Assembly: GCA_964479285.1 (NCBI GenBank)
Contig: CAYZLU010000001.1
Location: 1-40,168, forward strand
Reading direction: 5' to 3'
Length of the DNA stretch: 40,168 bases
Origin: an uncultured Planctomycetales bacterium
GTDB taxonomy: Bacteria; Omnitrophota; Gorgyraeia; Zapsychrales; Fredricksoniimonadaceae
Numbering within the stretch: position 1 is the first letter of the stretch; each line of letters begins with the position of its first letter. This document shows, in pieces, positions 1 to 40,168 of the stretch. A program made the position numbers and the translations under genes. The notes beneath the pieces were generated by a model, which saw nothing but the letters and a program-made list of their open reading frames with translations, was not told the DNA's origin and did not search any database.

Positions 1-55
1 GTTTTTGTTGGATATGGAAAGGTTGTTTTTTTCAAAATGGCTATGGACACTACAT
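1..55. repeat. Terminal direct repeat, copy 1 (identical to 40114..40168). It marks the overlap of a circular or terminally redundant genome.
   Basis: The first 55 nt (gtttttgttggatatgg...ggacactacat) recur exactly as the last 55 nt of the window. Confidence 0.95.
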
Positions 56-392
56 TTTAAAACGAAAAGATTACCGAGCTCATCGAGTAGCCTACGAAAT
101 TGCTTTTGGTGAAATCCCAGAAGATAAATTTGTTTGTCACAAATGTGATAATCCTTCTTGTGTGAATCCCAAACATCTTTTTTTAGGCTTTCCCAAGGAA
201 AATACACATGACATGATTTCAAAAGGACGTTTGAATCGTTCCCGAGGAGAAAACAAAGGCATAACTTATCGAAAAGAAACTGGAAAATGGCGAGCCCGCT
301 ACATGAGAGATTATAAAAATATTCTCGTAGGGGAGTTTGACACGAAAGAAGAAGCTTTATCTGCTTTGCAAAATGCACGATCGTCACCCTAG
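1..392 (+). CDS. HNH homing endonuclease with a C-terminal AP2-like DNA-binding domain. This is the 3' part; the ORF starts at 40017 and crosses the circular junction.
   Basis: The frame is open from nt 3. It reads FCWIWKGCFFQNGYGHYILKRKDYRAHRVAYEIAFGEIPEDKFVCHKCDNPSCVNPKHLFLG (HNH_3-type signature), then GITYRKETGKWRARY..GEFDTKEEALSA (AP2-like). The frame is continuous with 40017..40113. Confidence 0.85.
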   Translation, partial: FCWIWKGCFFQNGYGHYILKRKDYRAHRVAYEIAFGEIPEDKFVCHKCDNPSCVNPKHLFLGFPKENTHDMISKGRLNRSRGENKGITYRKETGKWRARYMRDYKNILVGEFDTKEEALSALQNARSSP

Positions 393-447
393 ATTTAATT
401 AACTTTATCCTGTATGATAAAAATTATTAAGTGCAAGTAACTAAATC

Positions 448-693
448 ATGTATCACCCTCAAATTTCGAATGATGACGTAACAGATATTATGGAAATGGC
501 TCAAAAAATTGAGGACTACATAAAAGAAATCGTTAAGGATAACGACAAGAATATTGCGATTTCTGCATTAATTAGTGGGTCTGTCAATTCCATAATGTCT
601 CAATGCAATTCCATAAATGAAACTATCCTTTACAGAAACTTTCTTGTGCAAACTATGGATATGGCTATTAAGTGCGCTCAGGAGAAGGAGTAG
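448..693 (+). CDS. Hypothetical protein (81 aa).
   Basis: ORF follows the HNH gene on the same strand. The SD is weak and the 3' end overlaps the convergent ORF 668..1255. Confidence 0.4.
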   Translation: MYHPQISNDDVTDIMEMAQKIEDYIKEIVKDNDKNIAISALISGSVNSIMSQCNSINETILYRNFLVQTMDMAIKCAQEKE

Positions 694-1255
694 TTTTCTT
701 TGTCGATTTTCTCTTTTTAGGAGATTTTTTCTCGCAATTCTGCATAAATTCAGCAAATTTACCCATATTAAAGTAAATATAGTTAATTTTAGACAAACAT
801 TCTTCGGTTATAGGGCATTCATCTTTTACATCATTCAGACGTTTCCTTTCCTCTAACGCAGCTCTCGCTAAAGATATACAGCCTTTGAATTCATTTACCA
901 TACCATTAAGTTTATCCACATTTTTCATGTAGTCTTCAAACTTGTCCAGGGTCACAATGGCTAATTTAACTTGTTCGTTCCTGCGCTCATCATTGACCAA
1001 ATCATTGAGCTTGTCATGGATGCGATTAAATGTGCTAAACTCATTTCCAGACTCGAAAACTTCTTCCAAACATTCTCTAACAATGGAGCCTGTATTTTCA
1101 GAAATGTTTACATTTGGATTATTAATAATTATGTTTAATTTTTCGTGAATTCTATCGATTTGTCTATCAATATCATCCATGACGACGCAGGTTTCTAAGA
1201 CATCCTCAATCTTGCTTATCCGTTCTCTGATATCTTTAATATCATTCCAAAACAT
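668..1255 (-). CDS. Hypothetical protein, helical or coiled-coil-like, with a basic C-terminal tail.
   Basis: 195-aa ORF. Its ATG overlaps the stop of the upstream ORF (TAATG). Confidence 0.6.
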   Translation of the reverse strand: MFWNDIKDIRERISKIEDVLETCVVMDDIDRQIDRIHEKLNIIINNPNVNISENTGSIVRECLEEVFESGNEFSTFNRIHDKLNDLVNDERRNEQVKLAIVTLDKFEDYMKNVDKLNGMVNEFKGCISLARAALEERKRLNDVKDECPITEECLSKINYIYFNMGKFAEFMQNCEKKSPKKRKSTKKTTPSPERT

Positions 1256-1452
1256 TACTCACCCTCTTTATGAACTCTATAATGAGTTACTTGTGAAAAG
1301 TTAATTCCTAAATCATCATCGACAAAAACGCATTGAAATCCAAACTTTTTTAACTTTTCTGACATTTCATCAAGTTTTTCCTTTGACTCGAATTCTAACC
1401 ATTGTGTTTCTCCAGATGTAACGAAAAACTCAACCCAATATTTCTCTGTCAT
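1255..1452 (-). CDS. Hypothetical protein (about 65 aa).
   Basis: The ORF track starts it at 1470. The ATG at 1452 has a GGGAGG 8 nt upstream and forms an ATGA overlap with the stop of ORF 1449..1832. Confidence 0.55.
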   Translation of the reverse strand: MTEKYWVEFFVTSGETQWLEFESKEKLDEMSEKLKKFGFQCVFVDDDLGINFSQVTHYRVHKEGE

Positions 1453-1832
1453 ATTTTTTCCTCCCAACATTTATCGCACCTAACTGCAAACCAATGCATA
1501 TTTCGCATCCTTCCAGGCGCCCCACAGCAATCACAGGTACGCAGGGAGAGCGCCTCAGCTTCTTCTATCAGATCCCTTATCTCCTGCGTATCCACATTGA
1601 GATAAAATCGTAATGTGCCATATTTCTCTTTTACTTGTATAGCGTAAATTTCTAAGATGATGTTATCTTGACCTTCGACCCAAGGATTGACTTCATTGTA
1701 ATCCTCTAAAATCCTCTCGATTTTAATCGATAAATCTCGTATGAGGTCATACCAACCGAGACCGCATTCGAAAATAATTCCATTCACATATAGAAAAGGA
1801 CATTCGTTCTTCAACGTATCCCAACTTTTCAT
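1449..1832 (-). CDS. Hypothetical protein with a C-terminal Cys cluster.
   Basis: 127-aa ORF with ATGA coupling to the upstream ORF. Motifs are FECGLGWYDLI, KEKYGTLRFY and CDCCGAPG...CDKC. Confidence 0.6.
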   Translation of the reverse strand: MKSWDTLKNECPFLYVNGIIFECGLGWYDLIRDLSIKIERILEDYNEVNPWVEGQDNIILEIYAIQVKEKYGTLRFYLNVDTQEIRDLIEEAEALSLRTCDCCGAPGRMRNMHWFAVRCDKCWEEKI

Positions 1833-2026
1833 TTCTCATCCCTCCTGATAGCCTCAGAAGTTGAGATATCCTTTTCATCATTCCATCTTTTTCGATATAC
1901 CTCATATTCGGCAAAACTCATTCCTTTTGGTTCATAAAGAGGAGCTTCGCATCTTCGCCGGCAGTTTTTACAGAATCCATAAATCGTAAAATGAGCAGGG
2001 TCGCAATAATTACACCAAGTTTTCAT
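1829..2026 (-). CDS. Small Cys-rich (zinc-ribbon-like) hypothetical protein.
   Basis: 65 aa with CNYC...CKNCRRRC. ATGA overlaps on both sides. Confidence 0.55.
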   Translation of the reverse strand: MKTWCNYCDPAHFTIYGFCKNCRRRCEAPLYEPKGMSFAEYEVYRKRWNDEKDISTSEAIRRDEK

Positions 2027-2361
2027 TTTTTATCCTTTTCCTTCCATGCATATACTCCCCGATATCCCGTCCAATTATCATCATATTCAATTTTCCAATG
2101 TGAAATGGCTTGATTGGTGACTTCACCCCAATTTTTTTTTAATATGGAAAACTCGCTTTCTTCTTCAAAATCATCCCCTTCATCGAAAGTACGAACTTCA
2201 TAGACACCATTTTTATCAGGTATTTTTTTTATAGGCACGCTTTTTGGGATGCTTTCTCTTGGATAGCATAAATTCCACCCTTTCCATTTGCATTTACATT
2301 TCCAAGTCCACTTCCCTTTTCTTGAAGTTTTTTTTACTCCACAACAACAATACATTCCCAT
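2023..2361 (-). CDS. Hypothetical protein (112 aa).
   Basis: ORF in the coupled operon, with a Cys/Lys/Trp-rich N-terminus. Confidence 0.55.
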   Translation of the reverse strand: MGMYCCCGVKKTSRKGKWTWKCKCKWKGWNLCYPRESIPKSVPIKKIPDKNGVYEVRTFDEGDDFEEESEFSILKKNWGEVTNQAISHWKIEYDDNWTGYRGVYAWKEKDKK

Positions 2362-2538
2362 TTACATATCCGCCATTCGGTTTATATAACTCGATCTTGC
2401 ATTTTCAACGATAAGTTTTAATTGATTCCAAAAGAATTCATCGCTATCGAGTTCTTCATCTGTGTAAGGTTAAAATTTCTTTTTGTTTATTGATCCAAAT
2501 TTCATTTTTATATTTGGGTTAAATCCACATTGTGACAT
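2362..2538 (-). pseudogene. 58-codon reading frame interrupted by one in-frame TAA. Either a disrupted small gene or a readthrough candidate.
   Basis: The ATG at 2538..2536 overlaps the upstream stop (TAATG). 22 codons follow, then TAA at 2472..2470. 35 more sense codons in the same frame end at a TAA directly abutting the ATG at 2361. The distal part has no internal start codon. Confidence 0.35.
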
Positions 2539-2885
2539 TATTTCTTTCCTTTTATTTTACAAAGATCTTCCAGAATATCAAATATAGTGTCTAGTTGTTC
2601 TTGAATGTGTCTAAATTTTTTAGAATAAGGAGGATGGTATTTTTTTCCATGTATAAGAATTCTTTCAACTTTTTCCTTTTCATTTTTTTCTGCATAATCT
2701 TGACTAACCTTTGCAGAATAATTTAAGTTACCACCAAACTTTTTTATTTCTCGTGAAATATTCGATTGATCCCGATTTAAATGAAGGGCTATTTGAGTAT
2801 GAGTAACATTTCGTTTTTTTAATTGACTCTCTATATATTGTCTTTCTTCATATGTAATTTTCTTATAAACCATTACTATTACCAT
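2538..2885 (-). CDS. Helix-turn-helix DNA-binding protein (IS30-type HTH_38-like).
   Basis: ITYEERQYIESQLKKRNVTHTQIALHLNRDQSNISREIKKF matches the N-terminal HTH pattern of IS30-family proteins. There is no transposase catalytic domain. Confidence 0.6.
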   Translation of the reverse strand: MVIVMVYKKITYEERQYIESQLKKRNVTHTQIALHLNRDQSNISREIKKFGGNLNYSAKVSQDYAEKNEKEKVERILIHGKKYHPPYSKKFRHIQEQLDTIFDILEDLCKIKGKK

Positions 2886-2902
2886 TTATTCAATTTAACT
2901 TT

Positions 2903-3322
2903 TTACTCACCAAAATAAACATTATCATATCCATACGTTATTTTTTCAAGCAAATCTTTATCGGGATGTTCAGTACTTTTATTGCTAATTGGAAAGTCAT
3001 GCTTTCCTTTTGCAATCTTAGTATTAAGTGAACGATCATTGATAAACAACCTTCTCACCCTGTAATAAGTTCTAAAAAGCCATCGGTGCGAATAGGCGAT
3101 CGGATGTCTAAGTTTAAATAGAAAGCGTTGCCATCTTGTCCTGCCTATTAACATAAATCCCCAAGGGTCTAGAAAACGCACTTCATTCGAGAATTTGACA
3201 CCTAGCGTTGATTGATGACAAACAGGCTCCCCACCTGGAGGTCTATATATAAATTCATTTTTTCGTGCGTTTACGTAATCTTCTTTTAGATTTTTCTCAA
3301 TCATTAATTTTTCTTTATTCAT
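2903..3322 (-). CDS. Hypothetical protein (139 aa).
   Basis: ORF in the same-strand operon; no motif recognised. Confidence 0.55.
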   Translation of the reverse strand: MNKEKLMIEKNLKEDYVNARKNEFIYRPPGGEPVCHQSTLGVKFSNEVRFLDPWGFMLIGRTRWQRFLFKLRHPIAYSHRWLFRTYYRVRRLFINDRSLNTKIAKGKHDFPISNKSTEHPDKDLLEKITYGYDNVYFGE

Positions 3323-3578
3323 TTTTACTCCTATGAAAATAAGTTATTTTAATCTTATTTTCTTTATTACGTATAATCCCTTTTGTCAGCCATTCTACTT
3401 CATCAACTGTATGCCTTCCATTTCCACAGCATTCTTTATAACTTTCCAAAGTAGCTCTAAACCAGGCACCCCCACATCCTTGGCATAGAGCATTTGGACA
3501 ATACCAAATCCCTTGAGCTTCTACTCTTTTGTTTTTGATTCCACAAGAAAAGCATGTATCGGGTTTTTCTTTATTCAA
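3315..3578 (-). CDS. Zinc-ribbon hypothetical protein.
   Basis: 87 aa with CFSC..., YCPNALCQGCG. Confidence 0.55.
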   Translation of the reverse strand: MNKEKPDTCFSCGIKNKRVEAQGIWYCPNALCQGCGGAWFRATLESYKECCGNGRHTVDEVEWLTKGIIRNKENKIKITYFHRSKNE

Positions 3579-3767
3579 TTATAATCCTCCGACATTCCAG
3601 CTTCTTCGGATGTCCTGTTTATCTACTTGTCTATCGTAAACTTTATCGACTTTGTAAAATTCATCTTCATGAACTAGACGAATCCATTGACCGCCTTTTA
3701 CATCATTGCCATCGTCCACCCAACAGACTCTTCGAACATTTCCTTTCGATAGCTCAACTTGTTTCAT
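3579..3767 (-). CDS. Hypothetical protein (62 aa).
   Basis: The ORF abuts the next gene with no gap. Confidence 0.5.
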   Translation of the reverse strand: MKQVELSKGNVRRVCWVDDGNDVKGGQWIRLVHEDEFYKVDKVYDRQVDKQDIRRSWNVGGL

Positions 3768-3770
3768 TTT

Positions 3771-3953
3771 TCATGCCTTTCCTGTCAAAATTAATCCCAA
3801 TTCTATAAAATCTTTAAGGTTCATATTCCCATAGATAGTGGTAATCAGACCCCATTTTTTATAATCATAGCCAAATTTTCGAAGAGAGTTTTTAGATCTT
3901 ATCTTCATAAGTTTCTTATATTTTCGGCTTTTCTTACTTATCTTCATCTTCAA
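3771..3953 (-). CDS. Small, very basic hypothetical protein.
   Basis: 60-aa Lys/Arg-rich ORF. The start is uncertain because it overlaps the upstream ORF by 20 nt. Confidence 0.4.
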   Translation of the reverse strand: MKMKISKKSRKYKKLMKIRSKNSLRKFGYDYKKWGLITTIYGNMNLKDFIELGLILTGKA

Positions 3954-4398
3954 TTTTCTCCAAGTCTTCCAATGCTACTCTCAAATCAGCTTTAAGTCTA
4001 TTTACATATTCAGTAACCCACCTGATTCTCTCTTCCCTCGAAGGACGAGTAAATCTCATTAATTGATCGGGGCTTTTTGGAATTTGTGATAAAGACTCAA
4101 ACAAATTCAAAACACAATCGGAAGTAGGAACTGATAATAATTTACTGTCAAAACTTTTAATTATTTTTTCTGGAATTACTGTATTTAAATTGTTTTCTGG
4201 TTGATCACTATGAATGACCTTCCCATCATTAATCAGGTCTTGTGAATCTAAATCATACCTTTCATTGAAACATTTTTCGCACATACCCCTCTTGCCAAAT
4301 CCTTTGGCAGCCTCGTCCCAAATTGCACATTTTAAACATCCCAAATGTTCTGCGCTTTTTAAAATTTCCTCTAATATTTCTTCATGCTCTTTATCCAT
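3934..4398 (-). CDS. Hypothetical protein with a CxxC...CxxC motif.
   Basis: The track ORF begins at a TTG (4428). The first ATG is at 4398. Contains LGCLKCAIW...GMCEKCFNE. Confidence 0.55.
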   Translation of the reverse strand: MDKEHEEILEEILKSAEHLGCLKCAIWDEAAKGFGKRGMCEKCFNERYDLDSQDLINDGKVIHSDQPENNLNTVIPEKIIKSFDSKLLSVPTSDCVLNLFESLSQIPKSPDQLMRFTRPSREERIRWVTEYVNRLKADLRVALEDLEKIEDEDK

Positions 4399-4486
4399 AA
4401 TATCTAAACGCTTCCTGGAGTAATCCAACCTTTACTTTCATCATGACCACAATATTTAGGTCTATCATTTTCAGTATCCATCATAT

Positions 4487-5317
4487 TTATAATCCCATTA
4501 AGATTTCGAACGCTTTTTTCGCTTGTTGAGGACATACTGAGTTGCCGAGTCCTCTAAGTCTGTCCACATGGAACGATACCCCATCAGAAGTTCTACAAAC
4601 TCCACTGACAGCCTTTTGCCAATGCTTTCGGGATTCAAACGGCCAATACTGTCCTGTAAATCCTCGCCGTGTTTCCCCTTCACTCTGCTCGGACTCGGCG
4701 CTCGTATCGGCTTCGATCCTTGGCTTGCGGTTGGGGTTGCTAAGAGTACAGAGGAATGTAGACAAGGCGTATTCCTTCTCCGTTCGCTCGGCGTATCTGA
4801 TTGCGCTCTCGATTGCGGGGTGGGCCAATAAGAACCAACGATCTCTTTTGTGGAGCGCTCCAACGGACGCAGCGGATATAGTACACCATCGACAATCATA
4901 CCCCATCGTGGTAAATTCATTAACAACTTGAAGTCCCCCTCTTGTTGAGATTGCCGGGACGTTTTCAAGGAATATGAACTTGGGCTTGATTTCTTTGGCC
5001 AAGCGAATGATCTCGAAAAACAGTCCGCTGCGCTCTCCTTCCAAGCCTTTTCCAAGTCCTGCAATGCTGATATCCTGGCATGGAAAGCCACCGTAGATAA
5101 TATCGATGCTATTAATAGGAAATGACCCTGAGTCTTTTCCGAGTGTTTGCACGTCATCCCAAATTGGAGAGGTTTGTAATTCCCCACATGCCATTCTAGA
5201 CAACAATACTCCTTGACAATAAGGGTCGATTTCGCAATAGGCGATGGGTCTAACGTAATCTCTAAGGGCGAGACTGATTCCACCGATTCCGCTAAATAAA
5301 TCCAAGCCATTTAACAT
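4487..5317 (-). CDS. dcm: DNA (cytosine-5) methyltransferase (frame A).
   Basis: Motifs in order: DLFSGIGG (I), GGFPCQDIS (IV), ERSGLFFE, FLENVP (VI), GALHKRDRWF (VIII-like), VDRLRGLGNSVCPQ (X). The start lies 6 nt after the terL stop. Confidence 0.85.
   Translation of the reverse strand: MLNGLDLFSGIGGISLALRDYVRPIAYCEIDPYCQGVLLSRMACGELQTSPIWDDVQTLGKDSGSFPINSIDIIYGGFPCQDISIAGLGKGLEGERSGLFFEIIRLAKEIKPKFIFLENVPAISTRGGLQVVNEFTTMGYDCRWCTISAASVGALHKRDRWFLLAHPAIESAIRYAERTEKEYALSTFLCTLSNPNRKPRIEADTSAESEQSEGETRRGFTGQYWPFESRKHWQKAVSGVCRTSDGVSFHVDRLRGLGNSVCPQQAKKAFEILMGL
4498..5310 (-). CDS. Alternative-frame ORF (frame B, +1 relative to dcm), co-extensive with the methyltransferase gene. It is a possible overprinted gene.
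   Basis: 270 codons without a stop. The ATG is 7 nt downstream of the dcm ATG. The product contains LPRWGMIVDGVLYPL, YWPTP, LLATPTA and LNPE..VEFVELLMGYRSMWTDLE. I recall these motifs from standalone phage/ICE proteins and from the variable/motif-IX region of some phage C5-MTases. Confidence 0.45.
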   Translation of the reverse strand: MAWIYLAESVESVSPLEITLDPSPIAKSTLIVKEYCCLEWHVGNYKPLQFGMTCKHSEKTQGHFLLIASILSTVAFHARISALQDLEKAWKESAADCFSRSFAWPKKSSPSSYSLKTSRQSQQEGDFKLLMNLPRWGMIVDGVLYPLRPLERSTKEIVGSYWPTPQSRAQSDTPSERRRNTPCLHSSVLLATPTASQGSKPIRAPSPSRVKGKHGEDLQDSIGRLNPESIGKRLSVEFVELLMGYRSMWTDLEDSATQYVLNKRKKRSKS

Positions 5318-5323
5318 CCGTTC

Positions 5324-6859
5324 TCAATATCCAAAATATTTATTTATAGCCTTCATATCATTTTCTGAGCTTGCATTGTCTTTTCTTTCCAATCCCTTCA
5401 ATCCCACCGCAAGGTAACGAAAGGCATCTGCCGCATGACTTGCGTCATCATGTTGAGGTGTGTTTTTATAACATCCTAGTCTATCATTCCACTCTTTTTT
5501 GTACGCTTCTAAATGTTTAAACCCCTTTGTCGTCTTTTCTTCATCAAAGACGCAACGGGACAACATTGATCGTACAGTCTGTATCCCTTCAAGTTTATCA
5601 CACTCTTTGATGTCCAATATAACGATCCGACCGTCAAGGAGCGGGATAACGTGGTCAATATACTGCGTCTTAACGCCAGTGTCTCTTTTTCTCGCGTCAT
5701 GAGGGAAGATATGTCGTCCAAAACGGTACTTTTGTTTATTAAGCCAATCACAATAATGTGCCGCCCCTTCATCAAGATTTTCATAAAAGTTTATAATATT
5801 TACTTGGCCGCCTCTTCCCACTTGAAAGCACCATATTGCAGTAAAATCGTCCAGGCCGATGTCCCATGCGCTATGAACCGGCAATGCGTCGTCGTAAGGA
5901 ACCCGACAAACATTTCCATTAGCACTAAGTTTAGCCAATTGAGTACCGTAATAAAGACCTTCATTAGCACTTTCGAATGCCTCCTTTGGTGTCGATGGAT
6001 ACTCTTGCTTCATAGCATCACCGAGCATCCGATGCTTCATTTCATACCATCTTCTCTGCTCTTCGTCAATCTTTCTTTGACGCTCAAGCTCGATTCGATC
6101 GAAATATTCGTTTGTCTCTTTACTCACTATGATTTCTCCGCTTGATTCGCGATATTCTGGCTCGTCGAACCAAGGGAAGAAGAAAAATCGCATTTGCATT
6201 GGGGACAGTCTGAAATCAGGCATGGATTCGCTTTTCGACAATAACGCTTCAGCCTGTTTGCTAAACTCGTAGAAGTACCCTTCCCTTCCCTCAGCGGTGG
6301 ATTCGATAGCAATAATTTGATCAGCGGAGACAGTGTTAAGACTTCCAGTAACAATTTCCTTTGCAACATCGGGCGACTTTGCACATATCTTTCCAAATTC
6401 AGAAACCAACAGCCGTTGATACGTTCCACTCCTGAATCCTGTACTAACTCGATAACTAGATCCATTTGCGAAAACCAATTCACCAGCTCGATCGTTAGTG
6501 GCACTGTTGAAAGCTCTCGTCCATTTGGGCATTCTGTCATATGCGTATTTTACCTTTTGTTTAAAAATTTGCTCTGCATCCTCTTTTCTATGGGCTATTA
6601 TACCCGAAGCAGTATTATTATACCAAAAGCACTCATCCAAGAAGTTTATTACGAAATATGTAGTCACTCCTAGTTGACGCGCCTTAAGCACGAGCATTTG
6701 GTGCCACTCTCTATGATATAATTCCTTTTGTGCCCAATTAAGATTGAATAGAACCTCTTCACCAGATTTGTTTGTGATGTAATAAAGATGGGTGAGTCGC
6801 CAAAGCTTGTCATTAAGCTGCTCTTGGGTAGGGATGTAATCATCATGTTGAATAATCAT
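5324..6859 (-). CDS. terL: Terminase large subunit.
   Basis: 511 aa. It has an N-terminal ATPase-like segment (VLKARQLGVTTY, later LLVSEFG). The C-terminal nuclease-like part contains SAWDIGLDDFTAIW and HAADAFRY. Confidence 0.85.
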   Translation of the reverse strand: MIIQHDDYIPTQEQLNDKLWRLTHLYYITNKSGEEVLFNLNWAQKELYHREWHQMLVLKARQLGVTTYFVINFLDECFWYNNTASGIIAHRKEDAEQIFKQKVKYAYDRMPKWTRAFNSATNDRAGELVFANGSSYRVSTGFRSGTYQRLLVSEFGKICAKSPDVAKEIVTGSLNTVSADQIIAIESTAEGREGYFYEFSKQAEALLSKSESMPDFRLSPMQMRFFFFPWFDEPEYRESSGEIIVSKETNEYFDRIELERQRKIDEEQRRWYEMKHRMLGDAMKQEYPSTPKEAFESANEGLYYGTQLAKLSANGNVCRVPYDDALPVHSAWDIGLDDFTAIWCFQVGRGGQVNIINFYENLDEGAAHYCDWLNKQKYRFGRHIFPHDARKRDTGVKTQYIDHVIPLLDGRIVILDIKECDKLEGIQTVRSMLSRCVFDEEKTTKGFKHLEAYKKEWNDRLGCYKNTPQHDDASHAADAFRYLAVGLKGLERKDNASSENDMKAINKYFGY

Positions 6860-6892
6860 TTTATTTTACCGCAAATAAAATCAATAGTTAAA

Positions 6893-6921
6893 TTTATAAC
6901 ACAAACAATTAAACAAAGTAA
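6893..6921 (-). promoter_or_regulatory. Candidate extended -10 promoter upstream of terL.
   Basis: The minus strand reads TTACTT, 17 nt, then TATAAA preceded by TGT (TGnTATAAA). It lies about 35 nt upstream of the terL ATG in an AT-rich 105-nt gap. Confidence 0.3.
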
Positions 6922-6964
6922 AAAAAAAGAAAAAATTGATATAGAATATATATATATAAATTCT

Positions 6965-7264
6965 TTAATTACTTCCATTATTTATCCCTGGAGCTTCGGG
7001 CAATGGCATCCAATGAGTGACGCATTCTGAATATGCTGCCCATTCCATATCTCCCCAAGCACCTGATCCTACTTGAAATTCATCATGATATTCGTTAAGA
7101 AATTCCCATATAGGGAAATTAAACTCTAAACCCTTCTTATCATGAAAATTTGATTTATAAGCGATTGCAATAGGTTTAGGTTCGCCAGTTCCTGGATTAT
7201 CTGAATAAACCAAAACATACTCTCCATTTTCTGGTAATCTGTCTTTGACGCTAATCCATTCCAT
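6965..7264 (-). CDS. DUF551-like phage protein.
   Basis: MEWISVKDRLPENGEYVLVY... is the typical DUF551 N-terminal pattern. Confidence 0.6.
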   Translation of the reverse strand: MEWISVKDRLPENGEYVLVYSDNPGTGEPKPIAIAYKSNFHDKKGLEFNFPIWEFLNEYHDEFQVGSGAWGDMEWAAYSECVTHWMPLPEAPGINNGSN

Positions 7265-7475
7265 TTTTCACCCTAAAATGTATGTAAATATCACCACACT
7301 TAAGCTTACCATATTCAGAGGGTACTAAATTTTTGTCAAATTGGAAATATTGAAATGCAGGTATCCAGTCTTTCAATCTTGTTAATTCGAAAACCTTATC
7401 ATGATCTGCAACATCATAATAAACAATCAAATCTTCCGAGTGAGTTAGCTTTTTGCAATGTTGACAACGTCCCAA
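7251..7475 (-). CDS. Hypothetical protein (74 aa, TTG start).
   Basis: ORF with GGAG 9 nt upstream of the TTG at 7475. Contains CQHC. Confidence 0.5.
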   Translation of the reverse strand: MGRCQHCKKLTHSEDLIVYYDVADHDKVFELTRLKDWIPAFQYFQFDKNLVPSEYGKLKCGDIYIHFRVKNGMD

Positions 7476-7487
7476 TAATTACTCCAA

Positions 7488-7496
7488 ATTATAACA
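7488..7496 (-). promoter_or_regulatory. Candidate extended -10 promoter element (TGTTATAAT).
   Basis: The minus strand reads TGT-TATAAT, a perfect -10 with a TG extension, about 13 nt upstream of the 7475 start region. No good -35 is present. Confidence 0.35.
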
Positions 7497-7537
7497 AGGG
7501 TTCCAGCCACGACGAGCAACCCCGAAAGCGATCAAAA

Positions 7538-7595
7538 AGTTGCGGCCGGACTTGAACCGGCGCTCCAAGGCTCTAACCAACTGAGCTACGCAACC
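7538..7595 (-). ncRNA. tRNA-like element lacking an anticodon arm (58 nt).
   Basis: The minus strand reads GGTTGCG TA GCTC AGTTGGTTA GAGC CTTGGAGC GCCGG TTCAAGT CCGGC CGCAACT. It has a 7-bp acceptor stem (one G-U), a canonical D arm and a canonical T arm/T loop. Only 8 nt occupy the position where about 23 nt (anticodon arm plus variable loop) are expected. A T5 run follows. Confidence 0.6.
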
Positions 7596-7604
7596 AAAAT
7601 TTAT

Positions 7605-7751
7605 TTATATGTCTTGTACGAAATATGCATCTCTAACAGTAGAAGACTGTAAAGTCTTTGTTTCAAGATCACTATTTTCTTTTTCTAGTTTTTTCATGCA
7701 CTTAATTATATCTGCTAGAGTCATCTCAGTAGGATCATAGTCATCATTCAT
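7605..7751 (-). CDS. Small hypothetical protein (48 aa, below the track threshold).
   Basis: Hand-translated as MNDDYDPTEMTLADIIKCMKKLEKENSDLETK... It starts 7 nt after the upstream stop and ends 10 nt before the tRNA-like element. Confidence 0.3.
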   Translation of the reverse strand: MNDDYDPTEMTLADIIKCMKKLEKENSDLETKTLQSSTVRDAYFVQDI

Positions 7752-7758
7752 AAACAGC

Positions 7759-7941
7759 CTATTTATGCATCTTTTTGAGGGTTTCCGCCAGGCGGGCGCG
7801 CTTAGCTGTAGTCGGATTTTTGCTATGCTCAGCTTTCTTTAGCTTAGCGGAAGGGATCCTCTCGCCATCTTTGACACCTAGAGTCTTTCTGAGTGCTCCT
7901 GGGTGCTTGATTGCGCCTTTAATCCAATTGTCTTTTGTCAT
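7759..7941 (-). CDS. Small basic hypothetical protein.
   Basis: 60-aa ORF: KGAIKHPGALRKTLGV...KRARLAETLKK. Confidence 0.5.
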   Translation of the reverse strand: MTKDNWIKGAIKHPGALRKTLGVKDGERIPSAKLKKAEHSKNPTTAKRARLAETLKKMHK

Positions 7942-7947
7942 TTATCC

Positions 7948-8196
7948 TCAGTTTTGTTTTTTCCAATAAAGAACTTTACAATCGGGTTTGAGTCTTAAAC
8001 CATCCCATAACTCGCCACAACTCCACCCGCTCATTGTATTTGTCTCGGTTTTAAGATGCATTAAATCGCAGTCAGCCGGTAAATACTTACTCGCATCAGC
8101 CCAAGAGTCAAAATCATATTCAATATCTCGATAGCTGAAAAGTCGCTCTTTGCCGGTCTTACTATCGACAATGCGATCTTTACCAACTTTAAGCAT
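7948..8196 (-). CDS. Hypothetical protein (82 aa).
   Basis: ORF in the operon; no motif recognised. Confidence 0.5.
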   Translation of the reverse strand: MLKVGKDRIVDSKTGKERLFSYRDIEYDFDSWADASKYLPADCDLMHLKTETNTMSGWSCGELWDGLRLKPDCKVLYWKKQN

Positions 8197-8328
8197 TTAC
8201 TTTTTACCTTGTTGTTCATAAACTTCTTTTAAAGCTTGAGAGTAGATTTTAAACCACTCATTAACATACTCGGGATTTGGATCAACTGGAATCACATTTT
8301 TATCTAAAGTAACTCTTATGCCGTACAA
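8197..8328 (-). CDS. Possible small ORF (43 aa, TTG start).
   Basis: Hand-translated. It fills the 8197..8333 gap and its TAA abuts the ATG at 8196. The non-ATG start keeps confidence low. Confidence 0.25.
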   Translation of the reverse strand: MYGIRVTLDKNVIPVDPNPEYVNEWFKIYSQALKEVYEQQGKK

Positions 8329-8333
8329 ATCGC

Positions 8334-8813
8334 TCAAGATGGCGTCCTCTTATTGCGTTGTACTTCGTCTAAAACTTTTTGTCTTTCTTCTTCGTTGGCT
8401 CTAGCCTCGCTTTTAAGGGCGGAAGCCTTGCGAAGCTCATTAGCATCGGCGTCTTTATCTTCTTCGTCTCTGACTTCTGGATCATACATCCTCAAATATC
8501 TATGTGCTATTGATTGATTAACTGTTCCATCTATATAACGTACAGCTAAAAGAGTTCGAGCTCTTTCGTAATACCAAGAGAACTCTGGCTTATCCCTAAA
8601 TAGTTCCCATTGCTTTCTAATGAATCCTTCAGCAGTATACCAATCGCAGAATCTAGCCCTAAGAGCTTCGCCCTTTTTCTGTTTTTCAGATGCCCACTCT
8701 ACCAGTTTTTTACCTAGCTCAATAAGCTCATTTTTTTCAGGTATAGCTGACCTAGGTCTACCCCCTCCATAGCTTGGATGTCCCTTCTCCATGCATTCTT
8801 TAGGTAATGGCAT
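8334..8813 (-). CDS. Putative terminase small subunit.
   Basis: 159 aa. The N-terminus reads GGGRPRSAIPEKNELIELGKKLVEWA. There is a helical core and an acidic/basic C-terminal tail. It lies upstream of terL on the same strand. Similarity is by pattern only. Confidence 0.4.
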   Translation of the reverse strand: MPLPKECMEKGHPSYGGGRPRSAIPEKNELIELGKKLVEWASEKQKKGEALRARFCDWYTAEGFIRKQWELFRDKPEFSWYYERARTLLAVRYIDGTVNQSIAHRYLRMYDPEVRDEEDKDADANELRKASALKSEARANEEERQKVLDEVQRNKRTPS

Positions 8814-8998
8814 TATTGTATCTCCAAATGTATCTTGATTTGAATATCTTCCGGCTCACCTTCAAAGTTCTTCTTAGCTGTTTCAATACACATCCAGATA
8901 ACTGGGTCTTCGCGACAGACTGAAAAAGCCTCATAGATAAGAAACTTATATCTGAAAGTACGTTCGGAATCTTTTAAAATAACTGTTAGCTCACTCAT
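8813..8998 (-). CDS. Hypothetical protein (61 aa); first gene of the leftward operon.
   Basis: The ORF has an ATGA-type overlap with the downstream gene. Confidence 0.5.
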   Translation of the reverse strand: MSELTVILKDSERTFRYKFLIYEAFSVCREDPVIWMCIETAKKNFEGEPEDIQIKIHLEIQ

Positions 8999-9172
8999 AG
9001 CCTCAAATTAGAAAAACAAATTATTTTAGTCAAGATAAAGAGAAAAAGCTTTACTTAAAATGCTAGCTTATGCTATCTTTAACCTATCAAAGCAAGCTCC
9101 CTGGTGACTGCGCCAACAAAAGCAGCAGGTTGAGCGGCTGAGATAAGTAATAAAATTAAAAGGAGATTAAAA
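8999..9172. promoter_or_regulatory. Divergent intergenic control region.
   Basis: A 174-nt gap separates divergently oriented operons. A weak sigma70-like candidate is TTACTT-17-TATCTT (9051..9079, +). A strong SD (AAGGAG) precedes 9173. Confidence 0.35.
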
Positions 9173-9412
9173 ATGAATAACTTGCCTTCACAAGTACAAA
9201 TTGGCGGGAAACTTTTTAGGCCGCGATGGAAATCAGAGCACAACGGAGATTCTTACGCTACTATATCAAGTCCTTTCAATGATGAATTTTTTAAGAAAAA
9301 CAAGAGGATTACAGTTGATTCCTTTATACAAAGAGAAAACTACAATATGAATCTTTGCTACATCTCAGACATAAATGACGATGGCGAAATTTGCATAAGA
9401 CAAGATTTATAA
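9173..9412 (+). CDS. Hypothetical protein (79 aa).
   Basis: ORF with an AAGGAG SD. Confidence 0.6.
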   Translation: MNNLPSQVQIGGKLFRPRWKSEHNGDSYATISSPFNDEFFKKNKRITVDSFIQRENYNMNLCYISDINDDGEICIRQDL

Positions 9413-9426
9413 AAAGGGTATAAAGA

Positions 9427-9762
9427 ATGGAAAATAAAGAAACCGTAAGATACGCAGAAATCAAAGGCAAAGGCATCAAAAAAGGATGCAGAAAAGAGGA
9501 TTGGCTTTTTGTCAGTGCATGGGGAAGAACAGAAGAAGAGCTCTACGAGAAGCTAAATGAAGCCGTTAAAAAAGAGGTTAGTAAGTATAAGAGCTACACA
9601 TTTCGCGAAAAGTTCCTAGTAATGAACGCGGAATTAAATCACGGAATATTTGGCGAAAGTCTTTGTCATTTGGTGTATGTAGGGCAAAACCTGGGTGAGG
9701 AATACAATGCAGTGTGGCATAATTTTAGTGATTACTTTCATAAAAAAGAACAGGTGGTATAA
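9427..9762 (+). CDS. Hypothetical protein (111 aa).
   Basis: ORF, same-strand operon. Confidence 0.6.
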   Translation: MENKETVRYAEIKGKGIKKGCRKEDWLFVSAWGRTEEELYEKLNEAVKKEVSKYKSYTFREKFLVMNAELNHGIFGESLCHLVYVGQNLGEEYNAVWHNFSDYFHKKEQVV

Positions 9763-10007
9763 TGGAAAAATACGTACAAGATTTGACTGAAGAGGAAAAA
9801 GACCAGTTTAATAACCATTTTTATAATGAGTGTGGGCCAACCTCTAAAACAGATCAAGATAGCCCGTGTCCTTGGGGCTCTCCTTGGTATTGGGCGGCCA
9901 CTGAAATCTTAAAGGGTGAAACAATTCAAGAAATGGCAGAAAATTTCTATAAGAAAGTTGAAGGAGAAATGTTAGACTTACTTAAAGAAGAGGAGGAAGA
10001 AGATTAA
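9762..10007 (+). CDS. Acidic hypothetical protein (81 aa).
   Basis: ORF with a TAATG overlap with the upstream gene. The C-terminus is EEEEED. Confidence 0.55.
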   Translation: MEKYVQDLTEEEKDQFNNHFYNECGPTSKTDQDSPCPWGSPWYWAATEILKGETIQEMAENFYKKVEGEMLDLLKEEEEED

Positions 10008-10069
10008 AAAGCAAATTTCCTTTCGCATTGAAGAAAAAATGTTTCGTGAATTTACCGCTAAATTAAAAA

Positions 10070-10099
10070 GAGAGTCAAAATCATTGACTCTCTTTTTTC
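10070..10099. terminator. Bidirectional rho-independent terminator.
   Basis: A 9-bp stem (gagagtcaa / ttgactctc, 10070..10092) is flanked by an A-run upstream and T6 downstream. It lies between convergent genes. Confidence 0.7.
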
Positions 10100-10133
10100 A
10101 AAATGTGATTAAGGAATTTTTAGATAAAAAACC

Positions 10134-10373
10134 TTAGTCGAACGTAGCTAGTATAGATACTTCATCGATCACGAGGAGTTTTTCGCCCTCGTGTTCGATT
10201 TCGACTCCATAATGTTTTTCAAGGTAAATCATATCTCCTGCTTTAACTTTGGTTATTTCATCGCCGGTCGCAATAACTTCAAATTGATTGGGTTTTTGAT
10301 TTGTTAAAATTAGGGTTCCTGGTTTAGGCGCTACAGGCCTTACAAGTAATCTTTTTCCGACTGGGGTAAGCAT
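10134..10373 (-). CDS. groES: GroES-like co-chaperonin (Cpn10 family).
   Basis: MLTPVGKRLLVRPV...FEVIATGDE..VKAGDMIYLEKHYGVEIEHEGEKLLVIDEVSILA follows the Cpn10 pattern. The ATG at 10373 has AAGGA upstream. The track ORF extends to 10430. Confidence 0.65.
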   Translation of the reverse strand: MLTPVGKRLLVRPVAPKPGTLILTNQKPNQFEVIATGDEITKVKAGDMIYLEKHYGVEIEHEGEKLLVIDEVSILATFD

Positions 10374-10414
10374 GTTTTTTCCTTTGTTTGGCTTTAATGA
10401 ATTTTTAAATACCT

Positions 10415-10443
10415 TTGCAAATAAATGCAAGATGAATTATGAT
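10415..10443 (+). promoter_or_regulatory. Candidate sigma70-type promoter.
   Basis: TTGCAA (10415..10420), 17 nt, TATGAT (10438..10443). The -35 is part of the inverted repeat TTGCA-N6-TGCAA. Confidence 0.45.
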
Positions 10444-10469
10444 AGTTGATCATTAAACGGAGGTTACCG

Positions 10470-10694
10470 ATGGCGATCATGTATCAACTAGATTTTTTTA
10501 CACCTGAAAAAACTGAAATTGAGTTTATAAAAGATCATGTAAAAGAAGTTAAAGAAAGCTCTGAAAAAGTTAGAAAGGGGTTATTTGCGCGTCATAGTGA
10601 GCTAGCGCGCAAATACATAGAGCTGCATGATAGATTGCAGATTTTAGAAAAGAATATTTGTCGCGGAGAGGTTAGTAAATTATCTCAACTCTGA
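10470..10694 (+). CDS. Hypothetical protein (about 74 aa).
   Basis: The ATG at 10470 has GGAGG 6 nt upstream. The track ORF starts at a TTG at 10446. Confidence 0.5.
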   Translation: MAIMYQLDFFTPEKTEIEFIKDHVKEVKESSEKVRKGLFARHSELARKYIELHDRLQILEKNICRGEVSKLSQL

Positions 10695-11049
10695 CACCGT
10701 ACTCTTTACTTTTTATTTGATTACAACCGATGGTGATTCTTTTATCACTATCGGCTTTTCCGGCACGATACTCGCCCGTGATAATAGCACATACGGCATC
10801 AACAATATATTTTAAGCTCATGGGCAAATTATCAAACTCGTCAAGCTCATTTGGGGCTAATCTTGTGAGCATAAGCCGGCACGGCAGTTTTATTTTATCT
10901 TTCAGAGGATGAAGACAAAGCGCGACGATTCTTTGCTGGTCCTTATGCCGCCCATGCTTTTTCTGCCAGGGCTCAAAGCAATTCGCTTCGCTGACGGTCT
11001 TGATGGGGAGGTCTAAAATGACCTTCCCCTCCAAGATTTCCGATTTCAT
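10672..11049 (-). CDS. rusA: RusA-like Holliday junction resolvase.
   Basis: LDLPIKTVSEAN...W.KKH..HK.Q, then DEFDNLPMSLKYIVDAV...DSD, resembles the RusA D-x-DN...K...D acidic motif. The internal ATG at 11049 gives about 125 aa. The track ORF is 195 aa from 11259. Confidence 0.5.
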   Translation of the reverse strand: MKSEILEGKVILDLPIKTVSEANCFEPWQKKHGRHKDQQRIVALCLHPLKDKIKLPCRLMLTRLAPNELDEFDNLPMSLKYIVDAVCAIITGEYRAGKADSDKRITIGCNQIKSKEYGVRVEIIY

Positions 11050-11173
11050 GCTTATTTTGTGCACAGAGCGTTTTTTTCCTTTGCCCCCTATCTTCTCATT
11101 ACTCGATACCAGATCGTGCCTTGTAGGGGTGTTACTGATTGAAATAGGGGTATCCTGATTAGTGTTTGCAGGA

Positions 11174-11479
11174 TCAAAACGGCAAGTCGTCGTTTTTTTG
11201 CGCAACGTATCCTCCTTTTTGATCCCAATCCCTGTTTTCAAGAAATGCTTTGATTTCATCGGCCAAAAAATTGCTGTCTTGTGAAAAAGCTTTCAAATAT
11301 TTCTTATCTCCGTTTTTTTTCACTGCCGCGGAAATTTCGGACCAAAACATACCGCCATTTTGCATTTTCTTGCGAACATACGTAACGCGGTACTTGCTAT
11401 CAAAACACAGCACTACCGACTCGGCGATATACTGGTCTTCGGGATAAACTTCATGGCTTACAAAATCAAATACACTCAT
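11174..11479 (-). CDS. Hypothetical protein (101 aa).
   Basis: ORF in the replication operon. Confidence 0.55.
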   Translation of the reverse strand: MSVFDFVSHEVYPEDQYIAESVVLCFDSKYRVTYVRKKMQNGGMFWSEISAAVKKNGDKKYLKAFSQDSNFLADEIKAFLENRDWDQKGGYVAQKNDDLPF

Positions 11480-11503
11480 TTTTTCCTCTTATCTTGTTTT
11501 TTT

Positions 11504-12010
11504 CTAAAAAAGTTCTGGCCGTCTATCCGGCCCGTCAAAGCGCACACAGCGGTCTGATGCCACTCGACTTACAAAAGCATCCCCAAACATTTCCCTCATT
11601 GTTTGAGAATTCAAATTAGTAGTTATTATCGTTCCTTTCGTTGTTTTCATTTTATGCCTTTTGTCAGCGATAATGTAAAGAAACTCCATGAAAGCTTCCG
11701 TTGGTCTTGTAGTGCCTAGATCGTCAATCACCAAGAGAGGGGCCTTAAGAATTTCGCTTAGGAGGTAGTCCGTGGATTGATATTTTGCATAGGAGTTTTG
11801 CCATTTCATCTTCAAATCGGCTTGATTCCAAAACATGTTATCCCCGCAAGGATGATAAAATTTTCCAAAGATCGCCTCAGCCGTGAAAGTTTTACCATTT
11901 CCGTTTTTGCCAGAGATGAGGAAAAAACCCAGAGGATTTTTGACAAAATCGTTGACGTGCTTTACAAATTCGTCCGGCTTTTCGTTTATCTCGCTCAATT
12001 TTGGGTACAC
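11504..12010 (-). CDS. DnaC/IstB-like AAA+ helicase loader.
   Basis: Walker A is ISGKNGNGKT and Walker B is LLVIDDLG. The GTG at 12010 has GGGAGG 8 nt upstream and sits 1 nt after the upstream TAG. The track ORF extends to 12142. Confidence 0.7.
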   Translation of the reverse strand: MYPKLSEINEKPDEFVKHVNDFVKNPLGFFLISGKNGNGKTFTAEAIFGKFYHPCGDNMFWNQADLKMKWQNSYAKYQSTDYLLSEILKAPLLVIDDLGTTRPTEAFMEFLYIIADKRHKMKTTKGTIITTNLNSQTMREMFGDAFVSRVASDRCVRFDGPDRRPELF

Positions 12011-12011
12011 T

Positions 12012-12833
12012 CTAGAACCTCCCTGAGTGGGGGCTTTCGACGGGGTTGCCGTTGATGTCTTTGGTGCGTCTATCTTGCGGAGTGCCTGCGGAAGCAGATC
12101 GGTAAGCTTTTTTGTTCTCGATTGAGTCGTTTGCACGGCCAAACCATCCTGTTAAATATTTTCTCCATTGCTTTTTATTGCTCTTGGAGGGGTTATTCTT
12201 TAGCCACTGCGCCGCTTTCAGCGTTTCAACTTTCAGGTCGATATGCGGGTACATGATGCGCCAATCCGCTACGTCTTTTTCCTCAATGCCCTCAAACTCT
12301 AATTTTTGGAAATTGAAAGTCAATAAATCTTTTGCACGAATCGGCGAAGCCGGATGAGTGTCGGCGCTCCGCGCATCTTCTTGAGATATATCGTAAGATA
12401 TATCTCTTCTTCTTTCTTGTTCATGGTTACCCGTTGGTTGGTCGTTGGTTAGTCGTTGGTTAACGCGTTGGTTAGCGACTTCCGGATTTATGTCATAAAT
12501 CGTTGATTTGCATAGGTTTACCAAAGTGCCTTTGATGGTTATGTTGATGGTTGATTTTTCACGTTCAAAAAATCTTTTTCCATTTGAAATAATCTTTACG
12601 TAATTAAACTCCACCAATTTATCCAAAGCTGTTCGAAAATTTTGACGGGTTAAAGAAGGCTCTAAATCTGAGCAACCGATTAGAGCATCTCCAATAATCA
12701 AACCATCAGGAGCACCATTAAATCGACGAGCTCTAGTGGCTATAAGAGAAAGTAATAGGAAAGCGTTTGAGTGGTTAAGTAATAACCATTGAAGCTCATC
12801 ACAAGGATAAAACTTTATGAACCTTTCACTCAT
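12012..12833 (-). CDS. Putative replication initiator or replisome organiser (winged-helix N-terminus).
   Basis: 273 aa, immediately upstream of the DnaC-like loader. It contains four DNA iterons in its middle, as in the lambda O/ori arrangement. The protein-family call is by position and pattern only. Confidence 0.5.
   Translation of the reverse strand: MSERFIKFYPCDELQWLLLNHSNAFLLLSLIATRARRFNGAPDGLIIGDALIGCSDLEPSLTRQNFRTALDKLVEFNYVKIISNGKRFFEREKSTINITIKGTLVNLCKSTIYDINPEVANQRVNQRLTNDQPTGNHEQERRRDISYDISQEDARSADTHPASPIRAKDLLTFNFQKLEFEGIEEKDVADWRIMYPHIDLKVETLKAAQWLKNNPSKSNKKQWRKYLTGWFGRANDSIENKKAYRSASAGTPQDRRTKDINGNPVESPHSGRF
12432..12473. repeat. Four tandem iterons CGTTGGTT(A/G); candidate replication origin.
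   Basis: cgttggtt occurs at 12432, 12443, 12454 and 12466, with spacing of 11, 11 and 12 bp. Confidence 0.6.
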
Positions 12834-12927
12834 AGCACCTCACAAAAAGTCTTGCGAAATTTGGCAGCGGGTGCTATGATAGAGACATACAGTTTGTTTC
12901 TACCGAAGCGGCCCTCTGCTTCACATA

Positions 12928-12956
12928 AAATGCCCCGATTTGCACTCGGGGCATTT
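12928..12956 (-). terminator. Hairpin, probably an intrinsic terminator or attenuator.
   Basis: An 11-bp stem (aaatgccccga / tcggggcattt) with a 7-nt loop. On the minus strand it is followed by a T-rich tract. It lies between 13005..13286 and the initiator gene. Confidence 0.45.
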
Positions 12957-13004
12957 CCGTTTTCAAATGTATCATATTTCGTCGATGCTAAGCAATAGAG
13001 TTTT

Positions 13005-13286
13005 CTACTCATTTGACTGCGCCCCAAACATATCGATCTCAAAGTTTTCATCGTTTTCTATGACGTGAATGAGATTCAAAAACATGAGTGGCAAAAGAAG
13101 ATTTTTGAAAACTGTTGGTGAAATCATATAATCTTTTCTTATTTCTTTCTTTTTCACAAGAAAGATATTCTTTTGCTTATTTTTCCATATTTGCACGTAC
13201 AGAAACGCCGACTTTGGACAGCTCTTCAATACGCGCATAAAATATTTTGAAGGGGGAAAATCACTATATTCTTTCATAATCCTCAA
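13005..13286 (-). CDS. Hypothetical protein (93 aa).
   Basis: First ORF downstream of the operator/promoter at about 13450..13479. Confidence 0.5.
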   Translation of the reverse strand: MRIMKEYSDFPPSKYFMRVLKSCPKSAFLYVQIWKNKQKNIFLVKKKEIRKDYMISPTVFKNLLLPLMFLNLIHVIENDENFEIDMFGAQSNE

Positions 13287-13416
13287 TATTTAAGTTGTTT
13301 TTTTTTCGAGGAAAACTTAAGCTCATTAGTGAACGTCGCCTTTCCTCGAATTTGTGGCTATTTACGCTAAAAATTCTCCTAGAAAGTTAACGTTTATTCA
13401 TATTCTAGTCTTTATT

Positions 13417-13446
13417 TGACACGGCTGATTGGCGTCAGCCGTGTCA
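13417..13446. other. Strong hairpin (12-bp stem).
   Basis: tgacacggctga-ttggcg-tcagccgtgtca. There is no U-tract on either strand. It would lie in the 5' leader of the leftward transcript. Confidence 0.5.
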
Positions 13447-13449
13447 CCC

Positions 13450-13479
13450 TTTCATAAATTTATGAAATATTATTTTCAA
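13450..13479 (-). promoter_or_regulatory. Candidate promoter overlapped by a perfect 18-bp palindromic operator.
   Basis: The palindrome TTTCATAAATTTATGAAA is at 13450..13467. On the minus strand, TTGAAA (13479..13474), 17 nt, TATGAA (13456..13451). Confidence 0.45.
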
Positions 13480-13535
13480 TGACTTTCTTTACAAAAAATT
13501 GCCCCTTTAAAGACAACCCCTAGAGATGGAAAGAG

Positions 13536-13778
13536 TTAGCGATCATTTTTATCTAATATTTTTTTAGATTCCTTAGTCACCCTATCAGATTGATCGAGCC
13601 AGTCATATAGAGTTATCGCACCTCGGGTATATTGTTCAATCTTGTAAGCTGTTTTAAGGCTCGGGGTGTGGCCATTTTTAAGAATATCATGCAGGGATGA
13701 GTTGCTAATCCCTACCTTTTCTGCGATACAAAATTTTTTCTTGTCGTTATTTCTGATCCAATTTATGAATTTTTCCAT
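13536..13778 (-). CDS. Cro/CI-type HTH transcriptional regulator.
   Basis: FCIAEKVGISNSSLHDILKNGHTPSLKTAYKIEQYT is a Cro/YdaS-like HTH. The ATG at 13778 is preceded by GGAGG. The track start is 13790. Confidence 0.65.
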   Translation of the reverse strand: MEKFINWIRNNDKKKFCIAEKVGISNSSLHDILKNGHTPSLKTAYKIEQYTRGAITLYDWLDQSDRVTKESKKILDKNDR

Positions 13779-13790
13779 TTTTTCCTCCAT

Positions 13791-13920
13791 AATCTTTTAT
13801 TTTCTTGTATCACTGGCTCGAGGAGAAATCAATGTTTTTGATTTAACAAAGAAAAACCATTGACTTGTATCGACCAGTGTGTAACAATAAGATCATACGT
13901 AGCACAAAAGGAGTGATGCG
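13791..13920. promoter_or_regulatory. Divergent early promoter/operator region.
   Basis: Rightward: TTGACT (13860..13865), 17 nt, AACAAT. Leftward (minus strand): TTGATT, 17 nt, TACAAG. The direct repeat CTTGTATC (13805, 13864) and the inverted pair CACTGG/CCAGTG overlap both -10 regions. Confidence 0.45.
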
Positions 13921-14076
13921 ATGACACAAATAAAGAACGATGAAAGTTTATTTAGCATTCTGGAAAAGATAATGTTATACGGTAATTTTTTGGAAAATAA
14001 TGTGACCATTGAGTTAGAACAAAATATTTACAAACAATACAACCATGTCCAGGATGGAGTTGAGTTGATTAAATAA
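13921..14076 (+). CDS. Small hypothetical protein (51 aa, below the track threshold).
   Basis: Hand-translated as MTQIKNDESLFSILEKIMLYGNFLENNVTIELEQNIYKQYNHVQDGVELIK. AAGGAG lies upstream. Confidence 0.5.
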   Translation: MTQIKNDESLFSILEKIMLYGNFLENNVTIELEQNIYKQYNHVQDGVELIK

Positions 14077-14114
14077 AATAGGGCGCGCCAACGCCCTTAA
14101 AAAAGGAGACTAGA

Positions 14115-14306
14115 ATGAACGTTAACGTAATTGAAGAAGCTATCGCCAATATGGCTTCTACATCACAAGCCCTCGAAAAATATTGCAACGATCCTAAGAA
14201 CTACAATTCTTACGGGTCTCAATTGCTAGAGCAAATGAGCTGGGAGCTTCATAAGAAATCAAATGATCTCAAAGAGTTTCAATATCACTACGGGGTAAAA
14301 TCATGA
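14115..14306 (+). CDS. Hypothetical protein (63 aa).
   Basis: ORF with an AAGGAG SD. Confidence 0.6.
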   Translation: MNVNVIEEAIANMASTSQALEKYCNDPKNYNSYGSQLLEQMSWELHKKSNDLKEFQYHYGVKS

Positions 14307-14482
14307 CATCAACTTATTGGAACCAATGGAGTAGCGCTGAGTTACTGTCTATCCTGGGTGCCCCATCAAGATATCAAAATGACGATCAGGATGATAGTCA
14401 TAATGATAGTGAGAAAGAAAAAGAGCACTGCTGCTCTGGATGCATGTATTGCTTAGATGTTTCTTGGAGAGACTTTTTATAA
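14303..14482 (+). CDS. Small hypothetical protein (59 aa) with a C-terminal Cys cluster.
   Basis: Hand-translated, with an ATGA overlap with the upstream ORF. Contains ...EHCCSGCMYCLDVSWRDFL. Confidence 0.45.
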   Translation: MTSTYWNQWSSAELLSILGAPSRYQNDDQDDSHNDSEKEKEHCCSGCMYCLDVSWRDFL

Positions 14483-14573
14483 GGAGTCGGGGGAGACCGC
14501 CTCCCCCGTAATGAAATAACTAGCACTAAACGTCAATATCATCAAAACCTAAATTTAAAGGAAGGAAATTTTT

Positions 14574-15257
14574 ATGGCACAATCAGAAATAATTAACGAA
14601 CTCGCTGCCGCTCTGTCAAAAGCCCAAGGGGAAATGCAAGCGGCGATCAAAGACAAGGTAAACCCATTCTTCAAAAGCTCATATGCGGACTTAGGAAGCG
14701 TTTGGGACGCAGCGCGGCCAGTATTGAGCAAATACGGTCTTTGCGTCATGCAGACAACCGAGATCAACGCAGACGCCAGCAAAATCATCATGGTCACAAC
14801 CCTGGCGCATACGTCCGGCCAGTGGATGAAATCTTACTTACCCCTCAACCCATCAAAGAATGATAGCCAGGGGGTGGGAGCGGCTTTAACTTATTTGCGT
14901 CGATATTCCCTATCTGCTATAGTAGGAGTGGTTTGCGATGAAGATGATGATGGAGAAACTGCGGTTGGAAGAGGGAAGCAGCAATCGGGCCACACTATTA
15001 ACCAACAAGTTCAAACCATTTCCCAAAATAGTCTTGAAAAGATTGGAAAGGCTGAAATCATAGCCCTTACAACACTAATCCAAAGTCTAGATGAGGAAAG
15101 CAATAACAGCTTTCTTGGATGGATTAGCAAAAGCTTCGGAGCTCAGTCCGTTAAAGATATTCCTAAGGATTGCTTCGAAAAGTGCATGGCTTCTCTCAAT
15201 GCTAAAATTAAATATTTGAACGATAAAAACAAAGAACAAATAATGGCGGTGGCTTGA
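14574..15257 (+). CDS. erf: Erf-family single-strand annealing protein.
   Basis: LAAALSKAQGEMQAAIKDKVNPFFKSSYADLGSVWDAARPVLSKYGL matches the conserved ERF N-terminal signature. Confidence 0.75.
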   Translation: MAQSEIINELAAALSKAQGEMQAAIKDKVNPFFKSSYADLGSVWDAARPVLSKYGLCVMQTTEINADASKIIMVTTLAHTSGQWMKSYLPLNPSKNDSQGVGAALTYLRRYSLSAIVGVVCDEDDDGETAVGRGKQQSGHTINQQVQTISQNSLEKIGKAEIIALTTLIQSLDEESNNSFLGWISKSFGAQSVKDIPKDCFEKCMASLNAKIKYLNDKNKEQIMAVA

Positions 15258-16117
15258 TGAAAATAATTGATGTAAAACAAGGTTCACCAGAGTGGCTGGC
15301 CTGGAGAAAGACAGTCATTACCGCAACGGACTGCTCTTGCATCATGGGTACTAACCCGTGGTGCTCAGAGTATCAATGCTGGCAGAGAAAGCTCGGGTTA
15401 ATTCCTGAGCAAGCAAGTAACGAAGCTATGGAGAGGGGGAAGTGTTTAGAGCCTGAAGCGCGGGCTCAGTTTATCGAGCGCTACGGCATAGACATTGTTC
15501 CCATCGTTGTGGAAAGCACTGAATATGACTTTCTTGGAGCTTCATTAGACGGTATATCTGAACTAGGGAATGCTATACTTGAAATCAAATGTGGAGGCTC
15601 TAAGCTGCACCAAATGGCTGCCAATGGGGAAATACCGCCATACTACATGGATCAGATGCAACATCAATTGATTGTAACGGGAGCATACAAATGCTTCTAT
15701 TACAGCTATGACGGGAAAAATGGTATTTGTATAGAAGTTTTACCAGACCCAGAATTTAAATCAAGGTATCTAACCAGGGCGAGAGAATTTTGGAGGTGCG
15801 TAGCATTCAATGAATCCCCTCCATTGCAAAATTCCGATTACCAAAATAAAGATGATGATCTAGATTTGCAAGAAGATTTAAAAGCTTATGAAGAAATAGA
15901 CATTGCCATCAAAGCTCTTGAAGAAAAAAAAGATGCCAGAAGGAAAAAAATTATCGAGAGATGCGATAATCAAAGTAGCATTTGTTTCGGAAAGAAAATT
16001 ATCAAAATGACATTACGGGGTCGCGTCGATTATGACTCGATACCAGAATTAAAGGGTCTGAATCTCGACCCCTATCGAAAGAGCTCAACTTCGTCTTGGA
16101 AAATCTTAGTCTCATGA
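15254..16117 (+). CDS. YqaJ-like (lambda Exo-type, PD-(D/E)XK) recombination exonuclease.
   Basis: GSPEWLAWRKTVITATDCSCIMG...LEPEAR...ASLDG...ILEIKC. ATGA-coupled to erf. Confidence 0.8.
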   Translation: MMKIIDVKQGSPEWLAWRKTVITATDCSCIMGTNPWCSEYQCWQRKLGLIPEQASNEAMERGKCLEPEARAQFIERYGIDIVPIVVESTEYDFLGASLDGISELGNAILEIKCGGSKLHQMAANGEIPPYYMDQMQHQLIVTGAYKCFYYSYDGKNGICIEVLPDPEFKSRYLTRAREFWRCVAFNESPPLQNSDYQNKDDDLDLQEDLKAYEEIDIAIKALEEKKDARRKKIIERCDNQSSICFGKKIIKMTLRGRVDYDSIPELKGLNLDPYRKSSTSSWKILVS

Positions 16118-16126
16118 GAAAAAAAG

Positions 16127-16156
16127 AATCCCTATAGTATCTCTACTATAGGGATT
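16127..16156. terminator. Rho-independent terminator between convergent genes.
   Basis: A 13-bp stem (aatccctatagta / tactatagggatt) with a 4-nt loop. The upstream A-run gives a T7 tract on the minus strand. It is weaker in the plus direction. Confidence 0.7.
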
Positions 16157-16159
16157 TCC

Positions 16160-16294
16160 TTAGCAACCTTTTTTCTTCATGGCCTTTTTCATGCCCATTT
16201 TCTCGTGCTTCTTGTCATTCTTCTTATCCATCTTCTCAAGTTTTTCCATACCCTTGTCCATGGCTTTCTTTTCTTTTTTTATGGCTTTATCCAT
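16160..16294 (-). CDS. Small Lys-rich protein (44 aa, below the track threshold).
   Basis: Hand-translated as MDKAIKKEKKAMDKGMEKLEKMDKKNDKKHEKMGMKKAMKKKGC. AAGGA lies upstream. Confidence 0.4.
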   Translation of the reverse strand: MDKAIKKEKKAMDKGMEKLEKMDKKNDKKHEKMGMKKAMKKKGC

Positions 16295-16309
16295 TACTTT
16301 TTCCTTTAG

Positions 16310-16540
16310 TTAGGCGGTAGCCGCTTCTAGAACGACTTGACTTGGTTGTTTTTGAATTTTTACATCTTTATGACTTTTCAAAATATCACAAAGTAGATCG
16401 ATCGCCTGGTTTTTTCCATTCTCATCATTCAAATATTGTGGATTAACGATGTTTAATAGGTTTGCCAATTGTTGAAGCATTCCAGCGGTATGAGTATATT
16501 GTAGTCCATCTTTGAATAGATTTTTAAATTCATCTAACAT
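16310..16540 (-). CDS. Hypothetical protein (76 aa).
   Basis: ORF downstream of the lipoprotein gene. Confidence 0.55.
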   Translation of the reverse strand: MLDEFKNLFKDGLQYTHTAGMLQQLANLLNIVNPQYLNDENGKNQAIDLLCDILKSHKDVKIQKQPSQVVLEAATA

Positions 16541-16560
16541 AATTAATTTACCTTTGTTGT

Positions 16561-16932
16561 TTATGATTTTTTCTTAACATTTTTTTCGAAATCAAATAGG
16601 TCTTGCAGTTTCCCGAACCAACCCTTTTCCTTTTTTACTGGCTCTTCCTGTTTTTTCTCAACAAAATTCTTATCGTTTAATGAAGATTCTTCTTGGTAGT
16701 AGAATTTTTTTTTCTTTCTCTTTTTTTGGTTCGTTTCTGGTTTTTTTTCTTTTTTCTCTACTTCATCGGGGGTTTTTCTCTCACCAGGTTTATTTTCTGA
16801 ATGTGGTTTATTTTTTTTACACTCAGCTTCCTTTTTGGGAATAGGTGCACCAAAAAGATCTTTTCCATCATGAGAACCGGTTGAACAACCTGTTAAAATA
16901 AACACTAAACAAAAAATTAAAAACTTACACAT
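16561..16932 (-). CDS. Putative lipoprotein, Lys-rich.
   Basis: The N-terminus MCKFLIFCLVFILTGCS is a signal peptide with an L-T-G-C lipobox. The remainder is highly charged. Confidence 0.6.
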   Translation of the reverse strand: MCKFLIFCLVFILTGCSTGSHDGKDLFGAPIPKKEAECKKNKPHSENKPGERKTPDEVEKKEKKPETNQKKRKKKKFYYQEESSLNDKNFVEKKQEEPVKKEKGWFGKLQDLFDFEKNVKKKS

Positions 16933-17020
16933 ATTGACTCCTTAAATTTTTTTTATCTATACCAAATACATACATAAAAATATAATTTATGGTAAAGAAA
17001 AGATATCATAAAAGGACGCC

Positions 17021-17239
17021 ATGAAAAAATACGTTTATGTTTTCTTTATTGCTTTATTTATTACTTCGGTTGGCTACGCTTGTCTACAAATGGACAAAGT
17101 CAAGGCATACATTAAAGAAATGATCCTCGATAGGGTAGAGGGCAATTCTCGCGATGAGCTAAACGGGGAAGCGGGAGACGAAGTTGAGCTTCTACTTGAA
17201 GTTTACGACTTTATGGAGCAAGTCGAGCAAGGGGATTAA
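17021..17239 (+). CDS. Small secreted or membrane-anchored protein.
   Basis: 72 aa with a hydrophobic N-terminus (MKKYVYVFFIALFITSVGYA) and an acidic C-terminus. Confidence 0.5.
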   Translation: MKKYVYVFFIALFITSVGYACLQMDKVKAYIKEMILDRVEGNSRDELNGEAGDEVELLLEVYDFMEQVEQGD

Positions 17240-18810
17240 CCAGTGAAATAGAAACCGCATCCGTTCATTTGGCTAGTATTTCCAAAGTTCGAATTTGTCA
17301 AGTTACTGAGTCCTGTATCTCCTGAAGATGAACCAAATAATGCTGCTGTTGTAACTCCATTGCCTACGTTAAGCACTACTGTCGGGGCGGTCCCTGGCAA
17401 TGAACTTAAAAGGGGATAAGCAACATTGCTCCACCCTACTGCACTATTGCCGTTTAAAGGAAACCCTGTAACCGCTGCAATTCCAGTTGAACTACCTTTG
17501 CTAGATAAAGTTATATTAAAAGTGTAAAAAACAACATTACCTATTCTTGTATATGAGCCTGATTGAGTTGTGTAAGTGATCCCTGTAGTGCCTCCACCAA
17601 AACTAATTCCTGGAGTCCATGAGCCCGCCTGAACGTAATTGGTTAAAAAGTTAGACCCGTCAAAAGTTATCCCCGCCGTAGAACCAGCAGAAGCACCGAC
17701 ACCAAGACCTGAGACTCTAGGGTATCCGGTAAAAGTCGGTAGAGCTGATCCGCCACCACTTTGTAAGACCTGGTTAGCGGCATTATCCGTTACTTGCTGC
17801 ACCGCTCCTGTTGTCGTAGTGCCCGCCGTGATAATCTCATAGGCTGTTAAAGAAGATTGACCGCTTCCGCCATTAGCCACCGTCAAAGGAGTTAATAGAG
17901 ACAAAGAACCCATTTGGTTGGCGAATGAAGTCTTTGTGGTGACGTTATTTCCTGAAGATGAACCGTTGTAACTAACTTCATTTAAATTTACCGTTCCTGC
18001 GCCTGTCAAAACGTTCGTGTTAGAGCTTGAACATGAGGAATTTGCAATATAAACTTGTGTTCCAGACCCTATTGAAATTGTAGATGCAGACCCAGAGTAA
18101 AGAGAACTGTTAAAAATTTCATTTATTCCACTTCCTGCTGTTGTTAATAAAGTAGAATTTAAACTATTATCATTCCATTTACTATTATAACAATTTAAAA
18201 TTGCAGTTGAGGAAGTTGTCCAAAAAGTACTTAATGTGCTATTAAAAAATTGAACAGAACCTGCTGCAATGGTATTTGTTGTAGCGTCAACGGAAGCAAT
18301 TAAACATCCCCTGCAAACAACAGCACCCGTAGTTATCGTAAATATTTTATAAGTAGAAGCTGCATATAAACTACATTGGAAAAATACTATAACAAAACTT
18401 GCTGCATTAACTGTTATAGAATTGTTATTGCTGGCGTAAAAAGAACAATTATAAAAATTTAAATTTGAAGCATTTGATCCGGTTACATTTAAAAGAAAAT
18501 TTGAATTTGTTGTAAATCCAATTCCTGAAATGTTAACTACACCATTATATGATGCCGATACAGTTCCAACTATATTTACGTTTCCGGATTTATTTTGATA
18601 ACCTTCGTCGCATTCATAAGCGCTTAAATTAACGCCTGCTTTTAGTGTGATGTCCTCGGTGTAAGTCCCTGGCCGAATGAAAATAGTATCTCCCGACGAT
18701 GCAGAAGAGAGCGCTCCCGCTACTGTTGTGTGAGTCCCTTGAGTTGCGTCACTAGAGACAATCCATTTAGCTGACGTGAATGTATTAGTGCTAATTACTT
18801 GTTGTGACAT
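17236..18810 (-). CDS. Tail spike/fibre protein with a beta-helix-like N-terminal part.
   Basis: 524 aa, Ser/Thr/Asn/Gly-rich. GDTIFIRPGTYTEDITLKAGVNL is pectate-lyase-fold-like. The C-terminus contains GSWTPGISFGGGTTGITYTTQSGSYTRIGNVVF, a common fibre-tip pattern. Confidence 0.65.
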   Translation of the reverse strand: MSQQVISTNTFTSAKWIVSSDATQGTHTTVAGALSSASSGDTIFIRPGTYTEDITLKAGVNLSAYECDEGYQNKSGNVNIVGTVSASYNGVVNISGIGFTTNSNFLLNVTGSNASNLNFYNCSFYASNNNSITVNAASFVIVFFQCSLYAASTYKIFTITTGAVVCRGCLIASVDATTNTIAAGSVQFFNSTLSTFWTTSSTAILNCYNSKWNDNSLNSTLLTTAGSGINEIFNSSLYSGSASTISIGSGTQVYIANSSCSSSNTNVLTGAGTVNLNEVSYNGSSSGNNVTTKTSFANQMGSLSLLTPLTVANGGSGQSSLTAYEIITAGTTTTGAVQQVTDNAANQVLQSGGGSALPTFTGYPRVSGLGVGASAGSTAGITFDGSNFLTNYVQAGSWTPGISFGGGTTGITYTTQSGSYTRIGNVVFYTFNITLSSKGSSTGIAAVTGFPLNGNSAVGWSNVAYPLLSSLPGTAPTVVLNVGNGVTTAALFGSSSGDTGLSNLTNSNFGNTSQMNGCGFYFTG

Positions 18811-18819
18811 TAATTATCC

Positions 18820-20316
18820 TTAAGTTAAAGTCCAGTTACCCACCCAGTTCTCGGCTCGCCAAATAGTTGATGCGCCTGCTGTAATACATCTTAATTGAAT
18901 GCAATCACCGACATTCGTAGCCACAGCCGTTCCTGTCACCCCAACGGTTCCAGAAGCTGAACCCATTAAAATTTGCTGATTCGAGTTAGGTGTGATCGTA
19001 GCAAGACCGAGCTTCCCAACGATTTTGATAGTGTCGCCCAAGGCTGCTGTTGATGGCAGAGTATAAGTGACGTTAGTGTGATCTGTGACGTAACCCTGAT
19101 TGACCGCAAGTGTTTGTGTCGCTCCTGTCACGTCTGTCCAGGGCATTCCGCTCGGGTTTGTGTTTGCGATAGTGATTGTGTTAGCTGTAGGGGTGATCGT
19201 AATACCTGTGCCGGCTGTCAAAACTGCTGTGCCTAGTTGATTAGACGCTTCTGTCACGACTGTAGCTACTGACCCGACATTCACTGCATCAATACCAGCG
19301 ATAAAGCACCTGTTTTGTTGACCGTTTCCAGAGCCGTTATTACCAATTCTAATAGTGTTATTATCACCCGAAGTACCTAAAGCCTCACCAATTATGATAT
19401 TACTAGAGTCTGTTGTAGAATTATTATAACCAGCGCTTTGACCGATAAAAATGTTGTAAGAGCCTGTAGTTGGAGAACCTGGATTTCCGTAAGCAAAAGC
19501 ACCTATTGCAGTATTATTGACGCCTGTAGTGATCGAAAGACCGCTTTGCATTCCATAGCAACTATTTCTTGAAGAAAGATTGGCATATGCTAAACTATTA
19601 TATCCGCAAGCAGTATTATATAATCCTGTAGTTTCTGAACTAAGTGCGAAGTATCCTACAGCTGTAGAGTATAAGCTAGATGTTAATTGATAACCTGCGT
19701 TAGTACCTATAAGTGTCGAGTATGATCCGACCGTTAATCCTAAACCTGCTTGGTAGCCAATTGCGACGTTCCAAAACGCATTATTTTGATTTTTAAGAGC
19801 CTGGTAACCGATACCTACCATGCCCCCATTAGTCGCCTCTGTTGATAATGCGGTTGTCCCAATTGCGATGCTCGTACTCTGCGTCTGGTTAGCTGCGAGG
19901 GCGTTGAACCCTATGGCTATGTTATCAGTTCCGGACGTGGTTGCCCCTGCTGCGCCTAGTCCATATCCATAGTTGTGAGTTCCAGAAGTGATGGCGCCAT
20001 TTGACCCTAGAAGCAAGTTTGACAATCCAAAATCGAGAGTTTCAGTTGAAACCGCTCCTGCAAATTTAACCGTAGAGTTGGCAGTTAAAATATTCCAGTT
20101 TCCTGCCGTCGGGCTAAGGGGTCCACCGCTGTTCCCTGTGATCGTTTGACCAGCTCCCGATCCGCTTAATGCGATGGTGGTATTTCCTGCAACGCCACTT
20201 GCATTTGTAAGGGTGATTCCCGTTCCCGCTTGGAAGGTTCTTCCGAAAAAGGTTGCGGTCCCGTCAAAGACGACATAACCCGCTGTTCCAATATTAAGAT
20301 CGTTGCTAGCTGCCAT
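18820..20316 (-). CDS. Tail fibre protein with repetitive (N/S)xAIG-type repeats.
   Basis: Contains IAIGFNALA, SIAIGTTAL, VGIGYQAL, VAIGYQAG and TAIGAFAY repeats. The ATG at 20316 forms a TAATG overlap with the upstream stop. The track start is 20358. Confidence 0.7.
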   Translation of the reverse strand: MAASNDLNIGTAGYVVFDGTATFFGRTFQAGTGITLTNASGVAGNTTIALSGSGAGQTITGNSGGPLSPTAGNWNILTANSTVKFAGAVSTETLDFGLSNLLLGSNGAITSGTHNYGYGLGAAGATTSGTDNIAIGFNALAANQTQSTSIAIGTTALSTEATNGGMVGIGYQALKNQNNAFWNVAIGYQAGLGLTVGSYSTLIGTNAGYQLTSSLYSTAVGYFALSSETTGLYNTACGYNSLAYANLSSRNSCYGMQSGLSITTGVNNTAIGAFAYGNPGSPTTGSYNIFIGQSAGYNNSTTDSSNIIIGEALGTSGDNNTIRIGNNGSGNGQQNRCFIAGIDAVNVGSVATVVTEASNQLGTAVLTAGTGITITPTANTITIANTNPSGMPWTDVTGATQTLAVNQGYVTDHTNVTYTLPSTAALGDTIKIVGKLGLATITPNSNQQILMGSASGTVGVTGTAVATNVGDCIQLRCITAGASTIWRAENWVGNWTLT

Positions 20317-20813
20317 TATGTCACCGCCCATGTACCCATTGATGAAATTGTGTGCCAAGTGGCGTCCGCTGTTCTGTAAGCAAGTTCTAAAGTAGAACCC
20401 CTTGTATTGCTAACCGCTGTTCCTCCCGCTGCGCTGATATTCGACGAAACTTGAATCATATCGGACCCTTGCGCTTGTACTGTGACGGCGCTAGAGGTAT
20501 CAGCAAAAATGTAAACTGTAGTTCCTTGAGCAGGAGCGCTCGGCAATGTGGCTGTTAAAGATGCAGTACAGAAATAACCATTTTGAGAAACAGCATTGAA
20601 ATTAGTTGCTTCATCCGTCCAAGTCATTCCGTCTGTTTTAACAGTAATTATAATTTCATTTGATGCACCTAAAGAAGTCGTTACACCAATTCCACCATGG
20701 ACTTCTAAAACATTTCCAGAAGGAACCGCTGTTCCTACATCTAAAACATAAGAGGTTGCTACTGATGGAGGAATAGGCGTGGAAGAAGGATTTAATTTTC
20801 CGGATTGTGACAT
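20316..20813 (-). CDS. Tail fibre-like protein (165 aa).
   Basis: It shares a C-terminal module with the 18820 and 21180 products: NGYFCTASLTATLPSAPAQGTTVYI. Confidence 0.55.
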   Translation of the reverse strand: MSQSGKLNPSSTPIPPSVATSYVLDVGTAVPSGNVLEVHGGIGVTTSLGASNEIIITVKTDGMTWTDEATNFNAVSQNGYFCTASLTATLPSAPAQGTTVYIFADTSSAVTVQAQGSDMIQVSSNISAAGGTAVSNTRGSTLELAYRTADATWHTISSMGTWAVT

Positions 20814-20825
20814 TATTTCCCTCTT

Positions 20826-21170
20826 TTAATTTGGTTGTGCATAAACGACTTCAATGTAAACATTTCCAGTTGTTGGGGCAGAACCATATCTGACACTCCA
20901 TTGCGTACCGATAGGAAGCACAAAATCATCCATATTTACAGGCCTATGGTTAGTTGTCAGATCTAATAATTTGAAACTTCCAGCAGGTACAATTATTTGA
21001 TCTGTAGTTCCATTCATGCTAAAGAACAAATCTTTATCTGTTGTATTAGTAAAACAAATAAGCCTAGCTTGATAGGAAAAAGGAGTTCCTACAGGGGTAT
21101 AGCTACCAGTTATGCTACCGAATGCAATACTTCTAAGAGTGTCAACTTGAACCTTGTTTGTAAAAGACAT
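20826..21170 (-). CDS. Small virion/fibre-associated protein (114 aa).
   Basis: Beta-rich ORF inside the fibre cluster. Confidence 0.5.
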   Translation of the reverse strand: MSFTNKVQVDTLRSIAFGSITGSYTPVGTPFSYQARLICFTNTTDKDLFFSMNGTTDQIIVPAGSFKLLDLTTNHRPVNMDDFVLPIGTQWSVRYGSAPTTGNVYIEVVYAQPN

Positions 21171-21179
21171 AATTACCTA

Positions 21180-22004
21180 TTAGCTAAAAGTTAAACCAGT
21201 TGTTCCAGTTCCTCCGACAACGATGAATTCCACGTTGGCTACAGTACACATAAGAACAACAGAGGTAGATTTAGCACCGGCTAATGTTCCTGTGGCTCCA
21301 CTAGTAGTATGGTTAGTATTTAGCCAAATCTCTTGTCCAGTTGCTTGAGTGATAATCCATCCTGATGTATTTGCTTGAGCCCCAGCTATTAAGAACATAT
21401 CTCCTACGGCAGCAGTTGCTGGAAGAGCAAAAGAAGTTTGGGCTGCTTGAGTTACTACGTAAGAGTTTTGAGCAACTAATGTTCCCCCTGTGGAGGCGGC
21501 ATTTATGTTATAGCCACCAGACTTCAAATCTATTGCTAAAGAATGAGCACCACTTGTGAAATTTACACCTGTTGAGGTTGTCAATGTTCCGAAAGCGGGA
21601 TCTGCTCCTGTTGAACCAATTAATAGTTGTCCGTTTGTTGCAGCTGCTGTTGCAACAATAGAACCTGTGCCTTCGCCAATTAACACGCCGTGTGCCGTAT
21701 AAGTAGCCGGCGTATATGGACCGATCAAGGATAAAGTTACTGCTCCAGTTGTTGGACTTGCTAAAATCTGATTTGCAGTCCCTGTTACAGATAGGACATC
21801 TCCCGACCCAGTTGCAATTTCAACCCAATTTCCACCGCCTCCATACAGGTAAAAAGCTGTAGGAGAAGTAGGAGGTGTAAATACTAGCTGTCCAATTTCA
21901 TAGTTTGTTTGGTTGCTCGTGGGTGGATTTTGGAAAGGAAGTGGTGGTGGTAATACAGGTATTAAAGCCTGCCCAATTCCGTAAACTTGAAACATTTTGG
22001 ACAT
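21180..22004 (-). CDS. Tail fibre or adaptor protein (274 aa).
   Basis: First gene of the fibre operon, Gly/Thr/Ala-rich. The C-terminal module is NSYVVTQAAQTSFALPATAAVGDMFLI. Confidence 0.6.
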   Translation of the reverse strand: MSKMFQVYGIGQALIPVLPPPLPFQNPPTSNQTNYEIGQLVFTPPTSPTAFYLYGGGGNWVEIATGSGDVLSVTGTANQILASPTTGAVTLSLIGPYTPATYTAHGVLIGEGTGSIVATAAATNGQLLIGSTGADPAFGTLTTSTGVNFTSGAHSLAIDLKSGGYNINAASTGGTLVAQNSYVVTQAAQTSFALPATAAVGDMFLIAGAQANTSGWIITQATGQEIWLNTNHTTSGATGTLAGAKSTSVVLMCTVANVEFIVVGGTGTTGLTFS

Positions 22005-22029
22005 ATATATTCTCCTTTTGCGTTTAAAA

Positions 22030-22064
22030 TTGAAATTTGCTGCATAAAAATTACCTAAGTCAAC
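22030..22064 (-). promoter_or_regulatory. Candidate leftward promoter for the fibre operon.
   Basis: The minus strand reads TTGACT (22063..22058), 17 nt, GCAAAT. The -35 is the left arm of the inverted repeat AAGTCAAC/GTTGACTT. Confidence 0.3.
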
Positions 22065-22088
22065 TAATTTATTTATTTCTAGATCGTG

Positions 22089-22117
22089 TTGACTTTTAAG
22101 ATGCAGCGTTGCACAAT
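22089..22117 (+). promoter_or_regulatory. Candidate rightward sigma70-type promoter.
   Basis: TTGACT (22089..22094), 17 nt, CACAAT (22112..22117). Confidence 0.4.
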
Positions 22118-22150
22118 GTGATCTTACATAACCAAAAGGAATTAAGAATT

Positions 22151-22354
22151 ATGTCTGTGAATTTTATGACGGTAGAGCAATTTGCAGAACGCATGAAAAT
22201 CAGCGCTGTAAGTGTAAGAAGGTCTATTCAGCAAGGAAAGATATTTGCTACACGCCCAAGCATGGGAAAACGAGCTCCTTATAGAATTGCTGAATCAGAG
22301 CTTGAGAGATTGCACTTGCAGTGTATGTGCGAAAATAAAAACCAGGTGAAATGA
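22151..22354 (+). CDS. Excisionase/MerR-like HTH_17 DNA-binding protein.
   Basis: MSVNFMTVEQFAERMKISAVSVRRSIQQGKIFATRP...YRIAESELERL. The ATG at 22151 has AAAGGA upstream. Confidence 0.6.
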   Translation: MSVNFMTVEQFAERMKISAVSVRRSIQQGKIFATRPSMGKRAPYRIAESELERLHLQCMCENKNQVK

Positions 22355-22554
22355 TGACTGATAGATATAATTATTTGGTCGTAGGATTAGAAAAAGAAAT
22401 TCGAAGTGATGATGCGGTAAGTCTGATTGAAGCAATAAAAATGTTAAAAGGGGTTATGAATGTTAAGGCAAACGTGTCAAATGCAGATGATTGGATAGCC
22501 AAAGAAACGGCAAGAAATGATCTTATTAAGAAATTATGGGATGTTCTAAGGTGA
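22351..22554 (+). CDS. Hypothetical protein (67 aa).
   Basis: The ORF is ATGA-coupled to the HTH gene. Confidence 0.55.
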   Translation: MMTDRYNYLVVGLEKEIRSDDAVSLIEAIKMLKGVMNVKANVSNADDWIAKETARNDLIKKLWDVLR

Positions 22555-22866
22555 AGTAATGAAAAAAAATAAGATTTGAAAACTAATTTAGTAGATTTTA
22601 GTAGGTTGTATGAATGAAGAGTCTGTGAATAAGGTGTTTATTAATGATAGGCACTTCGTAATAACAATACCATTATTATGTTTTATAATAGATAAGATTT
22701 GTAGGATTTATTTTGGATAAAGAACAACAAAAAATTTTAGACGAGCATCTTTCAAAAGAATTTAAAAAACTTGCTGATAACTTTGAGTACAAACTTAAAG
22801 AAATTATGTCTATAACGAATGATGCAGAAGCTATACATATACTTAATTTAACACTGAAGGTAATTC

Positions 22867-23244
22867 ATGGAAGATTCAATTAAGAGCGTTTGGAAGTGCT
22901 GTAAAAAACAACCTCCGGAAACAGGAAAGAAGGTTTTGTGTTTTAAGGAAGGGGATTTGTATGTCGCTTTTAGATTAGGAAATTATTATATTCCAATGCC
23001 ATTTGCTGACCATTATTTCTCAAGAGATCTTTCATTTCCTGAAACTTGGAGCGAGATAGATTTTCCTCAAGGAATTACTGGTCATACAACGGTAGCAGTG
23101 GATCAAGATAACTACAAAAATCTTATGACGTTATCTGAGCTAGAAGTTGATTATCCTGAAGACTTTAAAATTTTTTCTGAGATGTTGATAGGAAGTCTTG
23201 GGACTCTTAAAAGAAATGTTAAAACCTGCTTTAAAAGGTTATGA
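22867..23244 (+). CDS. Hypothetical protein (125 aa), possibly DUF551-like.
   Basis: ORF with N-terminus WKCCKKQPPETGKKVLCFKEGDLYV. Confidence 0.5.
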   Translation: MEDSIKSVWKCCKKQPPETGKKVLCFKEGDLYVAFRLGNYYIPMPFADHYFSRDLSFPETWSEIDFPQGITGHTTVAVDQDNYKNLMTLSELEVDYPEDFKIFSEMLIGSLGTLKRNVKTCFKRL

Positions 23245-23470
23245 AGGTGAAATGTCTCCTTGGGCCACATCGAGTTCACAAGGCTGTACCTTTTGGAAAA
23301 AGGGAAAATGCGAGCTTCATTCTTTAGGATTGAAACCCACACAAGCTAAATTAGTAATTCATGACCAACCACTAGAAGAACACATACAGATTGCTAAGTT
23401 CATAGAGGAATCCTGGGAGTCTGAAAAAGCTGAAAAAGTTATAGAAAAATGGAAAGAGATAAATGAGTAA
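23198..23470 (+). CDS. Hypothetical protein (start uncertain; the ATG at 23252 is also possible).
   Basis: The ORF overlaps the upstream gene by 47 nt if it starts at 23198. Confidence 0.45.
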   Translation: MGLLKEMLKPALKGYEGEMSPWATSSSQGCTFWKKGKCELHSLGLKPTQAKLVIHDQPLEEHIQIAKFIEESWESEKAEKVIEKWKEINE

Positions 23471-23654
23471 GAATTTTTATCCGTATAAGACAATTAGAGG
23501 AAAAAAAAACACAGTACATCGTCACGTCATGGAAGAACATCTTGGTAGACCTCTTGAACATCATGAGCATGTTTACCATATCAATGGGGATTCAAGAGAC
23601 AATACATTAGAAAATTTGATCATCATAATTAAAAATTACAATAGGAGTAAATAA
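23463..23654 (+). CDS. Small HNH endonuclease.
   Basis: HRHVMEEHLGRPLEHHEHVYHINGDSRDNTLENL is an H-N-H core. Confidence 0.7.
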   Translation: MSKNFYPYKTIRGKKNTVHRHVMEEHLGRPLEHHEHVYHINGDSRDNTLENLIIIIKNYNRSK

Positions 23655-23659
23655 TATGG

Positions 23660-25462
23660 TTATTTTACAGGTTTTTGGGGCTGTTCTTTTTTTTCTTTGG
23701 TTGGAGAGGAATGTGTTTTAATAAGTTCCTGAGCAAGAATAGCTGCTTGCTGAGGAGAATTATTTTTAGCAGCGATAATGATACGCTCCATTATATTTTG
23801 CGATTCAGGGTCAATCAAAAGTTTTGTGGAAAGTCTCTTAGCTGCGTCTAATCCTATAACAGCGGCCAATGTTTTATAATCCCCGCTAAACATAGCGCGC
23901 ACTCCTTCGAGGAGTTTTAGTGATTGAATGGTTTTATCGTTCTTTGGAATCTGTTTTATTAATGATTCGATAGCCTGTGCACCTTCGCTGATTGCCTTGA
24001 TATTCTTAACTTGCTCAGGCCCTAAGACTTTCTTGGCAAGTTCATGATTCTGCGGATCATTAAGAATAGAAGTTAGCTTTTTGAAATTCATTCCATCGAC
24101 ATTCTGCGTTTTTTCAATGGTTTGCATTAAATCTCTAGCGTTAAGCCAATGTTTCCATGTTTTATTTGTCGCATCAAAATATTTTCCGAATTTTTCCGCT
24201 TCACGTCCAGATTCTGCAAAAGATCCCTTAATTCCTCTTTGAACTAATCCCAATATATGTTCTTTTGTTTTTGGATCTGTCCAATTTCCAGATTTACCTA
24301 GCTTTCGATAAAAACTTGTTAAGAAATCCGCTGTTTGTGATTTATCTACTTTTTCCAAACCCTCTTTAAGAAATCCTATAAATTCTTTTTCCTCTGGAAG
24401 TAAAGCAGATTTTTCCATATATTCGATGGATTGTTCTATTGACTTTCTGAAGGGCTCTTTATTGCTTATAGGAACACTGGCGGCTACTTCTTCCATTGAT
24501 TGATAAACATTTTTAGCTTGTTTTTCAAGATATGGTAAACCACCTTCAGCATATCCAGGTAAACCCTTTTTTATTTCCCCTTTGAAAAGTTCTTCGCTAT
24601 TTTTAACTCCTTTCTGAATTGCATTCTCTGCCTCAGGAGTAAGTGCTGCATATTTCTTAAGAATCTTTCTTTCTTCAAGAGCACTTTTTGCTAAGGTGAT
24701 GTCTTTCTCTGTGTAGCCAGCTTTTCTTAAATCTTTAATCACCTGCTCAACTTCTTTACTTTTTGAAGTAATAGGAACGTTTGATTTAGGAGCAAATTTA
24801 AGTCCTGCAATAATTTCTACAGCAGCTTGTGCCCAAGGGGGTGCTCCAAGTTCTTCAAGTGTCTGACCTGCAATACCCGCTGCGATTGGCGCTGCAATTC
24901 CTCCCCCTCCAAATGCTACTCCACCGCCTCCTAGCTTTCCAATCCTACGCCCATAACGACCTGCCGCTGTTTTTGGCTCAGATACTAATCCAAGATCCTT
25001 TCCAAATTCTTCCACATTTTGAGAGCTAGGTAATTTGGAATGTCTAGGAGCAATATCCTCATCTGACAATTCCATGAGTTCCCCAACAGATGGTACTTCA
25101 TTATTACCAAGCTTCTCTAAGACATCAAATTCTCGATTGTACTTAGCTTTCTCTCCTGGAAGGGTTTCTTTTGCTTGTAGACCGAATAAGTCAAGAATAT
25201 CACCATAAGTACCTAGAGCACCAATTCCAAAGCCTTGAGCAGCTTGCGTTCCGAAATCTGAGGCATAGACACCTACCCCCATTTCTTTAGGTTTTGAAGG
25301 AGCGTTGAAATATTTGAGAACTTCTTCAGGAGTATAACCAGCTTCTTGAGCTTTTTCCATTTTCTGACCAAAAGAAGGATCTTTTTTTCCGAGGAATTGC
25401 ATGATTTCCTCATCGGAATATCCGGCAGATCTAGCTTGTTGATATTTCTCTTGATAACTCAT
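23660..25462 (-). CDS. Large virion protein; putative internal/ejection protein.
   Basis: 600 aa with a repeated AGY(S/T)xE(E/D)(I/V) motif and the Gly-rich hydrophobic segment GGGGVAFGGGGIAAPIAAGIAG. It is the last gene of the structural operon. Function is inferred from position. Confidence 0.5.
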   Translation of the reverse strand: MSYQEKYQQARSAGYSDEEIMQFLGKKDPSFGQKMEKAQEAGYTPEEVLKYFNAPSKPKEMGVGVYASDFGTQAAQGFGIGALGTYGDILDLFGLQAKETLPGEKAKYNREFDVLEKLGNNEVPSVGELMELSDEDIAPRHSKLPSSQNVEEFGKDLGLVSEPKTAAGRYGRRIGKLGGGGVAFGGGGIAAPIAAGIAGQTLEELGAPPWAQAAVEIIAGLKFAPKSNVPITSKSKEVEQVIKDLRKAGYTEKDITLAKSALEERKILKKYAALTPEAENAIQKGVKNSEELFKGEIKKGLPGYAEGGLPYLEKQAKNVYQSMEEVAASVPISNKEPFRKSIEQSIEYMEKSALLPEEKEFIGFLKEGLEKVDKSQTADFLTSFYRKLGKSGNWTDPKTKEHILGLVQRGIKGSFAESGREAEKFGKYFDATNKTWKHWLNARDLMQTIEKTQNVDGMNFKKLTSILNDPQNHELAKKVLGPEQVKNIKAISEGAQAIESLIKQIPKNDKTIQSLKLLEGVRAMFSGDYKTLAAVIGLDAAKRLSTKLLIDPESQNIMERIIIAAKNNSPQQAAILAQELIKTHSSPTKEKKEQPQKPVK

Positions 25463-26712
25463 TTAAAAATCTCATCTAAGGGAGGGCGCTCTTGTTTACT
25501 TGATTCCCGTTCTCCGATCACTTTTTTATTTGAAACTTGAGTGTATTTTCCCCACAATTCTTCAGTTTGTTTTTTGACAATATCTTCAGCTATTTGTTGT
25601 GCTTGAAGAGGTGAAATTTCTGAAGGTTTATAGGTTCGATAAACTTCGTCCATAGCCTGAGAATATAATAAATTAAGGTCATTAACAATTTGAAGATCTT
25701 TGATAATCGCTTCCCTAGATTCAGGAGAATCTGCTAAACCTGGAAATCCCTCTAAATAAGTAGCAGCATCAAAGTTTGTTACTCTAGAACCAAAAGTGTC
25801 TTTAGCATTTCTTAATTGTCTTACAATGATTTTGCCAAATTGTCTTTCTTCGGGAGTTGCCGCAGCTGGGAATATAATATCCCCAGTCTTTGGGTTAATA
25901 TTCCATTTTGATAGTCCAGTACTTATGTAAGGATTCAATTCTTGTAGTTTATTAAAAGAGTATTTATCTTCTTCAAGGTTTCTTTTCCTTGTTAGATTTT
26001 CATTAAAATCTTTTAAGTTGTTCTGAGAGTTTTCTTTTTTCAATTCAGCTCTTTCTTTTAAGGTCAGACCTTCTACTTTTTCAGGAAGAGGGAATTGGAA
26101 TTCAGGATTAATCTCTGAAAACCTACCAGAATCTTCATTCTGGGTAAAAGGTTCAGATTTAGGAATGTCTCTAAAACGATTTATTAAATCATTTGCTCCT
26201 TGGATAGCGTAAGTTTGACCGGTTCCTTTTTCTGAGGAACGAATGATATCCGATTGATTTTTTGCAATCGCTGGAGGAACACCAGCGTCAACCATAGTAT
26301 CATAAAGACCGTTAGCAACTCTGTTAGATCGAGAGAAATCTCCGATTTTTAATTGTATATCTGGTGGTAATCCTTCTAGTACTTCTTCAGGAATTTCTTG
26401 ATTTTTTTGTATATATCCAAAGGCTTTTGATAACTTATTTTTTGTTTTTTCCTGTTGCTCTTGCTGATCAATCTGCATTCTTTGCTGGAGTATTTCTTGC
26501 CCCTTCTCTCCGTAAGGACTCAGAGCAGAACGAAGCGCTTCCATTTTCTGTGATTGAGGAGCCCCTTCCAAAGCCTTATCATGGAGAACGCTATCAAGGC
26601 TACGATTGGCAAAGAAAGTATTAAGGCCATTTCCAATACCCTGGCCTAAACTCATACCAAGCATTTCGGATAGTTTATTTCGAGGATCTCTTGTTTCAAT
26701 GACTTGAACCAT
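25459..26712 (-). CDS. Virion protein; putative internal protein (417 aa).
   Basis: ORF with ATGA coupling on both sides. Confidence 0.5.
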   Translation of the reverse strand: MVQVIETRDPRNKLSEMLGMSLGQGIGNGLNTFFANRSLDSVLHDKALEGAPQSQKMEALRSALSPYGEKGQEILQQRMQIDQQEQQEKTKNKLSKAFGYIQKNQEIPEEVLEGLPPDIQLKIGDFSRSNRVANGLYDTMVDAGVPPAIAKNQSDIIRSSEKGTGQTYAIQGANDLINRFRDIPKSEPFTQNEDSGRFSEINPEFQFPLPEKVEGLTLKERAELKKENSQNNLKDFNENLTRKRNLEEDKYSFNKLQELNPYISTGLSKWNINPKTGDIIFPAAATPEERQFGKIIVRQLRNAKDTFGSRVTNFDAATYLEGFPGLADSPESREAIIKDLQIVNDLNLLYSQAMDEVYRTYKPSEISPLQAQQIAEDIVKKQTEELWGKYTQVSNKKVIGERESSKQERPPLDEIFK

Positions 26713-27308
26713 TATGCTATTCCGCCTCCTTGAAGTTTTTTAAATAGACTGTTGATCCCTCCACTAATCCCGTTCCCAAGAGCATTACCGATTGGATCTG
26801 CCGCTTTCGATAGAATACCCGTTAAGAAATTAGGAATCACTCCAGAAGAACCCTCTTGTTTATTATAAGCAAATGGACTGTATTGAAGTCCTGTTTGGGA
26901 AAGATTTTGAAATTGTCCTTGCTGACGTCCGGCGGCCTGACCCTGTAATTGAGAAAATAATTGAGCTAAGTTTGATTGAAGACCTGCGGAAGCCCCTCCC
27001 AAAGCTTGTCCGAATCCACTTGATGAAAGCGCTCCAGCTCCAGCAAATCTTTCTGCAATTTGTGGAAGAATTTGCTCATCAAATTGTTGTAAATAAGGTG
27101 CTGAAAATTTATTGAATGCTTCTGAACCTGGACCTAATAAATTTTGATCGTATTGATTTGCTAAATTTAACCCTCCCCCTTGCTGTATCATTTGTTGAAG
27201 CATTGAAATTATATCGTTGCCTCCAAATTGCATTTGTTGATTCGTTCCCGTAGCTACTTTTTCTAGTTTGTCAGGGCTTCCAAAAAGCCAGTCACTAAAA
27301 CTTGCCAT
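26712..27308 (-). CDS. Gly/Gln-rich low-complexity virion protein.
   Basis: 198 aa with QGQAAGRQQGQFQN and GAGALSSSGFGQALGGASAG. Confidence 0.5.
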   Translation of the reverse strand: MASFSDWLFGSPDKLEKVATGTNQQMQFGGNDIISMLQQMIQQGGGLNLANQYDQNLLGPGSEAFNKFSAPYLQQFDEQILPQIAERFAGAGALSSSGFGQALGGASAGLQSNLAQLFSQLQGQAAGRQQGQFQNLSQTGLQYSPFAYNKQEGSSGVIPNFLTGILSKAADPIGNALGNGISGGINSLFKKLQGGGIA

Positions 27309-27315
27309 AATTCAC

Positions 27316-27819
27316 CTAATTTTTTAAATACTCCATGACCCATACGCACCAAGTCAGAGCGTTACCCGTATTGTTTTGAATAATAATAGTATTTGTCGAG
27401 GATTGATATCTTACATAGAGATCAGGATCGTTTAGAAAATAAGACAATCCCCCTGTATCTACAGCTCCACCAAATCCTTGAACAGGATAAAGGTAGCCAT
27501 TAATGATCTTAGGCTGAGTTGATGACGACAAAACAAGAGGTGTGCTACCTGTAGGAATGTTTCCACCATTTAGAAAAACTAAATCAACTGTAATCCTATA
27601 AGCATTACGATTCTGTTGAGGTTTTCCAATCTGATACCATTGTTCAAAATTTGCTGTTTCCTGGAGGAGGTAAAGACCGCTTTCTTTTGTGTTTACCGCA
27701 TTCGCCACTCTACGAAGGTAAAGCATTAGAATATTGTCAAAACCCTTGTCATTTGGATTCACATCCAGAGAAACGGGAAGTTGATTAGTATTGAGAGAAG
27801 CGTCGCTTGAAAATGTCAT
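27316..27819 (-). CDS. Structural protein (167 aa).
   Basis: The ORF is coupled to the 851-aa gene. Confidence 0.5.
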   Translation of the reverse strand: MTFSSDASLNTNQLPVSLDVNPNDKGFDNILMLYLRRVANAVNTKESGLYLLQETANFEQWYQIGKPQQNRNAYRITVDLVFLNGGNIPTGSTPLVLSSSTQPKIINGYLYPVQGFGGAVDTGGLSYFLNDPDLYVRYQSSTNTIIIQNNTGNALTWCVWVMEYLKN

Positions 27820-30374
27820 TAATTGATTATCCTTCCACCTGGCCTAAACCAAATATTCATAGCATTCAATTCCATAGGGGTTTGATGAGTGACGAGTTGA
27901 TTCATCAGATTATCGTCATAAGTCATACCTATTCGCATGTACTGACCAAATTGAGTGCTATAGAAGCGATACCAAGCGTATTGAGACCCAGGTATATAGG
28001 TTTGACCGTTTGTTGGGACGGTGTTCCACACACCGCCATTAGAATACGCGCTGAACCCAGACGAATCTGTATTGTCCAGCGTAAAATTGTTCGCATCTAC
28101 AACTGTTATTGTGTAAATAGCGGAGTTGAGTTGCGTCATTCCTTGAACATTAGCAATATAAATTTGAGTGCCAGAGATTAGACTATGATTTGGACTTGTT
28201 ATCTGACACGGGTTTGCCTTTGTTGCAAAGGTTATGAAACGAGAGTTTTGAGAGGAGTTATTCAAAAATGAGTTTACAACAGCATCATTTCCAGCAATCA
28301 AATTTGCCTGCTCTCCTAGGTAAGAGTTTACAAAAAGTTGAATCGTTGTAGCTTGTATTGCCCGAGATTGAGGGTTTGAATCCATTTGGAAATCAATATA
28401 GGAAAGCTTGAATTGCTTTCCTTCTGCTTGGAAAGGATTGAAATCCTTTCCCTGGATATTCATTTTAGGTAAAAGGGTTACCCGTCCCCCTCCAATATAC
28501 GTGGCTGTTGATGTTTTATGAATAGCTGAATAGTTTTGAAATTGAAAATTCCATGTGGATAAAGTGACTGTATTTGCATCAACTACTGTTACGTTGTAAA
28601 TTATGTTATTGAATCCTGGATCTGTACCAACCCATAACATGCCTGTGATATAAATCAACTCACTATTAGATAAATTGTGGTTAGGAATAGTAATCCGTGT
28701 GGGATTTTGTGTAAAGTCAACGGCAGTGATCGCCATAGTGTTGGCATAAAGAATAGTAGAAGACTGTTGTGTTGCCGCATCAGGGTTCTGATAGAGGTTT
28801 ATAAAGCCTTGCTGTGTTCCTAAAGTTACATAGTCAACATATTGTTGATCATCAACGTTATCCCAAGTTACTGTGCTATCCCAAGAAGTTGTTAAGCTAT
28901 CCCAGGTTATGCTGAATTGAAATTGAGCTGTTCCAAAACAAGTAACTGTATCTCTAAATTTTGCCCAAGTGTTATTTCTATAGTTAAAAACAAGTACTGT
29001 ATTAGGAAAACTTTGATTTATTGAAGCGTCCGAAGAATCTACATAATTCCAATAAACCAATTCCTTTTCAAAATCTCTGACCCCGTGAACAAAATTAGGA
29101 GCGTTATTTTGGATTTCAAAACTGAAAACTTGCTCAGGTATTTGCTCATCTAATCGTGAAACTCCATTTGCTGCTGCTTGTATGACACCCCGATCACTTA
29201 CCGCCATGACCCCTTGGTCAAAAACGATTGGGCTATAAGGGCTAACAGCACCAAAATCTGAAGAAATTCTTTCCCAAATAAAAGGTAGTCCATATTCACC
29301 TATATATCTAAGTTGCCATGTTGAATATTCAAAAAAAACGATAAGGGTGTTTCTAAAGAAGGCTGCGCTAACGATAGCTTCATTGGTAGGGGCATCTAAA
29401 AACCCTCCTCGACCGAAAAGATCAGATCTCCACCCATTCACTTGATCTGTGGGGTCACCGATTTGGCTAAACCGGCATCTTGCATAATAATTAAGAGCAA
29501 CAGAGGCATCCAAAACACCTGCGTTTTTTCGACCTTCCCATGTATTTAATGCTAATAATCTTCCGTAATAAGGTATAACTATAAGAGCTTGATAAAGATA
29601 GTTAGGTACAGAATCTAATTGGGGTTGTAAATCAGTCCATGTAGAATTATTGTAATATCTTATTGGATCGTATGGTGTAGAAGCTCCAGCAGTTATATTA
29701 TTATTTGTGGTGAAAAAGTACCTTAAATTAGGTGTTGCACCTTGATAATTAGCCGCCCAAAAGAAGTCTGTGTTATTTCCTGACCATGTTTCTCCAGGAA
29801 CAAGTTCTTGAAAACCATTGACATATTGATAGGCGTATTTGGTGTCAAAAAAAACCGTAGAATCTATTCCAATAGAAGCCACATCTCTTTTTAATATTCC
29901 CATAACAGGAAGGGCTGGGTAATAGTTCATTGTGACTGTTGTTGCGTGACCAGCTCCAACTGTCGTCGTAAGTGTAACGGAACCCGTCAAGTAATTAATT
30001 GTTCCTGAGTTGCCACCTGTCGAATTAGTTAAAATTCCATTTCCTTGATCTACAAAAGGGGTTGCTAAAGTAGCAATACTTATCCTTACACTTCCTTCTG
30101 CGATTTCAGCGTAGGTTTCTGGCGTGATTGAAAGAGTTGTATAAAGATTAAACGTCCAAGGCGATGCTGAGCTATTTCCTATTGCAACATTAGTAAAAAC
30201 TCTTGATAAACGACCAACAGGAACCTCGCCATCCCTTTTTTTCGTTCTTTCTCGCCATACATAAGCATTTTCAAGACTTGAGTATGCTTCATTGGCTAGT
30301 AGAGCAGGCTTCCTATCTTGTGTAAGCCCCCCTCCTGGATACCCACCAATTGTTACTTGTAGGAATCCAGTCAT
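27819..30374 (-). CDS. Large tail protein, a positional analogue of a podovirus tail tubular/nozzle protein. It carries two small beta-barrel insert domains.
   Basis: 851 aa with two copies of the H-x-L...G...I...V.GM.QLN..Y.ITVVDAN.FTL module. Function is inferred from size and order only. Confidence 0.5.
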   Translation of the reverse strand: MTGFLQVTIGGYPGGGLTQDRKPALLANEAYSSLENAYVWRERTKKRDGEVPVGRLSRVFTNVAIGNSSASPWTFNLYTTLSITPETYAEIAEGSVRISIATLATPFVDQGNGILTNSTGGNSGTINYLTGSVTLTTTVGAGHATTVTMNYYPALPVMGILKRDVASIGIDSTVFFDTKYAYQYVNGFQELVPGETWSGNNTDFFWAANYQGATPNLRYFFTTNNNITAGASTPYDPIRYYNNSTWTDLQPQLDSVPNYLYQALIVIPYYGRLLALNTWEGRKNAGVLDASVALNYYARCRFSQIGDPTDQVNGWRSDLFGRGGFLDAPTNEAIVSAAFFRNTLIVFFEYSTWQLRYIGEYGLPFIWERISSDFGAVSPYSPIVFDQGVMAVSDRGVIQAAANGVSRLDEQIPEQVFSFEIQNNAPNFVHGVRDFEKELVYWNYVDSSDASINQSFPNTVLVFNYRNNTWAKFRDTVTCFGTAQFQFSITWDSLTTSWDSTVTWDNVDDQQYVDYVTLGTQQGFINLYQNPDAATQQSSTILYANTMAITAVDFTQNPTRITIPNHNLSNSELIYITGMLWVGTDPGFNNIIYNVTVVDANTVTLSTWNFQFQNYSAIHKTSTATYIGGGRVTLLPKMNIQGKDFNPFQAEGKQFKLSYIDFQMDSNPQSRAIQATTIQLFVNSYLGEQANLIAGNDAVVNSFLNNSSQNSRFITFATKANPCQITSPNHSLISGTQIYIANVQGMTQLNSAIYTITVVDANNFTLDNTDSSGFSAYSNGGVWNTVPTNGQTYIPGSQYAWYRFYSTQFGQYMRIGMTYDDNLMNQLVTHQTPMELNAMNIWFRPGGRIIN

Positions 30375-30375
30375 T

Positions 30376-31020
30376 TCATTTACCTATAGCAAACCAATAA
30401 AGATTTTGACCATTAGCATTACTTGAAACCCAAGTAAATCCTGAAGTAGTTAAAGATCCTTCTAATATATTATAAACAGTAGTAATTTGAGGAGGTGGAG
30501 AAACAGCTGCATTATTGGATGAAGATAATTGAACATTAAAAACATAATTTGGAAACTTTACATTACCGTTAGCAGTAAAATCTATACCTCCTGTTGTGCC
30601 AGTAGTTTTTTTTATACCCCATTGCAATAAAACACCACCCACCCATTGAAATCCGCAATTGGTTACGTTGGATGTGCTTGCTCCAGTTAATTGAGATAAA
30701 CCCCCCATGCCAGTCAAACAATAAAGCTGTGTATCCATATTTGACGGGATATTTGGTACAGCAACGCCATTGACAACCAAATTATTTGGCTGTCCACAAA
30801 ATAACTGATTATATCCTGTCACTGTGGATACACTTGTTTGTGGCACTTGATGGATAATAGTATGATAACCAGCTGGCTGCATACCTGGACCATTGTTATT
30901 TACATGATCTACTGCTAATGTTAAAAAAGTACCATCTAAGTTATTTCTAATAATAGACTTAGTTTGACCAAGTGTTGAACCATCTGGTGGGTAACCTTGG
31001 GTATATGCTGGAATAGACAT
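30376..31020 (-). CDS. Virion/tail protein (214 aa).
   Basis: ORF with a strong AGGAGG SD, immediately upstream of the 851-aa gene. Confidence 0.5.
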   Translation of the reverse strand: MSIPAYTQGYPPDGSTLGQTKSIIRNNLDGTFLTLAVDHVNNNGPGMQPAGYHTIIHQVPQTSVSTVTGYNQLFCGQPNNLVVNGVAVPNIPSNMDTQLYCLTGMGGLSQLTGASTSNVTNCGFQWVGGVLLQWGIKKTTGTTGGIDFTANGNVKFPNYVFNVQLSSSNNAAVSPPPQITTVYNILEGSLTTSGFTWVSSNANGQNLYWFAIGK

Positions 31021-31028
31021 TTTTCCTC

Positions 31029-31166
31029 CTAGCTCACGCAGACAGTTGGTATTGGTTGCACAGCCTTAGGGTTGTACAACTTCTTTAAAGACTCTTTACT
31101 CAGTTTTGCTTTTGCAGGAGAAAGAGGTTTTTTAAGCCTTTTCTCTTTTCCCTTAATGACAGCCAT
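31029..31166 (-). CDS. Small basic protein (45 aa, below the track threshold).
   Basis: Hand-translated as MAVIKGKEKRLKKPLSPAKAKLSKESLKKLYNPKAVQPIPTVCVS. AGGA lies upstream and the stop lies within the next gene's SD. Confidence 0.35.
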   Translation of the reverse strand: MAVIKGKEKRLKKPLSPAKAKLSKESLKKLYNPKAVQPIPTVCVS

Positions 31167-31254
31167 TTTTTATCCTGTTGTGTGCCGCCCGACAAATGGA
31201 CCCCCTCCCATAGGGATAGGTTTATCAGGCAGTGATTTTAGTTTTTTCTTTTTA

Positions 31255-31461
31255 TCAATCGGTTTTAACGGGCTTTTCTTCTTCTTCATCTTCACCCAAA
31301 AGTTCGAGTATGTTTCTAACTAAAGCTAAAGCAATAGGTCTGATTAAAATAATTTGTGAGGTAATTTCCCCATCATCTTCTTCTGTAATAACAACAGCTT
31401 CACCATCATTTATTTCTTCGAGAAGAATGACAATATCATCACTTATTTCTATCTCTTTCAT
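31255..31461 (-). CDS. Very acidic small protein (68 aa).
   Basis: The ORF is ATGA-coupled to the 455-aa gene and has Asp/Glu-rich ends. Confidence 0.5.
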   Translation of the reverse strand: MKEIEISDDIVILLEEINDGEAVVITEEDDGEITSQIILIRPIALALVRNILELLGEDEEEEKPVKTD

Positions 31462-32825
31462 ATGCTCCCAAAGTTTGTTAATCCACCGCCTGAACCATAG
31501 TTATATGTGAGCTGATCGGTGTAAATTGTTGATATTCTTTCCTGACCTATCTGAGCGTAAGTTCTTGTCTCTATGATGTCGTAACGCTCTTTGAGCATCT
31601 TGTCTATAAACACAACCCCATCAGAATCAAGGCGCTCTTCAAATATCTTCTTAGCAGCTCCTACTGCTAGGATTTCCCACCACTCAGAAAGCTCTGGGCT
31701 TCCAGTTTGGTCAGCCGCTATGAGAGCTTGAATTGGTTGACGATAGCATGTTAATTCGATGGTATAACCAGCATCGGGGCATGGTGAAAGTGTAAACTGG
31801 TTCTGATAAAACATGATCGCAAGAGGAATTTGAAACTGCTTGGGATTATATTGAATTTGAATCGGCGTACCTTCGGGAATTGCTTGAGCGAAAGTTAATC
31901 CTGTAATCTGACCAGTTTGATAATTAATGGTCGCATTCCCTGGCTGGGTTGGAGTAGTAGAGGCGTATTGACGGTAGTAGGTCCAGCCATATTGTTGATC
32001 CCCATTATTCGATGTCTGGAAAATTTGAATCAGATTGCCCTGGCCATCATCCGTTACATTTTGAGTCTGACCTATGCCATTTGCTCCAATAACGTTTGCA
32101 GTGATAAGAACGTTTTGAACTCTGCTTTGAGGGAAGAATAGGCTTGGACTTAATTGCGGGCCTGGATCATTATTTACGCTAGGAATCAATGGGGCCGCTG
32201 TGGTGAAGCCGTTGTATGGTGACGAGTACCAAGACCCTCCTGAAGTATAAGAGGTATAGAGAGTAGAATTTACGCCTAAAGAAAAGCTATTTGCGTTTAT
32301 GACAGCGATTGTGTAGGAATTACCATTGACCTGGGTCATACCGCTAACATTATTTAAAATGACGGTAGTGCCAGAAACTAGACCATGATTTGCGGAAGTG
32401 ACAACTGCGTTTGTAGCTTGGGTAATGTTGGTTATAGTTCCTGTCTGAGAACCAGTAGTACCGTCACCACTTGCAAAAGTGGTGAATTGTTGCCAATTAT
32501 AGTTTACTCCATAAAAATTCCAGGGGTCAGTAAAGAGCTTGATTTCTCGTTTAGAGCAGTAACAAGGGGAGTTGACAGTCGTGTAAAGCTCGCTATTGAA
32601 GGGGTAGACATCTTGCCCGACATTAGTCGTGAAAGTATAGATATCCTTAAGCTTTAAAGACCTGAATTTAGCCGGCAAATCATAGGCATAAAAGCTATGC
32701 ATTTGCTGAACGATATATTCATCCGTCACTTGAAACGAATTCGTAGAACCCGTAAGCTTTCGCGACTTTGTAATAGCGTTAGCTAGTGTCGGAAACAAAG
32801 GATAGGTTGGGATAAATGTGTTCAT
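31458..32825 (-). CDS. Virion structural protein with a beta-barrel insert domain (455 aa).
   Basis: Contains ITQATNAVVTSANHGLVSGTTVILNNVSGMTQVNGNSYTIAVINANSFSL...YTSGGSW. Confidence 0.55.
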   Translation of the reverse strand: MNTFIPTYPLFPTLANAITKSRKLTGSTNSFQVTDEYIVQQMHSFYAYDLPAKFRSLKLKDIYTFTTNVGQDVYPFNSELYTTVNSPCYCSKREIKLFTDPWNFYGVNYNWQQFTTFASGDGTTGSQTGTITNITQATNAVVTSANHGLVSGTTVILNNVSGMTQVNGNSYTIAVINANSFSLGVNSTLYTSYTSGGSWYSSPYNGFTTAAPLIPSVNNDPGPQLSPSLFFPQSRVQNVLITANVIGANGIGQTQNVTDDGQGNLIQIFQTSNNGDQQYGWTYYRQYASTTPTQPGNATINYQTGQITGLTFAQAIPEGTPIQIQYNPKQFQIPLAIMFYQNQFTLSPCPDAGYTIELTCYRQPIQALIAADQTGSPELSEWWEILAVGAAKKIFEERLDSDGVVFIDKMLKERYDIIETRTYAQIGQERISTIYTDQLTYNYGSGGGLTNFGSI

Positions 32826-33205
32826 ACTACCGGCTCGTTGTCAAATGCATCTTCTAATGTGACCGTCGTAGTTCCTTGAATCACTCCAGAACCTGCTGGT
32901 ACAGCGACACAAGGCACTTGTGGGTCTTGAACATATATAAAGGGATAAAAATTAGCCGTGTCTAGTGCAATCGTCACAGTTGTCGAGGTAATAGATAAAA
33001 TTTGAGCTTTCTGGTTATTAAGCTGTATCATCCCGTTAGGTTGAGGGACGCGAAAGCTTATCCATTCAGCCACAGTAAAATTATGATTACCCGAAAAAGT
33101 GACGATTGCAGGATTTGCTTGGGTAATATTCGTTATATACTGCAAATTAGGAATAAAATTAGCCCCAAAAGGGGGCCCATAATTTGAGTTGTAAGTAGCA
33201 CTCAT
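32822..33205 (-). CDS. Small structural protein made essentially of one beta-barrel module (127 aa).
   Basis: ITQANPAIVTFSGNHNF...GMIQLNNQKAQILSITSTTVTI. Its C-terminus PAGSGV...LEDAFDN is shared with the 363-aa protein. Confidence 0.55.
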   Translation of the reverse strand: MSATYNSNYGPPFGANFIPNLQYITNITQANPAIVTFSGNHNFTVAEWISFRVPQPNGMIQLNNQKAQILSITSTTVTIALDTANFYPFIYVQDPQVPCVAVPAGSGVIQGTTTVTLEDAFDNEPVV

Positions 33206-33564
33206 AGCACGCTAGTTGGGGTAAATCTAACTCTCGAAACCGTCTCATAACTTCTAAGAGGTTTTTGTCCACTAGAAGGCAATTCCATTGAGTATCGTCT
33301 TATCTTTTTCTTTGTGTTGTTCAAATGCTTGATAATACCCATAGGAAGATCGCAAATCTCGCCGTGAATCATCTTAATCATTTGAATCGGTTCTCCTGGA
33401 TATTTCCTATAAGCAAACTCCAACCAGCCGCCTTGTGCATCTAGGAATTCAAACATTCCTTCGACGATCTTATCGTCTTCCTTGCGCATTTTTTTAATTA
33501 ACTCTTCCCTCTCAATTTGAGGCAAAGTGTTCTTTTGCTTCTTGTTTAATTCTCTGACTTCCAT
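33202..33564 (-). CDS. Hypothetical structural-module protein (120 aa).
   Basis: ORF, ATGA-coupled. Confidence 0.5.
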   Translation of the reverse strand: MEVRELNKKQKNTLPQIEREELIKKMRKEDDKIVEGMFEFLDAQGGWLEFAYRKYPGEPIQMIKMIHGEICDLPMGIIKHLNNTKKKIRRYSMELPSSGQKPLRSYETVSRVRFTPTSVL

Positions 33565-33582
33565 TTTAAATCCTTTGTTTAA

Positions 33583-33606
33583 AGGGAGGGGATTTTTCCC
33601 CTCCCT
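33583..33606 (-). terminator. GC-rich hairpin; a probable partial terminator after the capsid genes.
   Basis: A 9-bp stem (AGGGAGGGG/CCCCTCCCT) 6 nt downstream of the 363-aa gene's stop. It is followed by TTTAAAC on the minus strand. Confidence 0.45.
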
Positions 33607-33611
33607 AATTT

Positions 33612-34703
33612 TTATGCGTTAGTGATTCCGTTGACGAAATCCGCTTTGAATGCCATGACAACCATGTTGGCATTAGCAACTCCTACAGCATTCAAACCAA
33701 TATTCATGATGTATTGCGATCTGTTGTCGAATGCATCAGCAAGGTTTGTTCCTGGAGGGGATGCAGGAATAGTTGCGCTTCCATTAAGAGGCACAACGCC
33801 TGATCCAGCAGGCATACATACAGCTGGAGACGCTCCACCTGCGAAGGCAGCAGATGTTGGGAATTGAAACGCTGTAAACCCAGTTGTGTCTACATCGATA
33901 GTGATCGAAGAAACAGTGGCTGAGTTTGTCACACTCAAAACCCTAGCAGCACCAGATGGATTAGATGTAAGAGATCCGCTTCCCGACTTAGCTGTTAAAT
34001 TGCTCAGCTGAGTCATGCCGTAGGGCGTTGGGATTTGGAAGTCAACAAGTTCCCCTGGGGTGTAAGGATTCTGCCTGAAGAAGTACACAACCGCTTGAGT
34101 TGCTTGCGTAATGTAAGCTACTGGCAATGTGTTAGGAAGGAACTGACCTGGATATACCTTTTGGTAGAAACCAGTTGTTCCGTTAGCGACTACCAAACCT
34201 GCGGTAACAGCTGAAGCAGCATAACCAAGCGTAATACTTGTGTTTGTCGTAATAGCTGTGATTTGATAGAGGTTCGATCCACTCATTTGCAGTGCGCCAG
34301 TTACGTTGATAAGACGTACTGTGTCACCGACGTTCAGACCTGAAGTGTTACCTGTCGAAACGACAAATGTGGTTCCGTTAACCGCAGTAATCGCAACTTT
34401 TGTAAAAGTTGGAGGACTTGCTTGGTTAATGAAAGTGAAACCTCCAGAAGTTCCTTGTTCTGAATATAAGTTTACAGTTCCAGCAGAAACGCTAGTTTGA
34501 CCGAGACCTAAATAAGAACCTTGTGCCATATTAGCACTGAACCATTCCGCGTACACAGGGTTAGCAGCAGTAGAAGCCAAACCCCAGTTGGTTACATCCT
34601 TGACGAAAACCCAGTCGGGTTTTGCAGTCATAGGAATATTAACGGCAACAGGAGTTGCTGGGTTGGTGTAAGACCAAGACCCAATAAATGAAAATGGTAA
34701 CAT
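33612..34703 (-). CDS. Capsid-associated (decoration-like) protein with beta-barrel modules (363 aa).
   Basis: It lies immediately downstream of the major capsid gene. Modules: VVSTGNTSGLNVGDTVRLINVTGALQMSGSNLYQITAI and ITQATQAVVYF...YGMTQLSN. The role is inferred from position. Confidence 0.5.
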   Translation of the reverse strand: MLPFSFIGSWSYTNPATPVAVNIPMTAKPDWVFVKDVTNWGLASTAANPVYAEWFSANMAQGSYLGLGQTSVSAGTVNLYSEQGTSGGFTFINQASPPTFTKVAITAVNGTTFVVSTGNTSGLNVGDTVRLINVTGALQMSGSNLYQITAITTNTSITLGYAASAVTAGLVVANGTTGFYQKVYPGQFLPNTLPVAYITQATQAVVYFFRQNPYTPGELVDFQIPTPYGMTQLSNLTAKSGSGSLTSNPSGAARVLSVTNSATVSSITIDVDTTGFTAFQFPTSAAFAGGASPAVCMPAGSGVVPLNGSATIPASPPGTNLADAFDNRSQYIMNIGLNAVGVANANMVVMAFKADFVNGITNA

Positions 34704-34713
34704 ATTCTAACTC

Positions 34714-35661
34714 CTATATTCCTGTTGATCTGAGGTTTTGAACCCAAAGATCGTTTGTGATGCACTGACCTTGATAAAATGAGCAACCGGCTGTATGTCT
34801 CAACATACATGGATCATTATTGTATCCAGGCGGAAGGTAGATAAAGCGAGCTTTACCACCTGCTTGCCAAACAACTTTGTAGGCTTCTTTAGCAGCTACG
34901 AAGCAGTTAGCGACATCATTTCCAAGCATAGAAGCATTTGGAGAGACAGAACCTTGCTCGGAAGCAAAGAAACGAACGTTGTTCGCTCCGCCAATCTCAA
35001 CACTCAATGTTTGAGAAATGTTCGGGTACTGGAATTTCTTGATAAAACCAGTCATGTTGTACAGAACTGGGATCATTCTAGTCGTCAACATGCACCCATA
35101 GGCGTCACCGATTGGACTTGTTCCAAATTTCAAGTCAGCTTCGACAATGTTTGTGATATACTCACCACTGTTGTTTTGAAGAACAGTAAAGACGTCGTCC
35201 ACATCCGAGATAGTCATCTCAGTCGGGATATCTCCGTTAGTCCCTCCGACACAGTTGATAATGGAAGCAGAGCTTTCCAAATTATCTCTCTGGAGGGCAT
35301 CCTGAGTTTCTCTTAAGCTTTGTCCAAGTCGTGCAGCCGCACTATTAAGCACGGGGTCTTCGTTGGTGATAGTGACCTGTCTTGTGAGTACAATGTAAGT
35401 GGCGTAAACCCTTACACGGCAGTCCACATCAACTCGGTTAAGTTGTTGTGGTGGTGGGTTATTTTGGCCATCATCGAGAGGCACTTCGAACAGGTCTAGC
35501 CTGTCATAACGTGACTGACGATCGATAAAGCCTTGATTGTCTGGCAACTCAACTGGTGTAGCAAACAACTGGTGAATCAAGTTGTGCTCTGGAGTTGACA
35601 GCAATTTTGCGTTGTACCTCTGTTGAATTTGCGGAGGCAACGATGCTATTGATACTGACAT
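34714..35661 (-). CDS. Major capsid protein (HK97 fold, N4-gp56-like pattern).
   Basis: 315 aa following the scaffold gene. The pattern YNAKLLSTPEHNLIHQLFA...G..DRQSRYDRL...PL.DG...YATYIVLT....D.VL...A.RLGQSL.ET.D resembles that capsid family. Confidence 0.75.
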   Translation of the reverse strand: MSVSIASLPPQIQQRYNAKLLSTPEHNLIHQLFATPVELPDNQGFIDRQSRYDRLDLFEVPLDDGQNNPPPQQLNRVDVDCRVRVYATYIVLTRQVTITNEDPVLNSAAARLGQSLRETQDALQRDNLESSASIINCVGGTNGDIPTEMTISDVDDVFTVLQNNSGEYITNIVEADLKFGTSPIGDAYGCMLTTRMIPVLYNMTGFIKKFQYPNISQTLSVEIGGANNVRFFASEQGSVSPNASMLGNDVANCFVAAKEAYKVVWQAGGKARFIYLPPGYNNDPCMLRHTAGCSFYQGQCITNDLWVQNLRSTGI

Positions 35662-35682
35662 AATTTATGTTCCCTTGAGCTT

Positions 35683-36450
35683 TTAGCTCATTTCAGGAAC
35701 CGAGCTCGCTAGGGCTGCATATCCATGCATTTCACGATAAAGATCTTTCTTCATAGCATCAGTGAGCTTGAAAGCTTGGGCTATTGGGCGTTTATCAAAA
35801 GCCATTGGAGACTGTACCGACTTCTCTGACTTTTCGATCGCCTTATCTAATTCCTTCTCTCTTCGCACATCTTTTGCTGAATCCGATATCTTCATCGCTT
35901 TGATGTATTTGTAGCTTTGGACTCCGATTTTGTACGGGTCTTTTGACTCGGCAATCGTCGCCGCCAACTCTGGCTCCCTTTCTTCTAAAATTGATAAAGT
36001 TTCAGGATTGACGACCTCGGAGAAATCTGCATATTGACGATTCAAACGATCCATAAATTGATCTTGATGTTGCTTTTGAAGGGCTTTTTGCACTTCTTGG
36101 CGTACGAGTTCTTCGGTGTTTTTGAGAACCTTCTGAGTATTTTTCTCAGCTAGCTTCTTCACCTTTCCTAAAGGAATGAACTCTTCATCTCCCATCTTAT
36201 CAAACTCATCGATCTCTTGACGCACAGGCTGCTGACTATTGACAAGCTGGGCTTGCATAATCTGCATCTGTACTTCTCGAAATTGCTTCAGTTCTTTTTC
36301 GAGTTCGGCATTCTTAAGACGCATCGCCTTCAAGTGCTGATTAGTTACTGGCTCTTGAGATGCTTGCGTCTCTTTCACTTCATTGACTTGTTGTTCGACC
36401 TGAGTTGCTAACTCTTGAACTTCGCTATTTTGGTTTTGAATCTCAGTCAT
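35683..36450 (-). CDS. Scaffolding protein.
   Basis: 255 aa, Glu/Gln/Lys-rich and helical. It lies directly upstream of the capsid gene, in the portal-to-capsid interval that also holds two small ORFs and the opposite-strand insert. Confidence 0.65.
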   Translation of the reverse strand: MTEIQNQNSEVQELATQVEQQVNEVKETQASQEPVTNQHLKAMRLKNAELEKELKQFREVQMQIMQAQLVNSQQPVRQEIDEFDKMGDEEFIPLGKVKKLAEKNTQKVLKNTEELVRQEVQKALQKQHQDQFMDRLNRQYADFSEVVNPETLSILEEREPELAATIAESKDPYKIGVQSYKYIKAMKISDSAKDVRREKELDKAIEKSEKSVQSPMAFDKRPIAQAFKLTDAMKKDLYREMHGYAALASSVPEMS

Positions 36451-36468
36451 GAATTTCCTCTTTTTTGG

Positions 36469-36512
36469 TGGTTGGCTAAGTCCACATTACGCCGCGATGG
36501 TTGGCTAATCCA
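36469..36512. repeat. Direct repeat pair TGGTTGGCTAA(G)TCCA.
   Basis: Copies lie at 36469..36484 and 36498..36512, 29 nt apart start to start and 19 to 62 nt upstream of the scaffold ATG. Confidence 0.7.
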
Positions 36513-36530
36513 TCTTTTGTACGCCTTAAA

Positions 36531-36559
36531 TTGACTTTGTTAAATAAAAATATTATAAG
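36531..36559 (+). promoter_or_regulatory. Strong sigma70-type promoter for the opposite-strand two-gene insert.
   Basis: TTGACT (36531..36536), exactly 17 nt, TATAAG (36554..36559). A GAGG SD precedes the ATG at 36580. Confidence 0.6.
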
Positions 36560-36579
36560 TCAAACAAAAGTGAGGTAAA

Positions 36580-36885
36580 ATGATTTGCAATAAATGTAAA
36601 ATCGACAAAGTTGAAAAAGATTTTATAAATAATCAGGAATTTTGTTACCAATGTGTTTATCAGATAAAACTACAAAAAAACACAGAAAAACGAATAAAAA
36701 AAATTCCAAACTGTCGAATATGTGACAAAGAAATATTTCATTCAATTAATCAAATAGGAAGACAAAGATCAGTTTTTTGCTCTCCTGAATGTGCAAAAAA
36801 AGGCCATCAAAAATTAATTAAAGAGTATTGGACACGTAAAATTCGTGAAGTATCCTATCCATACCAAAAACAAACAGAGGAATAA
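36580..36885 (+). CDS. Double zinc-ribbon protein (101 aa).
   Basis: CNKC...CYQC and CRIC...FCSPEC motifs. Confidence 0.6.
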   Translation: MICNKCKIDKVEKDFINNQEFCYQCVYQIKLQKNTEKRIKKIPNCRICDKEIFHSINQIGRQRSVFCSPECAKKGHQKLIKEYWTRKIREVSYPYQKQTEE

Positions 36886-36888
36886 AAA

Positions 36889-37440
36889 ATGAGTAATCAA
36901 TCCAAAATTGATCCCACAAGAAATACCGTCGGATCAATTTATCGAGACGCGCAAATAAACGGAGAGCGTGGAGTAGTCATTGGAGATGTAAACCATGAAA
37001 TCACAAAAGACTTGGTGAAAGATATCAATGAGGCTATTGAACAGGGAACAAAAGAAATGGAGGGTAAACCGTTTTATCTTGCTATCTACGAAAAATACGA
37101 TCTAATGCTGAAGCGAGGGCTAGTGAGGATTCGCAAAATAACGAAATATCGTCCCTATCCAGAGCAAGATATGATGTGTTTCCATGTTTATCCTGGAGGT
37201 GACGTTTATTTTTGCTGGGAATTGCCTCACAGATCTCAAATGATGAATATTTTGCAGTGTCCTGATCTATTTGATCGTAGTCGCGTGGATATGATTAAAA
37301 GATGGGAAAACCTTCAACTTGAATACTTTGGATTTAAGAAAGATGAAGAAGGGAATTGGGTTGAAAACGAACTTTATCGAGGGGATCAATTGATAGGTTC
37401 TCCTGATGGACAGAAAAATGTAAAAATTTTATTGACCTAA
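36889..37440 (+). CDS. Hypothetical protein (183 aa).
   Basis: ORF 3 nt after the zinc-ribbon gene; no motif recognised. Confidence 0.6.
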   Translation: MSNQSKIDPTRNTVGSIYRDAQINGERGVVIGDVNHEITKDLVKDINEAIEQGTKEMEGKPFYLAIYEKYDLMLKRGLVRIRKITKYRPYPEQDMMCFHVYPGGDVYFCWELPHRSQMMNILQCPDLFDRSRVDMIKRWENLQLEYFGFKKDEEGNWVENELYRGDQLIGSPDGQKNVKILLT

Positions 37441-37447
37441 TTTTCAT

Positions 37448-37484
37448 AAAAAAAAGGGAGTTAGACGTTTTAAGTCTTCCTCCC
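37448..37484 (-). terminator. Rho-independent terminator (minus strand).
   Basis: The minus strand reads GGGAGGAAGAC-TTAAAAC-GTCTAACTCCC followed by T8. The stem has 5+4 bp with a 2-nt internal mismatch. Confidence 0.55.
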
Positions 37485-37519
37485 CACCGTGCAGGCAAGC
37501 CCATAAATGTAAATCTGCT

Positions 37520-37699
37520 TTACACCTTTGGAGTATGCAAAGTAAGCGTCATTTTATCCTGACGCATTCTTAAATTTTCCATATCGCGCATTGTATGCTC
37601 AGGTTCTCTTCGTAGTTGCTCAGAATACTGTTCATCCATACGAATTGGCCCTTTTTGCACTTCTACGGAATAAGGCTTAGAATTTCCTCTTTTGGACAT
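37520..37699 (-). CDS. Small hypothetical protein (59 aa, below the track threshold).
   Basis: Hand-translated as MSKRGNSKPYSVEVQKGPIRMDEQYSEQLRREPEHTMRDMENL... GGAGA lies upstream and the start is 11 nt after the upstream stop. Confidence 0.45.
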   Translation of the reverse strand: MSKRGNSKPYSVEVQKGPIRMDEQYSEQLRREPEHTMRDMENLRMRQDKMTLTLHTPKV

Positions 37700-37710
37700 A
37701 TTTTCTCCTA

Positions 37711-37908
37711 TTAAGAATATCTGCCTTTATAAGACTGCTTATTGAGATCTTTCGACATACCCGATTGACGAGCATCTTGTCTCTCAACATATTCTGTAGT
37801 CTTGCTAAATCCACGTTCAGCAAAATCTTTCTCAGGCTTTTGATAGTTCTCCACAGTAGGTTTCATATCCCCCTGTGTGTAACCTGCCTTCGACATTTTC
37901 TCTTTCAT
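37711..37908 (-). CDS. Hypothetical protein (65 aa).
   Basis: ORF downstream of the portal gene. Confidence 0.5.
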   Translation of the reverse strand: MKEKMSKAGYTQGDMKPTVENYQKPEKDFAERGFSKTTEYVERQDARQSGMSKDLNKQSYKGRYS

Positions 37909-37942
37909 GATAACACCTTGTTATTCTGGTTTAACTTTATTT

Positions 37943-39958
37943 TCATGCAACATTTTGATTATTTGCAACCACTTCCTTTTCAGGATTTGCAGCAGGGCTT
38001 AAAGAGTTAAGGATTTCGACCTGTTGCATCAAATGGTCTAAATCCATACCTTTAAGCTCTTTAAGCGCCTTGACGACATTAAGCAAGCTTGCCGTATCCT
38101 CTTGATGAGCTCGACGGAGCTTGTCTTGAGCAACTGCTGCATCCGTTTGGATTTTAGCCACGCGCTCTTTAGCTAGCCCTTCTTGACTATGGGCGTAAGC
38201 TACTTTTGTCATGTTGTCAATTTGCATTTGCTGCATCTGTAACTCTTCCATCTTCTGTTTCTGTTCCTGCTGAGCCTTCTGAGAAGCCATAACTTTTTCG
38301 ATGATTCTGTCTTTGTTTTGTATGGTCAAACACTCGAGGATTTCATCCGGTGGCGTTAAATCAGGATAGAGGGTCTGGAAATGTAACAGCTGAGCGAGCT
38401 CTAATTGTTGTTGACTTTCAGTAAGAGCGGCTTGCACGACCTTGCAACCATACTTAAAGAAAATCTTGCTATCAAACTCGGCTGTTGGCTCTTCACCAAT
38501 AACTTGTCGGACTTTTCCATAAGTCCAGTTCTTTTGTATGTATTCGATTTCAATCTCAGCGCATAGCTTTTGAGATTCATCAGCTTGATCAAAAAGCCTT
38601 TGAAGATTACGAGCTGTTGCCGCCTGGCGCATCATCGTGATAATTCCGGCCTTATCGTCAATATCCATACCCATTGCGTTAGGATCAATCCCTGCAATGT
38701 TGAAGAAGATACCCTTCAGCATCTCTTCCATTTGAAGCATAACAGGCGATGGAGGAACGATAGGCATCGGTTGTACGTCATCCATGCTTGCGTCCGGATC
38801 AATTGTTAACACTCTTCCATGACCTGAGTTTAAGGCATCGTCTGGGGTAACAAGTGCCCCTTTCTTAACTTTAATCCCTTGTTGTTGGGCGTCAAGGATT
38901 TCAAGATTGGAAACTTTTAATCTATTTAATAGGAATTGACAATCACGAAGCATAGTCATCGGACTATTAAACTTGTACGCGTAGTACGGAGTATCTGCTG
39001 TAAAGAATGCGAGCAGCGGCACGACTGGGTAGCGATCCATGGAATAGGGGTTAGGTTCATCGACAATCACGCGGTCATTTAAAATGATACTTCTTCGCAC
39101 TGTAGGAACTTGTTTTTTTAGTACTGCAAGCTTTCCTTTAAATGCTTGCATCACCTCTTTTAGCTGTTCGGGCGTCCCTTTGAACTCTTGGCATTCCTCA
39201 GTCTTTTTATCCACGAGAAAAGTAGCTTCGCGGCTAGTAAGATACCAATACTCGTCGAAAGCAATAAGGTTCGGAAACTGTATTTGATATACTTCAGGCA
39301 TGTAGTAAAATTTATCATCTCGATATGTTCCTTTTGGTAAAGATAAGATTTCATCCCCGAATTGCGGGTACATAAGAGCAGCTTCATTGGCATCGAAGAA
39401 AGTCCTTACCCACCAAAACCTTGCATCGCTCATATCGTGCTTACGGAAATAGGGGTCAAAAAGGCAAGATTTCATATCTACATATCGCCATTTTGGCTCA
39501 GGGCTCACCGGATCTTTTGTACTATCGCCATACATGTACATGAAGCCTAGGCCCTGGATGATAGCCCCTAATTGAAATGCATCGCTAAATGTTTGATGGA
39601 ATCCATTTTTATGATTGTGGTAAAGACACTTAGTTAGCTGGTCCGCCGTCTTTTGCATACCGTCATGAATAGGAATAACAGCCGAGCTTTTTCTTGTCTG
39701 TCTTTGCTGACCGCTTATAGCTTCTGATATGGGGTTCATGATGTTGAAGTTCCATATCTTCCTACGATATGTCGCGACCCCGGGGAAGATTAATCCCCAA
39801 ACTTCCTGATCATTGATAGTAAAACGTTGATTTATATCGGCTTGATACCATTGCGTTTGAAGAATATTAATGCTATCAGAATAGTTCTTTTCCATTCCTT
39901 GGCGTAGAGATAGATTTAGGCTGTCTTCTGGCCAAAAAATCGGCGAATTATTTTTCAA
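37943..39958 (-). CDS. Portal protein.
   Basis: 671 aa. It is the largest head-module ORF upstream of scaffold and capsid, with a C-terminal Gln-rich coiled coil (QKAQQEQKQKMEELQMQQMQ). The TTG start has GGAG 9 nt upstream. Confidence 0.75.
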   Translation of the reverse strand: MKNNSPIFWPEDSLNLSLRQGMEKNYSDSINILQTQWYQADINQRFTINDQEVWGLIFPGVATYRRKIWNFNIMNPISEAISGQQRQTRKSSAVIPIHDGMQKTADQLTKCLYHNHKNGFHQTFSDAFQLGAIIQGLGFMYMYGDSTKDPVSPEPKWRYVDMKSCLFDPYFRKHDMSDARFWWVRTFFDANEAALMYPQFGDEILSLPKGTYRDDKFYYMPEVYQIQFPNLIAFDEYWYLTSREATFLVDKKTEECQEFKGTPEQLKEVMQAFKGKLAVLKKQVPTVRRSIILNDRVIVDEPNPYSMDRYPVVPLLAFFTADTPYYAYKFNSPMTMLRDCQFLLNRLKVSNLEILDAQQQGIKVKKGALVTPDDALNSGHGRVLTIDPDASMDDVQPMPIVPPSPVMLQMEEMLKGIFFNIAGIDPNAMGMDIDDKAGIITMMRQAATARNLQRLFDQADESQKLCAEIEIEYIQKNWTYGKVRQVIGEEPTAEFDSKIFFKYGCKVVQAALTESQQQLELAQLLHFQTLYPDLTPPDEILECLTIQNKDRIIEKVMASQKAQQEQKQKMEELQMQQMQIDNMTKVAYAHSQEGLAKERVAKIQTDAAVAQDKLRRAHQEDTASLLNVVKALKELKGMDLDHLMQQVEILNSLSPAANPEKEVVANNQNVA

Positions 39959-40016
39959 ATCAAAATCTCCTCTCTTATTTCTTGGACAAAAAATCTAAAT
40001 GTGATACAATTAAGAT

Positions 40017-40168
40017 ATGAAAAACATGACACAAATAGATATTGCCAAGTTTTGGATGAAAGTTCAGATTTGTAATCGAACCAAAGATCAAAGATACAAG
40101 CAAGCCTATATCGGTTTTTGTTGGATATGGAAAGGTTGTTTTTTTCAAAATGGCTATGGACACTACAT
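40017..40168 (+). CDS. HNH-AP2 endonuclease, 5' part. It continues at nt 1..392 through the terminal repeat.
   Basis: The ATG is at 40017: MKNMTQIDIAKFWMKVQICNRTKDQRYKQAYIGFCWIWKGCFFQNGYGHY. The frame matches nt 3 onward at the window start. The joined ORF is 162 aa. Confidence 0.8.
   Translation, partial: MKNMTQIDIAKFWMKVQICNRTKDQRYKQAYIGFCWIWKGCFFQNGYGHY
40114..40168. repeat. Terminal direct repeat, copy 2 (identical to 1..55).
   Basis: Exact 55-nt identity with the window start. Confidence 0.95.

Follow-up and report, generated by a model that had tools for sequence, protein, structure and literature searches.

Does a locus in which two reading frames of one strand are open over nearly the same nucleotides encode one protein or two, and if two, what do they do? 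The window considered here is the whole analysed stretch of 40,168 nucleotides. Its ORF listing contains two frames, A and B, both open and nearly co-extensive on the minus strand, and this listing confirms the coordinates given in the initial annotation of this DNA (5317..4487 and 5310..4498, with ATGs 7 nt apart). The B ATG lies 7 nt downstream of the A ATG (ATGttaaATGg), and the B stop lies 11 nt ahead of the A stop. Overlapping genes on the same strand are classically known from phages, such as the overprinted genes of PhiX174 and the Rz/Rz1 pair of lambda, the products of which share one process. As proposed here, two proteins come in those cases from one stretch of DNA in different frames; however, the overlap in the window extends over ~270 codons in a 40-kb dsDNA phage. 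The locus had originally been read as genuine dual coding, a reading supported by the homologues of B, the openness of the frame, its conservation beyond a side effect of A, and an alignment to motif IX. We consider it probable that the two frames encode two proteins, which together would form one two-subunit DNA cytosine-5 methyltransferase (C5-MTase) like M.EcoHK31I. The features of the locus are listed in Table 1.

Table 1. Features of the A/B locus, with their positions in the window
Feature	Position	Strand	Remarks
Frame A ORF	4487..5317	-	276 aa, ATG start; proposed C5 cytosine methyltransferase catalytic subunit (motifs I-VIII, linker, motif X)
Frame B ORF	4498..5310	-	270 aa, ATG start, +1 relative to A; proposed recognition (TRD) and motif IX subunit
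Shared initiation region	5308..5335	-	Terminase stop TGA 5326..5324, 6 nt, A ATG 5317..5315, 4 nt, B ATG 5310..5308
A motif I (LDLFSGIGGISLA), AdoMet-binding loop	5267..5305	-	F8, G10, G12 and G13 invariant in the 40-sequence alignment
B leader, residues 1-70	5101..5310	-	Kept open, weakly conserved, predicted disordered
A motif IV (GGFPCQDIS), catalytic Cys	5066..5092	-	Same nucleotides begin the conserved part of B (AFHARISA)
B conserved block, residues 76-147 (FHARISALQDLEKAW..FSRSFAWPKKSSP..YSLKT...LPRWGMIVDGVLYPL)	4870..5085	-	Overprints A motifs IV-VIII
A motif VI (FIFLENVP)	4955..4978	-	40-sequence alignment
A motif VIII (GALHKRDRWFLLA)	4823..4861	-	Final codons overlap the nucleotides of B GSYWPTP
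B variable region, residues 161-231 (YWPTP ... LLATPTA)	4618..4830	-	Proposed target-recognition domain; frame B dominates the phase map
A linker, residues 166-249	4571..4822	-	Open, essentially unconstrained, predicted disordered, length varies among relatives
B motif IX-like block (KRLSVEFVELLMGYRSMWTDLE)	4552..4617	-	hhalign and AF2
A motif X and C-terminal helices (HVDRLRGLGNSVCPQQAKKAFEILMGL)	4490..4570	-	pLDDT 85-92; A dominates the phase map

Openness of the two frames and their common start

When the codons of A were shuffled synonymously within the gene, a mean of 6.5 stops was predicted in frame B, and 0 of 1000 shuffles left it open; in the reverse shuffle of the B codons, 11.9 stops were expected in A, again with 0 of 1000 open. 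The Poisson probability (P0) of an open frame B, calculated from the 6.5 expected stops, is ~1.5e-3, and the value of ~2e-6 that had been obtained as (61/64)^270 is therefore too small for one locus. The verdict that B is not a chance ORF, which had been reached on that value and is borne out by the shuffles and by the relatives, rests mainly on replication across loci. The same shuffle test gave 0/1000 open at 21 of the 22 loci analysed, the stops expected in the frame kept open ranging from 6 to 16 across relatives. Furthermore, 79 of the 80 relatives that were retrieved by frame A alone have a +1 frame that is open along 80% or more of A, and the third frame reached a median of 31 codons. 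After the removal of near-duplicates, the +1 frame was open at 65 of 67 loci, both exceptions being ORF-anchoring artefacts, so the question of whether B stays open in relatives, which the initial annotation had posed as a check, is answered in the affirmative. The relatives with the dual-frame layout show 33-61% identity and were independently assembled, and isolate phage genomes from five host phyla share it. The identical A protein is present on 8 contigs, and a megablast search of the phage collection with the window region found no near relative. In the negative control, a single-chain relative of 60% GC, many stops occur in both alternative frames. We conclude that the openness of B is not due to chance.

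The GC content is 47% in the gene and 39% in the whole window, with a peak of 53-55% at 4575-4874 and values of 27-38% in the flanks; the rise in GC noted earlier is thus real, but the argument built on it is only partly relevant. The antisense ORFs of 129 and 87 aa pointed out on the same occasion also exist; they were rejected as real genes and judged to be by-products, because similar antisense stretches differ widely in length and position between loci.

Among 70 distinct relatives, the first B ATG is located at +4 nt relative to the A start in 38, at -5 nt in 14 and at +7 nt in 4, and it lies no more than 17 nt from the A start in 62. An SD-like purine run precedes the pair of ATGs at many loci, and the upstream neighbour of the A/B locus is the terminase gene.

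Selection along the two frames

Selection on each frame was read from a phase map, i.e. the variability per codon position along the alignment, and from conditional nulls, i.e. the identity expected in one frame from the other alone. In alignment columns 1-160 the wobble position of A is the most variable; in columns 161-245 it is the third position of B (the first of A), with an identity of 0.44 in B and 0.24 in A; and in columns 246-270 frame A is again dominant. Hence, selection acts on A across motifs I-VIII and motif X, and on B across the middle, which comprises the WPTP/TPTA region and LNP..VE.LMGYP..WT. Across A motifs IV-VIII both frames are selected: in columns 71-160 the identity of B is 0.56 versus 0.31 expected from A alone, and that of A is 0.72 versus 0.28 expected from B alone. 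The suppression of synonymous variation in A, which had been suggested as a further check, is visible in the phase map, as the A wobble position is unusually conserved over motifs IV-VIII, where the conserved block of B lies. According to the conditional nulls, the conservation of each frame is far above a side effect of the other.

The remaining segments are more loosely held. In the A linker the mean pairwise identity is 0.24, where the conservation of B by itself would give 0.19, and the first codon position of A is the most variable nucleotide. In the B leader the identity is 0.32 versus 0.23 expected, with a pLDDT of ~40, and the leader is missing in some relatives, in which B starts near motif IV (L019-L021, L029 and L030 each have a nested B ORF, 156-171 codons long); only the idea of a shared start would account for its being open in the window. 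The overprinting seems to be reciprocal: the N-terminal half of B, lying over the A motifs, and the A linker, lying over the target-recognition domain (TRD) of B, would be the de novo parts, and the TRD and motif IX would be ancestral methyltransferase parts shifted to another frame, so that neither frame is simply 'new'.

Predicted roles of the two proteins

The PF00145 match of frame A (E=2.5e-37) is confined to residues 3-169 and covers profile positions 2-164 of 324; A also matches TIGR00675 over residues 5-181. Its motif set (LFSGIGG, GGFPCQDIS, FLENVP, HKRDRWFLLA, LGNSVCP) is invariant in a 40-sequence alignment, and motifs I (FxGxG), IV (PCQ), VI (ENV), VIII (RxR) and X (GNxV) of the C5 cytosine methyltransferases are all found in the A chain; the description of A as a compact C5-MTase with these motifs agrees both with their coordinates and with the PF00145 match. 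In the AF2 model of A, pLDDT is high at residues 1-170 and 250-276 and below 50 at residues 171-225 of the linker. A Foldseek search of the PDB with this model returned M.HaeIII (E=6.5e-13) and M.HhaI (E=4.5e-12), each with ~171 aligned columns, and the A profile matched M.HhaI over residues 14-183 only; in both Foldseek and HMM comparisons the coverage of M.HhaI and M.HaeIII is confined to motifs I-VIII. Between motifs VIII and X, A has neither a TRD nor motif IX, as judged by the PF00145 span, the M.HhaI alignment, the pLDDT and the constraint on frame A. On these models, A is predicted to be a catalytic domain that is joined to motif X through a disordered, unconstrained linker and has no recognition domain.

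Significant homologues of frame B, for which the initial annotation had asked, are numerous: 264 were found at E<=1e-3, the 120 listed including full-length matches that are 40-65% identical to B, and the B family comprises 22,281 cluster representatives at E<=1e-3. Profile searches, recommended for both translations, succeeded for A as given above and in part for B: residues 71-200 of B match phrog_1008 'DNA methyltransferase' with E=1.4e-14 (profile positions 40-172 of 329), but searches of Pfam, NCBIfam and PDB sequences with B gave no match. Positions 294-318 of phrog_1008 match motif X of A. Part of the conserved block, W..SGxMxNGxLY, recurs in Corndog gp6 / Geodirt-type beta proteins. 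The variable region has many insertions and deletions among relatives, with an identity of 0.44 versus 0.17 expected, and LLPTPxxxD repeats like those of this region sit between motifs VIII and IX in single-chain relatives. In single-chain PF00145 relatives, motifs I-VIII, the LLPTP repeats, the pre-X block and motif X all lie in one frame.

The motif IX assignment of B depends on alignments that span 20-25 columns only: the sole hhalign match of B to M.HhaI is at 272-291 (RKLHPRECARVMGYPDSYKV), i.e. motif IX, over 20 columns with E=0.012, and in single-chain PF00145 relatives this block is aligned with prLxaxFaEWMMGwPxGWVT, which directly precedes motif X, with a probability of 85% and E=6.6e-6. 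The C-terminal block of B thus appears, from its sequence, to be homologous to the pre-motif-X block of these relatives, in keeping with the earlier recognition of the WPTP and LNPxFVEWLMG motifs as a variable plus motif IX region. The AF2 model of B has a pLDDT of 83-93 at residues 200-250 and a mean of 59, with the N-terminal 60 residues disordered. Foldseek of this low-confidence model against the PDB returned noise only, the B profile and Corndog gp6 found no match among PDB sequences, and Pfam, which does not score such short blocks, gave no motif IX/X signal on C-terminal pieces.

These observations would fit the following mechanism. A would provide AdoMet binding and catalysis (motifs I-VIII) as well as the motif X helix, a floppy linker without sequence constraint bridging motif VIII and motif X. 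B would provide the parts that A lacks, namely the conserved block, which is probably a docking surface for A or DNA, the variable WPTP/TPTA target-recognition region, and motif IX. Ribosomes at the shared initiation region just past the terminase stop would pick either ATG, and the two chains, both presumably translated from one mRNA, would form a heterodimer as in M.EcoHK31I. Translation of both chains, their assembly into one enzyme and a role of B in setting the target specificity are inferred.

B might instead be a genuine protein unrelated to methyltransferases, e.g. with an anti-defence or regulatory role, and A alone a minimal or non-specific methyltransferase. No recognised domain is found in B, most of which is predicted to be disordered on its own, and B stays whole in variants whose A frame is interrupted by stops, either at motif IV or in the linker. 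However, the only alignment of B to M.HhaI falls on motif IX, its C-terminal block resembles the pre-motif-X block of PF00145 enzymes, its WPTP/TPTA repeats take the TRD position of single-chain enzymes, and Corndog-type genes hold a B-like region in frame with motif X; A by itself would also be without the TRD and motif IX that all characterised C5-MTases need (PMC3404938). We regard this explanation as unlikely.

The stops themselves deserve description. In some relatives in-frame stops interrupt A at motif IV with B intact, and some variants have stops in the A linker, also with B intact; the former make a role of B independent of A possible. For the motif IV stops, genome-wide reassignment of TGA was rejected, because TGA ends many ordinary ORFs on the contigs concerned and one variant carries TAA TGA, as was a classic +1 slip, because the preceding codon is CCA, CCG or CCT and never CCC.

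A single polypeptide could also be produced by two programmed frameshifts, one (+1) taking the ribosome out of A into B past motif VIII and the other (-1) returning it to A in the interval from motif IX to motif X, the two ORFs being incidental. The selection map does run exactly A, B, A, and such a chain would recreate the order of motifs I-VIII, TRD, IX and X seen in one frame in single-chain relatives; for Corndog gp7/gp6, a frameshift, a ribosome hop and an intron were all weighed in the study of Cluster O mycobacteriophages (PMC4351075). Nevertheless, this mechanism needs neither codons 1-160 of B nor the A linker to be open, and 79 of 80 relatives keep the two open; B also owns a conserved ATG beside that of A. 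At the first junction RWFLLAH of A and GSYWPTP of B are encoded by the same nucleotides, and at the second VDRLRALGN of A and WTDLEPWA of B, so that one chain cannot hold both conserved elements at either place. The coordinates initially assigned to such doubly used segments are correct (LPRWGMIVDGVLYPL, 4870..4914; YWPTP, 4816..4830; VEFVELLMGYRSMWTDLE, 4552..4605). No conserved slippery heptamer, as had been observed at the outset, and no conserved shifty stop was found at either junction, and the spacing between motifs IX and X in the chimera would be ~11 residues versus 19-21 in M.HhaI and single-chain relatives. A hand-made A-B-A chimera scored 129.1 bits against Pfam and A alone 129.5 bits, Pfam not scoring such short blocks. 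The chimera put forward as an alternative in the initial annotation thus describes how selection switches between the frames, but as a mechanism it is disfavoured by the open frames, the separate ATG and the shared junction nucleotides, and we consider it very improbable.

Finally, a chance frame, or an ordinary single-frame methyltransferase disguised by compensating indels in assembly or sequencing, is effectively refuted: the gene's 47% GC against the window's 39% does lower the frequency of stops, but no shuffle of 1000 was open, the layout recurs in 79/80 independently assembled relatives and in isolate phages of five host phyla, B is conserved far above the side-effect expectation, and the identical A protein occurs on 8 contigs.

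Related systems and implications

The two-polypeptide nature of M.EcoHK31I, the enzyme to which we liken the two-subunit A/B pair, was reportedly described originally by Lee, Kam and Shaw in 1995. This E. coli enzyme is a two-polypeptide C5-MTase; its beta chain, which bears motif IX and without which it is inactive, is read in a different frame from DNA lying wholly inside the alpha gene (PMC2836561, PMC3404938). Its alpha chain has motifs I-VIII and X, as does A, and its second chain is read in an alternative frame, as is B, which is +1 inside the A coordinates and conserved in relatives; both chains are needed for its activity. Compared with that description, the beta chain is short and nested, whereas B is co-extensive (270/276 codons), its ATG lying 7 nt away from that of A; and the TRD of M.EcoHK31I is in alpha, whereas here the variable TRD-like region and an additional conserved block are in B, with an unconstrained linker at the place of the TRD in A. 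The locus would thus differ from the M.EcoHK31I kind in its full-length overlap, its tandem start codons and the presence of the recognition region in B.

M.AquI is another experimentally established two-polypeptide C5-MTase (PMC3404938). Like the A/B pair, it and Corndog gp7/gp6 have their break after motif VIII and consist of two overlapping ORFs in different frames; however, their beta chain comprises TRD, IX and X in one frame and the overlap is partial, whereas in the window frame A carries motif X (GNSV) and essentially the whole gene is overlapped. The overlap of Corndog gp7 (motifs I-VIII) with gp6 (a B-like region, IX and X) measures 209 nt in the +1 frame, and homology of gp6 to the B conserved block, the TRD-like repeats and the motif IX block can be detected. 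Mass spectrometry revealed neither gp6 nor gp7 in Corndog, and the study left two products, frameshifting, a hop and an intron side by side as explanations (PMC4351075). Paenibacillus larvae phages likewise have an A/B pair: in Jacopo, for example, gp56 is of the A type (motifs I-VIII, a long linker and X) with a +1 B-type ORF, gp57, inside it, but B is nested there (234/351 codons) rather than co-extensive. Both genes are annotated 'DNA cytosine methyltransferase', which means that both frames have already been called by annotators; the genome paper gives both without comment on their nesting or function (PMC6070908). Che9d gp80 harbours an unannotated B frame. In the literature on overlapping or dual-coding phage cytosine methyltransferases, we found no description of a co-extensive family.

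A more far-reaching reading combines several claims, and as a whole we offer it tentatively, as doubtful: the locus would represent the largest known deeply conserved same-strand dual-coding family of dsDNA phages, an obligate heterodimer with a reciprocal overprint of ~270 codons, tandem starts served by one RBS, free diversification of B and a hop at motif IV. If this were true, the B recognition cassette could diversify and change methylation specificity with the catalytic subunit untouched, because the A sequence that it overlaps is a free linker, and in one sub-lineage ribosomes would get past a stop inside motif IV (CCN-TGA-CCA-TGC) by means of a short hop, giving a low A:B ratio.

Gene callers and curators annotate one frame, usually A, and more than 22,000 cluster representatives of B-type ORFs are without a Pfam or NCBIfam model. 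Recognition of the A/B pair would allow a large class of phage methyltransferase genes, among them those of many SEA-PHAGES genomes, to be annotated correctly, and would account for orphan 'WPTP / LNPxFVEWLMG' proteins. It would also give a concrete, testable answer to the question raised in 2015 for Corndog gp6/gp7, i.e. two products, frameshift, hop or intron. As a natural system, the locus offers a very long and ancient same-strand overlap in which the selected segments are legible from codon-phase patterns. For phage epigenetics and anti-restriction, the A/B model predicts that specificity resides in B and hence that the annotated A protein would not reveal the methylation motifs.

Open frames in the window and among its relatives

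ORF listing bore out the two co-extensive, same-strand reading frames described in the initial annotation, a proposed catalytic C5-MTase chain (frame A) and a second frame shifted by +1 (frame B), and their motif coordinates were right on re-check. The two ATGs lie 7 nt apart (ATGttaaATGg) and the two stops 11 nt apart. The GC content is 47% in the gene and 39% in the window. Two antisense ORFs, also listed earlier, are real open frames; in relatives, antisense open stretches are 45 to 190 codons long and lie in differing frames, and this variation marks them as by-products of avoiding stops in the two sense frames. The basic tail of B (KRKKRSKS) and the conserved C-terminal helix of A (AKKAFEILMG) are encoded by the same nucleotides, and the tail probably reflects the conservation of A here and not selection on B itself.

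Coordinates of the features in the window and, where named, in relative loci (locus nt)
Feature	Position	Strand	Size or value
Upstream gene, presumably terminase large subunit	5324..6859	-	
Frame A	4487..5317	-	276 aa
Frame B	4498..5310	-	270 aa
B basic tail and A C-terminal helix	4498..4525	-	
GC maximum	4575-4874		53-55%
Antisense ORF	4542..4931	+	129 aa
Antisense ORF	4568..4831	+	87 aa
Che9d gp80 (L121), phage record	45002-45760		
Motif IV stop, L007/L046	~2985		
Motif IV stop, L008	~3171		
Motif IV stop, L027	~3237		
Motif IV stop, L031/L053	~2985		
Motif IV stop, L035-L037	~2985		
Motif IV stop, L052	~1528		
HNH-like domain, L007, L031, L035-L037	~2450-2950		about 150 aa
Region with replaced A N-terminus, L030	2600-3400		
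Region with stop in A linker, L088	1400-2500		

The chance of such an open frame had been put at 2e-6, which proved far too low. When synonymous codons were permuted within the gene, keeping the protein and the gene's own biased codon usage, shuffled A codons gave a mean of 6.5 stops in B and shuffled B codons an expected 11.9 in A, with 0 of 1000 shuffles open in either case; one locus gives roughly 1e-3 by these shuffles, and the case against chance rests on replication across loci. The best three phage matches to frame A all have a +1 frame bearing B's motifs, which spans the whole gene in Acinetobacter ABMM1 and Salmonella S9-5 and, in the 271-codon gene of Synechococcus S-H1, the final 201 codons. 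In a tblastn search, the C-terminal half of B matches these phage genes at +1 relative to the annotated CDS. Both frames are co-extensive in about 24 of the 34 IMG/VR loci retrieved with B, the third frame being open over 1-54 codons only. As an unbiased test, 80 loci were retrieved by frame A alone (33-61% identity). B does stay open in these relatives: in 79 of the 80, an open +1 frame covers 80% of A or more, with median open lengths of 283 (A), 268 (B) and 31 (third frame) codons. After removal of near-duplicates it is open in 65 of 67, the two exceptions being anchoring artefacts. In a control, a single-chain relative with 60% GC, stops are numerous in each of the two other frames.

The co-extensive layout of the window is that of most relatives, and several related layouts occur. 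P0385 and similar proteins are single chains. Corndog gp7 (motifs I-VIII) and gp6 (B-like block, TRD, motifs IX and X) are split, with a 209-nt overlap in the +1 frame. Nested genes are found in Paenibacillus phage Jacopo (gp57 within gp56, both annotated methyltransferase) and in IMG/VR loci L019-L021, L029 and L030, where B ORFs of 156-171 codons start near motif IV. Frame A matches about 500 mycobacteriophage records. The B frame is unannotated in Mycobacterium phage Che9d gp80; Che9d, ABMM1 (L001, gp60) and S9-5 (L002) carry an unannotated B ORF of about 225-300 codons with B's motifs, and in these phages, as well as in E. coli prophages H102-H105, the annotation covers frame A only ('DNA methyltransferase').

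The two predicted chains and the selection on them

Frame A contains motifs I, IV, VI, VIII and X, and matches PF00145 (E=2.5e-37) over residues 3-169 only, a stretch that corresponds to the profile's first half. Its AF2 model shows a confident catalytic domain (1-170), disorder at 171-225 and confident C-terminal helices; the top Foldseek hits in the PDB are M.HaeIII and M.HhaI, of whose roughly 325 residues about 171 are covered, and the A profile aligns to M.HhaI residues 14-183 only. These enzymes recognise DNA via the small domain, composed of the TRD and motif IX (PMC3404938). As the structure and profile matches of A are confined to the first half, A lacks this domain.

Frame B has zero Pfam matches in a profile search and matches no NCBIfam model. 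It does have homologues, 264 at E<=1e-3 in a word-indexed search, with a Pfam domain in none among the matches listed; an exhaustive search with the same E<=1e-3 cut-off gave 22,281 cluster representatives, of which 9,400 reached E<=1e-10. Two blocks are conserved in their alignment, ISALQxxEKAW..FSRS.AWPKKSSP..LPRWGMxVDGVLYPL and, towards the C-terminus, (K)L.p..vE.LMGYP..WT; the WPTP/TPTA region between them is variable and rich in indels. Modelled alone by AF2, B is mostly of low confidence, the confident part being confined to the C-terminal third (10-residue block means up to 83-93, residues 200-250). With an M.HhaI sequence checked against the PDB, the sole hhalign match of the B profile is motif IX, residues 272-291 (RKLHPRECARVMGYPDSYKV, E=0.012). 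Among the homologues of Corndog gp6 are PF00145 enzymes that consist of a single chain (301-328 aa), in which one frame holds motifs I-VIII, LLPTPxxxD repeats, RLNAAFSEWMMGWPDGWVT and GNGVVPQQ, in this order. Over the N-terminal half these enzymes align to M.HhaI (E=8e-24), and B aligns to exactly the RLNAAFSEWMMGWPDGWVT block (probability 85%, E=6.6e-6). From these short alignments we propose that B bears motif IX. PHROG 1008 ('DNA methyltransferase') is matched by B residues 71-200, and its C-terminal end by A motif X.

Selection was mapped by codon phase in an alignment of 22 loci that was built on the codons of B. In columns 1-160 the most variable nucleotide is the A wobble position and identity is higher in A than in B; in columns 161-245 it is the B third position (the A first), with identity 0.44 in B vs 0.24 in A; and in columns 246-270 (motif X) A is dominant again. 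Columns 81-150 are highly conserved in both frames, the A wobble position unusually so. Observed identities were compared with a null in which codons were redrawn for one frame's protein and the other frame re-translated; this null presumes saturated synonymous sites, the small excess in the A linker (between motifs VIII and X) being a gauge of the bias. In columns 71-160, identity is 0.56 observed vs 0.31 expected as a side effect for B, and 0.72 vs 0.28 for A; the B variable region gives 0.44 vs 0.17, the A linker 0.24 vs 0.19, and B residues 1-70 0.32 vs 0.23. Thus the A linker is essentially unconstrained, and the first 70 residues of B are weakly constrained.

Starts and a possible route to two chains

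Among 70 distinct start regions, the first ATG of B lies at +4 nt from the A start in 38, at -5 nt in 14 and at +7 nt in 4, and within 17 nt in 62. The pair is typically ATGaATGg or ATGttaaATGg, with an SD-like purine run on its 5' side. In the window, the stop codon of the upstream gene, which we take by eye to encode a terminase large subunit, precedes the A ATG by 6 nt and the B ATG by 13 nt, and termination-reinitiation coupling from this gene into either frame is suggested. A position directly 3' of terminase is unusual for a methyltransferase gene.

The simplest reading of these sequences is that one initiation region would feed both frames, and that the A and B chains, two products of one region, would assemble together. 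A single chain made by a double frameshift, from A to B and back to A, is unlikely. It gives no reason for both frames to be open throughout, and there is no conserved slippery site at either junction. RWFLLAH of A and GSYWPTP of B, both conserved, occupy the same nucleotides at the boundary after A motif VIII, as do VDRLRALGN of A and WTDLEPWA of B between B's motif IX block and A motif X, so that one chain cannot carry both.

Variants with damaged A, and known two-chain enzymes

In several loci (see table) one or two in-frame stops lie exactly inside A catalytic motif IV, in the form GGFP-TGA-(C/A)CA-TGC or TAA TGA (e.g. TTC CCG TGA ACA TGC, TTC CCA TGA CCA TGC and TTC CCG TAA TGA CCA TGT). 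They are 6- or 9-nt insertions, by which B gains 2-3 residues (RE/HD/RD/LE/RND) and stays open; 3' of the stop, A is open for 200+ codons with conserved motifs, and in the rest of these contigs TGA serves as a normal stop. A +6/+9 ribosomal hop, real truncation and recent decay are all possible; speculatively, in the CCN-stop-CCA form (3 of 5 distinct stop sequences) a short hop of peptidyl-tRNA(Pro) would restore GGFPCQ. Five of these loci have an HNH-like domain in frame between A motifs III and IV, probably also present in L052; it lies directly 5' of the stop, and B begins within it. One possibility is that a homing endonuclease inserted there and that the 6-nt insertion at motif IV is tied to this event. 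In L030, A motifs I-IV are swapped for an unrelated N-terminal sequence and B is intact, and in L088 a stop in the A linker cuts off motif X and B is full length. Variants with stops in A leave room for a function of B independent of A.

Split C5-MTases are known. M.AquI has motifs I-VIII in alpha and IX-X in beta (PMC3404938), and M.EcoHK31I is an experimentally established two-chain enzyme, in which beta (motif IX) is encoded wholly inside the gene of alpha (I-VIII, X and TRD) in another frame (PMC2836561, PMC3404938). The gp7/gp6 overlap has been reported in a study of Cluster O mycobacteriophages, which noted similar arrangements in other phages and left explicitly undecided between two assembling products and a frameshift, hop or intron (PMC4351075); a genome paper on Paenibacillus phages names two cytosine methyltransferase genes and does not comment on them (PMC6070908). 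In the open-access literature we found no description of a co-extensive family with tandem starts, or of its extent. The present locus would thus share with M.EcoHK31I the already known principle of two chains from one DNA in different frames, but differs in its division of labour, with the proposed TRD in B, and in its essentially complete overlap, tandem starts and very wide phage distribution.
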